Virus record (IMG/VR): IMGVR_UViG_3300009151_000076
Coordinates: 1-62,494 of that record
Direction: 5' to 3' (one strand)
DNA from: a virus
Lineage: Duplodnaviria; Caudoviricetes
Length of the DNA stretch: 62,494 nt
Program-made: the position numbers and the translations under genes
Notes under the pieces: model-generated
What the model was told of the DNA's origin: nothing
The model's database searches: none
What the model saw: only the letters and a program-made list of their open reading frames with translations
In this document: piece after piece, positions 1 to 62,494 of the stretch
Layout of the letters: every line of letters begins with the position of its first letter
Position numbering within the stretch: position 1 is the stretch's first letter

Positions 1-162
1 CATGATTATGAACATCCAGATCAAACTTTTCATAAACTTTCATCATTTAGAGAACCATCAGGTTCTTATGATATGAATAAACCAAGAGAACAATTGGGTG
101 GTAAAACATTAAATCATTATTTTGTGAAGCCTGATGGAACACATAATTTTAATCAATCGTAA
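1..162 (+). CDS. 3' end of a hypothetical protein (5'-truncated by window)
   Basis: Frame +1 is open from base 1 (HDYEHPDQTFHKLSSFREPSGSYDMNKPREQLGGKTLNHYFVKPDGTHNFNQS) to TAA at 160-162. It converges on the minus-strand RNA region. Confidence 0.5.
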   Translation, partial: HDYEHPDQTFHKLSSFREPSGSYDMNKPREQLGGKTLNHYFVKPDGTHNFNQS

Positions 163-171
163 GATATAAAT

Positions 172-271
172 TGGTGATAGTTTTTCTTGTGTCAGGAAAA
201 CTACCAAACCCCGCATACGCAGCCCATCCCACTTTTCGCGTATGGCGGAGGCAGCTATCTGTGGGTCTGCC
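172..271 (-). ncRNA. Structured RNA, copy 1 (pseudoknotted, 3'-terminal CCA)
   Basis: Minus strand: GGCAG..CTGCC stem, CCGC-CATACGC..GCGTATG-CGG stem, CCCAC/GTGGG loop-loop complementarity, then a GGTAGTTTT..AAAACTATC hairpin followed by ACCA. A close copy at 597-704 shows compensatory changes. Confidence 0.75.
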
Positions 272-552
272 TATTTGGTCAGCGTGGATGGATTTGAGCT
301 TGGAGGATTAAAATAATTTTTAATTGCATTAGCAGCTTGTTTTCCATATTTAGCACCATAAATGGCCCCTGCACCAGTAGCTAATGGCTCAGTCACAGGA
401 GCGGCTGGTCCACCTAGTGAACCTACAGCAGCACCTAAAGCAGCACCTGCAGCCCCACCCACTACTTTACCGGCTGTTGTGACGACATCATCGTCATCAT
501 CATCTTCATCAACTATTTTTTTTGTTTTAGCAAATTGTTTAAAACTTTTCAT
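271..552 (-). CDS. Small late protein with MKSFKQF N-terminus, acidic tract and glycine zipper; candidate internal head protein
   Basis: GGAG RBS before ATG at 552 and TATAAATA late promoter at 574-581. GxxxG repeats (GKVVGGAAGAALGAAVGSLGG). The N-terminus resembles the capsid-targeting leader of T4 internal proteins. Confidence 0.6.
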   Translation of the reverse strand: MKSFKQFAKTKKIVDEDDDDDDVVTTAGKVVGGAAGAALGAAVGSLGGPAAPVTEPLATGAGAIYGAKYGKQAANAIKNYFNPPSSNPSTLTK

Positions 553-573
553 GTTGATCTCCATGTTTCAGTT

Positions 574-581
574 TATTTATA
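574..581 (-). promoter_or_regulatory. T4-type late promoter TATAAATA
   Basis: Exact gp55 consensus upstream of ORF 271-552. Confidence 0.7.
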
Positions 582-596
582 AAACTAAAACTTGAT

Positions 597-704
597 TAGT
601 GATAGTTTTTCTTGTGTCAGGAAAACTACCAAACCCCGCAGCGGCAGCCCATCCCACGTTTCGCCCTGGCGGTGGCGGGTACAATTTCCACTAGTGGGCC
701 CGCC
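597..704 (-). ncRNA. Structured RNA, copy 2 (imperfect direct repeat of 172-271)
   Basis: Shares GTGGGATGGGCTGC and GCGGGGTTTGGTAGTTTTCCTGACACAAGAAAAACTATCAC with copy 1. Stems GGCGGG..CCCGCC and CAGGGC..GCCGCTG replace the copy 1 stems. Ends in CTA rather than CCA. Confidence 0.75.
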
Positions 705-716
705 ATATGTATTTAT

Positions 717-792
717 TGGTCCGGGCGGTAGGATTCAAACCTGCGACAAAGAGATTAAGAGTCTCCTGCTCTACCAACTGAGCTAAGTGTCC
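717..792 (-). tRNA. tRNA-Lys(CTT)-like, chimeric or pseudo (acceptor stem does not pair)
   Basis: 76 nt: D arm GCTC-AGTTGGTA-GAGC, anticodon arm GGAGA-CTCTTAA-TCTCT, T loop TTTGAAT, encoded CCA. The 5' GGACACT cannot pair with the 3' CGCCCGG. Confidence 0.65.
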
Positions 793-793
793 A

Positions 794-1150
794 TTATAGT
801 AAATTCTGAACTAGTACCATAAAACTTATCCAAGCCCATAAAGTATTAAATGCTACTAGTGTAGGCAATAACTTTTTATTACTTGCCCAAATTAGTGTCA
901 AACTTGTTATTAGTGTAAAGAAATAAAGCCACCATAGTTGGATATTAAAAATCAAACCAGGTACAATGATGATTGCTTTAGTAAACCAACTAGCAAATTC
1001 TACAATGTTATAGTCTGTCCAGTATTCTTTAGTAAACCACATCTTGTAAGAGGATTTAATATTCTCTATACCAACACGTTTATATACTAATATAGTGCAA
1101 ACAAGCCATATAGTAGTTGCAATTAATATCTTATCTAATGTCATTGGCAC
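794..1150 (-). CDS. Small integral membrane protein, hypothetical
   Basis: 118 aa with several hydrophobic, Trp-rich segments. AT-rich, located between two tRNA genes. Confidence 0.7.
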   Translation of the reverse strand: MPMTLDKILIATTIWLVCTILVYKRVGIENIKSSYKMWFTKEYWTDYNIVEFASWFTKAIIIVPGLIFNIQLWWLYFFTLITSLTLIWASNKKLLPTLVAFNTLWAWISFMVLVQNLL

Positions 1151-1160
1151 CTCTATATTT

Positions 1161-1248
1161 TGGTGGGGAGGGTTGGATTCGAACCAACTGCGTATCTATG
1201 TGCCGGATTTACAGTCCGGTGCCCATCCGCCATCTGAGCAGCCACCCC
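1161..1248 (-). tRNA. tRNA-Tyr(GTA)
   Basis: Anticodon arm CCGGA-CTGTAAA-TCCGG, long variable region, T arm GTTGG-TTCGAAT-CCAAC, acceptor GGGGTGG/CCTCCCC (one T.T mismatch), ACCA end. Confidence 0.85.
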
Positions 1249-1299
1249 AAAAATTCACCGTCCAAATTCAAATTATATCTTCAAAGATACTACATAAAA

Positions 1300-1467
1300 T
1301 CGAATTTCGGAGTCGGGTGCTTCCCTTCCTCAGCCATTGATCAGGTTGTATTAGGATGGCAAGATGGCCCTATCATCCATTAGTGCATGCGTCCATGCAC
1401 GGTACCCTGTGTAGTATCCATGAAGAGACAACCGAAGTTGTCTCGTCGTAGTTAGATTGTCAAACAG
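1300..1467 (-). ncRNA. Candidate structured RNA upstream of tRNA-Tyr
   Basis: No credible ORF, and GC-richer than its flanks. Hairpins GAGACAAC-TTCG-GTTGTCTC, GTGCATG-GACG-CATGCAC and GGATG..CATCC. It lies directly after a TATAAATA promoter. Confidence 0.5.
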
Positions 1468-1472
1468 CCATT

Positions 1473-1480
1473 TATTTATA
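1473..1480 (-). promoter_or_regulatory. T4-type late promoter TATAAATA
   Basis: Exact consensus pointing into the RNA/tRNA cluster. Confidence 0.65.
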
Positions 1481-1487
1481 TTAGAAT

Positions 1488-1661
1488 TCAGAGAATGTCT
1501 ACAACACGACCATTTTGATCTACTGCACGAATACGATATTCTGGAAAGTTACGCTGCAGTGATTGCATCTCAGATAGAATACGCTGAGAGTTATTCTCAG
1601 TGGTGTGATAAGTACGCCACACACCAGATTTGTCTTGAGCTTGAATGTCTACCGAGTTCAT
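1488..1661 (-). CDS. Hypothetical protein
   Basis: GGAG RBS before ATG at 1661; follows the upstream ORF directly. Confidence 0.65.
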   Translation of the reverse strand: MNSVDIQAQDKSGVWRTYHTTENNSQRILSEMQSLQRNFPEYRIRAVDQNGRVVDIL

Positions 1662-1672
1662 CTTACTCTCCA

Positions 1673-2074
1673 TTAACCACGACGACTTTGTGAACCAAGA
1701 TTACTTGTATCTGAATCCGGACTAAAATACATAACCGGACCTTTATTATAAGCCACAGTAGTTCGCGATGCTTTTTCTAAGATAGCTTTTTGAACCTCGG
1801 GTGACTCTTTATGGAGGTTCTCCATGATACCATGGCGATACCCATTGCCGACAGTATTAGATAACATCGACATGTCGGTCTTATACTCGGGTATCTGATC
1901 TCGCCACTCACCACGAAAAGCTCTTTGAAGATCGCGCTGACTTTTATGAAGTCCTCGATCTTTAAGCCACTGCTCGTGCTTGGCGTTTGATGCGGCCAAC
2001 TTCTTAGACTTTGATGGCTTGTGCTTTGTCTTGCCATTCGTAGTAAGGTACGGTCCAACCAGATGCATGCTCAT
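1673..2074 (-). CDS. Hypothetical basic phage protein (C-terminal AYNKGP motif)
   Basis: 133 aa, GAGG RBS, downstream of a sigma70-like promoter. Confidence 0.7.
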   Translation of the reverse strand: MSMHLVGPYLTTNGKTKHKPSKSKKLAASNAKHEQWLKDRGLHKSQRDLQRAFRGEWRDQIPEYKTDMSMLSNTVGNGYRHGIMENLHKESPEVQKAILEKASRTTVAYNKGPVMYFSPDSDTSNLGSQSRRG

Positions 2075-2099
2075 ATTTTTGATTCCTCGCTATAATATT

Positions 2100-2128
2100 A
2101 ATATATACCAAGTTAAAAAATATGTCAA
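2100..2128 (-). promoter_or_regulatory. Sigma70-like early promoter TTGACA-N17-TATATT
   Basis: Perfect -35 and 17-nt spacer in an AT-rich intergenic gap. Confidence 0.6.
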
Positions 2129-2133
2129 CTAAA

Positions 2134-2352
2134 TTATAATCTATCTATAGACCTGTTCTTAAACATTTTCTTGACGGTGTCTCTTATAACGTCGTCGAGT
2201 AATTTTTTGATCTCTTCTTTGGCGGGGTTATATCGATATTCTCTTATATTCATAACAGTCTTATAATTACAGTTATACTCTTCTGTATTCATCTCTTGGC
2301 GAGCATCGATCATCTTTTCTAAAGATATAATTAAGTTATCAATATTGTCCAT
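2134..2352 (-). CDS. Hypothetical protein
   Basis: 72-aa ORF overlapping the upstream gene end, helical/charged. Confidence 0.6.
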   Translation of the reverse strand: MDNIDNLIISLEKMIDARQEMNTEEYNCNYKTVMNIREYRYNPAKEEIKKLLDDVIRDTVKKMFKNRSIDRL

Positions 2353-2680
2353 CTTCTATAGCCCTCACGTCATCTACTATAACATACTTGAAATCTTTGT
2401 CAAGCTTATTGCTATAAGCGTCCATTAGTACTCTGATATCATATAGCTTCTTTGCAACTTTTCTAATTGTATTCCTACAGGCCTCGTCGTTGTGACCCTC
2501 TTCTAGGTCGACGAGCGCCGCCTCTAAGTTCTGATCTACAGAGTAGTCGACTAGGTATTTGATACCGTCCATGTCGCCCTCCTCCATCGGAGGGAACAAG
2601 AGGTTCTTAACTTTTTCTAGCTGTACCTCTGCTTCAGTCTTAGGCTTTTTTTGAAAGAACTTAATCATCATATTAAACAT
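2339..2680 (-). CDS. Hypothetical protein
   Basis: 113-aa ORF directly after regA. Confidence 0.65.
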   Translation of the reverse strand: MFNMMIKFFQKKPKTEAEVQLEKVKNLLFPPMEEGDMDGIKYLVDYSVDQNLEAALVDLEEGHNDEACRNTIRKVAKKLYDIRVLMDAYSNKLDKDFKYVIVDDVRAIEDGQY

Positions 2681-2695
2681 AATATAGAATCCTAG

Positions 2696-3094
2696 TTAGG
2701 TCTTCTTGCGACCTATGTTGTACTTTGTCACCAACTCCCACTCGTTCTTCTCTTTGTACGGAAGTATCTTTATCTGGCTCAGCGAGGTCTTAGGCTCATT
2801 ACACATGTCCGTATCAACTATCTTTATTAGATCCCACTCTGCCAACAGATGTACTATCGTATTACGCCGTCCGATGTCCTCTTCACTGGTATTTGTTGGC
2901 TTTCCGTCCAAGGCAAATAGCTCTTTGAAGTGAACTATGTAGTACTTTCCCTGCTTGTGGAGGATGTGACAAGACTGATACAGCTTCTTCTCTTTACGAG
3001 AAGCCACGCCAATTCGAGTAAGCGTCTCCTTGATCTTTAAGAAGTCCTCTTCTTCGCCGATCTTCACTTCCACAAGTGTTTCGAGTATTGACAT
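2696..3094 (-). CDS. regA: Translational repressor RegA
   Basis: DFLKIKETLTRIGVAS..LYQSCHILHKQGKYYIVHFKELFALDG signature; follows gp62. Confidence 0.97.
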   Translation of the reverse strand: MSILETLVEVKIGEEEDFLKIKETLTRIGVASRKEKKLYQSCHILHKQGKYYIVHFKELFALDGKPTNTSEEDIGRRNTIVHLLAEWDLIKIVDTDMCNEPKTSLSQIKILPYKEKNEWELVTKYNIGRKKT

Positions 3095-3136
3095 AGTAAC
3101 CTCATTATTATTGTTATTATGTCAATATTTATTCTT

Positions 3137-3511
3137 TTAGAACTCTTTAGAGACCTGAAGCTCTTTCTTGATCCTCTTTAGTTGATCCTCGGACAAGATG
3201 GCCAGTGCTGACTTGGCCTTATCCCTACTGTAGCTAAAGAACTCTCTAACGGCCTCTATGTCGTCATCTTTGTCTTTTTTTGCCCACTTAGAGAACCGTT
3301 TACCCTTTCTAATTGACTTTAAAAAGTAGTCATATTGAAGCTTATTATCTAAGTTACTGCGTACGTTCATCTCTTGGGCGTATAGTAGTGTTTCTGGAAA
3401 GTATGAGAGTGCCTTATTTATTAGCCACGGCTTATATTCTTTCTGGTTGTCCTCGGTGATTATACCCTTCTTATCGAAGTTGATATCGTTGACGATGTCA
3501 AATGGGTTCAT
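3137..3511 (-). CDS. gp62: Clamp loader small subunit
   Basis: Y.PWLINKALS..YDYFL..IRKGKRFSKW; position between gp44 and regA. Confidence 0.93.
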   Translation of the reverse strand: MNPFDIVNDINFDKKGIITEDNQKEYKPWLINKALSYFPETLLYAQEMNVRSNLDNKLQYDYFLKSIRKGKRFSKWAKKDKDDDIEAVREFFSYSRDKAKSALAILSEDQLKRIKKELQVSKEF

Positions 3512-4449
3512 TTCTTAAACTCACACTCCATCATTATCTCTGTAAGACAGGCCATCAGGTTGATCTCGGGATCAGCCGCGAACGCTGCCTGATACTGATA
3601 CTTACCGATGATGATTACTGCAGGCGGAACGCCGCGCGGTGTTAAGAAGTTGACGGCTGTATCATAGATCTTTCTAAAGACAGTACCTTGGTCGTTGTCG
3701 ATGTTCTCGCCTACCCACTTACGAATTGCAGTAAAGTTCTTGTCGGCCAGCAAGCTAACAAGCTCGTCGAGTGTGGCCTGTCCAAAGTTCTGAAGCAGTC
3801 CAGAGTCAATAGCGCCTGTAGCAGAGTAGCGCTGTAGCTCGTTTAGTACACGACGCCAGTCAGGGAAGTGCTTCTTGATGACCTCGGCAACGACCGCCTT
3901 ATCGAAGGTAACGTTCTCGGTCGTTAGGATATTCTCTACACGCTTGAAGAACTGACCGGCTAACTTAGCCATGTCAGACTTACTGATCTTAAAGTCTACA
4001 ACGGAACACCGAGAGTGAAGCGGTTCAATGATCCTGTTTTTGAAATTACACGTGAGGATAAAGCCACAGTTCCTTGAGAACTCTTCCATGAAGTTACGTA
4101 GAGCAGGCTGAGTCGAGTTTGCATTGAGATAGTCAGCCTCGTCGAGGATGACATACTTTCTGCCTCCGCTAAGTGATACAGAGGACGCGAAGTTGAGGAT
4201 GTCATTTCTGAGTGTGTCGATGTTGCCATTCATAGATCCGTTAATAATAATGTAGTCACAGCCTAGTTGCTCGAGCATAGCCCGAGCAACCGTTGTCTTG
4301 CCGACGCCAGCACTACCAGCAAGAATGAGGTTAGGGATATTACCCTGATCCACAAACTGCTGGAAAGTAGCCTTAAGTTCGGCCGGAAGGATAGTATCGG
4401 CGATAGTCTTAGGGCGATATTTCTCGACCCATAGAAAATCTTCTCTCAT
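3508..4449 (-). CDS. gp44: Clamp loader AAA+ ATPase subunit
   Basis: LWVEKYRP, Walker A GSAGVGKTT, Walker B ILDEAD, SRC motif. Confidence 0.97.
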   Translation of the reverse strand: MREDFLWVEKYRPKTIADTILPAELKATFQQFVDQGNIPNLILAGSAGVGKTTVARAMLEQLGCDYIIINGSMNGNIDTLRNDILNFASSVSLSGGRKYVILDEADYLNANSTQPALRNFMEEFSRNCGFILTCNFKNRIIEPLHSRCSVVDFKISKSDMAKLAGQFFKRVENILTTENVTFDKAVVAEVIKKHFPDWRRVLNELQRYSATGAIDSGLLQNFGQATLDELVSLLADKNFTAIRKWVGENIDNDQGTVFRKIYDTAVNFLTPRGVPPAVIIIGKYQYQAAFAADPEINLMACLTEIMMECEFKK

Positions 4450-4461
4450 CTAAAATTCCTA

Positions 4462-5145
4462 TCAGTTAAATGTTGATGATGATTCGTTAGCAATCCAATA
4501 CTCAAGCTCTGGGGCCTTAAAGTGAGCAAACCCCTTCGTAGAGAGGTCGACCTTGTACTCATTAGTGATCGTCTTAGACAGAACGCCAAAGTACTCTGGC
4601 TTAAACACTGCGTTAAAGGTACGATCTGTTGTACCGAGCGATACGCTATAAGTATCACCTAATGCGTTCGACATGTCAACTGCCTTGATCGTGAGGTTAG
4701 TGCCGTCACCGCTGACTGAGATCTCAGACAGGTTAAGAATACCTAGAGCGCGTTCGATCTCTTTAATGATCTCTACACTAAGGGTAAACTTAATCTCTCC
4801 CTCTGGAAAGTTAGGGTCTTTTGTAATAGGCATAGGGATCGTCGACTCTTCAGCGATAGTGTAGTTAGCGTTCTTATTATTAGAACTATCTTGAATAGTA
4901 ATAAAACGATCGTGTACGCTGATAGTTGGTTCGTTAAATAGCGACATAGTATTCAAGAAGCGACTTAGACTATAGACTGCAAACCTCTTGGTAAAGTTAA
5001 CAGGAACCTTAGCAGTAGCAAAGATGTTCTTGAGTGGAGACACCGTAGTGATGGTGTCTCCCTCTTTGAACAACATGGACGGATTGATTAAAGAAAAACT
5101 CTTTAGTACATTAACCGTCTTCGTATCAAACTTCACGTTATCCAT
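4462..5145 (-). CDS. gp45: Sliding clamp
   Basis: LKSFSLINPSM N-terminus, YWIANE C-terminus, 227 aa, directly upstream of gp44. Confidence 0.92.
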   Translation of the reverse strand: MDNVKFDTKTVNVLKSFSLINPSMLFKEGDTITTVSPLKNIFATAKVPVNFTKRFAVYSLSRFLNTMSLFNEPTISVHDRFITIQDSSNNKNANYTIAEESTIPMPITKDPNFPEGEIKFTLSVEIIKEIERALGILNLSEISVSGDGTNLTIKAVDMSNALGDTYSVSLGTTDRTFNAVFKPEYFGVLSKTITNEYKVDLSTKGFAHFKAPELEYWIANESSSTFN

Positions 5146-5160
5146 AATATATTGTACTCC

Positions 5161-6012
5161 TTACTTCTTTTTCTTCTTCAAGGCTTCAGGATCGGCCGTA
5201 GCAGAGGCCCCGATCTGTGCTAGATCGGCGAGCGATCCACCAAAGATATACGAGCCAACGTGCTGTAGCTTCATCCATGGGCAGAACCACGTCGCGAGTC
5301 CGATCTCTTGAACCTTCTGACAGAACCAGTAGTCCTCAGAGAGATAGCGCTTCGACTTAGGATCGATCTCAGCTTGGAAGAACTGCATGATCTCGCGCGA
5401 GCCGTCAAACGCCTCTGTGCGAACGTGGTCAGGGCGATAGCTGTACTGGGGATAAGCCTCGACAAACTTCTTACAAGAGTCCTTAGTGATCATCATAAAG
5501 CCGGTACCGATCTCAAGGACCTCACATGGCTCGCCGATGGCGATCGAGCCGGTATTCTGCTTAGGGTTGAACACGTAGTCGCCGACGTACTTGTCGAGGT
5601 TGCCTGGATCCTCGTCTGCAAGACCCTTATCAACCGCGAGCTTGATCTTCTCCCAGCTGATGCACTTCTTAGGGTACGGCCCGCCGATGATATTGTACTT
5701 GTCTGGCTCTTGCGCCTGAAGCGCCATGAGTGCAATGACGTCGTGTGGGTTGAACCCGATGTCCGAGTCGATGAACATAAGGTGCTCTGCCTCAGAGCGC
5801 ATGAACTCATCGACGCAGTAGTTACGCGCGCGAGTGATCAGCGACTCGTTGAAGAGGAAGTAGAGTTGAAGTGGGATACCATAGTTTGTGCAGAGCGCCG
5901 AGAGGTCGGCGATCGACTTCGTAAACATACCTGCACAGGCGCCCCCGTACATAGGTGTGGCGAGGAACAGCTTACGCTTACGAAGGTCCTCGATCGGAAT
6001 ATTAATTTCCAT
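5161..6012 (-). CDS. GT-A-fold glycosyltransferase-like protein
   Basis: LFLATPMYGG, ESLITRARN, DxD motif FIDSDI, GTGFM, YLSEDYWFC, H near the C-terminus. Confidence 0.7.
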   Translation of the reverse strand: MEINIPIEDLRKRKLFLATPMYGGACAGMFTKSIADLSALCTNYGIPLQLYFLFNESLITRARNYCVDEFMRSEAEHLMFIDSDIGFNPHDVIALMALQAQEPDKYNIIGGPYPKKCISWEKIKLAVDKGLADEDPGNLDKYVGDYVFNPKQNTGSIAIGEPCEVLEIGTGFMMITKDSCKKFVEAYPQYSYRPDHVRTEAFDGSREIMQFFQAEIDPKSKRYLSEDYWFCQKVQEIGLATWFCPWMKLQHVGSYIFGGSLADLAQIGASATADPEALKKKKK

Positions 6013-6512
6013 TATTTAGTCTCCTTGTCATGTACATGCAATTGTATAATAGCATAGTGAATCACTTTCATTAGATCTTTTCTCCAGTCGGCAGGAGAAC
6101 CCTTCTTACCATAACGCTGGGCATACTTCATGACGTTGCCCATACAGAAGCCTGTACCGTGGCCAGAATCAATAATAAACTCTGTGGCTTGAAACTTATT
6201 CTGCGAGTAATGCTCGCCGTACGTATTATTAATATACGCTAAAACCTCGCTGATGTACATACTTTCATTGTACTTATATTCAATATTTTTAGATGCGTCT
6301 ACCTTTGTTATATTAAAAGCCATGTTGATATCTGTCTCTACGTATCCTTCTTTAGGTCCAGTAGAATACATATTAGGCCCTGTAGGTCCGTTAGCACCTA
6401 CAGATCCAAACATCGGCATGTCAAGCGTATTAATATCATCGGCCGTTAGCGCACCTATAGCACCATCTTTAAAATAATCCATCCCACCCTCCATATTAAA
6501 AGAAACTCTCAA
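6012..6512 (-). CDS. DUF3310 / T7 gp1.7-like protein (putative nucleotide kinase) with N-terminal extension
   Basis: HY..Q..EFI..GFCMGNVMKYAQRYGKK..DLMKVIHY motif. Confidence 0.7.
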   Translation of the reverse strand: MRVSFNMEGGMDYFKDGAIGALTADDINTLDMPMFGSVGANGPTGPNMYSTGPKEGYVETDINMAFNITKVDASKNIEYKYNESMYISEVLAYINNTYGEHYSQNKFQATEFIIDSGHGTGFCMGNVMKYAQRYGKKGSPADWRKDLMKVIHYAIIQLHVHDKETK

Positions 6513-7686
6513 GACTCATGGCTGCTGAATTATACTCGTGCGTCTGAGATAAATTACTCTGGTATATGTAGTCAGTATCGAGCTCTTCTAGCTCGCCGTT
6601 AATCCACTTTTTAATCTCGCCGGCCATATCGGCCGCCGTTTGGACTGGTACATTCTGACATATATGATTGACGTTCTTCTTAGGATCTATAAGTTCAAAG
6701 TTATCAGGCAGTCCCATGATCGTCATGGCCTCTCTATAGTTTATGTATCTGTCTTCTATAGGATGTGTTAAACTCGTAGGGTAGTGACCTACAAAAGCTC
6801 CAATATAATCTTTAGGAACAATGGTCCCCCTCCTCATAATAGATAAACCTCTTGATAGCTTATCGGCTTTGTACTCGCACTTCTTAACTTGTTTTTCAAA
6901 TCCATTGATCTTCATCCACTCTGCCACTTCTAGATAGTTGATACCGCGCTTTTCAATATAGGCTTGCGTATCATTATCGTGTGTTCCCGAGGCTTTCATC
7001 AAAGCAGCAAACTCTCTATGAGTTAGACCACCGTGAATATGTTCAAGCACGTACTTATAATATGGATCTTGAGATGGTATTTTAGAGTTAATGGTCTCTC
7101 TCTGAGTATTACCTAGGGCACCTAAGATTACATCTTCGATCTTTTTATGTGGGCGATTGAAGTACGATAGCAGAGGTGTTTTATCGCCTTTCCAGAAGAA
7201 GTAAAAAGATCTATTACGCACCTGTGGACCACCATGAAGTATGGTCTTGGTACGATACACGGTCATGGTGTACCCATTTTCTTTCCCGATCTGTCGCAGC
7301 TGATTACGAACTTTATCACCGATCTTACCAGCAAATCCTGGAGCGTTCTCACCCCAAAGTACTTTGGGCTGCATCTCTTCGAGCACAAATTTTGTGGTAT
7401 CAATCATCCACTTGTTATTCTGATTGTCGTCGCCGTATCCGTGTGACAGCTGAGACAGCCCAGCACATGGACAAACGGATCCAATAACATCGACTTTATG
7501 ATCTGGTCTATGACCTTTGTCGAGGACATAGTATGGAACTTCATTGTTGTAGTGATTAACGATGTGCTGATCATTCTGCCAAAAAGCTTCATAGGACATC
7601 AGGTAGTCTGGTCTAGATCCAAAAGCTTGCTCTTGACCGATCGTCTCGCCTCCAATTAAAGGTACGATAGTTGCGTGTTTAATCAT
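6496..7686 (-). CDS. Atypical DNA cytosine-C5 methyltransferase-like protein
   Basis: Catalytic PC (CPCAGLS), motif VI ENAPG, motif VIII PQVRNR, motif IX REAMTIMGLPD and motif X QNVP. Motif I is divergent (VPLIGG instead of FxGxGG). Confidence 0.8.
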   Translation of the reverse strand: MIKHATIVPLIGGETIGQEQAFGSRPDYLMSYEAFWQNDQHIVNHYNNEVPYYVLDKGHRPDHKVDVIGSVCPCAGLSQLSHGYGDDNQNNKWMIDTTKFVLEEMQPKVLWGENAPGFAGKIGDKVRNQLRQIGKENGYTMTVYRTKTILHGGPQVRNRSFYFFWKGDKTPLLSYFNRPHKKIEDVILGALGNTQRETINSKIPSQDPYYKYVLEHIHGGLTHREFAALMKASGTHDNDTQAYIEKRGINYLEVAEWMKINGFEKQVKKCEYKADKLSRGLSIMRRGTIVPKDYIGAFVGHYPTSLTHPIEDRYINYREAMTIMGLPDNFELIDPKKNVNHICQNVPVQTAADMAGEIKKWINGELEELDTDYIYQSNLSQTHEYNSAAMSLESFF

Positions 7687-7695
7687 TTTATATCC

Positions 7696-9105
7696 TTAAA
7701 AGAACGTTGATAGATCTGGAATAGAAGCTTTAAAGTCGCTTGCTACTCTTGCGCGCGATCCCTCGCCTTTAAATACATTAACTGTCTCTAATTTTATTTC
7801 TGAAAATCCAAGTGGGATAGGGTGATCTTTAAGAATATTATCGGCGTATTTCGCCAACTCTCTATTATTATAGACATTATATAATACTTCAAGATCAGAG
7901 TCAAATTTATTATAGTCTTTACCGGCCTTTAATATACCGTCGAACATCGCCGGCAGTACGATCTTAGAATCAAACTCGGCGCTGACGAAGTTTAAACCGG
8001 CCTCTTGATACTGTTTCTGCTTGATGGGGTTACCGGCGATATCTAAGATAGTATCGACGGTCTCATCAAGATTTTCACGATCGCTCCAGACTGCTAGGTT
8101 GTCGACGGAGTCAAAGCTCTTACCATCGTCGGTAAAATTATTTCTTCCATAGTCAACGTCGAATACAGGTATGGTCCCAAGCCCAATCATCTCGATCTGC
8201 GTATACTCCATACGATCGCCGTAGTTATTTTTATCTTTTAGCAAGCGATAGAACGAGGCGCCGAACATAGACTCTGCCATGATACGCATACCTTCGTTAT
8301 ACTTGTAAGGACCCATCGTTACTGTTTTAGTAGGGTCTTGAAGAACTTTAGGTGGGTACACGCAGTACGTATAGAACTCACACAGAGGATGATCTAAGAT
8401 ATCTACTCGCGCACCTATCGACTTCTCAATTCCAATAATCAAAGTATCAAAGCTTGAGTCTTTCTGACGAAAGTGTGGTGTCATGTCAAGGATGCGACGC
8501 GGATCTTTCATGGTTGTCCAACGACCCATATAAGTTAGTCTCTTCTTCTTATCAGACTCATACTTCTCGCCGGTTTTCTGTAGCTCAGATATATCAGTCC
8601 ATAACTTAAATCGACGTGTACGCTCACCAAGAATTTTGCTCGGGAATAACTTAGAGAAACCGGTAGAGAAGAACGTTTTTGTAGAGAAGTTCATAACAAC
8701 ATCGCACCAGTTTAAGATCAAGAACAGTATAGGGATTCGATCTATATTGTTCTTGCTGATCTCGTGCATCATCCCGACTATGATAGGCTTATCAAGCTTC
8801 TTTACAAAATTATTATAGAAACTCATTATGGTATTAGACTCGTGCTTGATCGATGGGTACGAGTTTAATATTACTATATCATAGTTACTATTGATATGAT
8901 CGGCGTGATTTTTAAAATCTTGAGGTATCATTCCGATATAGTTACTCGTATCGCCATGAAACTTTGCACGATGAAATTTTCTCTCATCTACGTGATAAGA
9001 GTCACATACGTGGCCATTTTGTTTAGCCCAGTTTGTCATCTCAACGCCTCCGCGCTGAACGCCACACCCGTCTAGTCCTTTGCCGTAGATGATCGCTATC
9101 TTCAT
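7696..9105 (-). CDS. agt: T4 alpha-glucosyltransferase-like GT-B DNA glycosyltransferase
   Basis: MKIAIIYGKGLDGCGV resembles the T4 AGT N-terminus. Also HE, YMGRWTTMKD and MEYTQIEMIGLGTIPVF. Has a C-terminal extension. Confidence 0.8.
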   Translation of the reverse strand: MKIAIIYGKGLDGCGVQRGGVEMTNWAKQNGHVCDSYHVDERKFHRAKFHGDTSNYIGMIPQDFKNHADHINSNYDIVILNSYPSIKHESNTIMSFYNNFVKKLDKPIIVGMMHEISKNNIDRIPILFLILNWCDVVMNFSTKTFFSTGFSKLFPSKILGERTRRFKLWTDISELQKTGEKYESDKKKRLTYMGRWTTMKDPRRILDMTPHFRQKDSSFDTLIIGIEKSIGARVDILDHPLCEFYTYCVYPPKVLQDPTKTVTMGPYKYNEGMRIMAESMFGASFYRLLKDKNNYGDRMEYTQIEMIGLGTIPVFDVDYGRNNFTDDGKSFDSVDNLAVWSDRENLDETVDTILDIAGNPIKQKQYQEAGLNFVSAEFDSKIVLPAMFDGILKAGKDYNKFDSDLEVLYNVYNNRELAKYADNILKDHPIPLGFSEIKLETVNVFKGEGSRARVASDFKASIPDLSTFF

Positions 9106-9548
9106 TTCTTACCCTTTGCAACTCTATCACGTAGCTCGGTCGTCGAGAACGAGTGCCTACGCTTGTTGTAGTGTATAGGACACAGTCCCTTACCCGTATG
9201 ATCTTTACCCTCGTACTCCTCACCAACAACCCTTATGTCAGGGTTGATCGTAAGAACCAAGTCTACGATGTCTTGCTCTTTCTCGAATGGGATGATCTCA
9301 TCGACATATTTACACGCAGAGACTTGAAGATATCTTTCTATGACCGTCTGTATCGGTTTATTCTTTGAGTCAGGACGATCCACAGTAGGATCTACGAGCA
9401 ACCCAACGATGAGGTAGTCACACATCTCTTTTGCTTCTTGAAGCATAACGACGTGACCACTGTGAAATAAGTCAAAAGTACTACAAGTAAACCCGATGAT
9501 AGGCTTTCTTCCTAGTTTCTCTCTTAACTCAACTCGATCTAAAAACAT
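9102..9548 (-). CDS. Cytidylyltransferase (TagD / glycerol-3-phosphate cytidylyltransferase-like)
   Basis: FDLFHSGH (HxGH), YLIVGL, KYVDEII, RRHSFSTTELR. Confidence 0.88.
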   Translation of the reverse strand: MFLDRVELREKLGRKPIIGFTCSTFDLFHSGHVVMLQEAKEMCDYLIVGLLVDPTVDRPDSKNKPIQTVIERYLQVSACKYVDEIIPFEKEQDIVDLVLTINPDIRVVGEEYEGKDHTGKGLCPIHYNKRRHSFSTTELRDRVAKGKK

Positions 9549-10639
9549 GGCGATACATCTTCTCTAAACAACTTGTCAATTATATCACGTACTAAATCTT
9601 TTTCAAACTTATTCTTTTTATACTTCAGCATGCGGATATAGTGAATCATCTCACATAGCTTACCATATATGATCTCATCTAAAGTTAGTAGGCTCTCGAA
9701 CTCTTCCAGTAACTTAGGTTTATTTATGCGTGATTTAGAATTTCCAAACACGCTCTCATAATCAAAGTGAAGTGACTGATATACTTTACCGATATCAAGT
9801 AGATATGACGTATAGAGACCTGCCGGTGTGTTAGGATCAATGAAGTAAACTTCGCCGTATCTATTTACTATTGCGTTCTCAAAAGTCATATCCCCATGAC
9901 AGAAGCTAGCAGATTTTGTCATGTACTCGGATACAAAATCACTTGTTATGATCTTAAGTATCTCTTGCTCGTGCGGTATGGCGTTAATAGAAAGGTGAGT
10001 TTTAATCCTATCCACCATCGTGTTCCAATCACTGCTGATTGCCGGTAGATCGCCTATCAAATTTATAGTCTCCTTAACAGTGATAAGGTCGTCTCCGGTA
10101 CAGCAATTATTGAGAGACATGCCTTCGATGTACTCCATATCCAGCGTATCGTTATAGTTAGACATGACTCTAGGTACGCGGATATTGGGTTGTTTATTTG
10201 CTATTGTCTTATACCAAAGGGCTTGCTCGCGAGCATTCGGTGCGTTCTTGATAACACGGTTATTAAAGATCTCGATCTCTGCACCGGACCCTCCGATGAT
10301 GCGCTCGAACCTAGCGCTTGAAAACTCATCAGGACGCATGGCTTTGTCGTCGATGTACGCGAGCGCAAGTGGCTTACCAAACAAAAGCTCGTGATACTTT
10401 ACGTTGTTCTTCTTAAGCCAAATACGAAGTGCTGGACCCCTCGAAGCCTCTGCAAGCGCAGGATCGTTGTCGCACGAGAGCATACCTCTGGCCGTGTGTA
10501 AGATTATCTTCCACCCAGAGTCATACATCTCGTTTATCTTTGCGATAACGTCCGTGTGCGGTATCGCGTTTGCATAGTCGCGATCTATGTGTGTCGAGAT
10601 CGTGTCGTCGACATCCACCACTATAGACTTCTCAAACAT
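9539..10639 (-). CDS. HAD-family (capsule-biosynthesis type) phosphatase fused to an APH/choline-kinase-like phosphotransferase
   Basis: N-terminal DVDDT, HTARG, FGKP..YIDDKA. C-terminal MEYIEG, HGDMTFEN and FIDP. Confidence 0.8.
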   Translation of the reverse strand: MFEKSIVVDVDDTISTHIDRDYANAIPHTDVIAKINEMYDSGWKIILHTARGMLSCDNDPALAEASRGPALRIWLKKNNVKYHELLFGKPLALAYIDDKAMRPDEFSSARFERIIGGSGAEIEIFNNRVIKNAPNAREQALWYKTIANKQPNIRVPRVMSNYNDTLDMEYIEGMSLNNCCTGDDLITVKETINLIGDLPAISSDWNTMVDRIKTHLSINAIPHEQEILKIITSDFVSEYMTKSASFCHGDMTFENAIVNRYGEVYFIDPNTPAGLYTSYLLDIGKVYQSLHFDYESVFGNSKSRINKPKLLEEFESLLTLDEIIYGKLCEMIHYIRMLKYKKNKFEKDLVRDIIDKLFREDVSPCF

Positions 10640-10994
10640 TCAAATATTCCTCACATAACAAAAGCATCTCATCTTCATAGGCTTTATCGTTTAGCTTTCT
10701 ATTTAGCCCAGAAGGGTGTGGAAGTATAAAGTGCTCGACATTTATTTTTTCTAAAGCTTTAGACACAAAGTTACCGAGTGCTATTACTTTCTCATGCCCA
10801 ACGGTACAAGCGGCCAAGATATCATAGTCGATATCTTTGTGTGAGTACTTACCCTGATTTGGTATGCAGTTTGTAAATGCAAAGATATCTAACCCAAGCC
10901 GATCTGCCCACGCTGGAAGTCTCCTCCAGGTGGTGCTTCGATCAGCTTTAAGATTTGATGGATTAATCCCTACTATCAAGACGCGCTGAGACAC
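10632..10994 (-). CDS. Minimal uracil-DNA glycosylase superfamily protein
   Basis: LIVGINPS, FTN, VIALG and LPHPSGLN motifs. Probable GTG start at 10994; the longer ORF-track start would overlap the deaminase extensively. Confidence 0.7.
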   Translation of the reverse strand: MSQRVLIVGINPSNLKADRSTTWRRLPAWADRLGLDIFAFTNCIPNQGKYSHKDIDYDILAACTVGHEKVIALGNFVSKALEKINVEHFILPHPSGLNRKLNDKAYEDEMLLLCEEYLNV

Positions 10995-11469
10995 CTGCTT
11001 CTTGGAAGATAGCCGAGGTAACTTTAAACGAGTCTCTCCACTTGTCGTTGATCTCTTCTGGGCAGCACATGAAGACTCGCTTGATGCCGACTTGGACAAC
11101 ACCTTTGGCGCACTCCGAGCAGACTGGTAGTCCATAGACGTAGAGGTCAGCATCTTTTAAACTCACTCCATTGAGCGTTGCATTGTATATACAGTTCATC
11201 TCTGCGTGAACTACAAACTTATACTTCTCTTCACGATTGATAAGACGCTCATATGAGTCCTTAATACCGCGAGGGAAACCGTTGTATCCCTGCGAAAGGA
11301 TCTGGCCATCGCGACCTACAGCCACAGCTCCGACTTTGGTGCTTGGGTCTTTAGACCAACTAGCAATGTGCTTAGCTAGATCTAGATACTTGTTCATCCA
11401 GCTCTCAGAAAAGCTGTCTGGCTTACGAGGAAGCCACGTATCAGAGAACGAGGTCAAAGTGTCGCTCAT
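10963..11469 (-). CDS. cd: dCMP deaminase
   Basis: SKDPSTKVGA, GYNGFPRG, HAEMN and PVCSEC zinc-binding motifs. Confidence 0.93.
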   Translation of the reverse strand: MSDTLTSFSDTWLPRKPDSFSESWMNKYLDLAKHIASWSKDPSTKVGAVAVGRDGQILSQGYNGFPRGIKDSYERLINREEKYKFVVHAEMNCIYNATLNGVSLKDADLYVYGLPVCSECAKGVVQVGIKRVFMCCPEEINDKWRDSFKVTSAIFQEAGVSARLDSRD

Positions 11470-12103
11470 ATACGTGAAGGGATCCGACGTTCCAGTGAAT
11501 ATCTCCCATGTCTAATCCTAGATCGCTCGACAGTTCGTTCAATACATTCTCTTGCCAAGCGAAGTCGTTCTTATAGCCATACACGACGTCGTTTGATCTC
11601 ATCTGAACGACGGCGTCAAGCTTGTTATTGCGAATAAGATACTGCACAGAGTTAGTGCACATGAAGTCTGACCTGCCATTGAGGTTATAGTCATACTGCA
11701 TAGAAGGTCGCGTATATATCATTATAGCTCGACGCGAGAACGGATTGTTCTTTAACTCATTTAAACAGCTTGAGTATTGATAGCCGTTATCTTTACTGTA
11801 TATACACCAGCCATAGTTCGAGTTAACATAGCCATCGGAGTCTGCAACTTGCTTCCAGATAGCCGGCGGTCCGCCTCGGATATCATTTACATTCAAAGAC
11901 TGTAGCTTATACCACTCGATCTCGCGCATCACGTAGTCATAGTTGACGGTGCCAAAGATCGCGGGCTTATCTGCAATGAACGACGCGTTGATGATCTCGA
12001 GCATCTTAACGCCTGTCTTATCGATGACGTACATCTCACGCTCTTTAAGAAGTTTAAATGACTCACGAACATTATCGATATCATTACGGGTGTGTAGCAT
12101 CAC
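11441..12103 (-). CDS. gp42: dCMP hydroxymethylase (T4 gp42-like, thymidylate synthase fold)
   Basis: DKTGVK, NSNYGW, SRRAIMIYTRPSMQ, DFMCTN, MRSNDVVYGYKNDFAW and GSLHVY closely follow T4 gp42. Asp at the dCMP-specificity position. Confidence 0.9.
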   Translation of the reverse strand: MMLHTRNDIDNVRESFKLLKEREMYVIDKTGVKMLEIINASFIADKPAIFGTVNYDYVMREIEWYKLQSLNVNDIRGGPPAIWKQVADSDGYVNSNYGWCIYSKDNGYQYSSCLNELKNNPFSRRAIMIYTRPSMQYDYNLNGRSDFMCTNSVQYLIRNNKLDAVVQMRSNDVVYGYKNDFAWQENVLNELSSDLGLDMGDIHWNVGSLHVYERHFDLVL

Positions 12104-12438
12104 TTGATCTTTCTATTTAAGAAGTCACGATCGGGCTGCTGACCATCAACTTTGCCGCGCGAGTATGCGACATAGAACGAAGAGTAGTTTATGAGGTCTT
12201 TGGCCGAGTCTTCAAGCGACTCATAGTTAGGTTTGTACGTTGGATCGTTCTGCATGGCCTCCATGACTGAACGCATGCGAAGCAACTTTGCGTGCATGAT
12301 CTCGAGGATGGTCAAGCACCCCGTTGGGTAGTAGTCGGCCTGTCGTATGGTTGAGTTTGGGTTCTGATAATCTCGAGACTTCTTACTTTGAAGATCAATG
12401 CACTCTTGAAGCACTTTAATTGACTCACGATCTGTCAT
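12100..12438 (-). CDS. Nucleotide-modification-associated domain 1 (DUF1599/Nmad1-like) protein
   Basis: K..DY..K..R..ESLEDSAKDLINY pattern; GGAG RBS before ATG at 12438. Confidence 0.7.
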   Translation of the reverse strand: MTDRESIKVLQECIDLQSKKSRDYQNPNSTIRQADYYPTGCLTILEIMHAKLLRMRSVMEAMQNDPTYKPNYESLEDSAKDLINYSSFYVAYSRGKVDGQQPDRDFLNRKIK

Positions 12439-12982
12439 ACTGCTCTCCAGCTTGTTTCCAATAGTCTTCGATAACTGCTTTTTCATGTACCACCTTTAAT
12501 TGTTTTAATATATCGTATTGTTGTACTATTGTCAAGGCGCTATAAAGCTCAATTATCTCGTACTCATCACCATCTTTACCGGCAGACGCCTCTTTCCACC
12601 CAAATCGATATCCGCATAACTTTTCTGTCTCACTGTGGATCTTATTTTCAAGCTCCGTCTCGTTCCCTGGCTCTACGAGTAGAAGTCGAACAAACACGTC
12701 ATTTGGCGCAATGTTGTTCTGTCGAATATACTTACAGACGTTGTGGCCACCGCCGCGAATAGAATAAGTACGAGAGTGGATACTCTTGCTCTTACCGGTA
12801 TACCCGATCAGTGGATGGATGATAGAGTCACCTATCTCGACGATGTCTTTGTTGAGTGCTATCTGATATATCCCGACCTCTCCCTCTCCCTCGACGCGTT
12901 CGTTATATAGTCTTGTTTTTGTAGATGGGATAGAAACTACAGGGCGCCAATCGGTTTTAATTGTAATCAAGTTATCTATCAT
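12425..12982 (-). CDS. GIY-YIG nuclease (possible endonuclease II/DenA analogue)
   Basis: GIYQ..IGYTGKS..R..LE..H pattern; adjacent to the DenB-like gene. Confidence 0.55.
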   Translation of the reverse strand: MIDNLITIKTDWRPVVSIPSTKTRLYNERVEGEGEVGIYQIALNKDIVEIGDSIIHPLIGYTGKSKSIHSRTYSIRGGGHNVCKYIRQNNIAPNDVFVRLLLVEPGNETELENKIHSETEKLCGYRFGWKEASAGKDGDEYEIIELYSALTIVQQYDILKQLKVVHEKAVIEDYWKQAGEQYDRS

Positions 12983-13539
12983 ACGGCCTCACGATAAAAA
13001 GCGTGGCCGTCGATTGCGGCCGATTTGTGGTTATAATAAAAATCTTTGCTAAAGCCAGACATGGTGCAGTAGCGCCTAAAGTTCTTGGCCTCACACACCA
13101 AGAAAAATAGAACGTTATACGCCGAGTCTGTCTGGTGTAATTTACCGGATATAAAGTAGTCTATAATATCTTTGTTCTTTAGCATCGTCTCGATGCTCGG
13201 TGGCTTGAATGTAAAGTACTTCTTTGACCATCGCTTACACTCAAAAGTCTTTCCATTCTCTGGATCAAACACGTCGTACGCATATGAGAATCGATCTGTA
13301 TGATCGAACTCGAGAGGGTTCATCTGCATTCCCGTTACTTGTGCGAGTGCGTACTCAAGGACCATCTGCTCTACGCTGTGAAACACGTTCTCATAGCTTC
13401 TTCCGTTATAGTTCCTGAAAGGACAGTTGTATATCGACTCGGCTATAGAATTGAAGCGATCCATAAGCTCCGATGTTTTCTCTATCTTTATAGGCTTAGG
13501 TGTAAGAATAACATCGGCGTAGTCTTTTAAAGTTTTCAT
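12979..13539 (-). CDS. denB: Endonuclease IV (DenB)-like PD-(D/E)xK nuclease
   Basis: LEYALA..N..D..DRFSYAYDV..ECK parallels the T4 DenB segment AEFFVA..N..D..DPYTYAWDV..EVK (recalled from memory). Similar length. Confidence 0.6.
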   Translation of the reverse strand: MKTLKDYADVILTPKPIKIEKTSELMDRFNSIAESIYNCPFRNYNGRSYENVFHSVEQMVLEYALAQVTGMQMNPLEFDHTDRFSYAYDVFDPENGKTFECKRWSKKYFTFKPPSIETMLKNKDIIDYFISGKLHQTDSAYNVLFFLVCEAKNFRRYCTMSGFSKDFYYNHKSAAIDGHAFYREAV

Positions 13540-13940
13540 TCTTTATATACTCTGCCAAAAAGCCCTACGTTATTATTGTGAGATGGCGCCTCCCACCCTT
13601 CAGGCTTGATTAAGTCAGGAAGTCCAAGTGGGTTAGGGCGTGACTGCTTGACACCAACTTTCTTACTCATGTTAGCCTTAAGCACTTTATCCCAAGCCAT
13701 CTCGATGTCGACGTCCATTGCGTCGAGGGTGCCGATGGCGACTACGCAGAGATCGATCAGCGCGTCGACAGCCTCATCGGCCGTGTCGGCCTCAAGAAGC
13801 TCAGTCATCTCTTCTTCAAGAAACTTATAACGAAACTCAAGCAGCTTTGCCAGCATGTCATCGTCAAAAGTTTCAACTACCTTATGCACTCCATAGTGCT
13901 TGTGCATCTTATAGATATCGTCTACCCAATCTTTACTCAT
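13536..13940 (-). CDS. MazG-like / all-alpha NTP pyrophosphatase (candidate dCTPase/dUTPase)
   Basis: EEMTELLEA..DALIDL..ANMSK..LIKPEGW. Probable start MSKDW at 13940. Confidence 0.8.
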   Translation of the reverse strand: MSKDWVDDIYKMHKHYGVHKVVETFDDDMLAKLLEFRYKFLEEEMTELLEADTADEAVDALIDLCVVAIGTLDAMDVDIEMAWDKVLKANMSKKVGVKQSRPNPLGLPDLIKPEGWEAPSHNNNVGLFGRVYKE

Positions 13941-14466
13941 GTATCCACTCCGGCGCTTCGCGCTTTTTCCAACTGTGAAGGTTTGCTTTTCCAACTTTAT
14001 AGTAATTTCTATAGTTTATTATGGGGTCTTGACTGATGATATACTTGTCGTCCATACACGACGGCATCTCTGTCCACTCCCAATCTTTTAGATTGAACGG
14101 TGGTGCTTGAAGATCAATTGCGAGCATAGTACAGGCGTGCTTCTTCTCATATCGATACGTGTACTCGTCTAACAAAGCAAACAAGTGATCCGATAGCCAG
14201 GTATAGTTCTCTACGGATTGACGACACCATACTGCAGACGGATGATTAATGTGAGTTGCTTTGTACATCACGTCCTCACGACTGTCAACCAGCATCCAGC
14301 GCTTAATACGCCTTCCGCTTGTTACGTCGATATACTCTACGCCATCAAGTACTCGATGCGCGGTGGACAACAGCTGTGCGGACTCGAGGATCATCTTAAC
14401 GACGTGCTTATCGACCATTGACTGTGCTGCGGTGATTGGATTTTTATCGACATAAAAGATATTAAT
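13933..14466 (-). CDS. Pyrimidine-dimer DNA glycosylase (endonuclease V)-like family protein, apparent ATT start
   Basis: (M)NIFYVD..P..A..DKHVVKMILESAQLLSTAH, THINHPS..W, YRNYY. AGGAGG lies 5 nt before ATT at 14466. Confidence 0.78.
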   Translation of the reverse strand: MNIFYVDKNPITAAQSMVDKHVVKMILESAQLLSTAHRVLDGVEYIDVTSGRRIKRWMLVDSREDVMYKATHINHPSAVWCRQSVENYTWLSDHLFALLDEYTYRYEKKHACTMLAIDLQAPPFNLKDWEWTEMPSCMDDKYIISQDPIINYRNYYKVGKANLHSWKKREAPEWIHE

Positions 14467-14490
14467 GGTAGCCTCCTATGATATTTAAAC

Positions 14491-14520
14491 ATGGTACCAT
14501 ATGATATAATCTATGTAAAC
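14491..14520 (-). promoter_or_regulatory. Early promoter GTTTACA-N17-TACCAT with extended TG
   Basis: T4-early-like -35 (GTTTAC) and 17-nt spacer; heads the modification island. Confidence 0.6.
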
Positions 14521-14522
14521 TA

Positions 14523-14999
14523 TTATTTTTTCCAGCGTTTAAATCCAAGATCACGATGATACTTGTTAGCTTTATTATAGAATAAAACACCGTCGAGTTG
14601 ATCTACAGCGCCTTGAAATGCGCGGGCGGTTATACCCGTAAACGTATCGGTCCTTGTCTCTCCATTAGGTGTTTGAAACCTAACTTTGATCTTCATAGGT
14701 CTCTTTACTTTAATAAGAAGCTTTGGAAACGTTATTGAGCTCTCTTCAAGTAATACACTTTCGGTAGATACATCTACTATACGTGGGTTAAAGCAGACAA
14801 AGTTCTCAGGAGAACCGCGAAGGGCAAAGACGCGATGCGGTAAGCCGACTTGATTTCCGGTCAGTACTATGCCATTGTGTTCGTACATCAACTTAACCAT
14901 GTCTTTTGCCAGCTCTATTGGATCGATAAGAGGATTATCAAAGTCAAACTTCTCACACTCTTTTTTTAAGATAGGATCATCGCCATCAACTAATTTCAT
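14523..14999 (-). CDS. def: Peptide deformylase homologue with degenerate active site
   Basis: DPIL, NQVG, FNPRI and D.LDGVLF scaffold present. The three motifs read GIVLTGNQ, ESSIT and QGAVDQ, so the Cys and His ligands are absent. Confidence 0.8.
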   Translation of the reverse strand: MKLVDGDDPILKKECEKFDFDNPLIDPIELAKDMVKLMYEHNGIVLTGNQVGLPHRVFALRGSPENFVCFNPRIVDVSTESVLLEESSITFPKLLIKVKRPMKIKVRFQTPNGETRTDTFTGITARAFQGAVDQLDGVLFYNKANKYHRDLGFKRWKK

Positions 15000-15168
15000 C
15001 TGCTGGGTCCTTTGTGGTTAGAGTAACTCTCTTACTAGTATCATCGACCTCCCACCATAGAGCCGTACTATCTGTCCATCCCATAGTTTCTAAAAGATCT
15101 TCTGGCAACTCAATAAAAAGCTCACCGTTCTCATCTTCTTTTACAACCGTAAACCAATTTGTTTTCAT
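14986..15168 (-). CDS. Small AbrB/MazE-like protein
   Basis: GELFIELPEDLLETMGW..L.W pattern, 60 aa. Confidence 0.55.
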   Translation of the reverse strand: MKTNWFTVVKEDENGELFIELPEDLLETMGWTDSTALWWEVDDTSKRVTLTTKDPADEIS

Positions 15169-16874
15169 GTTATGATCCTACTAAAGTTTTGTGTTTTTTC
15201 AAACTTAATTGTATTCTCAAACTTGTCACCGATCTGATCTGACTTATGACTAATGATAAAGGTGTTGGTCCCAGCCGTCAGTTGATTTAGTATCTTTAAG
15301 AACTCTTCAATACCCGTAGAGTCAAGTGAACTATCAAATACTTCGTCCATTATGAGAATATTAGTATTAATAGAGTTACGAAGTTTAGCAACAGCTCTCC
15401 AAGTAAACAATATTGCAAGATTAATACGCATCTTCTCACCTTCACTAAAGGAAGCGTAGCTAAACTCATCCCTAAATCTTGACTTGATTGTTTCATTAAA
15501 TTCTTCATCGAGGTTGAACTGCACGACGAACTCGAGCGATGCTAAGTACTTATTGATAAGTTTATTGATTACTGGAATGTACTGCTTAATAATGATTGAC
15601 TTAATACCACCGTCTTTTAATAAAGATGACGCGGCCGTAAGAATAACTTTCTCGTCTTCTAGATCTTTTAAGTTATTTGTAGCTGTAGACAACTGCCCTT
15701 GCATATTAATCAGTACATTTTGATCTACACCAACAGTTTTAGTTTCTATTGATACTATATCTCCCTCTAGCTCGGCGATATAAGAGTTAAGAGATTCTAT
15801 TTTTGTTTTGATGCGATGACATTGAAAGTTCTTGTCATTGATGCTGGCGTGTACCTCTGATATATCAGATATCTTCTTACTTACTTTATTGTATTCTTCT
15901 TGCAGCTGAACCAAACCATCTTTAATATCACCTATCTTTGCCTGCTTAGTATCGATCGCCTCAGCTTTAAAAACAGTATTAATCTGCTGAGTGCATGTAG
16001 GACAGTTATCGTACTCGTGAAAGAACTTAACGTCTTTATTAAGGATGTCCAAGTTGGCTTCAATTCTTTGCTTTAAGGCACCAAGTTGGTTCATCTTCTT
16101 TGATATGGATGGCTCGTCAGCTATGGTATCTTGGAGCTCTTTAATCGATGTGGATATATCTTGGTAATCTTTATTGAGGCTATTAATACTTTGATTAGTT
16201 GTGGTGATGCGATCCATCTTCTCTTTAATCATAAAGTCGTTGGTGTTTTGCACCTGCTTTAAGTGCTCACTTATGATGCTCATCTTCTCGTTGATAAGTT
16301 TTTTCTCACTTTGAGCCTCAATGATTGCGTCTTTATTAATTACTACTTTATCTTTTAAAAGAGCGTTCATCGTAGTAAAGATTTGAAGGTCTAAAAGATC
16401 TTCAATGATCTCACGTCTTTGACCCATGGGAAGCTGCATAAAAGGTTGAAACGTTGCAGACCCAAGAACTACAACTTGAGAAAAAGACTTGTGATTGATC
16501 TTTAATATCTGCTTCTCAAGTATCTCTTGATAGTCTTTCATCTCTGCCGTTTGATTTATAAGGATATCGTTCTGATAAACTTCAAATATATTTGGCTTCA
16601 TACCACGAACAATCTTATAACTGTGTGGATGAATATCAAACTCTACTTCAACCACCGCATCTTTCTTGGTGATAGAGTTAACGAGTTGCGGCTTGTTAAC
16701 TTTTCTAAACGGCTTGCTAAAAAGTGCATACGATAGAGCGTCGAGAACAGTAGACTTTCCTGCACCGTTCTCGCCAACTATAAGTGTCGTGTTGCTCTTA
16801 TTAAGCTCTATCTCAGTAAATACGTTTCCAGTAGATAGAAAGTTTTTCCATCTAATCTTCTTAAAGATTATCAT
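15165..16874 (-). CDS. gp46: Recombination endonuclease ATPase subunit (Rad50-like)
   Basis: KNFLSTGN, GENGAGKS, CPTC hook, FSEGEKMR signature, MDEVFDSSLD. Confidence 0.97.
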   Translation of the reverse strand: MIIFKKIRWKNFLSTGNVFTEIELNKSNTTLIVGENGAGKSTVLDALSYALFSKPFRKVNKPQLVNSITKKDAVVEVEFDIHPHSYKIVRGMKPNIFEVYQNDILINQTAEMKDYQEILEKQILKINHKSFSQVVVLGSATFQPFMQLPMGQRREIIEDLLDLQIFTTMNALLKDKVVINKDAIIEAQSEKKLINEKMSIISEHLKQVQNTNDFMIKEKMDRITTTNQSINSLNKDYQDISTSIKELQDTIADEPSISKKMNQLGALKQRIEANLDILNKDVKFFHEYDNCPTCTQQINTVFKAEAIDTKQAKIGDIKDGLVQLQEEYNKVSKKISDISEVHASINDKNFQCHRIKTKIESLNSYIAELEGDIVSIETKTVGVDQNVLINMQGQLSTATNNLKDLEDEKVILTAASSLLKDGGIKSIIIKQYIPVINKLINKYLASLEFVVQFNLDEEFNETIKSRFRDEFSYASFSEGEKMRINLAILFTWRAVAKLRNSINTNILIMDEVFDSSLDSTGIEEFLKILNQLTAGTNTFIISHKSDQIGDKFENTIKFEKTQNFSRIIT

Positions 16875-17932
16875 GCTACGTTCAACGCCTCATTGTATAT
16901 GTCTATTATAGTAGATTCGAGTTTGGCTTTGTTCACGCCGGCTGAACTTATCTGATCGATATACTTTTTAAATATGTCGATGGTAGACTCGGCCTCATTA
17001 ATTATATTGTCGTCTGTCTCAAGATCTAGATTAAGATTATCTTCAACAATCTGTAAGTTTAGTAACCCATGGTGCTCAAGAAGCTCTATGTACTTATCAA
17101 ACATGTATGGGTTTGTTTTATTCTTAACAATAACTTTTATGATCTTTCCAGAATAATCTACATCACGGTCAAGGTCAACGACACCATTAGAGTCATCGTA
17201 CCATAACTTAAGAAACATCTTATATGGATTTTCGACGAATGTCAACTCTAGTGTGTCAGTATCCAGTATATGAAAGCCCCTAGGGTCATCATAATCAGAC
17301 CACGTGAACTCAGCATGGCTGCCAAGATAGCTAATATTACCGACGGTAGAACGATGATGATAGTGCCCACTGCATACAAGGTCAAAACGACCAAACAAAC
17401 TAGGATCGTCTCCATGAGTAGCCACACTGCCTCGAAACATCTCGAAGCCCTGTAGCTCCAGGTGTCCCATAACTGCTTTTGCTTTGGTTGTCCTGATCGC
17501 ATTTAATGTCTCCTCGCGATTCTCATCATTTATCCATGGAAGGAATAATACAACGGTTCCACCTAAAATTGCTATCTCGGACGGTTTGGTATATATCTCT
17601 ATGTTGTCATACTTGTCTGCGACCATCTCTTGCAGGGCGTTGACGCTGTTTGTATTCTTATAGAAAACATCGTGGTTGCCAACGATGATCTTCATGCTGA
17701 TATTGTTGTGCCATAGCTTCTCTAAGAAGTCTTCCCTGAGGCGCTTGGCAGTGAGAAAATTAATGTATTTGCGGCGATCAACCAAGTCGCCCAAATGCCA
17801 CACATCGCTGATCCCATCACGAAGTAGGGTAGGGAAGAATACATCATCGAGGAAACGCTTGGTGTTGTCGAGGAACGCTGTGCTGTCATTGCGGATTCCC
17901 CAGTGTGTGTCCGTTATCAGTGCTACCTTCAT
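16871..17932 (-). CDS. gp47: Recombination endonuclease nuclease subunit (Mre11-like)
   Basis: DTHWG, HLGD, GNHD and SGHYH phosphoesterase motifs; start MKVALITD. Confidence 0.96.
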   Translation of the reverse strand: MKVALITDTHWGIRNDSTAFLDNTKRFLDDVFFPTLLRDGISDVWHLGDLVDRRKYINFLTAKRLREDFLEKLWHNNISMKIIVGNHDVFYKNTNSVNALQEMVADKYDNIEIYTKPSEIAILGGTVVLFLPWINDENREETLNAIRTTKAKAVMGHLELQGFEMFRGSVATHGDDPSLFGRFDLVCSGHYHHRSTVGNISYLGSHAEFTWSDYDDPRGFHILDTDTLELTFVENPYKMFLKLWYDDSNGVVDLDRDVDYSGKIIKVIVKNKTNPYMFDKYIELLEHHGLLNLQIVEDNLNLDLETDDNIINEAESTIDIFKKYIDQISSAGVNKAKLESTIIDIYNEALNVA

Positions 17933-18446
17933 TAACCATCTCCAACTTCTTTTTCTTCTCAAGTTTAGCTGCTTCTATCTTATCTTCAAACGACCTGATC
18001 ACGTTGTCGGTGTGCTCGTTCGTGTTCATAACGGCGCCGTCCATGTGGTCCTCCATTAAGAACGTATTCTGATAGTTCTTGTGCTTGATATACGACTGCT
18101 TCTTCTCCATCGTGATCCTTCTAATAAACGCGTTCCAAGCAATCTGTGTAAAGTAAGCAAACGGGTTTATTGACTTGGCAGGATCAAAGTTATGAACGGC
18201 GGCAACACAGTTCTCTATACCATCTGATATCATGTCATCTCTATAAGAGTAGTTCATAAAGTTAGGCTTTGTAGAAAGTTTCTTACAAATTAGCATCAAG
18301 CACTCACCAACGTATCGTGGAATCTGAGGTTTCTTTCTTTGCTCCTCTTCAGCCAACTTACAAGCGTCTTTATACTTGACCATCTCTTCATACATGGTCT
18401 TGTTATTGACGTAGTGCTTCTTTGGCTTTGCTAATTTGACTGACAT
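17886..18446 (-). CDS. gp55: Late transcription sigma factor
   Basis: HYVNN, PNFMNYSYRDDMISDGIEN, NPFAYFTQIAWNAFIRRI..EKKQ. Confidence 0.96.
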   Translation of the reverse strand: MSVKLAKPKKHYVNNKTMYEEMVKYKDACKLAEEEQRKKPQIPRYVGECLMLICKKLSTKPNFMNYSYRDDMISDGIENCVAAVHNFDPAKSINPFAYFTQIAWNAFIRRITMEKKQSYIKHKNYQNTFLMEDHMDGAVMNTNEHTDNVIRSFEDKIEAAKLEKKKKLEMVNEGSTDNGHTLGNPQ

Positions 18447-18447
18447 G

Positions 18448-19890
18448 TTATACCTCTATTTTTACAGTATATGTTTTATACTTAAATTGCTCTCCAATAT
18501 AGATCTTAATTCTCTCTGCAAAGTGTTTAAGTGTTGTGTTCTGCTTCTTCTTCCAGGTGAGGTCATCGGCTATATCGTAAAGAGTAGCCATATCTTTATC
18601 CTCTGCAGTCCTTAGAGCTCTACCGATAGACTGTAGATTTCTAACACGTGACTTAGAAGGAGAACTAAAGATGATATTGTGAAGTTTCTTTATATTGACG
18701 CCTGTTGAGAACGTCCCATAGCTTGCAACTATAATACAGTTATCTTCTGTCTCTACTAACTTTCTGATCTCTTCACGATCTTGTCCATCAACGCTCCCGG
18801 CAACATAAAAAACTTTGCGACCTGTTTTTGAAAGATCATCATATAATACCTTACCATGTTTTTCAACATATTGAAACAACAAAAGTGTATTTCCTTTTAA
18901 AGATAAAGCTAAATTTTTAATGAACGTGTTCCTCGACGCACACTTAACAAGCCAGTCCATCTCGGTCTGATATTCAGCGTTGCTAAGTATCTGTCTTACA
19001 GTGTCAGGGTACTGTAGCAAGATAGCTTTTATTCGAAAATTTGATAGATGCTTGTTGTCGATAAGCTCGGCCGTCGTAGTTACTTTCTTTACCGGACCAA
19101 ATAGTCCCTCGAGTACAAATCTATGTGTCTTTGTACCGTCTAGAGTTCCTGTCAGCCCAAATCGATACTTGCAGTGTTCAAGCTTTGCCATAATAGACTG
19201 AAGAGACTTAGCCGTGAACAGATGCACCTCATCGCCGATCACTAAGTCATACTGTCCGAAGAAACTCTTGTCTAGCTTATAGACAGACTGCCATGTAGAT
19301 ATGGTCACCCACTTATCAGTCTGCTTGCTCTCACCGGCATAGATCTTATGAACATCCTCATCGGAATTAAATCCATACTCTTTAAAGTCTGTAGTCAGCT
19401 GACTGACCAATGACGTTGTCGGTACGATGATGAGAGTCTTTACGTTATAGTATCTCAGCAATAGATAGATTATGAGAGACTTGCCGGATCCAGTAGGCGA
19501 TAGCAGAATAGATCTACTATTTCTTACGGCGTGTGCAAACGCACTGAGCTGATAGTCTCTAGGCTCCATGGTAAGACCATAGTGCTTCGTATCTGCCTGC
19601 GCATCGACTATAGAGAAGTTCTTGGCGGCGAAGTCATCTAAGAACTCCAGCTCATACCCACGATCGCGACAGAACTTTTCTAGATAGATAGTTAACCCGC
19701 CATAAAGCTGACAAGCCATGTGATTAAACAACCTGATCTTTCCGTCCCACATCTTGTTTCGATACGCGGGCATGAACTTTGCTCCGGGAACATCGAAGGT
19801 AAAGTGCTCGCGCAGCTCATACGCTACCCCTGGATCGCATATGACTTTATTAAACGTCTCATTAATTCTCTTAAGTTGTATTGTTTCCAT
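18448..19890 (-). CDS. uvsW: DNA helicase UvsW
   Basis: WDGKIRLF, PTGSGKS, DEVH, GLTGT, QSIGR. Confidence 0.96.
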   Translation of the reverse strand: METIQLKRINETFNKVICDPGVAYELREHFTFDVPGAKFMPAYRNKMWDGKIRLFNHMACQLYGGLTIYLEKFCRDRGYELEFLDDFAAKNFSIVDAQADTKHYGLTMEPRDYQLSAFAHAVRNSRSILLSPTGSGKSLIIYLLLRYYNVKTLIIVPTTSLVSQLTTDFKEYGFNSDEDVHKIYAGESKQTDKWVTISTWQSVYKLDKSFFGQYDLVIGDEVHLFTAKSLQSIMAKLEHCKYRFGLTGTLDGTKTHRFVLEGLFGPVKKVTTTAELIDNKHLSNFRIKAILLQYPDTVRQILSNAEYQTEMDWLVKCASRNTFIKNLALSLKGNTLLLFQYVEKHGKVLYDDLSKTGRKVFYVAGSVDGQDREEIRKLVETEDNCIIVASYGTFSTGVNIKKLHNIIFSSPSKSRVRNLQSIGRALRTAEDKDMATLYDIADDLTWKKKQNTTLKHFAERIKIYIGEQFKYKTYTVKIEV

Positions 19891-20333
19891 CAGGCGCCTT
19901 GAATAAATTTATTCCAATCAATTGCATTCTTAATATGATAACCACGGTTTGACACGGTCTTAATAATATTCTCGAGTAGGTCTATCTTCTCGTTCTGATA
20001 CCCGATCTTAAGGTTAAGGTCTACTATATCTTTATCTGCGTCCATATACATCGGCAGGTCGGCCTTAAGTATCATACCGCGGGCGGGTAGAGTCCAGCCC
20101 TTCTCTTGGGTATCTTTGGTATGTCCTTGCGTGTAGAACTCATACTTATCTAACTTGAGTTGCTTTGAGTCGGCCTCGAGCTTCTTTAGTAGAAGTTTCT
20201 CTGAGGTGTAGATCTTGTAATATTTATGGTGTAGCTGAGGGATCTTTAGCGACTCGTTTGAAAGCTCAGTTCTATCTATCTGACTATCAACTTCCCAAAG
20301 TGCAAGTATGTTTTCGATGTTCAATGATCTCAT
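19890..20333 (-). CDS. uvsY: Recombination mediator UvsY
   Basis: DS.ID..L..ESLKIPQLHHKY..RGYHIKNAIDW.KF. Confidence 0.92.
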   Translation of the reverse strand: MRSLNIENILALWEVDSQIDRTELSNESLKIPQLHHKYYKIYTSEKLLLKKLEADSKQLKLDKYEFYTQGHTKDTQEKGWTLPARGMILKADLPMYMDADKDIVDLNLKIGYQNEKIDLLENIIKTVSNRGYHIKNAIDWNKFIQGA

Positions 20334-20365
20334 CCTAAACGTGATTATAATATAAACTATGTTTT

Positions 20366-20395
20366 ATAGTATCATGATCTTACTAAAAAGTAAAC
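20366..20395 (-). promoter_or_regulatory. Early promoter GTTTACT-N17-TACTAT with extended TG
   Basis: Same architecture as 14491-14520; upstream of uvsY. Confidence 0.6.
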
Positions 20396-20916
20396 TATAT
20401 TTTACTTAATTCATAGAACATATATTTAAATGCAACCGTACAGGTCATGTAGTTAACCGACTCATCTGTGGTCGAGAACTGAAGTGGACCTACCGATATA
20501 GGGATGCACTCTCTAAAGTTAACTTGATAGTTGGCAACTTTTGTACTGGCAGATATCAGTAAAGTTATATCAGACCTAATGCCCTTACCCGATGTTATTG
20601 ACTTGGCTGCAATTACTTGGTATTGATTGAAGTCTGCAGGAAAACCTAGCTCGGTAATCCAGTTAAACACTTCTAAGTAGTTCTGTAAATCTTCATCAAC
20701 TTTAAAAGTTACGTTTAAGTCGCCAAAGTAGAGTCTGTCACCTGTCATTGGAATATTAGAGAACGGCGTAGGCTGTAGCGGGTTCTCAAAAGACACGCCA
20801 GGTAGGTTAATAGACTGTATAAAGAAGTTTACATGTGGTGCTCTCTGGAGCGAGAACTCAAAGTTTAGTGGACTAAGAAAGTTCTTATTGATCGGGGTAT
20901 TGTCAAGTGCTGACAT
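20395..20916 (-). CDS. gp3: Tail tube terminator / tail completion protein
   Basis: NFLSP..F..P.V.FF.Q..NLPG, F.VDEDLQNYLE..NW; lies between gp23 and uvsY. Confidence 0.88.
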   Translation of the reverse strand: MSALDNTPINKNFLSPLNFEFSLQRAPHVNFFIQSINLPGVSFENPLQPTPFSNIPMTGDRLYFGDLNVTFKVDEDLQNYLEVFNWITELGFPADFNQYQVIAAKSITSGKGIRSDITLLISASTKVANYQVNFRECIPISVGPLQFSTTDESVNYMTCTVAFKYMFYELSKI

Positions 20917-20965
20917 GTTTATCTCCAGATAGATTCATATCTATTTATGAAAGGGATATAACCCT

Positions 20966-20993
20966 ATTATATAAGGTATTCCAAGAATGTCAA
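20966..20993 (-). promoter_or_regulatory. Sigma70-like promoter TTGACA-N16-TATAAT
   Basis: Perfect hexamers immediately after the gp23 terminator. Confidence 0.55.
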
Positions 20994-20995
20994 AT

Positions 20996-21020
20996 AAAAA
21001 AGGCGACCCGAAGGCCGCCT
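20996..21020 (-). terminator. Rho-independent terminator after gp23
   Basis: AGGCGGCC-TTCG-GGTCGCCT followed by a T run. Confidence 0.9.
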
Positions 21021-21053
21021 AATTTATGTCTGGTTAACCCAGATCTTTTTAAA

Positions 21054-22454
21054 TCACATAAGGTTGTTGACGATAATACGACGATAGTACTTGTTCGTAT
21101 TAAAAGCAAGTTCGCCTGCACCCTTTGTAAGGCCCTCAGCGAATGGATTTGCAACCATTCCGTAACGAGTCTTGAAGCCGATCTTTGGCTGGAAGGTCGA
21201 CTGATCAACCGCACGAACCATCTGAAGAGGAACGTATGGGCAGTAGAACAGACCGGCATCGAATGCCGAAGAACCCTTATAACCAACGGTCAGGTAGTTT
21301 CCGCCGATCGCATAAGGATCGATGTAGACACGAAGGCGACCATTGAGGACACCAGCGAAGGTGTTACCCGTGTCGTCAACCTGAAGGTTGTTGCTGTTAA
21401 GAGCAGGCGTGTAGTCAAGAACACCAGCCATCTGAAGAGCCGAAGCAACGTCCGACGAGCAGATGACGATGTTACCCTTGCCGCGACGTGTCTGCTTGGC
21501 AATCTGGTTAGCTTCGCGTTCAAGCTGGAACATAAGACCCTTGAACTTCTCAACCGACCAACGACCGTTAGAATCGGTATCAAGATCGAACACACCGGCA
21601 GTCGTTGTGTTTTCCTGAGCGCCAGAAACAGCGGTGATGTTGATGGTACGAACGACTTCACGATTGATTTCCGCAAGGATTTCAGCCGAAAGAATGTTCG
21701 TCAACTCTGTCTCAGCGTCAAGACCGTGAATGGCCTTAAGATCCTGAGCAAGTTCCATCGTGTATTCAGCCTTGAGGGCGCGGGTCTTAGCAGTGACCGT
21801 AACCTTCTCGATGGTGAATGCCATCTGGTTGAAGTTGTTACCCGAGTCAACGCCGAGCGACTCAGCGAGAGACGTTGGGATAGCCGAACCCGTGTTGTAG
21901 GTAGCAGTGTTCACCATTGGGGTGGTGTTTGTCTGACCTGGGATCGTACCGAATGCACCCTGACCGAAGGTCGAGTTACCCGAAAGAGCGTTTGTGCCCG
22001 TCGAGAACGCTGTATTGACTTCGTTGTAGAATGTTTCGTTGTCCTGCATCTGGAGATTTGCATATCCGTTTGCGCCGGTCTGGTTAGCATAGCGCGAACG
22101 CATTGCGAAGATCAAACCAGTTGGGCCTGTCATTGGCTGAACGCCGCAGATGTCATAGGCAATAAGGTTAGGCATCGAACGACGAACGAGCGAGATCAAC
22201 ACTGGATCGAAGGTGTCAATACCACCAGCTCCAGCTGCCGAGCTCGATGTACCCATGAAGTTAACAGGGGTCGACGAAACGGTTTCGTTAAGAGTAGTAA
22301 AGGAACCATGGGCTCCCGATTCCATGAGAGCACGTTCTGTATTCTCGAGGACGACTGCAGTTACGGAACGGCGGGTCTGGTCTTGGATCTTAGGAAGATC
22401 CGCGTGCTCCAGAATGGGCTGCCATTTTCTTTGAATTTCCTCAGCTAGATACAT
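21054..22454 (-). CDS. gp23: Major capsid protein
   Basis: DPVLISLVRRSMPNLIAYDICGVQPMTGPTGLIFAMR, RALKAEYTMELAQDLKAIHGLDAE, FQPKIGFKTRYG. Confidence 0.99.
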   Translation of the reverse strand: MYLAEEIQRKWQPILEHADLPKIQDQTRRSVTAVVLENTERALMESGAHGSFTTLNETVSSTPVNFMGTSSSAAGAGGIDTFDPVLISLVRRSMPNLIAYDICGVQPMTGPTGLIFAMRSRYANQTGANGYANLQMQDNETFYNEVNTAFSTGTNALSGNSTFGQGAFGTIPGQTNTTPMVNTATYNTGSAIPTSLAESLGVDSGNNFNQMAFTIEKVTVTAKTRALKAEYTMELAQDLKAIHGLDAETELTNILSAEILAEINREVVRTINITAVSGAQENTTTAGVFDLDTDSNGRWSVEKFKGLMFQLEREANQIAKQTRRGKGNIVICSSDVASALQMAGVLDYTPALNSNNLQVDDTGNTFAGVLNGRLRVYIDPYAIGGNYLTVGYKGSSAFDAGLFYCPYVPLQMVRAVDQSTFQPKIGFKTRYGMVANPFAEGLTKGAGELAFNTNKYYRRIIVNNLM

Positions 22455-22486
22455 TAGTGTCTCCTTTTCTTATCTAGGACGTATTT

Positions 22487-22494
22487 TATTTATA
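22487..22494 (-). promoter_or_regulatory. Late promoter TATAAATA (gp23)
   Basis: Exact consensus. Confidence 0.8.
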
Positions 22495-22499
22495 TACTA

Positions 22500-24038
22500 T
22501 TACTTTTTAATTGATCTTGAGATAGCCTGAACGTACTTGTTGACCGATGGGTCAATGTGTACGGACTCGGTCAATGAGTTGCCTTCAAAAGTCTCTTCTT
22601 CAATGTTTGAAGAAGTGAAAGACTTCTTCTCAGTTCCGAAGTAGTTTTCTTTGATGACCGAGAGCTTTTTCTTGTAGGTGCTCAAGTCGCCGTCAAAGTC
22701 GATACCCTCGGAAAGGGCGGCGAACTTCTCTTGCTGCGATAAAGCCAAGCCCTCCATCATGGAGTCTAGAACATTATCTTTTTCTACCTCGACGAGGGCT
22801 TTCTTAAGCTCTACGTTTTCAGAGATTAGTGCATCTTGTCTGCTCTCGAGCTCTTCGACCTTCTCGGCCATTGTCTCGAGCACATCAACTTTGTCTTCTG
22901 GGATATCGATGTAGTGCTCTGTAAACAAACCCTTCATCCCATCGATGAAGTCAGTAACGAGTTCGTTGCGGAGGGTTGACTCAACAGCTACTTCGTTCTC
23001 GTTCATCCAGTTCTCAACGACGTAGTCAAGATAAGTATCAACTTTAGAGGTGACCTCCTCCGTGATATTTTCAATGGCTTCATTGAGATAGTTATCATAC
23101 TCTTCTTCAAGTCTTGCGACTTCGAGGTTGATGCGCGCACCGACAGCAGCCTCAAAGAGTGTAGTTGCTTTTTCTTTAAACTCTTCTGTAAGGTCTTCGC
23201 CGGCAAACATCTCTTCAACGTCTTCTTTAACGCCGAGCTTTGGCATCGGCATCTTTGTCTTAGGACCAATTCCGTTCGACATGTCGATCGTCGATGCGTT
23301 CTTTGCAGAGTTATCGCCAACGCCATAGGTCTTGCCTGGGCCGAACTGCGACATCGTATCGTTGAACCACTTAAGCAAGTCATCTTTGCCCATTCCGCTC
23401 ATTGTATTGGTTACGTGATTCATCACTTCCAATTTTGACTTTGGATTTTCAATGGCGCGTGCACCTGGATGAAGCGAGCTTGCGGCTGCAGTTTCTTCAT
23501 GAACGTACTCTTCTTCGTACGGCTCTGCCACTGCTTTTGGTCTTTCTTTCTTGCCGGCCTTGCGAGCAACATCTTTAGGAGAATCTTTTTCCCAGTCAGA
23601 TCCTTGAAAGTCCGTAACCGGTTTATCATTTAAGCGACGACCTGCAATAGCAATGGTGCTATCTTTGGCATTGCGCATTGTCTCGTGGTGCTGCTGACGA
23701 GCTTTATGGTGTGCTTCTTGTTTTCCAAGCTCTGCTATGCGAGCGGCGTGGGCTTCTTTGGACTCACCTTTTCTAGGACCTTTGGCCGTTTCTCTTTCTT
23801 TTTCGGCTTTGGTTTTCTGCCAAGCAGTCTGATGTGCTCTATACTTCTCATCGTGGAATGCTCTACGTGGGACGGCTCTTTGAGCAAGCAACTTACCGAT
23901 AACTTCTTTTGAAGGTGTTTCAATAAGCGTTGACTCGTCGATCATCTGGAGCAACTCAAGATCAGAAAGATCAAAGTAATCTTCTTCAGTTATATCAAGT
24001 GCCTCGAGGATATATTCTACTGTAATTTCGTTAGACAT
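22500..24038 (-). CDS. gp22: Prohead core scaffold protein with long N-terminal extension
   Basis: C-half LTEEFKEKATTLFEAAV..VDTYLDYVVENWM.EN..A; lies between gp21 and gp23. Confidence 0.9.
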   Translation of the reverse strand: MSNEITVEYILEALDITEEDYFDLSDLELLQMIDESTLIETPSKEVIGKLLAQRAVPRRAFHDEKYRAHQTAWQKTKAEKERETAKGPRKGESKEAHAARIAELGKQEAHHKARQQHHETMRNAKDSTIAIAGRRLNDKPVTDFQGSDWEKDSPKDVARKAGKKERPKAVAEPYEEEYVHEETAAASSLHPGARAIENPKSKLEVMNHVTNTMSGMGKDDLLKWFNDTMSQFGPGKTYGVGDNSAKNASTIDMSNGIGPKTKMPMPKLGVKEDVEEMFAGEDLTEEFKEKATTLFEAAVGARINLEVARLEEEYDNYLNEAIENITEEVTSKVDTYLDYVVENWMNENEVAVESTLRNELVTDFIDGMKGLFTEHYIDIPEDKVDVLETMAEKVEELESRQDALISENVELKKALVEVEKDNVLDSMMEGLALSQQEKFAALSEGIDFDGDLSTYKKKLSVIKENYFGTEKKSFTSSNIEEETFEGNSLTESVHIDPSVNKYVQAISRSIKK

Positions 24039-24065
24039 TTAAGGTCTCCTTCTAGAATTTATAAT

Positions 24066-24073
24066 TATTTATA
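24066..24073 (-). promoter_or_regulatory. Late promoter TATAAATA (gp22)
   Basis: Exact consensus. Confidence 0.8.
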
Positions 24074-24079
24074 ATAAAA

Positions 24080-24748
24080 TTATCTCTTAAACGCCAAAGA
24101 ATTCATGTAGTCTTCAAAGATGGCCATCTTGCTCTCTTCGAGACTTGACTTGCTCATCTTATGAATCATCTTCTTGGTGTTATCTAATTTCTCTTCGAGC
24201 CATGTATCTTTCACCGGATCATAGAGCCACTCAACATTCTCCATAATACCCTTAACATAAGCGTCTGGCGCAGATGGATCAGCAACTATGTCGGCTGCTG
24301 TAGCAAGACGAAAATCGTCCTGTACTTCCATGATGCCGTCTTTAGTAGGCTTCAACGATCCAAGACCACGAGAGGAGGCACCTAGACCAGCTCCAGACTT
24401 TATAAGGCCCTTGGCGATGTTACCCATAGGGGTGTCGGTAAGTCTTGCCTTGCCGATCCAGTTATCACCGTCTCTCTTGAGCTCAGTGATGATGTGCGAC
24501 ACGCGATCTAGGTTGATGCTCGGACCCTGTGGATGCCCAAGTTCACCATAACCACGATTATTCTTTACAACATCATTCATATATCTATCGACTTCTTTTT
24601 CCATTATATGTGAAGGATAGATACGTCCGTTACGGTTCTTCTTATTAGCTTGTAAAAAGATACCATGTATGTAGTGTTCTTTCTCGCCAGATTCTTTGAC
24701 TTCTGAAAGGTACTCAATGTTCTCGGATAGTTCTGTGATTAACTTCAT
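24080..24748 (-). CDS. gp21: Prohead protease
   Basis: MKLITE, NRNGRIY, GELGHP, SSRGLGS, DIVADPSAPDA. Confidence 0.97.
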   Translation of the reverse strand: MKLITELSENIEYLSEVKESGEKEHYIHGIFLQANKKNRNGRIYPSHIMEKEVDRYMNDVVKNNRGYGELGHPQGPSINLDRVSHIITELKRDGDNWIGKARLTDTPMGNIAKGLIKSGAGLGASSRGLGSLKPTKDGIMEVQDDFRLATAADIVADPSAPDAYVKGIMENVEWLYDPVKDTWLEEKLDNTKKMIHKMSKSSLEESKMAIFEDYMNSLAFKR

Positions 24749-24749
24749 C

Positions 24750-25028
24750 TTACGCTCCGGAGAATGCTACAGGAACTGCCTGTACAGAAGAGTCAGAAGC
24801 GTTAGACGAGAGGTAATCTGTTGGATTCTTAACCAATAGAACTTCCTGGCCACCCACTACACTGATACTATATTTAGCTGTTGTATTTGCATAGTAACAT
24901 GTGACAAGATGAGCTGAAGCTGTTGTACCCATATGAGTAACTCTAACAAGAGTTGCTGCATTATATGTATTAGTGGTAGTCGTATTACATACTGCCTCTA
25001 ATGCTAATGGCTTTAAGATGTGTGTCAT
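24750..25028 (-). CDS. Small hypothetical virion-associated protein
   Basis: 92-aa beta-rich ORF in the head cluster, upstream of gp21. Confidence 0.7.
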   Translation of the reverse strand: MTHILKPLALEAVCNTTTTNTYNAATLVRVTHMGTTASAHLVTCYYANTTAKYSISVVGGQEVLLVKNPTDYLSSNASDSSVQAVPVAFSGA

Positions 25029-25978
25029 ACGTTCATCCCCGCGTGATCGACATTCATTCCTGGAAACGTCATTGGTGTATCTGACTCGTCTTCTTCTTCC
25101 TTGTGATTACCAAAGATCATATAGTCATGCACGTCTGAGACGAAGCTCTTTGCCTGTGCGATCTTTGCCTGTACCCATGGCTCAACATGCATTCCCTCTG
25201 GCATCGCCATAGCAAGATGCATAGCCTTATTAGCAAGAGCCTTAAGCTCAGACTTGACCATTTCGGCTGCCTCATCTGAAACACCACGAGGCTTATTATC
25301 ATGATCGGTGTATCCGTATCCTACTGCTGACTCATTGCGCTGCTTAGAATAGTAAGCTGCTAAAGCCATCTGCTTGCGCTTCTCTTTTGACTTACCTTTA
25401 AACTGAGGAGCATCTGATTTTTGAAAATCTTTAATAGTCTCACCCGCTGTTGTTGACTTAGTTAGAATTTCATCAAGTTCTACTTCTTCTTTTCGAGTTC
25501 TTCTAGCAAGCATAGCAGCACCAGCTTCTCTATTTTTAATTTTATTTTTAGGATAAAGAAGACCTCTGCTTATATCACTTTTTACAGCCGCCTGAGCATC
25601 TTTATATCTATCAAGAGTACCTCCAATTTTATCATTGAGCTCTTTGATGGTCTTCGTATCGTAGCACTCTGCCATGCCGTGAACTGGACACGCAACACCT
25701 TTAGCAGAGTGGTTGCACTGCGCATCTTCAGCTTTTTTTGCTTCGTATACTTTCTTGTCATCGCCTCTCTTGTGGCCATAATTCTTCATATTTGAACTAT
25801 AGTGATCTTTGGCGTCGGCGTTAGACTTATTGCCTACGCGGTCGTCGTGCTTCTCAACCTCGTGCTTAGCAGCAAACTTGACCTCGTCACCGGCCTTTGG
25901 CTCGTAGCCATCCAATGACATGGATCCTTTCTTGGATGACTTAACACCGTTTAAGATGTCTTTAAGCGTCTTGACCAT
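25025..25978 (-). CDS. Putative prohead core / internal head polyprotein
   Basis: Start MVKTLKDIL. Charged modules are separated by YE, IKE and LDE sites, including DFQKSDAPQFKGKSKEKRKQMALAAY. Occupies the gp68 position. Confidence 0.65.
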   Translation of the reverse strand: MVKTLKDILNGVKSSKKGSMSLDGYEPKAGDEVKFAAKHEVEKHDDRVGNKSNADAKDHYSSNMKNYGHKRGDDKKVYEAKKAEDAQCNHSAKGVACPVHGMAECYDTKTIKELNDKIGGTLDRYKDAQAAVKSDISRGLLYPKNKIKNREAGAAMLARRTRKEEVELDEILTKSTTAGETIKDFQKSDAPQFKGKSKEKRKQMALAAYYSKQRNESAVGYGYTDHDNKPRGVSDEAAEMVKSELKALANKAMHLAMAMPEGMHVEPWVQAKIAQAKSFVSDVHDYMIFGNHKEEEDESDTPMTFPGMNVDHAGMNV

Positions 25979-26153
25979 TGTCCTTGTCCTCTTCTTCTTG
26001 GTCTCTAAAAATCGTTTGAGCCATCTCTGTTTTCTTGTCATTGATCGCTATAGCTAGTCTGTCTACCATAAGCGAATTAAATGCGTTCTCAAACTCAATA
26101 GGCTGTTGATTTAGTGAGAACTTTACCAAGTCATCGGTTGTATATTCTGTCAT
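25962..26153 (-). CDS. Small prohead core protein (gp67-like by position)
   Basis: Small acidic protein directly after the portal gene. Confidence 0.65.
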   Translation of the reverse strand: MTEYTTDDLVKFSLNQQPIEFENAFNSLMVDRLAIAINDKKTEMAQTIFRDQEEEDKDNGQDA

Positions 26154-26165
26154 GTTTATCTCCAA

Positions 26166-27884
26166 CTATTTATTTTTTGCTAACACTTGAACCGCGGACT
26201 TAAACCTAGACTGCTCTTGCGGCGACCTATTCCCTTTCTTCTTTGACAGAAGATTTACTTGGGTCTTTGCGTCTGCTAGTTTTCTAATCTTATTGTCTGT
26301 CTCGGGCGTGGCGTCGGTGTCCTCGTCCGCTGCTAGAGGCTGCACCTCGTCGCTCTGCTCTTGGTCCATCATCATCTGCTGGTCCATAGGGTTCATCCAG
26401 CGCTCGTCGCCTGAGTTAGCTTCCTCGTCAATCTGCTCATCCATCTCCTCGATGTCTTCGTCAGACTGTTGTAGTATATTCTTACGTGCCCACTCATGTG
26501 ACCAGTACTTACCTAGGAACTCTTGAACGTTGCGAACTAGGTTAACACGGTTCTCAATCATCTCGCCGTCTTTGAGCTCGGCGAAATAATTATCCTTAGA
26601 GAAGTCATACTTAATATCTTGCTGGATATTATCAAAGTCCTCAATAGACATGACCTGCTTAAGTACTAGTTGCTTCTCAAGCATTCTGGTAAATAGAATA
26701 GCAAACTTATTACGAAGGCGTGATATGAATCTATCAAACTTAAGCTCGTCTCTAGTCACCTCTGTAGCACGACCAAGCGAGAACAAGGCGTCTGAATTGA
26801 GGCGATTAATAGGAACGTTAAGTGTCTGGTATAGTTTCTTTTGGAAGTATAGAACGTCATCCATCTGACCGAGTGTCTGACCACCGGGAAGTGTTGTCAC
26901 CTCTGTACCTCTACCACCCTCGCGGCGTGGCAGCCAGTAATCTTCCAACATAGTCATAAACTTACGATCGTCGCGAACCTCGCCGGTCGCACCGTCATAG
27001 ATAAGACGATTCTTATGCTTGGTCATGATGTCTTTAAGATACTGCTCAGCCTTCATCTTAGGAAGGTTACCAACGTCAATGTACCACACTCTGCGCTCTG
27101 GTGCTCTTGCTAGTCTATAGATAACAAGTGCATCTTCCAGTGCCCTCAGCTGGTTCAACGCTTTAATAGCTTTGTGCATATAGGAGAGAACCATCGTTCC
27201 CTGCGTGTCGGTTAAACCCGACGTAATGTGTAGGATAGAGTCCTTTGCGATCTTCAATCCAGAAGTGGCAGGACCAACAGTCTTATTGCCATAGCTGAAT
27301 CCCTTGTCATTGAAGACATAGTACTCATTTTGGACTTTCTGTATGTAAGACTCATTAGTGACGTCGCCCTTGACCTTTTGTTTACTGATCTCACGAACTT
27401 TACGGATCTTGCGTGGGTCGATATAGCGAACTTCTTTGATACCCATCTTAGGATCGTTCTTATCTATCAGTACATGATAGTAGAGGCGACCATCAACGTA
27501 CCAGCGACGATAGATCTCATACGCATGCTTTTGGAAGTCAAGGATATTTAAGATGTTATTAAACTCGTCCCGGATAGCCTTCTTCATTTGATCCGAGATG
27601 TTGATATTATCAAGGTTTACTGAAACAATATTTGGCTCGTCTATAGCCATTGTCTCGTTGACTATCTCGTCAACCGCCGCGTCGATCTCTGGCTGAAGTG
27701 CCATCTCTCTATATTTTGTTACTAGCTCTGCTTCTGTTCTTACCGTACCGTCCAGGTCGATATAAGTGCCAAAGCTAGCACCCGCTGCAACTACTACGGC
27801 CCCATCGTCTTGGTCCTTCGGAGCGAACGTTGCGATGGGGTCGTTAGGTAATTTTCTTTTAAACTCGAAACCGAATAATTCCAT
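26166..27884 (-). CDS. gp20: Portal protein
   Basis: LFGF, WYVDGR, EDALVIYRLARAPERRVWYIDVGNLPK.KAEQY, EDYWLPRREGGRGTE. Confidence 0.98.
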   Translation of the reverse strand: MELFGFEFKRKLPNDPIATFAPKDQDDGAVVVAAGASFGTYIDLDGTVRTEAELVTKYREMALQPEIDAAVDEIVNETMAIDEPNIVSVNLDNINISDQMKKAIRDEFNNILNILDFQKHAYEIYRRWYVDGRLYYHVLIDKNDPKMGIKEVRYIDPRKIRKVREISKQKVKGDVTNESYIQKVQNEYYVFNDKGFSYGNKTVGPATSGLKIAKDSILHITSGLTDTQGTMVLSYMHKAIKALNQLRALEDALVIYRLARAPERRVWYIDVGNLPKMKAEQYLKDIMTKHKNRLIYDGATGEVRDDRKFMTMLEDYWLPRREGGRGTEVTTLPGGQTLGQMDDVLYFQKKLYQTLNVPINRLNSDALFSLGRATEVTRDELKFDRFISRLRNKFAILFTRMLEKQLVLKQVMSIEDFDNIQQDIKYDFSKDNYFAELKDGEMIENRVNLVRNVQEFLGKYWSHEWARKNILQQSDEDIEEMDEQIDEEANSGDERWMNPMDQQMMMDQEQSDEVQPLAADEDTDATPETDNKIRKLADAKTQVNLLSKKKGNRSPQEQSRFKSAVQVLAKNK

Positions 27885-27896
27885 ATTGCTCTCCAA

Positions 27897-27930
27897 AGAG
27901 GAAGTGGCTAGTTAGTTGTGCCCCTTCCTG
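27897..27930 (-). terminator. Possible weak terminator/hairpin after gp19
   Basis: AGGAAG-GGGC..GCC-ACTTCCT followed by CTTT. Confidence 0.35.
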
Positions 27931-27965
27931 TAATAATATATCAAGAGGCTATGCCTACTCTACTT

Positions 27966-28562
27966 TTACGTAGAGATAGGTGATATAGCCTGTCCTAAGT
28001 AAGGATTAACGGTCTCGTCACGAGGCAGCCAGTAATCATATGTAAATGTTGTAGTAAACGTTTCGATCTGGTTCTGTGAGTCCCAGTCAAGCGTGATGGC
28101 GTCGACGACTGTTGGGAACGCGCCGATGATATCATACGCTCTAATTTGAGAACCGTCCTTACCGTACTGAATGACCGTCAGGTCAGTCTTGTAAGAGTTC
28201 TCATTGAGAGAGTATAGTGTATCGCGAACGTTTGACTCCATACGATTTAGAGAGTTTGACCACTTCTCAAACATCGAGCGAACTAAGAAGTCTTCGTCGT
28301 TCATCACCGTGACCGACCAGTCTGCGAATGTTCTATCTCCGGCAACCTTGACCTTACGTCCGAAGTAAGGGATCTCGACGTTACCGATGGTCGCTGCAGG
28401 GAGCTGGGCTGCCCTGCAGGTAAATCTAAACTTGTCTGCTGAGGATTGATCTGCGCCGACCCCGACCGGAATTCTAAGATATACTTCGAAAAGTGCCGGA
28501 CGAGTTCCACCAAATGTTAGCCCTCTAGACTTGAAGGTACTAATATTAAAACCTGATGCCAT
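27966..28562 (-). CDS. gp19: Tail tube protein
   Basis: GGTRP.LF, CRAAQLP, YFGRKVKVAGDRTFADWSVTVMNDEDF, F.YDYW. Confidence 0.97.
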   Translation of the reverse strand: MASGFNISTFKSRGLTFGGTRPALFEVYLRIPVGVGADQSSADKFRFTCRAAQLPAATIGNVEIPYFGRKVKVAGDRTFADWSVTVMNDEDFLVRSMFEKWSNSLNRMESNVRDTLYSLNENSYKTDLTVIQYGKDGSQIRAYDIIGAFPTVVDAITLDWDSQNQIETFTTTFTYDYWLPRDETVNPYLGQAISPIST

Positions 28563-28589
28563 TTGTGTTCTCCTTATTATTCTTATTTA

Positions 28590-30704
28590 TCAGAATTTAC
28601 CGATGATTTCTGAGAACTGAACACCAGTACGAACAGCAACAAAGTTAAGCTGAATGTAGTTGATGGAACGGGCCGGCTTGATGTAGATGTCACCAATGAA
28701 CCTGTTACCGTCAATAACCTCAGCCGTATTGTTTGTTCCATCGCAGACCACTGTATAGTCAGTGATACCACGACGACCCTGGATGTCTCTCAGATAAGGA
28801 TTCACAAGGGCCTTAAACTGTGCTCTCGTGAAGTCATCGTTGAACTCAAACAGGAAGAACTTAGCTGCTGTAGCAATTGCCTTCTCTAGGACGATGAAGA
28901 GACGACGAACGTTGATGTGATCGAACGCCGATGCCTTAGACTGTAGTGTCTTATCACCGAATAGAACTGTTCCCTGACCAGGGAACGTAACCACTGGGTT
29001 TACGTTGTGCGAGTACAGAAGATCTCTATCGGCCTTCGAAGGATTATAGCGAAGCTTGACGAGGTTCTTGATCTGTCCACGATTGAAGCCCGCAGGCGAC
29101 CACCATGGATCGCGTATATTATCCGTGCGAACACAGAGTCCACCGATATCACCGTTCGTTGGTACATAGCGGTATACGTCATTGTAGCGATCGTACATGT
29201 ACTTATATCCAGAGTCCATGACTGCATAGCTACTGTCATGAAGAGCACCACGGAAGTTAACTAACGACGTGGCCTCTGCGCCAGGATTAGATCTAACTAA
29301 GTTATCATCTGGCGAGATAAGAACTATACAGTCTTTTCTAACCTCTGCGATATTATCGATGAGATAATTAGCCAACTGAAAGTTGCTTATAGTCTGACCA
29401 TTTACTACTGTCGTGCCACCGGTCGGCTTACCCTGAAGGATCAAGGCAACATCAACGTCTTCCGATGAGATGTACTTGTCGTATCCAGTAGCTAAGACTG
29501 ATAGAGGGGCTGTAGTCTCTGTGTAACCATCTGTACCACCGGTAAAATCGAAGTCAAAAACACGATTAGTATTGGTAAGATTAGCTGCTGTTGCAGACTC
29601 GATACCCATGGTCTCATTAACAGCCCAAACATACTTAGAAGACTGGTTGATTACATCTTTCCAGAAGTTACCTGCGCCACCAACGGTGGTAGCGTCTGTA
29701 GCTCTTGAAAGATTCGTGTATGTTTCTAAGACTGTTCCTGGGGATCCTGTAAACTTACCTAAACTATCAGTTATGACAATATGGATACCATCGACAACAC
29801 TTGGGTTAAATGTAGCTTGATAGTCTGTAGTTTTTGGAGCTGAACCAGTTGTTGGCGCATGCTGCCATGAACGCTTAATGATGCTATTATCTGTATATCC
29901 AGTATTATAGTTGGTTGACAACTTATAAGTCGTGGTGAACGTGATGTTAGCCGCTGCAGTGTCAGAACCGCCACCGATGACGAACGAAGCGGCACCAACA
30001 GAAGCAACTTGAAGAAGTTGTGTTCCGATAGATGCGTTACCAACAGTGATAAAGTCACCAACTGCAACGTTAGCTACGAAAGCTGCTCCGAAGGTATTAG
30101 CTTGTGTCTGGGTTACAGATGCTGTAGTATTAGCTTTAAAGTAAACCACTGCGGTGTTTGATCCAACCGCAATAGAGACGTTCGCTGAAACGTCTACAGC
30201 ACTAGGAGAATCTAGACCCTTGGCATAAAAACTTGATGAGTATCCATTAGTACCTGTAACTACATAAATCGATAACGAGTCACCCATGCTTCCAGGATAC
30301 TTAGCAACAAAGAGTACGCTGCTATCAAATGATCCGACCTTGTGCTCAAAGTCTGTGTTATTTAAGATAACTGGATTAGATGAGACAGTGTCATAGTTCG
30401 CATATGCATTTCTTGCGGCTATAGAGCTAGAGGCCACAGCAGACGTGTTTGCAGCACGAACAACAAACAGGCTGTTTCCATACGATAAGAAGTTAGAAGC
30501 CGTGAACCACGTCTCAAAATTGGTTGAGTTCGGCATACCGAACATCGATACCAGTTTTGTTTCGGTATCTACGAGAACACGCTCGTTTACCGGACCCCAG
30601 TTGAATATACCGGCGATTGCACCGGTTGAAGTAGCGACCGCTGGTACGATCGAGGTTAAGTCGATCTCGGTAACGTTTACTCCAGGACTAAGCTGAAATG
30701 CCAT
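28590..30704 (-). CDS. gp18: Tail sheath protein
   Basis: SPGVNVTEIDL, PWWSPAGFNRG, FDHINVRRLF, KPARSINYIQLNFVA. Confidence 0.98.
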   Translation of the reverse strand: MAFQLSPGVNVTEIDLTSIVPAVATSTGAIAGIFNWGPVNERVLVDTETKLVSMFGMPNSTNFETWFTASNFLSYGNSLFVVRAANTSAVASSSIAARNAYANYDTVSSNPVILNNTDFEHKVGSFDSSVLFVAKYPGSMGDSLSIYVVTGTNGYSSSFYAKGLDSPSAVDVSANVSIAVGSNTAVVYFKANTTASVTQTQANTFGAAFVANVAVGDFITVGNASIGTQLLQVASVGAASFVIGGGSDTAAANITFTTTYKLSTNYNTGYTDNSIIKRSWQHAPTTGSAPKTTDYQATFNPSVVDGIHIVITDSLGKFTGSPGTVLETYTNLSRATDATTVGGAGNFWKDVINQSSKYVWAVNETMGIESATAANLTNTNRVFDFDFTGGTDGYTETTAPLSVLATGYDKYISSEDVDVALILQGKPTGGTTVVNGQTISNFQLANYLIDNIAEVRKDCIVLISPDDNLVRSNPGAEATSLVNFRGALHDSSYAVMDSGYKYMYDRYNDVYRYVPTNGDIGGLCVRTDNIRDPWWSPAGFNRGQIKNLVKLRYNPSKADRDLLYSHNVNPVVTFPGQGTVLFGDKTLQSKASAFDHINVRRLFIVLEKAIATAAKFFLFEFNDDFTRAQFKALVNPYLRDIQGRRGITDYTVVCDGTNNTAEVIDGNRFIGDIYIKPARSINYIQLNFVAVRTGVQFSEIIGKF

Positions 30705-30748
30705 CTTTATCTCCTTCCATGGAAAAAGGCTTTGAGTTTATTTTCTAT

Positions 30749-30756
30749 TATTTATA
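30749..30756 (-). promoter_or_regulatory. Late promoter TATAAATA (gp18)
   Basis: Exact consensus overlapping the gp17 stop codon. Confidence 0.75.
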
Positions 30757-32389
30757 AAAATTGGTTTTCATCACTCGTAAGCCAATTCCTCATAGGAGTA
30801 TCGATGATCTCATCTAGGGAATCCCCTACATCAACGTACCCAAAAGGGGTTAGGTCATTCATTATATCATCTTCTGTTCTGTCTCTGAGTTTCATCAGAG
30901 TATTTATGTTGGTGTACTCTTTAAAATACTGCTGATCGGTCATCCAAGCAAATAGCACCAATCCCATGACGATATCGTCGTGACAACCGGTCTCAGCCTC
31001 ATAACTATTTAAATGTTTTGAGAATGTACTTAACTCTTTGATAGTATTTGTGTCGTTGATGATCAGCTGGTTCTGCTCTATCAAGAGCTTTAATAGCGCG
31101 CAGCCGATAGATTTAACTGGCTTGGTTGTTCTGACACCCTTATCGACCCCGGTACTTATTCCAAATCCGGACGTGATTCTTTTACCCGCCCTGCCGGCAT
31201 TTTCAGTAAATATAATGTTCTCGTACTCAAAATCTGTGTGTAAAGCATTGGCTACCTGGTCGCCGATGTCATTTATCTCAACCAAGACGGAAGCACCGTT
31301 GTATCTCTTTGCCAACTGAAATATGAACTCTGCGTAGTCGGCCGGAGTTATGAGGTTATTTCTAAACACACACACCTGTTTATAAGGCATAGCTGTAACG
31401 TCAATCACGCTGAACGCAGAGTAATCGAGTCCTTTACCCCTTGATACGTCACAGATTATAGAGTACAAGTGATTTTCTTCCGGCATCTCGTAGACTGTCA
31501 AACCATCCTTGTCATGGATTGACGACTTAGCCACAAGCTCTTTGAGCTTCCAACCGGCAATAAGAGTTCCAGAGCTACCCATGAACTCAACGCAGTACTC
31601 TTGCTCAAACTTCTCTGAGTCAAAGTTCATGGCAGAGAGAGTGTCTAACTTCCACTGCTCATCTCTACCCGGGACGTCATACCACATGACCTTGATCGGG
31701 TTGTACCCGTTCTTTCCATTAACGGCGTTCTGCCAGGTTGAGTGAAAGTGATTTAGTCCGTTGGGTGTAGAGACTAAGACGATCTTAGACTCTTGTCCAG
31801 AAGAGATCGTAGGATACACCGACGTAAAGAACTGATCCCAGTTCTCGATAAAAGCCGCCTCATCAATGAAGAGCAAGTTGATCGAGTAACCGCGAATGGC
31901 GTCGGCCGACGTCGCTGCAGCGATGACCCTAGAGTTGTTCTCAAGAACGAACGATCCTTTGTTCCACTCAACAACTCCTTGCTGAAGCCACTTAGGAAGG
32001 TGCTCATAAGCCAGCTGAACGCGACCAAGAATCTCTCGGGCCGTATCTCCTTTATTTGCAAGAAGCGCGACGGTCTTATCGGCATGAAAAATTATATACC
32101 ATAAGATAAAAGCACACGTAGTGGTTGACTTACCAGCCTGACGCGCCGTTGCAATTACGGTGAACCTATTATCTTTCATCGACCTTAACATAACTTTTTG
32201 ATATTTATAAAGCTTAAAGCTCATGAGACCACGATCCACGTTAATGATCTTCATGTACTTCTCAGTAAAGTATACTGGGTCTTGAGCACACTTTATGTAC
32301 TCTCCAACCATGTCTTTATCAAATTGTATCTTTTGATTGGAACGCTTTATAAGAGCGTTGCCGTTATAGCTCTTTATCAGCTGTTCCAT
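30752..32389 (-). CDS. gp17: Terminase large subunit
   Basis: RQAGKST Walker A, FIDEAAF Walker B, STPNG, DVSRGKGLDYS, HDDIVM. Confidence 0.98.
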   Translation of the reverse strand: MEQLIKSYNGNALIKRSNQKIQFDKDMVGEYIKCAQDPVYFTEKYMKIINVDRGLMSFKLYKYQKVMLRSMKDNRFTVIATARQAGKSTTTCAFILWYIIFHADKTVALLANKGDTAREILGRVQLAYEHLPKWLQQGVVEWNKGSFVLENNSRVIAAATSADAIRGYSINLLFIDEAAFIENWDQFFTSVYPTISSGQESKIVLVSTPNGLNHFHSTWQNAVNGKNGYNPIKVMWYDVPGRDEQWKLDTLSAMNFDSEKFEQEYCVEFMGSSGTLIAGWKLKELVAKSSIHDKDGLTVYEMPEENHLYSIICDVSRGKGLDYSAFSVIDVTAMPYKQVCVFRNNLITPADYAEFIFQLAKRYNGASVLVEINDIGDQVANALHTDFEYENIIFTENAGRAGKRITSGFGISTGVDKGVRTTKPVKSIGCALLKLLIEQNQLIINDTNTIKELSTFSKHLNSYEAETGCHDDIVMGLVLFAWMTDQQYFKEYTNINTLMKLRDRTEDDIMNDLTPFGYVDVGDSLDEIIDTPMRNWLTSDENQFL

Positions 32390-32792
32390 TTTTCATATTC
32401 TCTAGTACTTTTTGTAGCTCGGCCGTTGAGCCTACAAATAAGTTGTTGGTGATGCTCTTTGCATCTTGATTGTGTGGCTCGTCAACCGCTTGAATCTCTC
32501 TAACTTTTTTCTGAAGATCCATAAGATCTTTATTGGCGTCAAGCATCACTTTATAGAGACCGCCTAAAACTTCAAACGCCCTAGGGTGTTGACTCTGATC
32601 TGCTATCTGCGATAACTTCTCGATGGCGAACGTACCGTTCTGAATTATCTCGTGTATGTTGGTCCTGGCAATGTTGAAGTCTGCCAAAGCGCTGTCGTCA
32701 CTCCCTTTGGCTATTATCTGTTTTACTTGATCTTCTATCGGTGATATATTCAAGGCTTTTCCAATCGAATCATTATTACTTGTGTCTGTCAT
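32364..32792 (-). CDS. gp16: Terminase small subunit
   Basis: SQHPRAFEV, NNLFVGSTAELQK. Confidence 0.95.
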   Translation of the reverse strand: MTDTSNNDSIGKALNISPIEDQVKQIIAKGSDDSALADFNIARTNIHEIIQNGTFAIEKLSQIADQSQHPRAFEVLGGLYKVMLDANKDLMDLQKKVREIQAVDEPHNQDAKSITNNLFVGSTAELQKVLENMKNGTADKEL

Positions 32793-33619
32793 GTTGTAAG
32801 GTCTGTCGTTGTTGTTATAAATCCAAAGTTACTGGTGGCGGTTATTAAGTTAGGATCTATAGTGTTTGCTATATTAGAAGTCGGCTGTCCGTTGGCCGTT
32901 AATCCAGGCTGTACTATAGTTACTGTAGCTGGACCTGCAACACCAATAGAAGACGGTATGGCTGTGTCTGGGGCATATACCGTCGTATTGGCAAATTTGA
33001 TAATCGCACCGCTCTTGATCGGACCATACAGGTATCCTTTGAGGGTAAAGTCTAGAGTCCAAGTCATGTGCTGTCTTTCAGAGAAAGAGCCGTCGTATGT
33101 ATCTACATGACTTACCGAATTAAGTATTACGGGTATGTCCATAGTTATATCCATCTCTGGAATAAGATGAACGGACGTTGTCCAGTCTGGAGTAAAGTAT
33201 GGAAGGATCTGCTCTACTATCTTTGTACCGTCCTCGGTGTTCTTTACAGCCAAGTATAATTTAAATTCAAAGTTATATGGGACGGGACTATACTGATACT
33301 TCATCTTGTTTGCGCTTGTTGGATCAGAAACAGCGGTCCTCTTTGTTGTAGGGAGCTTTCTGTTACCGTCGTACGACAGCCCGGTCATCTCAAAAGATAT
33401 AACCGGCATGGTGATCATCGCCGATGTCTTTTGAATGTTTGGGTCTTGAAGTACCCTTGCGAGCATCTTATCTTTAGATGCATATGTTATAGGAACTTTA
33501 ATGAACTGCTTAACATTACCACTTCCGTCTGTCCTACTTATATTTACGTCGTCAAACAGAGTACCAAACAATGTTACGTACTTTCTTATCAGCGAGAAGT
33601 AAAAGTTTTGCTTAAACAT
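32789..33619 (-). CDS. gp15: Tail sheath stabilizer / tail terminator
   Basis: FGTLFDD, KVPITY, PVPYN, IVEQILPYFTP, WTLDFTLKGYLYGP. Confidence 0.96.
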   Translation of the reverse strand: MFKQNFYFSLIRKYVTLFGTLFDDVNISRTDGSGNVKQFIKVPITYASKDKMLARVLQDPNIQKTSAMITMPVISFEMTGLSYDGNRKLPTTKRTAVSDPTSANKMKYQYSPVPYNFEFKLYLAVKNTEDGTKIVEQILPYFTPDWTTSVHLIPEMDITMDIPVILNSVSHVDTYDGSFSERQHMTWTLDFTLKGYLYGPIKSGAIIKFANTTVYAPDTAIPSSIGVAGPATVTIVQPGLTANGQPTSNIANTIDPNLITATSNFGFITTTTDLTT

Positions 33620-34362
33620 TATACGACCCCATCGCTGAATGGATCTATAGCAGAAAAATCTATAAACGAAGACGAACCCGTTGGGTGGTTATTTGACCCG
33701 TCTTTTAGCTCTTGGTTAATCTGACCCGGGAGGTTAAAGTCTGCATAGCTCTCTAAGACAAGGTAGTTATTATCACCCTCATCGATATAGAAGCTTCCAT
33801 CCTCCGCCAATATAGCCCAGTTAAGAACGTTAGTGCTGTAGTTTGCCTGTATAGAGTCAATAGCATCGATACCCGTGTCAAAGAACTCATCTGAGTACTC
33901 AAACACTTCGCAGGTCATCTCCCATGTCTGAAGCGCGTTTAGCTGGTAAAACATCTCGAACTTGTTTACATATTTTATCTGGAATATTCTCCCGTTTAAT
34001 GGGAAGAATATAAGATCACCTTCTCTAGGGCGCACAAAGTTTGTCCAAGCTCCAATCTCATCGTTAAATACTTTTTGTGACATCGAGAACACAACTTGAT
34101 CTCTAACCTCAAGACCAAACTTAGACATGAAGCTTCCATCGCCGCCAAAGCCGTCGACAGACTTTATGTACATCTCAACAGAGTACGACTGGTTATAGTA
34201 AGACTGATCATCGGACATGAGAAGGCCATCATAGTTACCAAGATTACGCGGGACGTATAACATGTCCTGCCCATAGATACGTATGGACTCTATGATAAGA
34301 TCCTCTATGAGGAGCTGCTCTTCACTGGTAGCAAAGTTATTGAAGTAAAAATTGGTACCCAT
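33619..34362 (-). CDS. gp14: Neck protein
   Basis: EQLLIEDLIIESIRIYG, SKFGLEVRD, RPREGDLIFFP, DPF C-terminus. Confidence 0.96.
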   Translation of the reverse strand: MGTNFYFNNFATSEEQLLIEDLIIESIRIYGQDMLYVPRNLGNYDGLLMSDDQSYYNQSYSVEMYIKSVDGFGGDGSFMSKFGLEVRDQVVFSMSQKVFNDEIGAWTNFVRPREGDLIFFPLNGRIFQIKYVNKFEMFYQLNALQTWEMTCEVFEYSDEFFDTGIDAIDSIQANYSTNVLNWAILAEDGSFYIDEGDNNYLVLESYADFNLPGQINQELKDGSNNHPTGSSSFIDFSAIDPFSDGVV

Positions 34363-34365
34363 AAA

Positions 34366-35106
34366 TTATCCGATCATGTCGGCTACAGGCAAGCTGTAGG
34401 TAAAGATCATCTCTTGCTCTAGCTCCTTGCGCTCCTCGGTAGCCTCATCAAATATAGCCTGACCGTTAAAGCTAACACCACCTGGCAACTGCATACCATT
34501 ATACTTCTTGATATTGTTTCCCCACTGTTGCTTAATCAAGCAAGAGGCGTATCTCTGTAGCCAACGATCTGACCACACACTCGAGTAAAGTTCAGGGTCA
34601 ACAATCTGATAAGCCTCAACGACAATATAGTCACCGACATTCATGATGCTCCAGTCCATGTCTATGTATAGTTTATTGACATGTCGGTTATATCTAATAG
34701 GTTGCTGCCCAACTAACATCTGCTCTAAGAACTGAATGTGTGTGAGCGCCATATAGTATGGCACCATGGATACGGACGTAAGTGTATATAGATCGTTTAA
34801 GGCAATCTGGTAGCGTATGTTAAAGAGATTATTAGTGTTAAGAGCTTGGCCGACTGGAAATATATTAACTGCCCCGATGATATTATCCGGAAGAGTAATA
34901 TATCTGTTAGTCTTATCCTCTTGTGTGACGACCTTCTTATAATAAGTCTTGTCTGAGCCATCAAAGTGATAATCCCAATAGTAGCGGAGAGCCTCATCGA
35001 TACGGTCATCGACTTGGTCTGGATCGACGTTGATCTCAATAACTGGCTTACCTAGCTTGCGAAGACAAAACTCGGCAAATGCTGCTCTTGTTGTTGGGAC
35101 TGTCAT
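34366..35106 (-). CDS. gp13: Neck protein
   Basis: LRKLGKPVIEINV, YHFDG, KQQWG.N..KY.GMQLPGGVSFNG. Confidence 0.96.
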   Translation of the reverse strand: MTVPTTRAAFAEFCLRKLGKPVIEINVDPDQVDDRIDEALRYYWDYHFDGSDKTYYKKVVTQEDKTNRYITLPDNIIGAVNIFPVGQALNTNNLFNIRYQIALNDLYTLTSVSMVPYYMALTHIQFLEQMLVGQQPIRYNRHVNKLYIDMDWSIMNVGDYIVVEAYQIVDPELYSSVWSDRWLQRYASCLIKQQWGNNIKKYNGMQLPGGVSFNGQAIFDEATEERKELEQEMIFTYSLPVADMIG

Positions 35107-35130
35107 CTCTATTCCTCTTTACTATATTTA

Positions 35131-35850
35131 TTACTTTTTCTCAACAAGATTATCTCTGTAATGACTCTCATGAGAAGATCTCTGTCTACTTGTTAATTGT
35201 AGTTTTTCAAAGTCTTTTTCAGTAAATTTTTGTATCTTACTTTTATTTAATAATTCTGATCTCTTTATAGGGATAGCTTGTACAAGAGGTGTTCCTGCTG
35301 GTAAAATTCCAGTAAAATTTGGCTCATTAAAAAAGAACGGAAAGTTAATATAATTAAAATACTTGTCTGTATCAACTAAACCACTTATACATGTAAAACG
35401 AAAATCATCCCTGTTTAAAGGTGGTACAAATAGTGTAGACCATCCTGGAGGTGTTTGTATAGCCCAATAATTTAAAAACTTCATAGGCGGTTTATTGCCA
35501 ATAGGATTAGGACATTTATCAGTTGTTATCTGATACTTGCCATGATTGTCTACCATAGGTTTATAAAAACCAGTATTATAAGAAATACCAGAAGCATCTT
35601 GATTTGATATAAATTCAATATCAGCCGCTAGAGGTATAATATATCCTATTGTCATAGCATCTAAAAAAGGATTACATTTTTTTATTGTACTATTATTTAA
35701 CACTTGTTTGTTATCAATATACATAGGTAATGCTTTATACCAGTCGGGCATTAATTTTTTTGCCGAATATGGCTTGGGTATTACATCCCAATCTTTATTT
35801 TCGCAAAAGAATTTTATCTCTTTATTTTTACCAAAAAAAGACTTTAACAT
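35131..35850 (-). CDS. Conserved phage protein (DUF6065-like)
   Basis: P.WYK, TIKKC.PFLDAM..GY, TPPGWS.LF.PP.N, G.VDTD, GTPLVQ.IP. Very AT-rich. Confidence 0.6.
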   Translation of the reverse strand: MLKSFFGKNKEIKFFCENKDWDVIPKPYSAKKLMPDWYKALPMYIDNKQVLNNSTIKKCNPFLDAMTIGYIIPLAADIEFISNQDASGISYNTGFYKPMVDNHGKYQITTDKCPNPIGNKPPMKFLNYWAIQTPPGWSTLFVPPLNRDDFRFTCISGLVDTDKYFNYINFPFFFNEPNFTGILPAGTPLVQAIPIKRSELLNKSKIQKFTEKDFEKLQLTSRQRSSHESHYRDNLVEKK

Positions 35851-35865
35851 AATATTGTCACCTTA

Positions 35866-36084
35866 TCAATTTTGCCCATTACCAGCATAATAATTTACTT
35901 GTTTACCGGACTCAACCCACTCCTTGCACATCAATACTTCTTTGTAACCCCTTAGTATATGATCATCATGTAGTGAGAAATGTAGATTAGATATCCAATC
36001 TCTCATCTCATATGGTAATTTATCAAAGCAGGTCATGACTATGACCATTCTTTTATGATCAAGAGCAGAATTATTTTTACTCAT
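35866..36084 (-). CDS. Hypothetical protein
   Basis: 72 aa, 4-nt overlap with the upstream ORF. Confidence 0.6.
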   Translation of the reverse strand: MSKNNSALDHKRMVIVMTCFDKLPYEMRDWISNLHFSLHDDHILRGYKEVLMCKEWVESGKQVNYYAGNGQN

Positions 36085-36389
36085 AACATAAATAGTTCTA
36101 CCAAATTACTGTTTTTTATCTCGTCTAATCCTAATAAAAATACAGGTCTAGAATTAAAATCACTATCTATCTCTGTGTAGTGTACAAACGGAAATTTATT
36201 AATAATTAAACTACTACCCCAAGTATTATAGTTAGTAAATAACTCATCGTGCTGATCTGGGTCCCAGTATGCATTATGCTGAAACTTTACACCACTTTCT
36301 TTTAACCAGTCATAAGCTTTTTTGCACTCGCCTATGTCTTCGGATAATCCTGTGCAAAGAATTATATCTTTTATTTTTAAAATACTCAT
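36081..36389 (-). CDS. Glutaredoxin-fold-like protein
   Basis: IILCT..ECKKAYDWLKESGVKF..FPFV resembles the Grx strand-helix-strand and cis-Pro layout. Cys spacing is non-canonical. Strong AGGAG RBS. Confidence 0.45.
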   Translation of the reverse strand: MSILKIKDIILCTGLSEDIGECKKAYDWLKESGVKFQHNAYWDPDQHDELFTNYNTWGSSLIINKFPFVHYTEIDSDFNSRPVFLLGLDEIKNSNLVELFML

Positions 36390-36399
36390 TATCCTCTCC

Positions 36400-37779
36400 T
36401 TATCCAATACCTTGATTTGGCCATGTTACAGATAAACTACCCTTATTACCCGAAGCACCGGCATTACCTGCTGTACCGCTCGCGCCCTTAGCTCCTGTCG
36501 AACTACCAGCTCCACCATCACCTCCAGCTGCAGAAGCTCCTCCAGCTCCACCTGAGCCACCGGCACCTATCACAACAGATGCTATTGACTTTGGTGTAAA
36601 AAATGCTGCAGATGATCCAGGTGTAGCAGATGCTCCGGCATTACCTAAACCACCACCACCGCCATTTCTACCAAACCCACCAGCAGAACCAGGATTACCT
36701 GAGCCACCGCCTGTTCCTGCATTACCTGCTCCACCGCCTGCACCAGCACCACCAGCATTACCTGGGCTTCCGCTTGATGGCCAAGTGTGTGAAGCACCGC
36801 CAGTCCCGGCATTGCCACCACCCGTTCCGGAACCCTTATTACCAGAATTACCATTTTCACCGGGACCTCGGTCTCCACAACAACTTCCATTAAAACAATG
36901 TGATCCACCGGCACCACCACCACCACCGCCTCCAGGAGAACCAGCAGCTCCACCTGTTCCTGCATTACCTGATGTAGCACCGTTACCACCAGCTCCACCG
37001 CATCCACGAGAACCAGCCGTCCCTCCACTACCACCAACTGTAGATCCAGCAGCTCCAGAAAAAGTTATAGGACTGCTTAAACCACCTGAACTTATTTGAG
37101 TAGAACCACCGCTACCACCTGATCCACCTGTACCGCCTACTAAACCAGCACCGCCTGGAGAACCCGCAGCGCCTGATGTTCCACCACCAGAACTTGGATT
37201 ACCAGCATTACCAGCAACACCGGCACCGCCGCCACCTCCACCACCTCCACCGCCTCCTGAACATCCTGTCCCGTTCCCATAAAAATATCTAGCCCAAGTA
37301 CCGCCACCTGAGCCTCCATTACCGCCGCCGCCGCTTCCATTACCACCTGCTGCACGTGGAGAACCTGAAAAGCCAACACAACGACCTCCTGGGCCATAGC
37401 CGCCTTCGCCTTGTGCTCTAGAGCCAGTTGCACCAGCATTTCCACCAGCATTTCCTCCAGCACCACCGGCAACACCATTAGTATAAGTGCCACTACCATG
37501 GGTACCACCCGTTGTATTACCACCAGAACCGCCACCGCCGCCATTACCACCAACACCGGCATTACCAGCACCACCCGCTGATGAACCATTTCCAGCATAC
37601 CCTGTTCCACCCTGACCACCTTGTGATCCGCTTCCACCGTTACCCGACCACCCGCCGTTACCACCTTGGCCACTAACAGTAGCGCTACGAACTTTATAGG
37701 GAACACACCAATTAGTACTACAATTAAATGTAATACTACCAGCGTTTATTCTAGTGTTTAGTAAAAAACCCTTTGCCAT
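36400..37779 (-). CDS. Glycine-rich (polyglycine II type) virion/fibre tip protein
   Basis: Gly-dominated GGxGG and GNAG repeats flanked by short globular ends; 8 Cys. Confidence 0.75.
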   Translation of the reverse strand: MAKGFLLNTRINAGSITFNCSTNWCVPYKVRSATVSGQGGNGGWSGNGGSGSQGGQGGTGYAGNGSSAGGAGNAGVGGNGGGGGSGGNTTGGTHGSGTYTNGVAGGAGGNAGGNAGATGSRAQGEGGYGPGGRCVGFSGSPRAAGGNGSGGGGNGGSGGGTWARYFYGNGTGCSGGGGGGGGGGGAGVAGNAGNPSSGGGTSGAAGSPGGAGLVGGTGGSGGSGGSTQISSGGLSSPITFSGAAGSTVGGSGGTAGSRGCGGAGGNGATSGNAGTGGAAGSPGGGGGGGAGGSHCFNGSCCGDRGPGENGNSGNKGSGTGGGNAGTGGASHTWPSSGSPGNAGGAGAGGGAGNAGTGGGSGNPGSAGGFGRNGGGGGLGNAGASATPGSSAAFFTPKSIASVVIGAGGSGGAGGASAAGGDGGAGSSTGAKGASGTAGNAGASGNKGSLSVTWPNQGIG

Positions 37780-37790
37780 CTATTCCTCTA

Positions 37791-40700
37791 TTAGTTAATA
37801 GCTACGTTGGCCATCGACCAAGCACCGGCATAAGTAGTACCAGCATCAAACGTGGTAAACGTAAATATATCACGTCGGTTAACTGTTGTTGTCAGTACGG
37901 GTGCAGTTCCATAAGACCACCTAACCGCTGCAGGCCACGTTACAGTTCTGCTACCAGCGGAATCTTGCTGCACAACTATAGTTAGGGTCTGCATCTTACC
38001 AACACCAGGAGGGTTATTAAATGTAAAAGTTGGATTTCCACTTAATACGATACTAAAATTACTAAACAATGACCAATCAAAATTAACTGTACTTGCATAA
38101 GTGACGGCAGTTATAGTCTCTGCGCCTGTTCCAAAACCATTTGTTGAGTTGGCATAACTTCGATCGTTGCTGAATGTACTGATCGATGGTGGAGAACCCT
38201 GCAAGCCGGACCAGAGAGTATTTGCAGGAGTAAAGTTTAACTGACCAGCAACTGAGCTTGATACAGTTAAAGATCCACCAGTAGCAGTAGTTGGTGCAGT
38301 CGTTAATACAGTAGTAATAGCGTTGGCAGAACCAATAATAAGCGGCCCTGTAGTTACTGTGAGTGGGGCATTAAAGGTAAAACCACCACCGCTTAACGTT
38401 AGAGTCTTTGCAACACCAGTGCCATTACCAAAATATAGAGTTCCTGTTGAAGGAGAACCAGTCGTGTATATATCGACCGGACCGGTAAAGATACCACCAC
38501 CAAATGTAGGCGTTGATGACGTATTGACACTCTGGTTAAGAGGGAAGTTAGTTATGTTATTAGCACTTCCAGAGAAAGAAGTAGAGTTGATAGTGGAGTT
38601 AACGGTAGAGTTACCTATGACAATAACACCAGCACCTGCTGCATTATTACCGACTCTAACCGAGCTGTTATAGTTAATTGTGAGAAAATGACCAGGCTGA
38701 GCTGTAGCTGACACACCAACAATGCTAACTGGATTTAAACCATCAGACGTAGTTGACAGCGCGGTCGAAACATCATTACCCCATATAGCGTAGTAAGTCT
38801 GTGTCGGTGTTAAGCCTGTAATAGCAGTGTTACTAGTACCTATCGTATAAGTTAAAGCGTCACCTGTATCGAGAAGACCAGCAATACCAGGAACATATAA
38901 GCGGCTTCTATTATCAAGACCACCTGTATACCATGTTGCAGAAGTAGCTCCTCCAGCAACAGACTGTACTAGAGTCATTGCCGTATCACTCGTGATAGAC
39001 TTAACAGTATACCACACAGGTGGTGCTGCTGCGGGATTAAGTGTTATAACAGTACCGAGAGGTAGTTGCTTAAACAGTGTACCTGATCCGACTACAGTCT
39101 GTGTTCCTGCCGGGATAGATATTGTTCCAGTGGCTAACGCTGCAGCTATAGTATTTGCAGTCGTAGTACTTACCTTAACATTTCCTGTAAGCGCGGTGGC
39201 ATTACCTGAGAAGGTATATGTAGAAGGTGGAATTATTGCTGATAGTGTATTGGCATTTAAATATGTTACGTTTGCCGTATTAAGTATAGCATTGCTTGAC
39301 CAGTAAGGAGCAAACGTTCCTGTTCCGGTAGCAGTTAAGATCTGGTTAGTGAGACCATTACTAACTGCCGTGTCTCCAGAAACAGTAATTGCCCCGCCGA
39401 TATTAGCCCCTGCTGTCGTGACAAGATCACCGTTAATATCAACAAGAGCTCTCGGTGTAGTGGTATTAAATCCGGTGTTACCAGCAACATACAGCGCGTC
39501 ACTTAAAGCTCTTGCAGCAGTTGGGGGAGCAGTACCAATACCGACACCACTAGGGCCAACATTGAATTGTCTAAACTGATAACTCGTCTTATCAGCCGAG
39601 TCTGTAGTGATGAATCTATAAGAATTCCAAGTAGCAGACGTAGCACCTGATGCTAAATTTTGATATAAGAATAAAGTATTAGACGATGCAGTACCGAATG
39701 GATTATCAATCTCAACATAAGCAGCTGGACTTGATGTTCCATGACCAGTATTACCGGTAGATGTTACGTATAGTGTTGTTCCTACTTGGAAAGCATTACC
39801 ACCTATAGTCGCTCCGTTTGCACCAATCTTTGTACTACCAGCAGTATTTGATACCCACAGTACCGAGTTAGATGTGACTGTAGTATTACCGGCTATAAAT
39901 CCAGAATAAGAATGTGTTACGTTACCGACAGTAGTACTAGTTCCACCTAGTGTAATAGCTGCTGTGTTGATAACTGTGTTTGTTACTGTTGAGTTACCAA
40001 AATAAGCTGTACCCTGAACAGAGGCATTACCAAAGAAAGTGTTAACAGCTGTAAAGTTTAAGTTACCCGAGAGAACACGACTATCTGTATTTTGTACATA
40101 ACTTGCAGCAGCAACACCGCCAAGCTTTTGCGAGTCACCAACCGTAATACCTGGCTGAGCAGAAGCTAGTGTTCCATATAGTGTAGTTGCATACACCGTT
40201 TTCCATGTTTGTGTCGGAGAACCAAGATTTATTGTACCGGTACTTAAAGGCGATACATCTACACTTGAAAGCCAAGCGTTGTTTGATGAGTTAAATAATA
40301 AGCTGGCATATGTTGTAGCAAGGGCGCCAGTTGTAAAATCTGTATTGCCGACGATAACGCCAGATCCGTTAGCGTCTCCGATTGCGGTGGATCCATCGGC
40401 AAGAATGAGTGTATGATCTTTAGTTGATATACTAACGTTATTAATGACTGTGCACGAATAAGTAGTTGTAATATTACCTATAACAACAAGATTACCGGAA
40501 ATATAGACATTACCGTTAATATTAGCCCATGCTAAGTTAGCTAGACCCGTCGACTCAAGATAAGATGTCTTAACGTTACCAGATAAAGCATACAAACCGG
40601 ACGAGTTAGACACTGTAGACACTGTGCCATTAGTAACGGTGAATGTTGGATTAACAGTCAACGCCGCCATAGTAAAGTTACCAGTCGTATTGACTGTATT

Positions 40701-41306
40701 AACTGGAGCATAAGCCCAAGCTAGAGTACCAGCATTAATGTTTGTAGCATTACGATAATAGCTTGCTAGCTGACCATTTAAATATGTCGCGTTATTAGCA
40801 GCGCCGCTAAACCCGGTTGTGTTGATAGTAACATTAACCGTTGAGTTACCAAGTGATATGATACTGCTATTGACAGTTGTACCATTAGACGACGAGTTAA
40901 TTGTATTAAAGAATACTGTTGGTGTGACTGTATCATTACCGAAGTAGTTATTTGCTGCGGTAAGATTTAAATTACCGGTCATCGTAAAGTTACCGGTAGT
41001 GTTTACTGTGTTAATTGCTTGATACGCCCATGCCAGTGTACCAGCATTGATGTTGGTAGCATTACGGTAGTAAGATCCTGGCTGGCTGTTAAGATTAGTA
41101 GAGTTGGCTGACGTGCCACTATAGTTAGCCGACGTCAGTATACCGGTAACGGTAGTGTTAGAGAGGGTAAGTGTCAGGGTATTAGTGGTCGGCGAGGTAA
41201 AGACCGCATTGACGGTGGTATTACCTACGTGGACCTCTGTTGAGTTGGCTGTAAAGGTAGTGTTTACTACTAGGCCATTCTTAACGACAAAATCTTTATC
41301 TGACAT
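37791..41306 (-). CDS. Tail fibre-like protein, 1171 aa
   Basis: KDFVVKNGL start, N/T/S-rich beta repeats, duplicated YYRNATNINAGTLAWAY, C-terminal QDSAGSRTVTWP..W..G..P domain. Confidence 0.8.
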   Translation of the reverse strand: MSDKDFVVKNGLVVNTTFTANSTEVHVGNTTVNAVFTSPTTNTLTLTLSNTTVTGILTSANYSGTSANSTNLNSQPGSYYRNATNINAGTLAWAYQAINTVNTTGNFTMTGNLNLTAANNYFGNDTVTPTVFFNTINSSSNGTTVNSSIISLGNSTVNVTINTTGFSGAANNATYLNGQLASYYRNATNINAGTLAWAYAPVNTVNTTGNFTMAALTVNPTFTVTNGTVSTVSNSSGLYALSGNVKTSYLESTGLANLAWANINGNVYISGNLVVIGNITTTYSCTVINNVSISTKDHTLILADGSTAIGDANGSGVIVGNTDFTTGALATTYASLLFNSSNNAWLSSVDVSPLSTGTINLGSPTQTWKTVYATTLYGTLASAQPGITVGDSQKLGGVAAASYVQNTDSRVLSGNLNFTAVNTFFGNASVQGTAYFGNSTVTNTVINTAAITLGGTSTTVGNVTHSYSGFIAGNTTVTSNSVLWVSNTAGSTKIGANGATIGGNAFQVGTTLYVTSTGNTGHGTSSPAAYVEIDNPFGTASSNTLFLYQNLASGATSATWNSYRFITTDSADKTSYQFRQFNVGPSGVGIGTAPPTAARALSDALYVAGNTGFNTTTPRALVDINGDLVTTAGANIGGAITVSGDTAVSNGLTNQILTATGTGTFAPYWSSNAILNTANVTYLNANTLSAIIPPSTYTFSGNATALTGNVKVSTTTANTIAAALATGTISIPAGTQTVVGSGTLFKQLPLGTVITLNPAAAPPVWYTVKSITSDTAMTLVQSVAGGATSATWYTGGLDNRSRLYVPGIAGLLDTGDALTYTIGTSNTAITGLTPTQTYYAIWGNDVSTALSTTSDGLNPVSIVGVSATAQPGHFLTINYNSSVRVGNNAAGAGVIVIGNSTVNSTINSTSFSGSANNITNFPLNQSVNTSSTPTFGGGIFTGPVDIYTTGSPSTGTLYFGNGTGVAKTLTLSGGGFTFNAPLTVTTGPLIIGSANAITTVLTTAPTTATGGSLTVSSSVAGQLNFTPANTLWSGLQGSPPSISTFSNDRSYANSTNGFGTGAETITAVTYASTVNFDWSLFSNFSIVLSGNPTFTFNNPPGVGKMQTLTIVVQQDSAGSRTVTWPAAVRWSYGTAPVLTTTVNRRDIFTFTTFDAGTTYAGAWSMANVAIN

Positions 41307-41337
41307 CTGGTTCCCTCTCCCGCAGAGTTATTTTGAC

Positions 41338-41345
41338 TATTTATA
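41338..41345 (-). promoter_or_regulatory. Late promoter TATAAATA
   Basis: Exact consensus upstream of the 1171-aa fibre gene. Confidence 0.75.
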
Positions 41346-41346
41346 A

Positions 41347-41589
41347 TCATTCCGCATTAATGATAGCGGTAGATGTCTCTTTATCTATTGTCATAATACC
41401 ATAACAGCAAAAGTTCCAATCATCATTTCCCATCCCGTCTCCGGAGACTTCATCATGCACGGGTACGTTCATCTTAACATGCTTGAAGATGAATTCTTTA
41501 TCATTCTCAAAGACTCTCCAGACATGGTCCAAAGTCCCCCTTCCAGGTTTCCCCTTAGATTTATTAAATCTTATTAGATACTTATTCAT
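41347..41589 (-). CDS. Hypothetical protein
   Basis: 80 aa (IRFNK..G..GRG..HVWRVFE), coupled to the oxygenase gene. Confidence 0.7.
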   Translation of the reverse strand: MNKYLIRFNKSKGKPGRGTLDHVWRVFENDKEFIFKHVKMNVPVHDEVSGDGMGNDDWNFCCYGIMTIDKETSTAIINAE

Positions 41590-42227
41590 ATTATTGTTGC
41601 TTGTGATGGCTCATAGTTAATACGATCACCGATATATCTAGCTGTCACATCAAAATGAATCATTCTAAATGGCTCGTTAGACTCGTTCTTTGTAAACGAG
41701 TGTGGTAACCATGAATTAGTAAAGACTAGCATCCCTGGATTTGGTGTAAAGTTAACCATTTTACTTGCATAAGTGATGTCGTTTGTATTTTTTTCTGGAA
41801 GAAATACATACTCTTTAACTGACCTAGGCTCGTGTATAACAAGCCTACAAGAATTTTCAGGGCAATCTAAAAAATAGAAACCAGATAACATTGATCCATG
41901 TATATGTCTTTCATGTCCGGAATGTTTTTGATGCTCTTGACACCAAAAGTCATCCATAAAAGTACCAAAATTACGCATGTCATAACCCTGGCTATCGAGT
42001 ATATCCCATGACATATCTAGAATAAACTTAGACAGATCTTTAACGTCCTCATGGTCATCAAAATTATTCGTATTATATAGAGGATATATGTCATTAGCAA
42101 CTTGCTCCTTTTTAACAGAGTCAAGAAGTTCATATGATATCTTTTTAGCAGAGGCTAAAAACTCAGGTTTATTCACCATATAGATGGGACTAGAAAAATA
42201 GAACCAACTATCAAAATTGTTAAACAT
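41586..42227 (-). CDS. 2OG-Fe(II) oxygenase (TIGR02466-like)
   Basis: HxxHxH..LSGFYFL, P.PG.LVF..WLPH, R..I.F(D). Confidence 0.85.
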   Translation of the reverse strand: MFNNFDSWFYFSSPIYMVNKPEFLASAKKISYELLDSVKKEQVANDIYPLYNTNNFDDHEDVKDLSKFILDMSWDILDSQGYDMRNFGTFMDDFWCQEHQKHSGHERHIHGSMLSGFYFLDCPENSCRLVIHEPRSVKEYVFLPEKNTNDITYASKMVNFTPNPGMLVFTNSWLPHSFTKNESNEPFRMIHFDVTARYIGDRINYEPSQATII

Positions 42228-42257
42228 AATAATCCTCCATGATATATTAATTATATA

Positions 42258-42572
42258 TCAAAATGGAAAGGCTTTATCCGTGATGCTTCTTGAATTATTG
42301 ATAGCAATGATCTTGTTAGCTATGTCTTCCTCGATACCGGCAACATCAAGATGCCCGTCAGTCCACTCGTCAAGAAGCTCTTTAGTTAGATCCTCAAACA
42401 CGACAAAAGTCTCTGGATCAGGGTCTGTCAAGTCAACACGCATATTAATAGATGCAGTAGCTGTACCGTCAGTTCCGGTAATGAGACACTGAAAGGACTG
42501 CACTACGTCTTTAAGATCGCCGACATCCTTGACCATAGATCCTGTGTATGTTCTTGTATATGTTACAGTCAT
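42258..42572 (-). CDS. Small fibre-associated (assembly chaperone-like) protein
   Basis: L.DVV..GTDG..FVVFEDLTKE..W pattern; begins 1 nt after the fibre gene stop. Confidence 0.6.
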   Translation of the reverse strand: MTVTYTRTYTGSMVKDVGDLKDVVQSFQCLITGTDGTATASINMRVDLTDPDPETFVVFEDLTKELLDEWTDGHLDVAGIEEDIANKIIAINNSRSITDKAFPF

Positions 42573-42573
42573 G

Positions 42574-45500
42574 TTAGACTCCTATTGCGTGATAGTATAC
42601 TGTGCTCGATGTAGCACTGTTGGTGGTGACAGTAGCCGTAGTATTATTTGCACCACTAAGCCAGACAAATGCGGTACTGACAGTTCCACTAACTGTTACG
42701 TTATAAAGTGTAGTAAACGCACTAGCAAATGTACCGACAACACCCAAGCTGTTTGCCGAGATCGATCCCCAATTCATCTTGATACCGTTTGGAAGCACCG
42801 TGTAACCAGTAGCTGCTGCTGTAACTTTACCACCGATATAGACGCCAGCTGTATTAATTGTCGCGTTACTAGTATTGTTGCCAACAAAAAGAGCAGAAGT
42901 ATTAACAACAGCACCACCTGTACCGGTAGTAGTTGCAGCTGCTACAGGATTGATAGTTATAGTAGAAGTACTATGAAGTGCGTTAATGGTGTTATTTCCG
43001 GCAAAGAATGACGACGTGTTAACTTTACCACCACCTGTACCGGTACCAATAGCAGTACCAACAAGTAAAGTAGATCCTTCTGATGTATTGTACGTTCCAT
43101 TCCAATAAAGATTAGCTGCGTTATTTCCAGCAAACAGTACCGGTCCGCCACCAGTTGAATTGAATTGCAGAGCGCCAGAACCAGTCGTATTAGAAGGCGA
43201 TATACCAGTATAAAATATACTGGCACCACCACCAGATTGACCCATTGTGAAGTTAGATGGTGCTGCTGAAACATATGTAGCTGTATTTCCTATGAAATAA
43301 CCTGAGCTTGTAATATACACGCCACCTTGGCCAGTAGTATTAGCTGAAGCTGTTTGATTGATTCTCAATTCAACAGAACTGATACTTGCGTTGACTGTGC
43401 TGTTACCAACGAACAAGCTGCCGGTGCCGTCACGCGTGATCTGCACGCTGCCCAGCGTATTACCGACAAAGATAGTTGTACCAGTAATATTCACACCACC
43501 TGAGCCCGTAGTATTAGCGGAAGCTGTTGGATTAATTACCATGCTAGTTGTATTATGATACGAATTGACTGTGCTATTACCAACAAAAAAGCCTGTAGCA
43601 CTGATATAGACGCCACCAGTACCAGCTCCGTTTGCAGTTGCAACTGGATTAATTGCCAACGATGTTGAGTTGATCCAACCATTAACTGTAGTGTTACCAA
43701 ACTGAACTGCATACGCGTTAACGTTAAAGCTACCAGGACCAGACGCGTTTGAGAATCCTACAGCTTGGATGAACGGGTTATTTGCAGCATTGGTGCCTGA
43801 TGTGTAGAAGTTTATATAGTTTGTACTGTTACCTAACTGGATAGCAGAGGTATTTACATTATATAGGTTTTGAGCAACAGCAAAGACACCTGATCCTTGA
43901 GGGAACCACTGAGTAGCGCCACCTGGACCGTTCTGCCCGCCGTCAAATCCTAGAGTAAATATCGGTCCAACTTCAGCAACACCACCAGAGACTGGAGTCA
44001 TAAAGATAGCAGTACTATTGCCAACCGCGCCGTTACGGAAGATACGAATACTAGATCCGTTGGCCTGGAATTTAGAAGCCGTGTTACCATAATATATTGC
44101 AGTGGTGTCAACCGTGAAACCACCAACACCAGTAGTCAATCCAGTACCACCGTTTAGCGCGATAGAAGATCCGGAGTTAACCCAAGCATTTGATACGGCG
44201 TTTCCTATAAAGAAAGCAATACTATTGATGAGCGCGCCGCCAGATCCAGTATTTCTAGAATCAGAGGTTGGGTTTATATAAATCTGAGATGTTGAATGAT
44301 AACCATTGACTGTACTATTACCAACATACATAACACTACCGTTATGAACACCTCCTCCTAAACCAGTTCCAGTACCACTTATAGTTAAAGTAGGCGCCGG
44401 TGTTGCAGACATCTGTACGTTACCGCCGGTGTTACCTATTGATAAGAAATATCCGTTAGCTATAAAACCGCCGGATCCAGTATTTCTGGCATCAGAGGTT
44501 GGGTTTAAATACCACTGAACGACGTCAAAATAAGCGTTGATGATGTTGTTACCAATCAGCACTACGCCAGACTGTGTACCGCCACCGCCACCTACTTTTA
44601 TACCACCAGTACCGGTAGTTGTTGCTGTACCACCACCAAAAAGTATAGCAGTCGTGTTTACGGATATATTCGCTGCGGTGTTGCCTATGAATAACTGATT
44701 ACCTGTACCAAAGAAACCACCGGTACCAGTAGTGTTGGCAAGAGGACCACCTATAGTGATTGCTGTAGTATTAACAGTGGTGTTTGTTGCGGCGTTACCA
44801 AGGAACAAAGTACTAGCATTTGCAAATAAACCACCAGATCCAGTATTTCTTGCATCAGCAGTTGGATTAATTGTTATTGCCGATGTATTATGAGTAGCAT
44901 TGATTGTATTATTTCCAAGGAATAATACAGACGCGTTAACAACGGCTCCGCCAGTTCCTGTAGTAGTACCAGTACCAGCACCAATAACTATCGAGCTCGT
45001 ATTGTGAACAGAGTTAATCGAATTATTACCAAGAAATATAGTGCCACCACCGATTAAGTTAGCTTGAAGACCGCCTGTGCCGGTAGTTGCAGTAGTAGTA
45101 CTGCCAATCATTACCTGGGCGCCGGTAGACGTATGTGTAATTGATATATTAGCGGCGGCGTTACCGATGAATAATCCGGTATTAATAACACCAGGTCCGG
45201 CAAACAATGCAGCACCGCCTGTACCAGAAGTATTTGCAGTACCACCACCTATGACCATTGCTATAGTATTGACTGTTACGTTAGCTGCATTGTTACCAAG
45301 GAACATACCGATCGTAGGATTTAACCAGAAACCACCGTTACCTGTGGTGTTTGCAGCCGCAGTGGGTATGACTGTTATCTGTGATGTTGTTAGAGACGCT
45401 CCAATTGTAGAGTTACCTAATACCACTTGAGAGGCGTTGGCCAAGAAACCACCGGTGCCGGTACTTAAAGCAACTGCACCGCCGATTAAGAAGTTAGCGC

Positions 45501-46179
45501 CGGCACCGATGTTTACTGTAGGAGTGGTTCCTGTCGTACTAATAGAGACGTTACCTGCACTATTTCCAATATACAATGTTGAACCGGTAGCATATAAACC
45601 ACCAGTACCTGTAGTATTTGCTGCGACTGTACCATTAATATATAAAGCAGTTGTACTGTATGCGGCGTTAACGGTATTGTTTCCAACTGCCATCGCCGAC
45701 GCTGTAGCGGAGAACGCTCCGGTACCAGTGGTTGAATTGACGCCGCCTGTTATAGATATTGTATTTGTAAAAGCGTACTGCGCAGATAGATTGGCGTACG
45801 CAGTAAGTGCTGTGGAACCAATAAACACACCAGTAGTATTCATAGTAGCATTTGATAATGTATTACCAAGATAAATGCTGGATCCAGTAGCATATAAACC
45901 ACCTGTGCCTGTGGCATTCGCGCCTAGACTGATACTCGATGGTGTTATCTGGGTGTTGCTTAAAGTGTTAGCAAGGGATATAGTAGCTGTTATCTGAGTG
46001 GTAGTAGAGTTACCGATGGTGATTGCACCGGTGTTTGCTATTGATACAGTGGGTAGTGTAGTAGCGTTACCGGTATAAACAATAGAAGTAGTGTTCAATG
46101 TTAAGTTCGTATTAACGTTGACTTGTGTGTCAACGTTCGCTATGCCGTATATCCTGGTGCCACCGAGTAGATTTGCCAT
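42574..46179 (-). CDS. Tail fibre-like protein, 1201 aa
   Basis: Repeats of (A)NTTGTGG...GN.T.N; C-terminal GYTVLPNGIKMNWG domain typical of phage fibre tips. Confidence 0.8.
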   Translation of the reverse strand: MANLLGGTRIYGIANVDTQVNVNTNLTLNTTSIVYTGNATTLPTVSIANTGAITIGNSTTTQITATISLANTLSNTQITPSSISLGANATGTGGLYATGSSIYLGNTLSNATMNTTGVFIGSTALTAYANLSAQYAFTNTISITGGVNSTTGTGAFSATASAMAVGNNTVNAAYSTTALYINGTVAANTTGTGGLYATGSTLYIGNSAGNVSISTTGTTPTVNIGAGANFLIGGAVALSTGTGGFLANASQVVLGNSTIGASLTTSQITVIPTAAANTTGNGGFWLNPTIGMFLGNNAANVTVNTIAMVIGGGTANTSGTGGAALFAGPGVINTGLFIGNAAANISITHTSTGAQVMIGSTTTATTGTGGLQANLIGGGTIFLGNNSINSVHNTSSIVIGAGTGTTTGTGGAVVNASVLFLGNNTINATHNTSAITINPTADARNTGSGGLFANASTLFLGNAATNTTVNTTAITIGGPLANTTGTGGFFGTGNQLFIGNTAANISVNTTAILFGGGTATTTGTGGIKVGGGGGTQSGVVLIGNNIINAYFDVVQWYLNPTSDARNTGSGGFIANGYFLSIGNTGGNVQMSATPAPTLTISGTGTGLGGGVHNGSVMYVGNSTVNGYHSTSQIYINPTSDSRNTGSGGALINSIAFFIGNAVSNAWVNSGSSIALNGGTGLTTGVGGFTVDTTAIYYGNTASKFQANGSSIRIFRNGAVGNSTAIFMTPVSGGVAEVGPIFTLGFDGGQNGPGGATQWFPQGSGVFAVAQNLYNVNTSAIQLGNSTNYINFYTSGTNAANNPFIQAVGFSNASGPGSFNVNAYAVQFGNTTVNGWINSTSLAINPVATANGAGTGGVYISATGFFVGNSTVNSYHNTTSMVINPTASANTTGSGGVNITGTTIFVGNTLGSVQITRDGTGSLFVGNSTVNASISSVELRINQTASANTTGQGGVYITSSGYFIGNTATYVSAAPSNFTMGQSGGGASIFYTGISPSNTTGSGALQFNSTGGGPVLFAGNNAANLYWNGTYNTSEGSTLLVGTAIGTGTGGGKVNTSSFFAGNNTINALHSTSTITINPVAAATTTGTGGAVVNTSALFVGNNTSNATINTAGVYIGGKVTAAATGYTVLPNGIKMNWGSISANSLGVVGTFASAFTTLYNVTVSGTVSTAFVWLSGANNTTATVTTNSATSSTVYYHAIGV

Positions 46180-46198
46180 TTAACTATCCCTAAAAGAT

Positions 46199-48760
46199 TT
46201 ACGCTAGAGTTCCATCTGCAGTGAATACGTGCACTACGTTGGCTCCGACTATGTATGTGTTACCGCCGCTAAACAGCTGTGGTAATGGATATGATATGAC
46301 GACTATACCAGATCCACCGGTGTTTGCAGGAAGTGAAGTATTTGTATTACTAAAACCACCGCCACCACCGCCACTACCAGTATTTATAGCACCTGCAGTA
46401 GATGACTGATTGTTGCCAGTAGAGTTACCACCAGATGAACCAAAGACGCCTGCGCCTTGGCCACCAACACCCGAAGATCCACCAGCCCCTGGCTGAAAGT
46501 TTGTTGTAGTATTACCCTGACCTGATGGAGTATAATCGGTACCACCACCTCCACCTGCAGCATAGATAACTGATGTACCAGTTATAGAACTAGATACACC
46601 GTTACCACCCGGGCCTCCGATGCCAACTAAAGTGTTATTAAATGATCTTGTCTGGGATGCATCACCGCCATTGGCAGAAGCTCCTCCTCCACCCGCAGCT
46701 GACCTATTAGCAGTAAGTGAGTTCCACGAACCACCTCTATTACCCTGACCTAATGTATTAGCACCGCCTGTCATACTAGCATTAAGAGAAGTACCAGCTG
46801 CACCACCACCAGAACCACCTTGATAACTTACCGGTGTATCATAACTCGAACCCGCACCACCACCTATCGCAGTATAACTACCAAATACAGAGTTTGTTCC
46901 GTTTGCCCCTACCGCACCACCACTTCCTACAATTACAGAATAAACAACCCCTGTTAATAAGTTAGCAGTTGAGTTAACAGATATTAAGCCACCAGCACCG
47001 CCTCCTCCGGTACTTATAGAGCCATTAACAGATCCGCCACCGCCACCGCCAGCAACTACTAGCACAGAGGCCCCGGTAACTAGCTGTCCTTTCTGGTATG
47101 TGACTTCATCGAATATACCGGCTACCTGAAAGTTACCGTTGGGATAGAGTCTATTTGCAATATTTACAGATGAGTTAGCTAGAAGACCACCTATAGGGAT
47201 CGTGTACCCACCAGGTACAGTAGTATTTGACACCGCATTAAAATTATTAATCGTGTATTGATTAGGACTATTGTCTATGATAGTAGCCGACTGACACGTA
47301 AGTAAGGCAGTGTTAGGTACTTTGTAAAGTGGAAATACGGGCGTAAAGTTACTATTATATATCGCTACTCCATTTACAAGTCTCGTATTGGATATATTAC
47401 CTACAAAATACTGTGCGCTAATGATAGCATTAGCAGTAGATCCTATAAGCCAAGGCGATGTACCACCGCCTATTGAAGTTAAATTAATAGTATTACTTGC
47501 AACTAATACTCCGTCAAGGTACAGCTGTAGGGTTGTATTTGTTCTAGTAACAGCGGCATGGTGCCAAACATTATTTGCAATGATAGTATTAGAGAACAGA
47601 GAGGTATAAGAGGGACCAGCCGAATTACCGACAAAGCAGTTAATAGTATTTGCGTCAGATGATCCTGGCTGGTTTCCGGAACCAAAAGCGCCTATGACTA
47701 GAAAGAATCCATCAGACCAAGTAGAAGATCCTGGGTTAACATCCTTCGATATTATTGGGTGAACACTATTACTTGTTCCCTGCCAATTGAACCACGTCTC
47801 GACCGTCCAGTTTGACTGCGAACTGTTTAATAGGTCTATAGATCCGTTGGCAACATATGGCACTGATATGTACGAGTTACTGCCGGTAAAGTAGTCACTA
47901 TAAGATGCGCCTGCTACAGTCGTCGGTATCACCTCATCAAATAAACCTTTAATCAAAAAGTTACCGTTACTATAGACTTTTGAAGATGTACCAATAGAGA
48001 CAGTTACGTCATTTGATAGTGCAACCAGAGATGTATTGACATTCGTGGTAGTTATGTTTAACGGACCTACGTCAGAGACTGGTAGGGATTTATATGCTGA
48101 TAGATAATACTGAGTGTTAGCTGAACTGATATTAGTGGTAATTGTCGAGGGTGTAAAGTTTGCTGAATATTTCACGCCTTTTGATATAGAGTAATTTGCT
48201 ATAGCTAAAGGGCCACCGACAGTCAGCGTTGTTAAGTTACTAGCAGCGTGTGTACCAATAAGTGGGGTGATGTTAGGATTACTAGTAACAAAGGATAAAT
48301 TTCCAGTCTGGGTACCGGTAACACTGAGACCGTTTATATAAGTCGCAACAGTTGTTCCATTAAATGTCATGGCCATGTGATTCCACACACCAGGAACAAA
48401 AACACTATTAGCGGTTATATGCTGTAGAGCAGGTGTAGCAGTTAAATTATATACGTTGAGTGTTATTCTGTTATTTACATTTCCATCAAGACGTATGTCG
48501 GCTCCTGTAGGATTTGCTAAAGCAGTAAGATAATCAGAAAATAAAAATGAAGCAGTTGTATTAGAAGACTTGTTAAACCAAGTTTCAAATGTCCACGTTT
48601 GACCATTTGATAGAAGATTAAGAGAGGCATTTGCCAGATATATAAAGCTGTTGGCCGCGGGTCCGCCGCCGACACCTATGGCATAAGTTAAATTTACCTC
48701 ATCGAGTATACCCGATACGGCAAAGTTACCATTACTAAAAACTTTAGAAGTTGTAGCCAT
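46199..48760 (-). CDS. Virion protein with two LamG/ConA-like lectin domains and a glycine-rich C-terminus
   Basis: WTFETWF..WNHMAMT..YING and WTVETWF..WHHAAVTR..LYLDG; VLVVAGGGGGG..GGSGIVVISYP..HVFT; three YxNGNF...FDEV-type repeats. Confidence 0.82.
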   Translation of the reverse strand: MATTSKVFSNGNFAVSGILDEVNLTYAIGVGGGPAANSFIYLANASLNLLSNGQTWTFETWFNKSSNTTASFLFSDYLTALANPTGADIRLDGNVNNRITLNVYNLTATPALQHITANSVFVPGVWNHMAMTFNGTTVATYINGLSVTGTQTGNLSFVTSNPNITPLIGTHAASNLTTLTVGGPLAIANYSISKGVKYSANFTPSTITTNISSANTQYYLSAYKSLPVSDVGPLNITTTNVNTSLVALSNDVTVSIGTSSKVYSNGNFLIKGLFDEVIPTTVAGASYSDYFTGSNSYISVPYVANGSIDLLNSSQSNWTVETWFNWQGTSNSVHPIISKDVNPGSSTWSDGFFLVIGAFGSGNQPGSSDANTINCFVGNSAGPSYTSLFSNTIIANNVWHHAAVTRTNTTLQLYLDGVLVASNTINLTSIGGGTSPWLIGSTANAIISAQYFVGNISNTRLVNGVAIYNSNFTPVFPLYKVPNTALLTCQSATIIDNSPNQYTINNFNAVSNTTVPGGYTIPIGGLLANSSVNIANRLYPNGNFQVAGIFDEVTYQKGQLVTGASVLVVAGGGGGGSVNGSISTGGGGAGGLISVNSTANLLTGVVYSVIVGSGGAVGANGTNSVFGSYTAIGGGAGSSYDTPVSYQGGSGGGAAGTSLNASMTGGANTLGQGNRGGSWNSLTANRSAAGGGGASANGGDASQTRSFNNTLVGIGGPGGNGVSSSITGTSVIYAAGGGGGTDYTPSGQGNTTTNFQPGAGGSSGVGGQGAGVFGSSGGNSTGNNQSSTAGAINTGSGGGGGGFSNTNTSLPANTGGSGIVVISYPLPQLFSGGNTYIVGANVVHVFTADGTLA

Positions 48761-51700
48761 TATCCAAATACCGTGTCAAGTGATCCTGTAGTTGCGTTAT
48801 AGTACGTGTATGCTTGGTTAGCCCCTGTAGAGTTAGCAAAACCGACACGAGCTGCTGTATATATGTTACCGTTTGCGCCTATCCCACCAAGAGTAGTGAT
48901 GGCCCCAGAGTTGGAGTTGACTGACGCGGTCGTGTTGGTGAAGGCATAGCTTGATGCCAGATTGACTGAACCACCACCCGTTGCTGTCGACCAGTAAGCG
49001 TTGCTGCTGCCGTTTGAGGTTAATACCTGACCCGCAGTTCCGTTCGAGCCGTTGAGCTGAACCACACTGTTCGCGCCAAGTATACCGTTATGCGTGGTTG
49101 TATTGCTGAACGATATTGTATTTGTGAAGGCATACTGAGCGGCTACGTTAACTGACGCTGCACCAGGTGATGACCAATAGACGTTGCTCGTACCGTTTGA
49201 CGTTAAGTATTGACCGGCTGTGCCTGAGTTACCACCAGCAATAACTGCGGCATTTACTGTCAAGTTAGCAGTGTGTAATGCTAAGTTACTAAATGTAACA
49301 GTATTACTATATGACTGTGTTCCATTATATGTAAAGTTTGCAGTCGTATTGACAACGTTTGTTAATGCAGTGCTAAGATAAGTGTTTGTAACAAATGTAG
49401 ATAAGCCATAACCACCAAAGTATAGTGAGTTGTTTGACGTGCCGCTGAATGACGTAACAGTACTATTAGTGCTTATTGCGGCGTTGACTGTGGCACTACC
49501 AAACGTGATAGTATTACTAAATGTAGTTGTATTACTAAAAGTTTGTGAAGCATTTAAAAGTGCTATGTTTGTATTAGTATAGGCAATTGCGTTGGCATAT
49601 GCTTGTGCAGCATTACCTGAATAAGCAATTGCGTTAGCATACGCTAGTGCAGCGTTGCCAGAATACGCAATGGCATTGGCATAAGCCAGTGCTGCGTTGC
49701 CAGAATAAGCTATCGCGTTGCTGTAGGCGTTGTCGGCCTTATTACCTGCATACGTGACGGCGTTGCTGTATGCGTTGGCAGCTTTATTGTCTGCATAAGT
49801 TACTGCATTGGCATAAGCCAGTGCTGCGTTGCCAGAATAAGCTATAGCATTTGAGTAAGCATTTGATGAGCGATCGATGAGTTGCTGTGCCGTGTTACCA
49901 TTCAGTGTCGACGAATCGGTAGCAATAGTTGACCAGTAAACGTTGGCTGTGCCATTAGACGTAAGAACTTGACCGGCTGTACCTTGGCTGCCAGTAGAAT
50001 CATAGACCGATATACCAGGATTAATCTTAACATTCGCGTTAAGCGAGAGGGCAGTGTTTGTGCTAGGAAGAGGCCCATAAGTTCCTGCATTTAATACGCC
50101 GCCGTTATTTGTCGTAACAATGCTATATAGCCCAGCATCAGTGAAAACGTTGCTAGTAAAGAGAAGTATCTGGGTGCCGGTAATTGCAGTTAGATGCGTC
50201 GTTGGTGGTGTAAATCCAGAAAGCGAGTAGACTGTATTACTGGTAGTAACTCTGAAGTCTATTATCTTATATGAACCAGCGCCGCTTGTTGTTGAATAGA
50301 ACTTCAAGCCGCCAGTATTAAGTGTACCGTTCTGTGTAGCACCACCGCTACCACCCTTACCGCCGTGTGTAGGTGTAGCAGTTGGGGTTATAAATGTGCT
50401 GCTGGTGTACCACGTTGCAGGTGAACCATCCACGAACAGGTATGTCTGGCTACCAGTACCAATATAAGCTATGTGATGCCAAGTGTTTGCAGCTATGCTA
50501 AACCCACCGGCATATTCAGTGACATACGCGTAGTTTCCAATATACGCGCCATTATTAGCAATTTGGAAAACAAGACCATCTGGGCTTGGAGCTAATAGAA
50601 CTGAAGTAGGCGTAGTATTAGTTGTAGGGAAGTTAACCCAGAATTCTAAGCAGTAACTATTGCCAACGCTGGATACTGTATTAGAGAAACCAGCTGTAAG
50701 ATTAGCAGTTCCAGTGAAGGAAAATACGTTGGCCAGTGTTAACGACGTGGTATTTACAGTCAGCACATTAGTAAGATATGCGTTACTAACATATGCATTA
50801 CTTAGCGCGCCGTTAAGATATATCGAGTTATTAGACGTACCGCTAAACGATGTTACACTGCTATTTGTACTTATTATTGCATTGACGGTGGCATTACCAA
50901 ATGAGATTGTGTTACTGAAACTCTGAGTATTAGTCCAAGCATATTGTGCAGCAACGTTCGTGTTGATAAGCTGTGTGCCGCCAACATAAAAACCAGTGGT
51001 ATTGATAAGAGCATTTGATGTGTTATTACCGACAAATATTGTTGTTAAGTTGGCAGTAAGACCACCTGTTCCAGTTGTCGTCAGAGATCCACCACCCATT
51101 GTGAGAGTGGTAGGTGACAGTGTAGAGTTGACCGTGTTGTTACCCATAGATAACAGGTTATTAGCAAATGCCAGAGTGCCTGTGCCGGTTGTAGCCGCGG
51201 TGCCACCGGTTATCTTGATCTCAGAGTTAACTGTAACGTTTGCAGCAAATGTGTGTATATTTGTCCAAGCGTATGTGGCGTCTACGTTAACAACAGCCGC
51301 GGCGGGTGATGTCCAGTAAGGAGCTCCAGTGTCGCCGTTGCTCGTCAAGAAGTATCCGAGAGTGCCGTTGCTTCCTGTTAGTGCTATAGCACCATTGATA
51401 GCTAGAGTCGCATTAGTCTGTACGTTACCGGTAAATGTTGTTCCAGTCTTGAGCGCTATGTTTGTATTAGTATATGATATAGCATTTGAGTATGCATTAT
51501 CAGCTTTATTACCGGCATATGTTACGGCATTCGAGTAGGCATTTGATGAGCGGTCAATAAGTTGCTGAGCTGTATTGCCACCGAGTGTTAACGCGTCTGT
51601 GGATGCAGATGACCAGTAAACATTAGCAGCACCATTAGATGTGAGAACTTGCCCAGCAGTACCCTGGCTGTCAGTCGAGTCATAGATAGCAATTCCTGTA

Positions 51701-54700
51701 TTAATTTTAACGTTAGATGTAAGTCTTAACGCAACGTTTGCACTAGGAAGCGGACCCACGACTGTAGGGGTTACAGTACCACCATTATTTGTAACACTCA
51801 GGCTATATGGACCGGCATCCGTGAAAGTATTGCTCGTGAATAGCAATACTTGGGTTCCGGTTATAGATGTCAGGTGCGAGGTCGGGGGTGTAAATCCAGA
51901 AAGCGCGTAGACTGTATTGCCTGTAGTAATTCTAAAGTCTATTATATCAAAAGCGCCGGCACCAACAGCATATCCTGACGAGAGACTTAAAGGTGAAAGT
52001 GCTAATATACCATTCTGTGTATAGCCACCCTGTCCGCCCTTACCACCATGTGTAGGTGTCGCAGTCGGAGTAGCATAAGAGTTACTAGTATACCATGTTG
52101 CACGAACACCGTCTACATAGAAGTACGTGTAGTTGCCAGTGCCTATATAAGCATAGTGGTGCCAAGTATTAGCTGCCACATTAAATCCACCTGGGAATTC
52201 TGTCGTATAGCCACTTTCTGAGATGGTAGCACCATTGTTTGCAATAGCTATTTGTAGTGAGCTAACACCGCCAGTAGTTATATTTGTAGCACTACTATTA
52301 GTTGTGGCAAATCTAACCCAGAATTCTAAGCAGTAACTATTACCGACACTCGTGACAGTATTAGCAATAGTGACTCTAACGTTAGATGTACCGCTGAGTG
52401 AGAATACGTTAGCAAATGTCTCGGAACCAGTCTGTACATACATTGACTGGGTAAGGTACGAGTTACTAACATATGCGTTAGGATTTAAACCGTTAAGGTA
52501 CAGTGAGTTATTGGCTGTTCCAGAGAATGCCGTTGAGTTAACAACAGAGTTAACTGTTGAGTTACCAATTGTAAGACCAGATACGTCTAGAGTTACACTC
52601 GCAGTAGTATTTGATATAAACACACCATTATTAGATATGTCTGTATTAACAGTAGTATTACCAATCGAGAGGTTACCAACGGTTACTGCAATCGAGTCTG
52701 CTGAAAGATCAGCAGCCGTAGACATAGATGTCCAGTACGCGCCACCAGTACTATTTGATGTTAGAACCTGCGCGCTAGTACCGATGGATCCATTAGCAAT
52801 AATATTTCTAATATAAGCATTAGACCATATTCTGGTTGCAGCACCAAGATTTAAACTATTCGTACTAGGCGTGATATTGACGTTAGACTGCCAAGAAGTT
52901 GTTGGATCATCAAACACAAGGTTAGCCGATGTGCCAGCCACGATACCGGCGCCATCTGTCAACATACTATTGGCTGCACTATTTGCAAAGATGATGTTAA
53001 GATCGTTTGTAGTTATCACTGTCGAGTTGACAAACGTAGTAGTTCCGGCAAGGATAAGATTACCAGTAACTGTCAGGTTTTTATCGATAGTAACGTTGCC
53101 AGTAAACTTAGTAGATGTCGTATTAAATGCCGTGCTGTTAATTGTCGTATTAACAGTAGAGTTACCAATCTTAAGCTCGGAGCCGGTGAAAGAACCACTA
53201 TTGACATAGAAACCATTTGTATTAGCAGAAATGTATACAGTTCCGTTACCTGCATAGAATCCACTGTCATTTGCAGTAAAGCCGCCGCCTTGGTCTGAAG
53301 GATTAACAGCTGTGATATATGGGCTGTTGGCACCGATAGAGAAGTTCATATAGTTAGAGCTATTACCTAACTGTATAAATGAGGTGTTAACACTGAATAT
53401 ATTAGAGCCTAAAGCAAAAGAACTACCTTGCGGGAAGTATGCAGTTCCTCCACCACCACCGTTACCCATGTGGTCATTAAATCCAAGACCAAAGAATGGT
53501 CCGACACCGGTGGATCCACCTGGATTTTGAGCAATGAATATATCAAGGGCGGTCGTGCCGTTTGTTATATAAACTGATTGGTTATTAACAGTGACATTTG
53601 TTGTACTTGCTAGGCCACCAACAGTTATGTCATTATTAACAATACTATGGTTGGCGTAGAGGTTATTAGTCTTTACGTTAGATGCCGTAATAGGTGGAGA
53701 CGCGCCGTTGATATAGAAGCCAGTAGTATTAGCTACCACATTAGATGTAGTATTACCAGCATAGAATCCTAACTCATTTGCAGTAAAACCACCTCCAGCA
53801 GAATCTGGGATTACAAACTTAATAGATGGGTTATTATTAACAGACAAGTTCATATAGTTGGTAGTATTACCTAACTGCATGAATGATGTATTAACTATGA
53901 ATACATTCCAGCTTACGCCAAAGCCACCACCCTGTGGGAAGTATGCCGTAGATCCTCCTGGGCCTTGACCTACACGGTTATCAAATCCAATAGTAAATAG
54001 AGGTCCCGCGTTTGTGTCAGGAAGCATCATGAAGCTATACTCATGGGAGCTACCATTTGACATGCGGAATATAGAAGAGTTAACAACTGTATTGACAGTA
54101 TTACCTATAGACAAACTACTTAAATTTAATGTAGTAGATGTTAGAGTATTACTGATAAAGATACCAGTATTAGATATATCGGTGTTATTAGTAGTATTAC
54201 CAATTGATAGATTACCAACACTGATAGTCATGGCGTCAGCTGCTAGGTTACCTACACCTGTTCCCCAGTATACTCCGCCAGTTGAGTTAGTAGTTAGTAT
54301 CTGACCGTTTGTTCCAGCTGCACCGTTAGCAATAAGCTTGCTAACAGATACATTTGTAGTAGCTAGACTATTACTATTAATTGTCGTGTTGACAGTTGAG
54401 TTACCTATAGCAATTGTAGATAAATTTACTGTCGTTGTTGACGTAGAGTTACTAATGAAGATACCAACATTAGACATGTCAGTGTTAACTGTAGAATTAC
54501 CTATCGATAGGTTACCAACACTGATAGTCATAGCAGATGCGGCTAAGTTACCAACACCGGTTGACCAGTATACTCCACCGGTCGAGTTGGTAGTTAGTAT
54601 CTGACCGTTTGTTCCGAGTGATCCGTTTGCAACCAGAGTATTTGCAACTATATTAGCGTTGAATACGACATTACCGGTAAATGTAGTGCCTGCCTTGAGG

Positions 54701-57360
54701 GCATAGCTTGCAATATCTACAGCAGGTGACCAGTATGGAGAACCAGTTGAGCCATTTGATGTCAGTATTTGACCAGCAGTACCATTGCTACCATTTGCAT
54801 TTAATGGAATACCAGATATTGTAACTCTCGAATTATTAGCAACAAACTTGGTGCCGACAGAATGAGTGGCTGCGTTTACTGAGCCACTAGTGAAAACACC
54901 AGCAGTATTTGCAGAAGTATAGTTACTAATAGTAAATGGAGATAGTGATGAATATGATGGTGTACCCGATGCAGTTATAGTAATCGGAGTATAGTTAGAA
55001 TTAGTATCTGTGAGATATGTATCGGCTGTAGTTTGTAAGAGAAGTAACTCAGTATAAGCGATCGTACTTAATGGTAATATCGATGGAGTAAAGTTACTTG
55101 TATAAACAGGAACAGACCATGTATATCTGATATTAGAGATATAACCATTAAAATATGTTGAGTTCATTGAACCGGCAATGAACGTAGTATCTGAGAAAGT
55201 ATAGTTAGTTGAAGTAGTGGCGACCGATGTACCATTAATATACAGCGTTAATGTGCCAGAATTTCTAACCAGCGCTACGTGATAAAAGTTATTAATAGCC
55301 GGAGGATTATAATAGGTGATAATATCACCAGCATTGTTTCTTACACCCCATCTAGCATTATTAACATATAACCAGAATCCAGTATTAGTTCCATCGCCAT
55401 TCATTAATGAGATAACGCCAGGAGTATCACCACTACCGGCAAGGCTGCTAGCTCTAATCCATGCTTCCATGGTAAAGTCGCCGATACCCGCTGCTCCGGT
55501 ACTAGTTCCAGGAGAGTGTGTTACTGTACCAGTGATGTAAGAGTTCGAACCGTTAAAGGCTATACTTCCACCAGCTGATATGCTTATATTAAGACCGGCC
55601 GTATTAAACGAGGTCGTATAGCCAGCTCCAGTAGCAGACATGCCCGAAGTATTAGTTGTAGAATTAACAGTCGAGTTACCGGTATTAAGGCCAGATAAGT
55701 TTAATGTCGTACTAGATGAAGAATTCTGAATGAATACTCCATTATTTGATACGTCAGTATTAGCTATAGTATTACCAATCGATAAATTACCAGCGCTGAT
55801 AGTTATGGCATCTACTAAGAGATTGGCTGAACCTGTTCCCCAGTACACACCACCGGTCGAGTTGGTAGTTAGTACCTGACCATTAGTTCCAAGAGCACCG
55901 TTAGCAATAACAGTTTTAACTGTGACATTAGTAGTTTTTATACTATTGCTATTTGCCGTAGTATTAACAGTCGAGTTACCTATTGCGAATGTGGCTATAT
56001 TCAGTGTCACAGTAGATGTTGTATTACTGATGAATACACCGGTATTAGATATGTCGGTATTGACAGTCGAGTTACCAATAGATAGATTACCGACACTAAT
56101 AGCTATAGCTTCTGCAGATAGGTTGCCCACACCCGCAGACCAATATACTCCGCCGGTTGAGTTAGTTGTCAGTACCTGACCATTAGTTCCAAGATAGCCA
56201 TTTGCTACTATAGTGTTAGCAACTATATTGGCATTAAATGTGACATCACCGGAGAAAGTTGCTCCCGTCTTAAGAGCAATACTTGTATTAGTGTAAGCTA
56301 TAGCATTTGTGTAAGCAGTAGAAGCTTTACCATCTGCATAAGTTGCTGCATTGCTATAAGCAGTTGCCGCTTTAGTATCTGAATATGTTCTTAGTGTCGA
56401 GGCACTATTTCCATTAAGATAACTGGCGTTATTGGCAGTACCACTAAATGTTGTAGAGTTGATCGTTACATTTACGGTCGTATTACCTAGTGCGAAGGTA
56501 GATAGATTTAATGTAGTCGACGTTGTACTATTACTGATGAATATGCCAGTATTAGACATGTCAGTATTATTAGTAGAATTACCTACCGAGATATTTCCAC
56601 TCGTGACAAAGATAGACTGTGCAGATAGATTACCTGTATTAATAGAGGCGGTTATACTTGTCCAATATACGTTACCGTTACCATTTGATGTTAGGAACTG
56701 ACCAGCAAGTCCAGAGTTTCCACCGGCTATGATTGCGCCATTGGCTACTATGTTAGCAGTGTGTGTTACTGTACCAGTAAAGGTCGTGCCAGTCTTGAGT
56801 GCGATGTTTGTATTAGTATAAGAGATCGCATTGCTATAAGCATTGTCGGCTTTATTGCCAGCATATGTTACCGCGTTACTATAAGCATCAGCCGCCTTGT
56901 TGTCGGCATATGTTGTGGCATTCGAGTACGCCTGAGCAGCATTTCCTGAATAAGCAATTGCATTACTGTAGGCATTTGCAGCAGAAAGGTCAGCATAAGA
57001 GATAGCATTACTGTAAGCATTGGCCGCTTTGTTATTTGCATATGCTAGTATTGTAGATACGCTATTTCCACCCAGATAGCTACTGTTATTTGATGTTCCA
57101 CTAAATGTTGTTGAGTTAATAGATACATTGACAGAAGTATTGCCGACTGTTATTACTGAGCTATTGACAAATACGTTGGCATTAAAAGTAGCCGTGCCGC
57201 TGAACGATGATACATTGATCGTGGCGTTATTAATCGTGGCGTTAGAGATTGTCGAAGACTTGGATACGATCTTCCATATATACTGATCGGCGAACCACTG
57301 GTAAGTGTATCCATTGGTCGTATATAGTTCACCGTTAGCGGTAGGGGTTGGAAATGACAT
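48760..57360 (-). CDS. Giant fibre protein, 2866 aa, with LamG-like domains
   Basis: MSFP start, repeated G..GQ.LTSNG...YW, GNSTVN and AYSNA units, three LamG-like segments. Confidence 0.82.
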   Translation of the reverse strand: MSFPTPTANGELYTTNGYTYQWFADQYIWKIVSKSSTISNATINNATINVSSFSGTATFNANVFVNSSVITVGNTSVNVSINSTTFSGTSNNSSYLGGNSVSTILAYANNKAANAYSNAISYADLSAANAYSNAIAYSGNAAQAYSNATTYADNKAADAYSNAVTYAGNKADNAYSNAISYTNTNIALKTGTTFTGTVTHTANIVANGAIIAGGNSGLAGQFLTSNGNGNVYWTSITASINTGNLSAQSIFVTSGNISVGNSTNNTDMSNTGIFISNSTTSTTLNLSTFALGNTTVNVTINSTTFSGTANNASYLNGNSASTLRTYSDTKAATAYSNAATYADGKASTAYTNAIAYTNTSIALKTGATFSGDVTFNANIVANTIVANGYLGTNGQVLTTNSTGGVYWSAGVGNLSAEAIAISVGNLSIGNSTVNTDISNTGVFISNTTSTVTLNIATFAIGNSTVNTTANSNSIKTTNVTVKTVIANGALGTNGQVLTTNSTGGVYWGTGSANLLVDAITISAGNLSIGNTIANTDVSNNGVFIQNSSSSTTLNLSGLNTGNSTVNSTTNTSGMSATGAGYTTSFNTAGLNISISAGGSIAFNGSNSYITGTVTHSPGTSTGAAGIGDFTMEAWIRASSLAGSGDTPGVISLMNGDGTNTGFWLYVNNARWGVRNNAGDIITYYNPPAINNFYHVALVRNSGTLTLYINGTSVATTSTNYTFSDTTFIAGSMNSTYFNGYISNIRYTWSVPVYTSNFTPSILPLSTIAYTELLLLQTTADTYLTDTNSNYTPITITASGTPSYSSLSPFTISNYTSANTAGVFTSGSVNAATHSVGTKFVANNSRVTISGIPLNANGSNGTAGQILTSNGSTGSPYWSPAVDIASYALKAGTTFTGNVVFNANIVANTLVANGSLGTNGQILTTNSTGGVYWSTGVGNLAASAMTISVGNLSIGNSTVNTDMSNVGIFISNSTSTTTVNLSTIAIGNSTVNTTINSNSLATTNVSVSKLIANGAAGTNGQILTTNSTGGVYWGTGVGNLAADAMTISVGNLSIGNTTNNTDISNTGIFISNTLTSTTLNLSSLSIGNTVNTVVNSSIFRMSNGSSHEYSFMMLPDTNAGPLFTIGFDNRVGQGPGGSTAYFPQGGGFGVSWNVFIVNTSFMQLGNTTNYMNLSVNNNPSIKFVIPDSAGGGFTANELGFYAGNTTSNVVANTTGFYINGASPPITASNVKTNNLYANHSIVNNDITVGGLASTTNVTVNNQSVYITNGTTALDIFIAQNPGGSTGVGPFFGLGFNDHMGNGGGGGTAYFPQGSSFALGSNIFSVNTSFIQLGNSSNYMNFSIGANSPYITAVNPSDQGGGFTANDSGFYAGNGTVYISANTNGFYVNSGSFTGSELKIGNSTVNTTINSTAFNTTSTKFTGNVTIDKNLTVTGNLILAGTTTFVNSTVITTNDLNIIFANSAANSMLTDGAGIVAGTSANLVFDDPTTSWQSNVNITPSTNSLNLGAATRIWSNAYIRNIIANGSIGTSAQVLTSNSTGGAYWTSMSTAADLSADSIAVTVGNLSIGNTTVNTDISNNGVFISNTTASVTLDVSGLTIGNSTVNSVVNSTAFSGTANNSLYLNGLNPNAYVSNSYLTQSMYVQTGSETFANVFSLSGTSNVRVTIANTVTSVGNSYCLEFWVRFATTNSSATNITTGGVSSLQIAIANNGATISESGYTTEFPGGFNVAANTWHHYAYIGTGNYTYFYVDGVRATWYTSNSYATPTATPTHGGKGGQGGYTQNGILALSPLSLSSGYAVGAGAFDIIDFRITTGNTVYALSGFTPPTSHLTSITGTQVLLFTSNTFTDAGPYSLSVTNNGGTVTPTVVGPLPSANVALRLTSNVKINTGIAIYDSTDSQGTAGQVLTSNGAANVYWSSASTDALTLGGNTAQQLIDRSSNAYSNAVTYAGNKADNAYSNAISYTNTNIALKTGTTFTGNVQTNATLAINGAIALTGSNGTLGYFLTSNGDTGAPYWTSPAAAVVNVDATYAWTNIHTFAANVTVNSEIKITGGTAATTGTGTLAFANNLLSMGNNTVNSTLSPTTLTMGGGSLTTTGTGGLTANLTTIFVGNNTSNALINTTGFYVGGTQLINTNVAAQYAWTNTQSFSNTISFGNATVNAIISTNSSVTSFSGTSNNSIYLNGALSNAYVSNAYLTNVLTVNTTSLTLANVFSFTGTANLTAGFSNTVSSVGNSYCLEFWVNFPTTNTTPTSVLLAPSPDGLVFQIANNGAYIGNYAYVTEYAGGFSIAANTWHHIAYIGTGSQTYLFVDGSPATWYTSSTFITPTATPTHGGKGGSGGATQNGTLNTGGLKFYSTTSGAGSYKIIDFRVTTSNTVYSLSGFTPPTTHLTAITGTQILLFTSNVFTDAGLYSIVTTNNGGVLNAGTYGPLPSTNTALSLNANVKINPGISVYDSTGSQGTAGQVLTSNGTANVYWSTIATDSSTLNGNTAQQLIDRSSNAYSNAIAYSGNAALAYANAVTYADNKAANAYSNAVTYAGNKADNAYSNAIAYSGNAALAYANAIAYSGNAALAYANAIAYSGNAAQAYANAIAYTNTNIALLNASQTFSNTTTFSNTITFGSATVNAAISTNSTVTSFSGTSNNSLYFGGYGLSTFVTNTYLSTALTNVVNTTANFTYNGTQSYSNTVTFSNLALHTANLTVNAAVIAGGNSGTAGQYLTSNGTSNVYWSSPGAASVNVAAQYAFTNTISFSNTTTHNGILGANSVVQLNGSNGTAGQVLTSNGSSNAYWSTATGGGSVNLASSYAFTNTTASVNSNSGAITTLGGIGANGNIYTAARVGFANSTGANQAYTYYNATTGSLDTVFG
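49575..49865 (-). repeat. Coding tandem repeats (AYANAIAYSGNAAL, about 39 nt)
   Basis: Imperfect tandem units; related block at about 56800-57050. Confidence 0.75.
49870..52530 (-). repeat. Internal duplication of a ~300-aa LamG-like module (about 49870-50830 and 51540-52530)
   Basis: SVGNSYCLEFWV, TPTATPTHGGKGG, IIDFR.T..NTVY.LSGFTPPT.HLT and AQQLIDRSSNAYSNA each occur twice. Confidence 0.8.
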
Positions 57361-57371
57361 CTATATGTACC

Positions 57372-58562
57372 TCACGCCGGTGGAAGAAAGTCGAACCAGT
57401 AACTATTAGTACCGTCATACACCCACATGTAAGGCTTACTGTCTGATACTAGGTACCAGATATCGCCATAGTTAGAGGTAGATGGTGCTGTGTTACTGGC
57501 GGTAAAGACAGTGGCCCAGGATGACGCTGTGCCATTCGAAGTTAGTTTTTGTCCGGCAGATCCATAAGAACCATTAATACTTATACCAGTATTAGTTACT
57601 ACAGTGTTTACTGTAGAGTTGCCAACGGAGACGTGTCCATTACTGACCTCTACATTCTCTACTGTTAAGTTAGTTGGAGTGACAGACGACGTCCAATATA
57701 TAGATGTTCCATTGGACGTAAGATAATTTCCATTACCACCAGCTGAACCATTAGCTATGATCATAGTTGAGTTAATAACTATGTTTGATGTCGAATTACC
57801 TATCTTAATAGAGTTATTTGATATTACTACATTGACTAGCGAGTTACCTACAGCTAGTCTTCCACCAGTTATACTTATAGAGTTTACTGATAAGTCTGAT
57901 GGTGTTACGGCTGATGCCCAATAAACACCAGATCCATTTGATGATAAGAAAGTTCCAGACCCACCAAAGTCACCATTAGCATACAAGCCAATGTTATTTG
58001 CTATTCTTATAGCTGTTGTATTGACATATAGTGTATTAGCTACATTAAGTGTATTAGAGATAGTAGCATCGACAGAGCTAGTTACTTGTGAAGATAGTGC
58101 AAACGCCTCATAAGCCGCTGTATTGCTTATAAAAGTATTTTGTACGTAGTTGTTTGTTGTGACATAGTCACCATTAACTGCGATCGCAGTACTGGTCATA
58201 ACACTGTTGACTGTACTATTACCGATCTGTAAGATCGATCCAAAGATCGCTACGTTACCTGGCTTGATTAATGTGTTAGCAGTGGAATTAGCTATGTAGA
58301 TGGAGCTTGAGTTTACTGTAGCGTTGACAGTACTGTTACCGAGGAATATAGTATTGCCGACTGTTAGGCTGGTGAGATTTGATCCAACCTCGAAGGCTGC
58401 AGATCCATTTGATGAGAATAATTTATTATCTGTTAGATTAAGCGCCAACTCACCGGTACTGATATACTGAGTATTAGCAGAATTTGTCGTGTTGGGGACT
58501 CTTCCCGACACGGCTGTTCTTCTGATAATAATATTCAGTTTACTAGATGGCGGTGGCGACAT
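57372..58562 (-). CDS. Fibre-related structural protein
   Basis: IIRR..VSGRVP..GELALNLTDNKLF N-terminus, GNSTVN repeats, C-terminal AP..GDIWY..W.YDG..W. Confidence 0.75.
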   Translation of the reverse strand: MSPPPSSKLNIIIRRTAVSGRVPNTTNSANTQYISTGELALNLTDNKLFSSNGSAAFEVGSNLTSLTVGNTIFLGNSTVNATVNSSSIYIANSTANTLIKPGNVAIFGSILQIGNSTVNSVMTSTAIAVNGDYVTTNNYVQNTFISNTAAYEAFALSSQVTSSVDATISNTLNVANTLYVNTTAIRIANNIGLYANGDFGGSGTFLSSNGSGVYWASAVTPSDLSVNSISITGGRLAVGNSLVNVVISNNSIKIGNSTSNIVINSTMIIANGSAGGNGNYLTSNGTSIYWTSSVTPTNLTVENVEVSNGHVSVGNSTVNTVVTNTGISINGSYGSAGQKLTSNGTASSWATVFTASNTAPSTSNYGDIWYLVSDSKPYMWVYDGTNSYWFDFLPPA

Positions 58563-58595
58563 ATGTCATTCCTATCAACCGGTATATACCGAGGA

Positions 58596-58811
58596 TTAAA
58601 AGTCTTCTTTTGTAGGTTTTGAAGCCCTCTTATTTAAAGAGGCTTCTAGCTTATTTATCTGCTGCTTTAGGTCCTCATTGTCGGCCGCCAGGGCTGCTGT
58701 GGCTTTCTTAGCTAGGTCGAGTTGAACTTGATATATGATCTCGTTCTTTGTCATTAACTCGACTCTAGCCGAAAGTTTTTCAATATAAAGGTTTACAAAT
58801 TCTGAATCCAT
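58596..58811 (-). CDS. Small coiled-coil protein
   Basis: 71 aa with heptad pattern, located between fibre genes. Confidence 0.7.
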   Translation of the reverse strand: MDSEFVNLYIEKLSARVELMTKNEIIYQVQLDLAKKATAALAADNEDLKQQINKLEASLNKRASKPTKEDF

Positions 58812-58838
58812 GATATAATAGTCCTATCACTGTTGAAA

Positions 58839-61800
58839 TTAGAAGGTACCACCGTCAATTGTATCAGAGTACGCTGGTATGTTGTTTTTAATCATTAGGA
58901 TCTGATCGTTAGCAGCTGCTATCGGAACAGATAGAGTAGTTAGAGTTGTTGATGACTGACCACCACCATCGTACGTGCCAGAGGCATACACGATGTCACC
59001 TGCAAGGTAAGTAGCAAGACCTGTACCACCAGAGTTGGCTGGAAGCGCACTGGAAAGATGAAGAGTATTAGCAGTGATCGCTACATTAACCGATGCATTT
59101 GCAGTAAGAGCAACGGTAGTTGAATTAGCTACAAATCCCTTACCGGTATCAAGGTAAGACATAAGTGTCGATAGATGATAACCTGCAGCAGTACCATCTA
59201 CTACATACGGGGCTGTCATGCCCGGTTCTGTTGTAGTCGAGTAGAGGTGATACACAGCATTAGTAGCATCACCCATGGTGTGATCACGGAAGATACCTGA
59301 GTAGTAAGTAGTTGCATCTACTTTATACTGACCATAGAAACCAAAGTCAACAACATCGGCTGCATTGTTAGACGCGAGCTTAAGGTTGATGTCAGCGATT
59401 GCTACCTGAGTAGTATCAATTGTAGTTAGAGTACCTTGAACCGTCAGGTTACCCGTGATGATCGCGTCGCCATTAACACCTAGCGAGGTGGCGTTAACAG
59501 ACGCAGCATTGAGGTAAGTTCCGGTTCCGAGATAGATACCAAGACTGTTAGCCGTTAAGTTACCATTGATCGTAAACGAAGCAGCATTGATAGTGCCGTT
59601 GGAGTATATATTATGCACCGTGATAGACGTTGCGTTGATGACCGTGTTAACGCTGCTGTTACCTACAGTTAAGGTACTATTAGCTGACAGGTTTTCCATG
59701 ACAGCATAGCTTACTTCCTTTGTAGCAGTATCATAGAACAAGAAGTTGCTTGATCCATTGCTGCTACCGGCAACATTACGTATCGGATCAATAAAGAGAC
59801 CGACAACTGACGCATCAAGATTTGCGCCGGATGCGTTAAGTATGATAGAGTTGTTGACTTGGTTGGTTCTACCTGCATAGACGCCGATTGCAATCGAGTT
59901 ACTACCTTGATTGATCTGACCTGCATAGCGGCCGATTGCTACAGCGCCATACGCCTGAGTTGTTTGACCAGCACGATGACCTAAAGCGACGGCGTCTTGA
60001 CCTTGTCTATCCTCACCAGCGGAACGTCCAACAGCAACTGCCTTGATACCCTGTGTATTTGCACCAGCATAGTAACCAATAGCCACAGCGCGCTCATTCT
60101 GAGAGTTGGCGCCGGCAAAGAAGCCCATAGCTATCGCTTGATATGTTTGATTTGCATGACCTGCGGTATCACCTATCGCTATAGCCTGATATCCTTGATT
60201 GGAATATCCTGAGCCAATACCCACAGCTACCGAATTATATCCTTGATTTGCATATCCAGCAGTTGCCCCTATAGATACTGCACCGATCTGTTGATTAGCA
60301 AAACCTGCAAAATAACCAATCGCTACAGCATTAGATCCTTGGAAAGAGTCAGCTGCTGCAGTACCAATAGCAACGGCATTTTGTCCTTGTCCGCCGAAGG
60401 TTACTAAGATTTGTCCGCTCGAGTTATCTAAAGCAGCTTGATTTACAGTATATGTTCCTGCAGATCCGCTGGTAATATAAGTACCAGGCGCTACGCCCGG
60501 GCCAGACACATAGACTTTCTTGTCATTATTATCGACATATAAACCAACAAAATAGTCTAACTCTCCGCCATCAGATGATACGTCGATGGTCCACGATGTA
60601 GATCCAACAGTGAATGTTGGATTGTAGTATACGTAATCAGAACCTTCCGAAGTATAATCGCCGATTGCGATCGAACCATATCCTTGACCTTCACCACCGG
60701 CAAAAATACCTATTGCAATTGCATTTGATTGCTGATTATATCTACCTGCCGAGTGACCAACTGCGATAGCCGAGTCACCCTGATATATCTGTCCAGAGTA
60801 AGGGCCAACCGCAACAGCGGCTGTGCCCTGTGACTCTAAAGCCGAGCGAGTACCAACAGCAACAGAGTCACTTGATTGATTCGATTGTCCGGCCTCATAG
60901 CCTACAGCAACCGACTCGCTGCCTTGATTATTATTACCAGAGAATTTACCAACCGCTACTGCGCGTTGACCCTGTTGAAAGGCGCCTGCGTTAGCACCGA
61001 TAGCAACAGCACCTTCCTCTTGGCTTTCATTACCGGCATATGAACCGATAGCTATAGAATTTGCACCCTGAGTATTGGAAGCAGCATAGTTACCAATTGC
61101 CACGGCAGTGTTCATCTGGCTATTAGCACCAGCATGATTACCCATAGCTACGCTATATGCTCCTTGATTTAGCTCAGCTGCACTACGGCCGATTGCTACA
61201 GAGTCCCATAGCTGATTAACAGAACCAGAATTAGCACCGATCGCAACTGCATAGATATGCTGGTGATCGTAACCCGCAAATTGACCTATAGCAACAGCGC
61301 CTAAACGCTGATCGATTTGTCCAGTATTTGAACCAATAGCAATCGCGTAAGAGTTTTGATTAGTGTCACCCGCATACTGACCTATAGCTATTCTATTCTG
61401 ATGACCTGCATCTCCATTATATGAACTACCAGTTGAAAGTATAACGTTATTATTAAATGCACTTAAATATGTGTTACTATCAGCAAAGTGAATGCTGTGG
61501 TTTGCTGTGCTTGTACCAAGTGATAGGGCATTAGTTGTCTTGTCAAAGGTAAATCCAGCAGTTGCATTAGCATAACCATCGTCGTTAAACTGTACTTGTG
61601 TATTAGTTCCAGCAATCGACGTGACATTTGCCCAGTAGAGACCGGTACCGTTGCTGTGAAGTGCTTGGTTTGCGGAGCCGAGCGACCCGTTAGCCGAGAT
61701 AGCTATAGTGTTAATCGTACCATTAACCGTAAGAGTATTGCTTGACTTATTAAATACGAACGAAGTAGAACCATTTGCATAGCCAGAATCGTTATACGTA

Positions 61801-62494
61801 ATCTGAGTATTAGCACCTGCAGCTCCAGCAACCGGAGAGTCCCAGTAAGTAGCTGTACCATTACTGTGAAGGACATATCCATTAGAGCCTATGCTTCCGT
61901 TAGCATAGATACCGGCTGTGAACTCGGCAGAACCCTTGACGATGAACGTTGCGTTGGCTGTGTCCGTAGTTCCGATAGCTACGTTACCGTATGCGTCAAA
62001 GCGCATACGCTCGTTAGCAGCCATAATTCCGCCAGTGAAGATCGAGACGTACTGGGCATTAGCCGTACCGATAACAAGAGCCGAGTTACCCGTGTAGATG
62101 TAAGATGTTCCAGCAGGTGTTATGGTAGAAGCAGCGTTAGAGTAGTTCGTACTAACAATACCCATGTCGATGAAGCTGGCGTAAGACTGGTCGTCGTTAT
62201 AAGCAACCCAGTCAGACGAGGCCTCGATGCCGGTATTATCGTTGTGGATCATCGCCTGAACGTAGTTGTTCTGGTTACCTAGGTTCTCCTGAGTAGCTTT
62301 AAGGTCGGTGATGTATCCGGTCAATACGTATGAGGATGTGTTGCCAACCTTTAGGGTGCCGGCAATATTGTCATAGATCATGTTAGGAGCGCCGGCGATC
62401 GTATTAAAACCTGACGACTGGTCGTTGTACTGAATGGCTCCGTTAGATCCAGCAGAAGGAGCGCCGTTTGCGTACACACCACCTAAGAGGATCG
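58839..62494 (-). CDS. Fibre/adhesin with YadA-head-like repeats (5'-truncated by window)
   Basis: The frame stays open to the window edge. Many 14-aa AVAIG..AG..NQG repeats; ends IDGGTF. Confidence 0.82.
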   Translation of the reverse strand, partial: ILLGGVYANGAPSAGSNGAIQYNDQSSGFNTIAGAPNMIYDNIAGTLKVGNTSSYVLTGYITDLKATQENLGNQNNYVQAMIHNDNTGIEASSDWVAYNDDQSYASFIDMGIVSTNYSNAASTITPAGTSYIYTGNSALVIGTANAQYVSIFTGGIMAANERMRFDAYGNVAIGTTDTANATFIVKGSAEFTAGIYANGSIGSNGYVLHSNGTATYWDSPVAGAAGANTQITYNDSGYANGSTSFVFNKSSNTLTVNGTINTIAISANGSLGSANQALHSNGTGLYWANVTSIAGTNTQVQFNDDGYANATAGFTFDKTTNALSLGTSTANHSIHFADSNTYLSAFNNNVILSTGSSYNGDAGHQNRIAIGQYAGDTNQNSYAIAIGSNTGQIDQRLGAVAIGQFAGYDHQHIYAVAIGANSGSVNQLWDSVAIGRSAAELNQGAYSVAMGNHAGANSQMNTAVAIGNYAASNTQGANSIAIGSYAGNESQEEGAVAIGANAGAFQQGQRAVAVGKFSGNNNQGSESVAVGYEAGQSNQSSDSVAVGTRSALESQGTAAVAVGPYSGQIYQGDSAIAVGHSAGRYNQQSNAIAIGIFAGGEGQGYGSIAIGDYTSEGSDYVYYNPTFTVGSTSWTIDVSSDGGELDYFVGLYVDNNDKKVYVSGPGVAPGTYITSGSAGTYTVNQAALDNSSGQILVTFGGQGQNAVAIGTAAADSFQGSNAVAIGYFAGFANQQIGAVSIGATAGYANQGYNSVAVGIGSGYSNQGYQAIAIGDTAGHANQTYQAIAMGFFAGANSQNERAVAIGYYAGANTQGIKAVAVGRSAGEDRQGQDAVALGHRAGQTTQAYGAVAIGRYAGQINQGSNSIAIGVYAGRTNQVNNSIILNASGANLDASVVGLFIDPIRNVAGSSNGSSNFLFYDTATKEVSYAVMENLSANSTLTVGNSSVNTVINATSITVHNIYSNGTINAASFTINGNLTANSLGIYLGTGTYLNAASVNATSLGVNGDAIITGNLTVQGTLTTIDTTQVAIADINLKLASNNAADVVDFGFYGQYKVDATTYYSGIFRDHTMGDATNAVYHLYSTTTEPGMTAPYVVDGTAAGYHLSTLMSYLDTGKGFVANSTTVALTANASVNVAITANTLHLSSALPANSGGTGLATYLAGDIVYASGTYDGGGQSSTTLTTLSVPIAAANDQILMIKNNIPAYSDTIDGGTF
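59870..61400 (-). repeat. Coding 42-nt (14-aa) YadA-like repeat array
   Basis: A(V/I)A(I/V)G..AG..NQG periodicity, interrupted once at about 60400-60650. Confidence 0.8.

What the first reader, a model, noticed from the sequence alone, without database searches (positions are those of the whole stretch)
172..704. Duplicated ~100-nt pseudoknotted RNA with covariation and a tRNA-like minihelix-CCA end
Seen: two copies (172-271, 597-704) whose differences preserve pairing. Stem 1 is GGCAG/CTGCC versus GGCGGG/CCCGCC; stem 2 is CATACGC/GCGTATG versus CAGGGC/GCCGCTG. CCCAC (loop 1) and GTGGG (loop 2) are invariant and complementary. The invariant 3' hairpin is about 12 bp (acceptor plus T stem length) and is followed by ACCA in copy 1. 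Its CCTG could alternatively pair with the upstream CGGG. The RNA sits in the tRNA cluster. Inference: a stable tRNA-mimic or decoy RNA, analogous to T4 RNA C/D. The 3' part loosely recalls the cyanophage manA motif, but I cannot confirm this.
Basis: partly seen in the sequence, partly recalled or inferred. Interest (0 to 1): 0.8.

Follow-up and report, generated by a model that had tools for sequence, protein, structure and literature searches.

The report
New pseudoknotted small RNA family
The two repeats are copies of a roughly 100-base folded RNA, found in no RNA catalogue searched, that sits among transfer-RNA genes of freshwater phages and also occurs as a stand-alone gene in some bacteria and plasmids; what it does is still unknown.

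Summary
Both copies lie on the minus strand (272→175 and 704→600) and share one fold: hairpins P1 and P2 whose loops pair in a 5-bp pseudoknot, a GGUU(U) linker, and hairpin P3 with the loop CCYGACACA. Pattern scans found the same RNA in about 95 IMG/VR phage contigs and 43 bacterial genome contigs, and blastn found it on 5 plasmids. On 95 distinct sequences, 96.3% of cells are paired and 22 of 30 pairs change on both sides, including 3 of 5 pseudoknot pairs. The 18 strongest mutual-information column pairs are all proposed pairs. No Rfam 15 family matches, manA and the HDV-like, pistol and tRNA families included.

The tRNA-like minihelix-CCA reading fails. CCA follows P3 in 4 of 63 phage contexts and no sequence has a T-loop. 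T4 RNA C and D are not homologues.

In phages the RNA follows a tRNA, a Ro60-like gene, a phosphoesterase gene or a tmRNA. In bacteria a −10 box lies 4–7 nt before P1.

My best reading is a discrete trans-acting RNA of the tRNA and RNA-repair sphere, possibly Y-RNA-like. The mechanism is inferred, not shown.

The parts
175..272 (-). Copy 1 of the RNA, 98 nt from P1 to P3
   Evidence: R1 112.3 bits; sequence and sub-parts verified; identical element in L009 and L021
267..272 (-). Copy 1, P1 5' strand AGGCAG; it pairs with 249-254 (CTGCCT)
   Evidence: helix 1: 4 of 6 pairs change on both sides
261..265 (-). Copy 1, pseudoknot 5' strand CCCAC in the P1 loop; it pairs with 228-232 (GTGGG) in the P2 loop
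   Evidence: 3 of 5 pairs change on both sides; the first pair also covaries on plasmids
211..248 (-). Copy 1, P2 hairpin: CCG, a bulged C and 7 bp, closing the 17-nt loop GAAAAGTGGGATGGGCT (221-237)
   Evidence: helix 3: 6 of 10 pairs change on both sides
206..210 (-). Copy 1, linker GGTTT between P2 and P3
   Evidence: GGT invariant, though partly imposed by the search patterns
176..205 (-). Copy 1, P3 hairpin with the conserved loop CCTGACACAAGA (185-196)
   Evidence: (helix 4: 9 of 9 pairs change on both sides)
172..175 (-). ACCA after P3 of copy 1; not a family feature
   Evidence: CCA in 4 of 63 contexts
600..704 (-). Copy 2 of the RNA, 105 nt. P1 is 699-704 with 674-679. The pseudoknot is 694-698 with 653-657. 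There is a 14-nt insert at 680-693. P2 is 663-672 with 636-645. P3 is 601-630.
   Evidence: R1 105.1 bits; coordinates verified
717..792 (-). Chimeric tRNA-Lys(CUU)-like gene 12 nt upstream of copy 2. Its 5' two-thirds match the tRNA-Lys(CUU) of L027. From the T-loop onward it is foreign, and the acceptor stem cannot pair.
   Evidence: tRNA model matches positions 8-63 only; ARAGORN misses it; alignment
276..297 (-). Remnant of a tRNA-Pro 3' end (T-loop to CCA) just upstream of copy 1. It now encodes the C-terminus of the 97-aa ORF.
   Evidence: Same 22 bases precede the element after tRNA-Pro in L030
271..564 (-). 97-aa Gly/Ala-rich ORF carried between the two copies. Its stop codon overlaps the first bases of P1 of copy 1.
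   Evidence: no Pfam family; only weak PHROG matches
1161..1248 (-). tRNA-Tyr(GUA), same strand, upstream in the same presumed transcription unit

Best explanation
Each copy encodes a member of a previously uncatalogued family of structured non-coding RNA, 96-123 nt long.

Fold. Hairpin P1 and hairpin P2 are joined by one nucleotide. Five bases of the P1 loop pair with five bases of the P2 loop in a kissing pseudoknot. This leaves GAAA and AUGGGCU unpaired in the P2 loop. A GGUU(U) linker leads to hairpin P3. P3 varies in stem length and presents the near-invariant loop CCYGACACA.

How it is made. In phages the RNA is made as part of tRNA, tmRNA or RNA-repair-gene transcripts. I infer that the nucleases which trim the neighbouring tRNAs cut it free. 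In bacteria and plasmids it is a gene of its own, with transcription starting at the first base of P1.

How it works. I infer that it acts in trans as a folded RNA. A rigid core would display the invariant unpaired bases to one conserved partner from the tRNA-maintenance or RNA-surveillance machinery. My working model is a Y-RNA-like cofactor or decoy for Ro60-like and RNA-end-healing proteins.

The window's duplication. It arose by recombination that moved a module made of a tRNA 3' end plus the RNA.

Shown and inferred. Shown are the fold, the strand, the family, the genomic contexts and the lack of a catalogue match. Inferred are the discrete transcript, the processing, the trans action and the partner. 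My odds are about 0.9 that it is a real new structured RNA family, about 0.6 that it is an independent trans-acting RNA, and about 0.25-0.3 that it works in a Y-RNA-like or RNA-repair role.
For: Fold and strand:
- 96.3% of cells are paired and 22 of 30 pairs change on both sides. The MAFFT-only alignment gives 96.3% against 80.3% in shuffles.
- The 18 top mutual-information pairs are all proposed pairs.
- GU/UG pairs number 45 against 17 AC/CA, which fixes the strand.
- On plasmids the first pseudoknot pair covaries too: UCCAC/GUGGA and UCUGC/GCAGA.

Independent gene in bacteria:
- 28 of 43 bacterial loci have a TANNNT box ending 4-7 nt before P1. Hairpin-plus-T-run terminators follow P3 in L104, L110 and L122.
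- There is one copy per genome in 5 of 5 genomes.
- Neighbours are heterogeneous. The commonest Pfam family occurs in 5 of 98 neighbour proteins.

Punctuated by tRNAs in phages (63 unique contexts):
- A tRNA ends at most 15 nt upstream in 13.
- A tRNA starts at most 15 nt downstream in 6. L056 and L067 are flanked on both sides.
- At least one same-strand tRNA lies within 3 kb in 52.

RNA-repair sphere:
- A Ro60-like gene ends directly upstream in 23 of 66 unique contexts, and a metallophosphoesterase gene in 6 of 66.
- The Ro60-like gene carries DUF2828 and DUF7788 and matches PHROG 850, 'RNA-binding protein'. 25 of its 30 nearest Atlas clusters are TROVE/vWA_Ro60.
- A two-piece tmRNA lies about 100-640 nt upstream in 4 loci.
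- Bacterial Y RNAs are encoded beside Ro60 genes on the same strand (PMC4201824, passages read).

Other:
- P3 stem length varies while its loop is fixed. This fits a presenting arm.
- No promoter-like or terminator-like site lies beside either window copy, so both must be read through from upstream.
- Contigs from 3 RNA libraries of 3 studies cover the element. This is weak evidence.
Against: - No transcript ends, abundance or partner have been measured. The metatranscriptome contigs are of low depth and may contain DNA.
- The Ro60 link is not general. TROVE was absent from all 5 bacterial carriers and from the window plus 4 large phage contigs. DUF2828 was absent from the same 5 bacterial carriers, from the window and from 5 large phage contigs. 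The phage contigs searched include one rated 98% complete.
- The 23 Ro60-adjacent contexts come from three related sublineages whose proteins are 62-68% identical. They are not 23 independent events.
- The features that define Y RNAs are missing. GNCGAAN0-1G occurs in 1 of 95 sequences and a T-loop in 0 of 95.
- Near-identity of about 25 unpaired bases across phyla is more typical of ribozymes and ligand aptamers than of protein-binding RNAs. This rests on my own knowledge.
- Part of that invariance was imposed by my search patterns.
Confidence: 0.45

Rival explanations
1. It is a ribozyme, self-cleaving or otherwise catalytic. Placed directly 3' of phage tRNAs, it would help to mature their 3' ends, as the HDV-like theta ribozymes of gut phages do.
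For: - It has a compact pseudoknotted core with many invariant unpaired bases.
- It is patchily spread over phages, plasmids and distant bacteria.
- It starts 3-8 nt after a tRNA in 13 of 63 contexts. These include tRNAs with the amber-suppressor anticodon CUA in L038 and L039.
- Theta ribozymes lie within 5 nt of tRNAs, and about 20% of them lie next to suppressor tRNAs (PMC10879173, passages read).
- The topology, with the P1 loop pairing to a strand enclosed by P2, resembles pistol as I recall it.
Against: - No HDV-like, pistol, hatchet, twister or hammerhead model matches even at E ≤ 10.
- The fold is not a nested double pseudoknot, and copy 1 has only 6 nt where HDV-like ribozymes need P3 and L3.
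- In bacteria the -10 box puts the transcript start at P1, so there is nothing upstream to cut off.
- The first P1 pair is variable.
- 50 of 63 phage copies are not directly behind a tRNA.
Confidence: 0.15
2. It is a ligand-sensing aptamer. It would act as an orphan riboswitch-like RNA in trans, or would change the exposure of the P3 loop when it binds a small molecule or ion.
For: - Core conservation across phyla, together with a pseudokn

ot, resembles riboswitch aptamers.
- CCYG of the P3 loop could pair with CGGG as an alternative to the CCG/CGG base of P2.
- Some bacterial copies precede transporter genes on the same strand: a Na+/H+ exchanger in L121 and L145, and an MFS transporter in L124.
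Against: - Downstream genes are heterogeneous.
- Many copies are followed by a promoter, a tRNA or their own terminator.
- No expression platform is conserved.
- The bases of the alternative pairing never vary, so covariation cannot support it.
Confidence: 0.1
3. It is a base-pairing regulatory small RNA. The P3 loop (A)UCCYGACACA would be the seed, for example against Shine-Dalgarno regions. The pseudoknot domain would serve only as a stabilising 5' structure.
For: - It is a stand-alone gene with a promoter and a terminator.
- It has an exposed, conserved, C-rich loop on a stem of variable length.
- UCCU is complementary to AGGA.
Against: - Seed and scaffold are conserved from cyanophages to Acidobacteria. 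This is unlike clade-restricted base-pairing sRNAs (my own knowledge).
- The pseudoknot domain carries as many invariant bases as the loop.
- No target search was made.
Confidence: 0.1
4. P3 would be a tRNA-like minihelix that ends in CCA or receives it, making the RNA a tRNA mimic or decoy.
For: - Copy 1 and three further phage contexts end in A-CCA.
- A purine followed by C follows P3 in many members.
- The RNA sits among tRNAs.
- M. smegmatis YrlA is cut by RNase P and receives CCA (PMC4201824).
Against: - CCA follows P3 in 4 of 63 contexts, while CTA follows in 23 of 63.
- The T-loop occurs in 0 of 95 sequences.
- The P3 loop has 9-15 nt with its own consensus.
- Only 5 to 9 of the 9 modelled P3 pairs form.
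- There is no ARAGORN or tRNA-model signal.
Confidence: 0.06
5. It is a passive element: a stable structure that protects transcript ends after tRNA excision. As a repeat, it would also promote recombination that shuffles gene cassettes, like the PeSL cassettes of T4-type phages.
For: - The window shows such shuffling. Two copies flank a small ORF, each preceded by a tRNA 3' end of different origin.
- The RNA often lies at the 3' end of an ORF.
Against: A mere clamp or recombination repeat needs no invariant unpaired bases, no conserved pseudoknot across four bacterial phyla, and no promoter of its own.
Confidence: 0.08

Closest known systems
T4 stable RNAs C and D (rnaC, rnaD; species 1 and 2)
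   Same: Both are small stable RNAs of unknown function, encoded as a tandem pair at the distal end of the tRNA cluster of a T4-type phage, on the tRNA strand.
   Different: There is no sequence or structure similarity. R2 with filters off scores at most 1.5 bits in the T4 region. rnaC ends in a tRNA-like T-arm, which this family lacks.
Theta ribozymes (minimal HDV-like ribozymes next to phage tRNAs; PMC10879173)
   Same: Both are small pseudoknotted RNAs immediately 3' of phage tRNAs, including suppressor tRNAs.
   Different: The topology is two kissing hairpins, not a nested double pseudoknot. There is no P3/L3, no Rfam HDV match, and bacterial copies start at the promoter.
Bacterial Y RNAs (YrlA/YrlB) with Ro60/Rsr (PMC4201824)
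   Same: Both are small structured RNAs encoded on the same strand right next to a Ro60-type gene. This holds for 23 of 66 phage contexts here, within an RNA-repair and tRNA setting.
   Different: GNCGAAN0-1G occurs in 1 of 95 sequences and there are no T- or D-like arms. Carriers without any TROVE or DUF2828 gene exist.
Pistol self-cleaving ribozyme
   Same: In both, a P1 hairpin loop pairs with a strand that lies inside a second helix. This topology is recalled, not taken from a call.
   Different: There is no hairpin and no cleavage-site junction inside P2, and the P1-P2 linker is 1 nt long. No Rfam pistol match appears at E ≤ 10.
manA RNA motif (RF01745) of cyanophages
   Same: Both are pseudoknotted RNAs found in T4-like cyanophages.
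   Different: No manA match appears at E ≤ 10 in window 1-1600.

Membership tests
Any Rfam 15 family (4227 models) | Covariance-model score at or above the family's gathering score | tested here: not met
   Nothing at the element in the window, 18 bacterial loci or 10 phage loci. At E ≤ 10 the only overlapping match is an opposite-strand AS-traI hit (20.5 bits against a threshold of 99) in the window. Nothing overlaps in L112.
manA motif (RF01745) | Match to the manA covariance model | tested here: not met
   No manA row at E ≤ 10.
HDV-like / theta ribozymes | Nested double pseudoknot, with a P3-L3 hairpin between the 5' strand of P2 and the 3' strand of P1 | tested here: not met
   The 3' strand of the pseudoknot lies inside the P2 loop. 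Copy 1 has only AGATAG between the pseudoknot strand and the P1 3' strand. The insert there is variable or absent.
HDV-like / theta ribozymes | tRNA within about 5 nt of the 5' cleavage site | tested here: inconclusive
   A tRNA ends 3-8 nt upstream in 13 of 63 unique phage contexts. This is not so in the other 50, nor in bacteria.
HDV-like / theta ribozymes | Self-cleavage that depends on a catalytic cytosine in J4/2 | not testable with these tools
   Needs an in vitro cleavage assay.
Pistol ribozyme | Match to the Rfam pistol model, with a hairpin and a G-U cleavage junction inside P2 | tested here: not met
   No match. The P2 loop is 17 unpaired nt.
tRNA-like structure / minihelix with CCA | T-loop consensus (GTTCRANYC) | tested here: not met
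   0 of 95 distinct sequences.
tRNA-like structure / minihelix with CCA | Conserved 3' CCA after a discriminator base | tested here: not met
   CCA in 4 of 63 unique phage contexts. In the window, copy 1 has it and copy 2 does not.
tRNA-like structure / minihelix with CCA | Detected by tRNA finders | tested here: not met
   ARAGORN and the Rfam tRNA model give nothing at 172-272 or 597-704.
Bacterial Y RNA (YrlA type) | Encoded within a few kb of a Ro60 (TROVE) gene on the same strand | tested here: inconclusive
   A Ro60-like DUF2828 gene ends directly upstream in 23 of 66 phage contexts. No TROVE or DUF2828 was found in 5 of 5 bacterial carriers, in the window or in the large phage contigs searched. 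The Ro60 likeness of DUF2828 rests on PHROG 850 and language-model neighbours, not on a structure.
Bacterial Y RNA (YrlA type) | GNCGAAN0-1G motif and tRNA-like T and D stem-loops | tested here: not met
   The motif occurs in 1 of 95 sequences, and GNCGAA alone in 48 of 95. The T-loop occurs in 0 of 95.
T4 rnaC/rnaD | Sequence and structure similarity | tested here: not met
   R2, with filters off, on T4 70.5-72.7 kb: best score 1.5 bits.
Intrinsic terminator | GC-rich hairpin followed by a T run | tested here: not met
   0 terminator-like sites in window 1-1500.

The most novel reading that the evidence does not exclude
This is a new class of functional RNA that travels with phage tRNA, tmRNA and RNA-repair modules and has spread to plasmids and at least four bacterial phyla. 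It would be either a Ro60-independent analogue of Y RNAs that organises RNA repair or turnover, or a new ribozyme or aptamer fold that acts on tRNA ends. It would add an RNA component to the contest between phage tRNA arrays and host tRNA-targeting defences.
Probability: 0.3. Interest if true: 0.85.

Novelty: categorically new. Interest (0 to 1): 0.72.

Why it matters
Strongly supported structured RNA families with a conserved pseudoknot core, well over a hundred natural copies and a reach from cyanophages to Acidobacteria are rare. In the past such families have often turned out to be ribozymes, riboswitches or cores of RNA-protein complexes.

This family sits where phages keep their translation-rescue tools: tRNA arrays, tmRNA, Ro60-like proteins and end-healing phosphoesterases. 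It could therefore reveal an RNA player in the conflict over tRNA cleavage and repair.

It is directly testable, because cultured carriers exist (Caballeronia, Cupriavidus, Sphingobium and Paracoccus plasmids). The covariance model built here can annotate it in metagenomes, where it is now invisible.

Caveats: the label 'new' rests on Rfam 15 and six full-text searches. Function is unknown. Later work may show it to be a distant variant of a known kind.

Tried and rejected
- **Folding energy alone.** The z-scores are -1.90 and -0.69 on the RNA strand and -2.64 and -0.83 on the opposite strand. This does not discriminate, so I relied on covariation.
- **blastn against cultured phages.** Copy 1, copy 2 and a bacterial copy gave no true match among 50,697 records. 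The three hits at E of 1 or more are chance.
- **E. coli.** No match among 20,395 records.
- **Conserved protein neighbour in bacteria.** All-against-all blastp gave only spurious ORFs overlapping the RNA. Pfam on 98 neighbour proteins found no family in more than 5 of them.
- **DUF2828 protein structure.** AlphaFold2 on an 8-row alignment gave a mean pLDDT of 47.1. That is too poor, so I made no fold search. Sequence and profile searches of the PDB gave nothing relevant. The word-based protein search returned only close relatives.
- **Stop-codon reassignment beside the CUA-anticodon tRNAs.** ORF cover is already 0.86-0.96 under the standard code and rises no more for TAG than for the other stops. 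I saw no signal in the DNA held.
- **Extra tertiary pairs.** Beyond the 18 true pairs, mutual information gave only weak signals. Columns 12 and 82 score 0.28 and do not form standard pairs.
- **Metatranscriptomes.** Contigs of 3 RNA libraries and one probable DNA library cover parts of the element at low depth. They show neither ends nor strand. Parts without cover mean nothing.
- **Genome sampling with R2.** It matched 3 of 120 genomes of the family of G001 and 1 of 151 of the class of G003, the latter being the centre genome itself. Only 25-32 of thousands of candidates per genome were scored, so these counts are floors.
- **Literature.** Six full-text searches found no description of this RNA. 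For PMC10690425, PMC9964418, PMC10879173, PMC7824862 and PMC4201824 I read only matched passages, and for the last also section 6. The 8,495 IMG/VR candidates of PMC10690425 and the Y RNA tables of PMC4201824 may bear on novelty, and I could not see them. Burroughs and Aravind 2016 (PMC5062991) is not held. What I say about it is recalled.
- **Not used.** Complex prediction, the look-up of encoding contigs, the metagenome-contig scan and the search of protein representatives.
Full report
**What is in the window.** The window is a 62.5-kb IMG/VR virus record rated 37% complete. Its genes resemble those of T4-like cyanophages: clamp loader, sliding clamp and RegA. The two repeats read as RNA on the minus strand, copy 1 at 272→175 and copy 2 at 704→600. 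From CGGGGTTTGG to CTATCAC the copies are identical.

| Helix | Copy 1 | Copy 2 |
|---|---|---|
| P1 | AGGCAG/CTGCCT | GGCGGG/CCCGCC |
| P2 | CCG-C-CATACGC/GCGTATG-CGG | CCG-C-CAGGGC/GCC-G-CTG-CGG |

CCCAC in the P1 loop faces GTGGG in the P2 loop in both copies. ARAGORN finds only tRNA-Tyr at 1248→1161. The Rfam tRNA model adds a partial tRNA at 785→728. No promoter-like or terminator-like site lies next to either copy.

**A family exists.**
- Three pattern scans of IMG/VR, with patterns taken from the conserved stretches, returned 35, 45 and 86 stretches.
- One scan of one genome per prokaryotic species returned 46 stretches.
- A covariance model built from 31 phage sequences (A3, R1) was run over 98 sources. 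It hit 96 elements at 45.9-129.4 bits: 2 in the window, 50 in 50 phage loci, and 44 in 43 bacterial loci. It hit none of the 4 loci I had judged to be chance pattern matches (L051, L101, L115, L139).
- The bacterial carriers are Alphaproteobacteria (Sphingomonas, Sphingobium, Azospirillum, Acetobacteraceae, Rhizomicrobium, Roseomonas and others), Burkholderiales (Caballeronia, Paraburkholderia, Cupriavidus, Janthinobacterium), Verrucomicrobia and Terriglobia.
- blastn found the RNA on 5 of 72,556 plasmids, among them the 7.2-kb Paracoccus yeei plasmid pLM20P3.
- blastn found it in none of 50,697 cultured-phage records and none of 20,395 E. coli records.

**The fold is supported by covariation.**
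- On a plain MAFFT alignment of 89 sequences, P1, the pseudoknot and P2 are 96.3% paired. Shuffles give 80.3% and slid partners 32-46%.
- On the model-guided alignment (95 distinct rows, 30 pairs, now with P3) 96.3% of cells pair, against 75.9% in shuffles and 37-50% when slid. 22 pairs change on both sides, and the covariation score is 0.523 against 0.162. By helix, the pairs that change on both sides are:

| Helix | Pairs changing on both sides |
|---|---|
| P1 | 4 of 6 |
| Pseudoknot | 3 of 5 |
| P2 | 6 of 10 |
| P3 | 9 of 9 |

- Pseudoknot variants include CCCAC/GTGGG, CCCGC/GCGGG, CCCGT/ACGGG, CCTGT/ACAGG, CCTGC/GCAGG, CCCGG/CCGGG and CCCAG/CTGGG. On plasmids the first pair changes as well: UCCAC/GUGGA and UCUGC/GCAGA.
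- In a structure-blind test, the 18 highest corrected mutual-information column pairs are all pairs of the proposed fold.
- GU/UG pairs outnumber AC/CA pairs 45 to 17, so the window's minus strand is the RNA strand.
- Folding energies alone are not significant.
- One caveat applies. GAAA, GGAUGGGCUG and (C/S)GGGUU were required by my patterns, so their invariance is partly imposed. Most of the scans did not require the P3 loop CCYGACACA, yet it is at least 95% conserved. The plasmid copies, found by blastn, keep AUGGGCUG.

**It is not a known family.** Rfam 15 gives nothing at the element at gathering thresholds in the window, in 18 bacterial loci or in 10 phage loci. At E ≤ 10 it gives no same-strand match over the window's first 1600 bases, and nothing overlapping the element in a 181-base bacterial stretch. 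That excludes manA, the HDV-like families, pistol, hatchet, twister, hammerhead and tRNA as the models define them.

The fold is two kissing hairpins plus a third hairpin, not the nested double pseudoknot of HDV-like and theta ribozymes. Copy 1 has only six bases where those ribozymes need P3 and L3. T4 rnaC and rnaD occupy the same kind of place but do not match the model. Six literature searches found no description. Supplementary files that might list it were closed.

**The tRNA-mimic idea fails.**
- CCA follows the terminal purine in 4 of 63 unique phage contexts, while CTA does in 23.
- No sequence has a T-loop (0 of 95).
- P3 forms 5 to 9 of its 9 modelled pairs and has its own 9-15-nt loop.

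**Context in phages.** Of 63 unique contexts:
- 52 have a same-strand tRNA within 3 kb, and 27 have three or more.
- In 13 a tRNA ends 3-8 nt before P1. These are Pro in 8, anticodon CUA in 2, Tyr in 2 and Asn in 1.
- In 6 a tRNA starts 3-11 nt after P3.
- L056 and L067 are flanked on both sides.

The enzymes that trim tRNAs would therefore release an RNA of roughly the modelled size. This is an inference.

In another large phage clade the RNA starts 2-8 nt after the stop codon of a 470-500-aa protein with DUF2828 and DUF7788. PHROGs calls that protein an RNA-binding protein. Its nearest protein-language-model neighbours outside its own families are TROVE/vWA_Ro60 clusters, 25 of 30 at scores of 0.91-0.93, which is a lead and not a proof. 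This arrangement holds in 23 of 66 unique contexts, from three sublineages 62-68% identical in that protein.

In 6 of 66 contexts the RNA follows a 200-aa calcineurin-type phosphoesterase. In L015, L022, L031 and L096 an alphaproteobacterial-type two-piece tmRNA lies about 100-640 nt upstream.

**Context in bacteria.**
- 28 of 43 loci have a TANNNT box ending 4-7 nt before the first base of P1. Examples are TAAGAT, TATTAT, TATGAT and TATATT. Several have a hairpin with a T run shortly after P3. So the RNA is a gene of its own that starts at P1.
- There is one copy in each of 5 genomes.
- Neighbours are unrelated: an ABC-F protein, TerC, DnaB, Nramp, a Na+/H+ exchanger, NadB, ParA, Cas4-Cas1, Rep and an integrase.
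- The RNA is rare: 3 of 120 sampled genomes of one family and 1 of 151 of one class. These are floors, because few candidates were scored.
- None of the 5 carriers has a TROVE or DUF2828 gene. Neither do the window or the large phage contigs searched, including one rated 98% complete.

**How the window's duplication arose.**
- The tRNA-like gene before copy 2 (792→717) equals the tRNA-Lys(CUU) of L027 up to the T-stem and then switches to a foreign 3' end. Its acceptor strands, GGACACT and CGCCCGG, cannot pair.
- Before copy 1 lie 22 bases identical to the 3' end of the tRNA-Pro that precedes the element in L030. They now encode the end of a 97-aa ORF whose stop codon overlaps P1.
- So modules made of a tRNA 3' end plus the RNA have recombined and trapped an ORF between two copies. 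Copy 2 keeps the P2 sequence that is typical of the bacterial members.

**What it most likely does.** The data show a discrete, independently transcribed or tRNA-punctuated RNA. It has a rigid pseudoknot core and three patches of invariant unpaired bases, one of them on an arm of variable length. It keeps company with tRNAs, tmRNA, Ro60-like proteins and a phosphoesterase.

I therefore favour a trans-acting RNA that binds one conserved partner of the tRNA-maintenance or RNA-surveillance machinery. A Y-RNA-like role is my working model. Bacterial Y RNAs lie beside Ro60 genes on the same strand (PMC4201824), and phage Ro/TROVE proteins are thought to work with a tRNA-like RNA partner (PMC7824862).

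Against this, the family lacks the Y RNA motifs and occurs without any Ro60-type gene. A ribozyme, an aptamer, a base-pairing sRNA, a tRNA mimic and a passive structural repeat remain as rivals, with the odds given in their sections. Contigs of three RNA libraries from three studies cover the element, which is only a weak hint of expression.

**Verdict.** It is a new RNA family by every test I could run. Its function is open and can be tested in cultured carriers.

Noticed in passing
window 717-792 (-): Chimeric tRNA. The 5' two-thirds match a tRNA-Lys(CUU), and from the T-loop on the sequence comes from another tRNA. The acceptor stem cannot form. ARAGORN misses it and the Rfam tRNA model matches positions 8-63 only. 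It is probably a dead tRNA left by recombination.
   Followed up: partly
window 271-564 (-): A 97-aa Gly/Ala-rich ORF with an acidic stretch. Its last codons are the remnant of a tRNA-Pro 3' end (276-297), and its stop codon overlaps P1 of copy 1. It has no Pfam family and only weak PHROG matches to glycine-rich parts of tail and lysis proteins.
   Followed up: partly
L038 13432-13505 (-), L039 381-456 (+); also L040, L042, L043, L047, L048: In one phage clade the only tRNA in the locus has the amber-suppressor anticodon CUA (ARAGORN calls it tRNA-Pyl). In L038 and L039 it ends 8 nt before the RNA element. Local ORF cover gave no sign that TAG is reassigned.
   Followed up: partly
L022 1634-1988, L031 3972-4351, L096 5568-5927, L015 3224-3997: IMG/VR 'viral' contigs carry an alphaproteobacterial-type two-piece (permuted) tmRNA with tag peptides such as ANDNESIAYALAA. 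The RNA element lies about 100-640 nt downstream. I did not settle whether these contigs are phages or host fragments.
   Followed up: no
L038 13570-13650 (+): The Rfam freshwater-2 RNA motif (RF02980, 77.8 bits) lies about 150 nt from the element, on the opposite strand.
   Followed up: no
L083 (29 tRNAs in 14.6 kb), L034 (27 in 9.2 kb), L025 (24 in 13.5 kb): These phage contigs have very large tRNA arrays. The same clade carries a Ro60-like DUF2828/DUF7788 gene and a calcineurin-type phosphoesterase gene within a few kb of the arrays.
   Followed up: partly
L105 2126-2222 and 4725-4820 (+): Paraburkholderia ferrariae has two copies of the RNA 2.6 kb apart. They lie next to a tRNA (368-441) and a DUF6538 protein of 516 aa, possibly an integrase, which suggests a genomic island. 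One Acetobacteraceae MAG has three copies on different contigs (L109, L137, L142).
   Followed up: no
L149 (pLM20P3) 6465-6570 (+): On the small mobilisable Paracoccus yeei plasmids the RNA lies between the mobilisation accessory genes and a RelE/ParE-type toxin-antitoxin pair. The records annotate nothing there.
   Followed up: no

Follow-up and report, generated by a model that had tools for sequence, protein, structure and literature searches.

A three-gene cassette of a T4-like marine phage that probably supplies and transfers a sugar to 5hmC DNA

What would a T4-like marine phage do with a phosphatase-kinase fusion, a nucleotidyltransferase and a homologue of T4 α-glucosyltransferase (AGT) encoded by three overlapping genes? 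The question arises from IMG/VR virus record IMGVR_UViG_3300009151_000076, of which we analysed a stretch of 62,494 nucleotides (hereafter the window). The first-pass annotation called the three products HAD-kinase, cytidylyltransferase-like and AGT-like, and matches in Pfam, PHROG and NCBIfam bear out these calls. Our reading is that the trio is probably a self-contained cassette, for both donor supply and transfer, that glycosylates the 5hmC DNA of the phage. A cluster of this kind is already known to work in one metagenomic phage contig, contig 53, according to the accessible text of a 2023 preprint by Pyle, Lund, O'Toole and Saleh (bioRxiv 10.1101/2023.12.21.572611). The features considered are:

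6496 to 7686, minus strand: C5 cytosine DNA methyltransferase homologue (PF00145, 1.8e-17), directly downstream of the AGT homologue
7696 to 7926, minus strand: C-terminal extension of the AGT homologue (residues 394-469 plus stop), with helices and a low-confidence tail ending ...DLSTFF
7927 to 9105, minus strand: GT-B catalytic core of an AGT-family DNA glycosyltransferase (residues 1-393; PF11440, phrog_2888)
9102 to 9548, minus strand: HxGH-type (CTP_transf_like) nucleotidyltransferase (PF01467, 1.6e-16)
9539 to 10294, minus strand: APH/choline-kinase-like kinase domain (residues 116-366 of the fused gene plus stop; homology to S-CBWM1 gp013, AfhE-type)
10295 to 10639, minus strand: HAD phosphatase domain (residues 1-115 of the fused gene; TIGR01689)
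10963 to 11469, minus strand: dCMP deaminase of a T4-style pyrimidine pathway (PF00383, 6e-19; phrog_174, 2.9e-42)
11441 to 12103, minus strand: dCMP hydroxymethylase of the T4 gp42 type (phmmer against PDB 1b49/1b5d, 2.3e-83, residues 9-219)
13536 to 13994, minus strand: MazG/PRA-PH-like nucleotide pyrophosphohydrolase (PF01503, 1e-8; phrog_671, 2.3e-22)

The trio consists of three minus-strand entries of the ORF list, 9539-10639 (366 aa), 9102-9548 (148 aa) and 7696-9105 (469 aa). The overlaps reported earlier are exact in their coordinates. Read off the sequence, the fused HAD-kinase gene and the adjacent nucleotidyltransferase gene have 10 bases in common (ATGTTTTTAG, 9539-9548), and the nucleotidyltransferase and AGT-homologue genes share four (ATGA, 9102-9105). 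The ORF upstream of the fused gene overlaps it by 8 bases (ATGTTTGA, 10632-10639). The overlapping stops and starts of the trio are compatible with co-translation of the three proteins. By themselves they are not unusual here, since 20 of the 52 neighbouring minus-strand ORF pairs of the window overlap in our own ORF set; it is conserved gene order, not overlap, that exceeds chance. A promoter and terminator scan of positions 4400-14600 found 30 promoter-like sites, where shuffled sequence gives 21.1 +/- 4.3, and it revealed no clear operon boundary inside the trio. Megablast of positions 5000-14500 against the INPHARED phages returned no match.

How general is the gene order? In a scan of IMG/VR, a single query sequence found one partial locus only, and an alignment-based scan was needed to recover the loci. 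The fused form accompanied by an HxGH nucleotidyltransferase is widespread: the fused HAD-kinase has at least 351 relatives in IMG/VR (150 cluster representatives at E up to 1e-30). Of the 79 loci that contain the fused gene, 66 have the nucleotidyltransferase immediately after it on the same strand, and in 74 it lies no more than four genes downstream. The neighbours in these 79 loci include DNA-modification genes, namely three kinds of glycosyltransferase, thymidylate-synthase (TS) homologues, C5-methylases and TET. Of the 44 non-redundant groups to which the loci reduce, 41 include the nucleotidyltransferase (CT), 35 encode a glycosyltransferase from one of the three families, and 23 have a TS homologue, C5-methylase, TET or hmU kinase. 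The HAD-kinase/nucleotidyltransferase pair also adjoins a TS homologue in Agathobaculum phage AB434P2.

These neighbourhoods bear on the idea that the cassette serves not DNA but the surface glycans of the host (LPS or capsule), as a set of auxiliary genes. "Capsule biosynthesis phosphatase" is indeed the name of the fused protein in the sources, the nucleotidyltransferase homologues of cyanophage S-B43 sit with sugar dehydratases/epimerases and without DNA-modification genes, and 8 of the 44 groups have no recognisable DNA-modification neighbour, which we count against our preferred explanation. Nevertheless, a glycosyltransferase or base-precursor enzyme lies beside the cassette in the other 36 groups, the transferase studied here belongs to the DNA α-glucosyltransferase family, and the trio is embedded among genes for a gp42-type hydroxymethylase, a dCMP deaminase, a C5-methylase and the replication clamp. 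A role confined to surface glycans is therefore very unlikely in our estimation.

The fused gene encodes an HAD-like and an APH-like domain in one protein, as in contig 53, and 36 homologues show no variation at the catalytic residues of either domain (D9, D11, T13, K89, D97 and D98 in the HAD domain; K131, H248, G249, D250, N255 and D268 in the kinase domain). The predicted structure has a pLDDT of 91.2. The HAD domain matches the NCBIfam capsule biosynthesis phosphatase model (TIGR01689, 4.9e-20, residues 4-114), is 47% identical to gp082 of Acinetobacter phage Maestro, and in a profile search of the PDB matches 1xpj (2e-28) and AfhF of phage HY126 (9iqw, 2e-24). The latter, whose PDB title is D-arabinose 1,5-diphosphate phosphatase, has 41-42% identity with the domain in the Foldseek alignment, so that the phosphatase is of the AfhF type (41-47% identity overall). 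According to the accessible text of PMC13326640, AfhE and AfhF form the UDP-arabinose pathway of the arabinosyl-5-hydroxycytosine phages HY126, RB69 and DLP3. The kinase domain is homologous to gp013 of Synechococcus phage S-CBWM1 (27% identity, E 2e-26), a stand-alone kinase whose gene adjoins a HAD gene and an NTP_transferase gene, and to the C-terminal half of Maestro gp083, an AfhE-type protein (hhalign probability 91.9%, E 6.9e-7). Foldseek of the model matches its fold to ethanolamine and choline kinases, LicA, fructosamine-3-kinase and APHs.

The nucleotidyltransferase contains H29-S-G-H32 and RRHSFSTT motifs, by sequence and PDB alignment; RRHSFSTT and a further segment, KYVDEII, align with TagD motifs. 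Its best NCBIfam model is rfaE_dom_II (TIGR02199), at 76.9 bits against an equivalog cut-off of 181.5, and the TagD model (TIGR01518) gives 56.2 against 165.4. By sequence, its closest solved relatives in the PDB are ECT (9e-24) and TagD (1.7e-17). Both are alcohol-phosphate cytidylyltransferases, which use alcohol phosphates, not sugar-1-phosphates; we count this against our preferred explanation. Because of these relatives, CDP is a possible donor nucleotide of the cassette, judging from sequence. They also favour a Kennedy- or teichoic-type route, close to what the first-pass annotation proposed, in which a CDP-alcohol (glycerol, ribitol, ethanolamine or choline) would be made and the GT-B enzyme would put the alcohol phosphate on hmC. 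In line with such a route, the two solved relatives act on ethanolamine phosphate and glycerol-3-phosphate, and ethanolamine and choline kinases are the first fold matches of the kinase. However, the same choline-kinase and LicC-like resemblances occur in AfhE, a proven sugar-phosphate kinase/pyrophosphorylase (PMC13326640, Table 1, within its accessible text), and the nucleotidyltransferase falls below the equivalog cut-offs of TagD and RfaE domain II alike. Moreover, the HAD domain would be left without a role, for CDP-glycerol synthesis needs neither a HAD phosphatase nor a sugar-phosphate kinase.

The transferase matches PF11440 at 7.1e-15 (55.4 bits, gathering cut-off 25) and phrog_2888 at 1.6e-89. 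The family profile aligns with T4 AGT (1xv5, 401 residues) at 2.1e-43, over profile positions 1-389 and 1xv5 residues 2-400, and T4 a-gt aligns with residues 1-393 over 1200 bases at about 26% identity. When the predicted model (pLDDT 92.2) is searched with Foldseek, T4 AGT chains take the first nine places (E 5e-26 to 1e-22; target TM 0.85-0.88), with retaining GT4-type enzymes next, at about 1e-10. R195, K200, E300 and E305 are invariant and align with identical phosphate-/ribose-type residues of T4 AGT; the UDP-contacting residues of T4 AGT were not found in PMC13216743. The gene beside the nucleotidyltransferase thus encodes a GT-B DNA glycosyltransferase of the T4 α-GT family. No Pfam family other than PF11440 matches it at E up to 0.01, and no TagF-like or teichoic-acid polymerase is present among the Foldseek ranks 1-50 listed.

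A CDP-alcohol route fits poorly with a transferase that is AGT-type by sequence and fold, shares an Arg/Lys and a Glu pair with T4 AGT, and gives no Glyphos_transf signal in Pfam or among the listed Foldseek matches. The partner transferases of other loci are likewise of glycosyltransferase families, and the contig 53 trio, when tested, gave a neutral sugar mass, according to the accessible text of the preprint (bioRxiv 10.1101/2023.12.21.572611). We give the route very little credence. The earlier proposal of a phage-made activated donor put on hmC by the AGT homologue stands as a general idea, but its glycerol- or ribitol-phosphate chemistry lacks support: the HAD and kinase domains are homologues of sugar-phosphate enzymes, the transferase is AGT-type, and in the same preprint text a trio of like layout gave what was assigned by mass as heptosyl-5hmC.

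The AGT homologue was also noted to be longer than T4 AGT, which is correct (469 aa versus about 400), the difference being a C-terminal extension of about 75 aa. The extension is typical of the family, in which lengths run from 396 to 491 aa among the 120 listed of 126 homologues. Its model has helices at 404-439 and a last block with a pLDDT of 55. A tail motif of the ...DLSTFF type is common to the AGT homologue and the adjacent C5-methylase homologue, and is carried by only 3 of the 58 ORFs of the window. A predicted complex of AGT residues 395-469 with the gp45 homologue (4462-5145), run without controls, scored 0.21 and 0.24 relative to a mark of 0.34.

What is the acceptor base? A source of 5hmC is encoded just upstream of the trio, by the gp42-type dCMP hydroxymethylase, whose next best PDB matches are thymidylate synthases (3.6e-16). 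The MazG/PRA-PH-like protein is a candidate dCTPase, by analogy with the T4 paradigm. A C5-methylase follows the AGT gene in six loci (L007-L010, L012 and L013), and lies no more than six genes away in 10 of the 44 non-redundant groups, 6 of which have a TS homologue and no TET. Relatives L053 and L029 have C5MT and TET beside a contig-53-like layout. The presence of a C5-methylase beside the trio in a predicted hmC genome is unexplained, and we count it against our preferred explanation.

Taken together, these assignments suggest a scheme that would lead from a sugar phosphate through a 1,x-bisphosphate, a sugar-1-phosphate and an NDP-sugar to glycosyl-5hmC DNA. By homology, the gp42-like enzyme makes 5hm-dCMP, which is built into DNA at replication. 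The kinase domain, which we propose to be an anomeric kinase, would take a sugar phosphate from the host or made by the phage and phosphorylate its anomeric hydroxyl. We propose that the HAD domain then strips the distal phosphate from the 1,x-bisphosphate to leave a sugar-1-phosphate, the fusion thereby uniting two enzymes of successive steps. The HxGH nucleotidyltransferase would join the sugar-1-phosphate and an NTP to give the NDP-sugar donor, a role that is likewise proposed. Finally, the AGT-family GT-B enzyme would move the sugar onto 5hmC of duplex DNA and, like T4 AGT, would most likely be a retaining enzyme. The bacterial ADP-heptose pathway proceeds by GmhA, the HldE kinase, GmhB and the HldE adenylyltransferase; it is from this pathway and the AfhE/AfhF arabinose pathway that we infer the order of steps.

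Which sugar is transferred? By analogy, it is most likely a heptose, because heptosyl- and diheptosyl-5hmC were the reported products, in E. coli, of a trio laid out in the same way. In the accessible text of the contig 53 preprint (bioRxiv 10.1101/2023.12.21.572611), the HAD-like/APH-like bifunctional enzyme, the cytidylyltransferase and the GT-B enzyme are all essential in E. coli, and products of 449 and 641 amu are assigned by mass as mono- and di-heptose on 5hmC. By arithmetic from 5hmdC at 257, the nucleosides would have masses of 449 (heptose), 419 (hexose) and 389 (pentose); the values 419 and 449 are given in that text itself. The same text proposes no reaction sequence for the two donor enzymes, and the terms ADP-, CDP- and sedoheptulose were not found in it.

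The same mechanism might instead deliver an NDP-pentose (arabinose-, ribose- or xylose-like) or an NDP-hexose. The closest characterised relative of the HAD domain works on arabinose 1,5-bisphosphate, the kinase has a weak NCBIfam match to methylthioribose kinase, a pentofuranose 1-kinase (0.0016), and close relatives L008-L012 have a GalE/dehydratase-type SDR enzyme after the methylase. In addition, identity between the HAD-kinase and its counterpart in the TET-type locus L053 is only 36%, and the AGT homologue is of a different family from the 426-aa GT of L053 (hhalign probability 0.2%); both facts count against our preferred explanation. On the other hand, the nucleotidyltransferase shares 65% identity with its counterpart in L053, a C5MT-TET-HADK-CT-GT locus of contig-53-like architecture, and 44% with an enzyme encoded beside a GmhA-like gene: in G002 (the record of L013, 91% complete), a GmhA-like SIS_2 protein adjoins this second such nucleotidyltransferase. 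The arabinose phages employ an NTP_transferase-type enzyme fused to the kinase, not an HxGH enzyme (accessible text of PMC13326640), and neither such an AfhE-type fusion nor an arabinose-5-phosphate isomerase was found in the window, which is a genome fragment. The window has no match to PF01380 or PF13580, but the record is estimated to be about 37% complete, so that a missing SIS isomerase, which we count against our preferred explanation, says little; among five larger relatives searched, PF01380 occurs in none and the GmhA-like PF13580 in one. A pentose or hexose seems unlikely to us, and we retain heptose as the preferred sugar.

The heptosyl-5hmC reading can be extended to a portable cassette, a possible but doubtful proposal. 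The HAD-kinase and nucleotidyltransferase would make a nucleotide sugar that the host does not supply, for example a CDP-linked heptose, or one with an anomer or configuration unlike the bacterial ADP-/GDP-heptoses. At least three unrelated DNA glycosyltransferase families (AGT-type, other GT-B, TET-associated GT) would have been plugged into this supply. In this T4-like lineage the product would be an α-linked heptosyl-5hmC, which is not known from any cultured phage, and the enzymes would ride the gp45 clamp via their ...LxxFF tails.

For T4-like marine phages, the glycosylation cassette predicts a DNA sugar independent of host UDP-glucose. Such a sugar would bear on resistance to restriction and CRISPR, on the targets of type IV restriction, and on why standard methods fail to sequence and clone such DNA. 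The trio enzymes are possible tools to label 5hmC with unusual sugars.

The trio can be compared with several known systems. With TagD/TagF it has in common the HxGH and RTxGISTT-type motifs of the nucleotidyltransferase and TagD, whereas the AGT homologue is without a TagF-type signal in Pfam and the listed Foldseek matches. The ADP-heptose pathway likewise uses a kinase, a HAD phosphatase and an HxGH nucleotidyltransferase in succession, but its kinase is of the ribokinase class and the one here is APH-like. T4 AGT takes host UDP-glucose as its donor and is not known to have dedicated donor genes. The AGT homologue is of the same family and fold as the T4 enzyme (PF11440; 1xv5, 1y6f), aligns with it over the full length and lies beside an hmC pathway, but differs in its low identity and in its extra C-terminal residues.

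The AfhE/AfhF system shares a same-family HAD phosphatase, a homologous APH-like kinase and, as far as the accessible text of PMC13326640 goes, the logic of sugar phosphate to bisphosphate to sugar-1-phosphate to NDP-sugar to DNA. There, however, the fusion partner of the kinase is an NTP_transferase-type pyrophosphorylase, and the HAD phosphatase is a separate protein. Here the partner is the HAD domain, and the nucleotidyltransferase belongs to an unrelated class, HxGH (PF01467). The base also differs: in the arabinose phages, the ThyA homologue that makes 5-hydroxycytosine has Asn in place of Asp169 (same text), whereas the gp42 homologue here retains Asp, as read from its sequence. Contig 53 has the same three-part layout of HAD-APH, cytidylyltransferase-like and 5hmC GT-B enzymes, a likeness of described layout. 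In the accessible preprint text, its 5hmC is post-replicative (methylase plus TET) and GT53 is T4 β-GT-like; here 5hmC is pre-replicative (gp42-type), and the transferase of this T4-like phage belongs to the T4 α-GT family and has a C-terminal extension. The trio ties the arabinose pathway of RB69-type phages to the heptosylating contig 53, by a common scheme in which a kinase and a phosphatase would shift the phosphate to the anomeric carbon before nucleotide activation.

The trio lies in the genome of a T4-like phage. The record, a full IMG/VR entry of 62,494 bases estimated to be 37% complete, carries replication genes (RegA, clamp loader, gp45 clamp, gp46/47-type nuclease subunits, UvsW-like and UvsY-like proteins) and virion genes (portal, sheath, tube, terminase and gp23 capsid protein), and its portal protein shares 54-56% identity with the counterparts in Stenotrophomonas phage DLP_6 and marine cyanomyoviruses. 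The features considered here are:

5161-6012, minus strand: 283 amino acid protein of a purely viral family (phrog_1574, 3.3e-58)
6496-7686, minus strand: C5 cytosine methyltransferase (C5-methylase) homologue, the usual motifs all apparent on reading the sequence
7696-9105, minus strand: homologue of the T4 DNA alpha-glucosyltransferase (AGT), 469 amino acids
9102-9548, minus strand: nucleotidyltransferase, 148 amino acids
9539-10639, minus strand: fused HAD-kinase, 366 amino acids
10632-10961, minus strand: small ORF of approximately 109 amino acids, weakly similar to the UDG superfamily (0.0077 to 0.00022)
just upstream of the trio: dCMP deaminase
13536-13994: MazG-like pyrophosphohydrolase
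21054-22454, minus strand: gp23 major capsid gene (PF07068, 3.4e-149)

A 513 amino acid ORF on the plus strand (20907-22448), which has no family match and lies antisense to the gp23 gene, was rejected as a shadow ORF.

A thymidylate synthase (TS) homologue also lies just upstream of the trio; its match to T4 dCMP hydroxymethylase is at 2.3e-83, compared with 3.6e-16 for the best true thymidylate synthase. With this hydroxymethylase-type gene, the dCMP deaminase and the MazG-like gene, the phage very probably substitutes 5hmC for C ahead of replication, in the manner of T4.

Are the overlaps within the trio unusual? Direct reading of both junctions bears out the overlaps described in the first-pass annotation: ATGA at 9102-9105 and ATGTTTTTAG at 9539-9548. 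The upstream ORF also overlaps the HAD-kinase gene, by 8 bases (10632-10639). These overlaps fit co-translation, yet they are unremarkable by themselves, since 20 of the 52 adjacent minus-strand ORF pairs in the window (in our ORF set) overlap. The upstream ORF, whose stop overlaps the HAD-kinase start, is the one with the weak UDG match; a longer version of it (173 amino acids) overlaps the dCMP deaminase gene, and a homologue is found at the same place in two related loci (L007 and L013).

Pfam, PHROG, profile and fold all place the 469 amino acid protein in the T4 alpha-glucosyltransferase family. Every one of Foldseek ranks 1-9 is a T4 AGT chain, followed by retaining GT4-type enzymes, and residues R195, K200, E300 and E305 are shared with T4 AGT. 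By homology, it is a DNA glycosyltransferase of the AGT fold. It is indeed longer than T4 AGT, as had been suggested: only residues 1-393 are taken up by the alignment with the T4 gene, and positions 1-389 of the family profile span PDB 1xv5 (401 residues). Residues 394-469 are modeled as helices followed by a low-confidence tail, which ends in ...KASIPDLSTFF (codons at 7696-7740). The adjacent C5-methylase homologue ends in ...MSLESFF (codons at 6496-6525). Both share an S/D-L-x-x-F-F end, a pattern present in only three of 58 ORFs in the window. Many AGT-family members have SLExFF-, DLSTFF- or K..SLF-type tails, and some methylase homologues of other phages end similarly. A 2004 paper, by its title, reportedly deals with the interaction of T4 alpha-glucosyltransferase with gp45. 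The shared tail resembles the C-terminus (EKASLDFLFG) by which T4 DNA polymerase binds gp45, according to PMC6212786. Taking the shared tail, the polymerase end and the 2004 title together, we regard the two tails as a lead, a candidate clamp tether that may serve both enzymes. The C5-methylase lies in the same gene run as the gp42-type hydroxymethylase, in a genome expected to carry 5hmC.

Two further observations concern glycosyltransferases. For the 283 amino acid protein (5161-6012), which recurs near the cassette in three of 44 groups of related loci, there is a weak pointer to nucleotide-diphospho-sugar transferases, from Atlas (rank 24 with a score of 0.98, Anp1 occurring in 32% of members) and from an HpsN match at 0.0022; it may be a second glycosyltransferase. 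Bacillus phage G (L001, 215205-232575) encodes a pair of long AGT homologues (gp306 and gp313) that share 40-41% identity with that of the window, alongside a kinase-like gp311, a beta-phosphoglucomutase-type HAD protein (gp310), an NTP_transferase (gp309) and a C5-methylase (gp301). Here a donor supply of another construction seems to accompany the same transferase family.

The fused protein combines two domains. Its N-terminal HAD domain matches TIGR01689 at 4.9e-20 and shares 47% identity with gp082 of Acinetobacter phage Maestro, which arabinosylates its DNA; profile comparison with the PDB gives 1xpj (E 2e-28) and 9iqw (E 2e-24), the latter by its title the HY126 D-arabinose 1,5-diphosphate phosphatase AfhF. 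The C-terminal domain, a kinase with an APH/choline-kinase fold, shares 27% identity (2e-26) with a stand-alone kinase of Synechococcus phage S-CBWM1 that adjoins a HAD and an NTP_transferase gene. In a profile comparison it matches the AfhE-type protein of Maestro over that protein's C-terminal half (probability 91.9%). In an alignment of 36 homologues, D9, D11, T13, K89, D97 and D98 of the HAD domain and K131, H248, G249, D250, N255 and D268 of the kinase are invariant, and the model of the fused protein is confident (pLDDT 91.2). By homology, both the phosphatase and the kinase are competent and of the sugar-phosphate type.

The 148 amino acid protein is by homology a nucleotidyltransferase of the HxGH class (PF01467), to which the bacterial enzyme producing ADP-heptose also belongs. 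Among NCBIfam models RfaE domain II scores highest, and the closest proteins of solved structure are ECT and TagD; the score falls short of the equivalog cut-offs of both RfaE domain II and TagD. In Synechococcus phage S-B43 (L006, 51598-65990), a homologue 57% identical to it is followed, by annotation, by a dTDP-glucose 4,6-dehydratase, an epimerase/dehydratase-family protein and a UDP-glucose 4-epimerase, which suggests that the NDP-sugar product is further tailored there.

How general is this arrangement? The first 595 candidate stretches of an alignment-based scan of IMG/VR yielded at least 351 relatives of the fused protein, and a 50%-identity library holds 150 representatives of the family at E up to 1e-30. 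Of the 80 related loci kept, 79 have the fused gene among the called ORFs, the other (L061) being lost at a contig end. Of these 79, 74 contain the nucleotidyltransferase at some position, and in 66 it is the very next same-strand gene, with a 4-base overlap in 20 of these adjacent cases. Collapsing the loci at 70% identity leaves 44 groups, with neighbor families labeled by one Pfam scan of 46 cluster representatives and spread to members through BLAST clustering. The nucleotidyltransferase occurs in 41 groups, and 35 have a glycosyltransferase at most six genes away (AGT type, 5; another GT-B type, 19; TET-associated, 11). A TS homologue, C5-methylase, TET/JBP oxygenase or 5-hmU DNA kinase is found in 23 groups, including six with a TS homologue and C5-methylase but no TET; eight groups have none of these glycosyltransferases or DNA-modification genes. 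In the cultured Agathobaculum phage AB434P2, the HAD-kinase/nucleotidyltransferase pair adjoins a TS homologue.

What, then, might the trio put on DNA? In phages RB69, DLP3 and HY126, as described in PMC13326640, the AfhE kinase domain converts arabinose 5-phosphate to the 1,5-bisphosphate, AfhF converts this to arabinose 1-phosphate, and the NTP_transferase domain of AfhE makes UDP-arabinose, which is transferred onto DNA. In the window phage, the T4 dCMP hydroxymethylase-like enzyme, by its homology, supplies 5hmC; the kinase, then the phosphatase, then the nucleotidyltransferase would prepare the donor; and the AGT-fold enzyme would glycosylate DNA, presumably with retention of configuration. 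The kinase-phosphatase fusion fits their being consecutive steps.

The first-pass annotation had instead proposed a CDP-alcohol donor and transfer of glycerol- or ribitol-phosphate to hmC. The small enzyme does resemble TagD and ECT, and the kinase domain choline and ethanolamine kinases. AfhE shows like resemblances, yet acts on a sugar phosphate: Table 1 of PMC13326640 has choline kinase as one of the top structural matches for the RB69 AfhE-type kinase domain and a CTP:phosphocholine cytidylyltransferase for the N-terminal domain. Polyol-phosphate transfer would leave the kinase and phosphatase without a role, and would require a TagF-type transferase, of which there is no signal in the Pfam search or among the Foldseek matches listed. 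The tested relative, metagenomic contig 53, makes a different product. Its HAD-like/APH-like bifunctional enzyme, cytidylyltransferase and GT-B DNA glycosyltransferase are all essential in E. coli in a methylase and TET background, and products of 449 and 641 amu were read as mono- and di-heptose on 5hmC; the text searched proposes no reaction sequence for the two donor enzymes (bioRxiv 10.1101/2023.12.21.572611). The outline of the earlier interpretation therefore stands, but its polyol-phosphate chemistry is very improbable.

By analogy, the sugar is probably a heptose, because the contig 53 trio gave heptose, because the nucleotidyltransferases of the window and of L053, a locus arranged like contig 53 (C5-methylase, TET, HAD-kinase, nucleotidyltransferase, glycosyltransferase), share 65% identity, and because a 91%-complete T4-like relative (G002) has a GmhA-like SIS_2 protein (PF13580, 41.3 bits; TIGR00441 at 1.6e-14, under the cut-off) beside a transaldolase and a second HxGH nucleotidyltransferase, 44% identical to the window's. 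This run (L089, 23624-27028) is approximately 40 kb from the HAD-kinase cassette of G002. The heptose reading is weakened since the HAD-kinases of the window and of L053 share only 36% identity, the transferases of these two loci are not homologous at the profile level, the likeness to contig 53 is one of layout, and heptose is a mass assignment in the preprint (bioRxiv 10.1101/2023.12.21.572611).

Compared with AfhE and AfhF, the window trio has the AfhF-type domain fused to the AfhE-kinase-type domain and has an HxGH-class enzyme in place of the pyrophosphorylase. Comparison of layouts shows that it shares with contig 53 a HAD-APH protein, a cytidylyltransferase-like enzyme and a GT-B enzyme, predicted in the window phage to act on 5hmC, and differs in its AGT-family transferase, its pre-replicative route to 5hmC and its T4-like marine phage setting. 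The window cluster belongs with the known HAD-APH, cytidylyltransferase-like and GT-B clusters acting on 5hmC.
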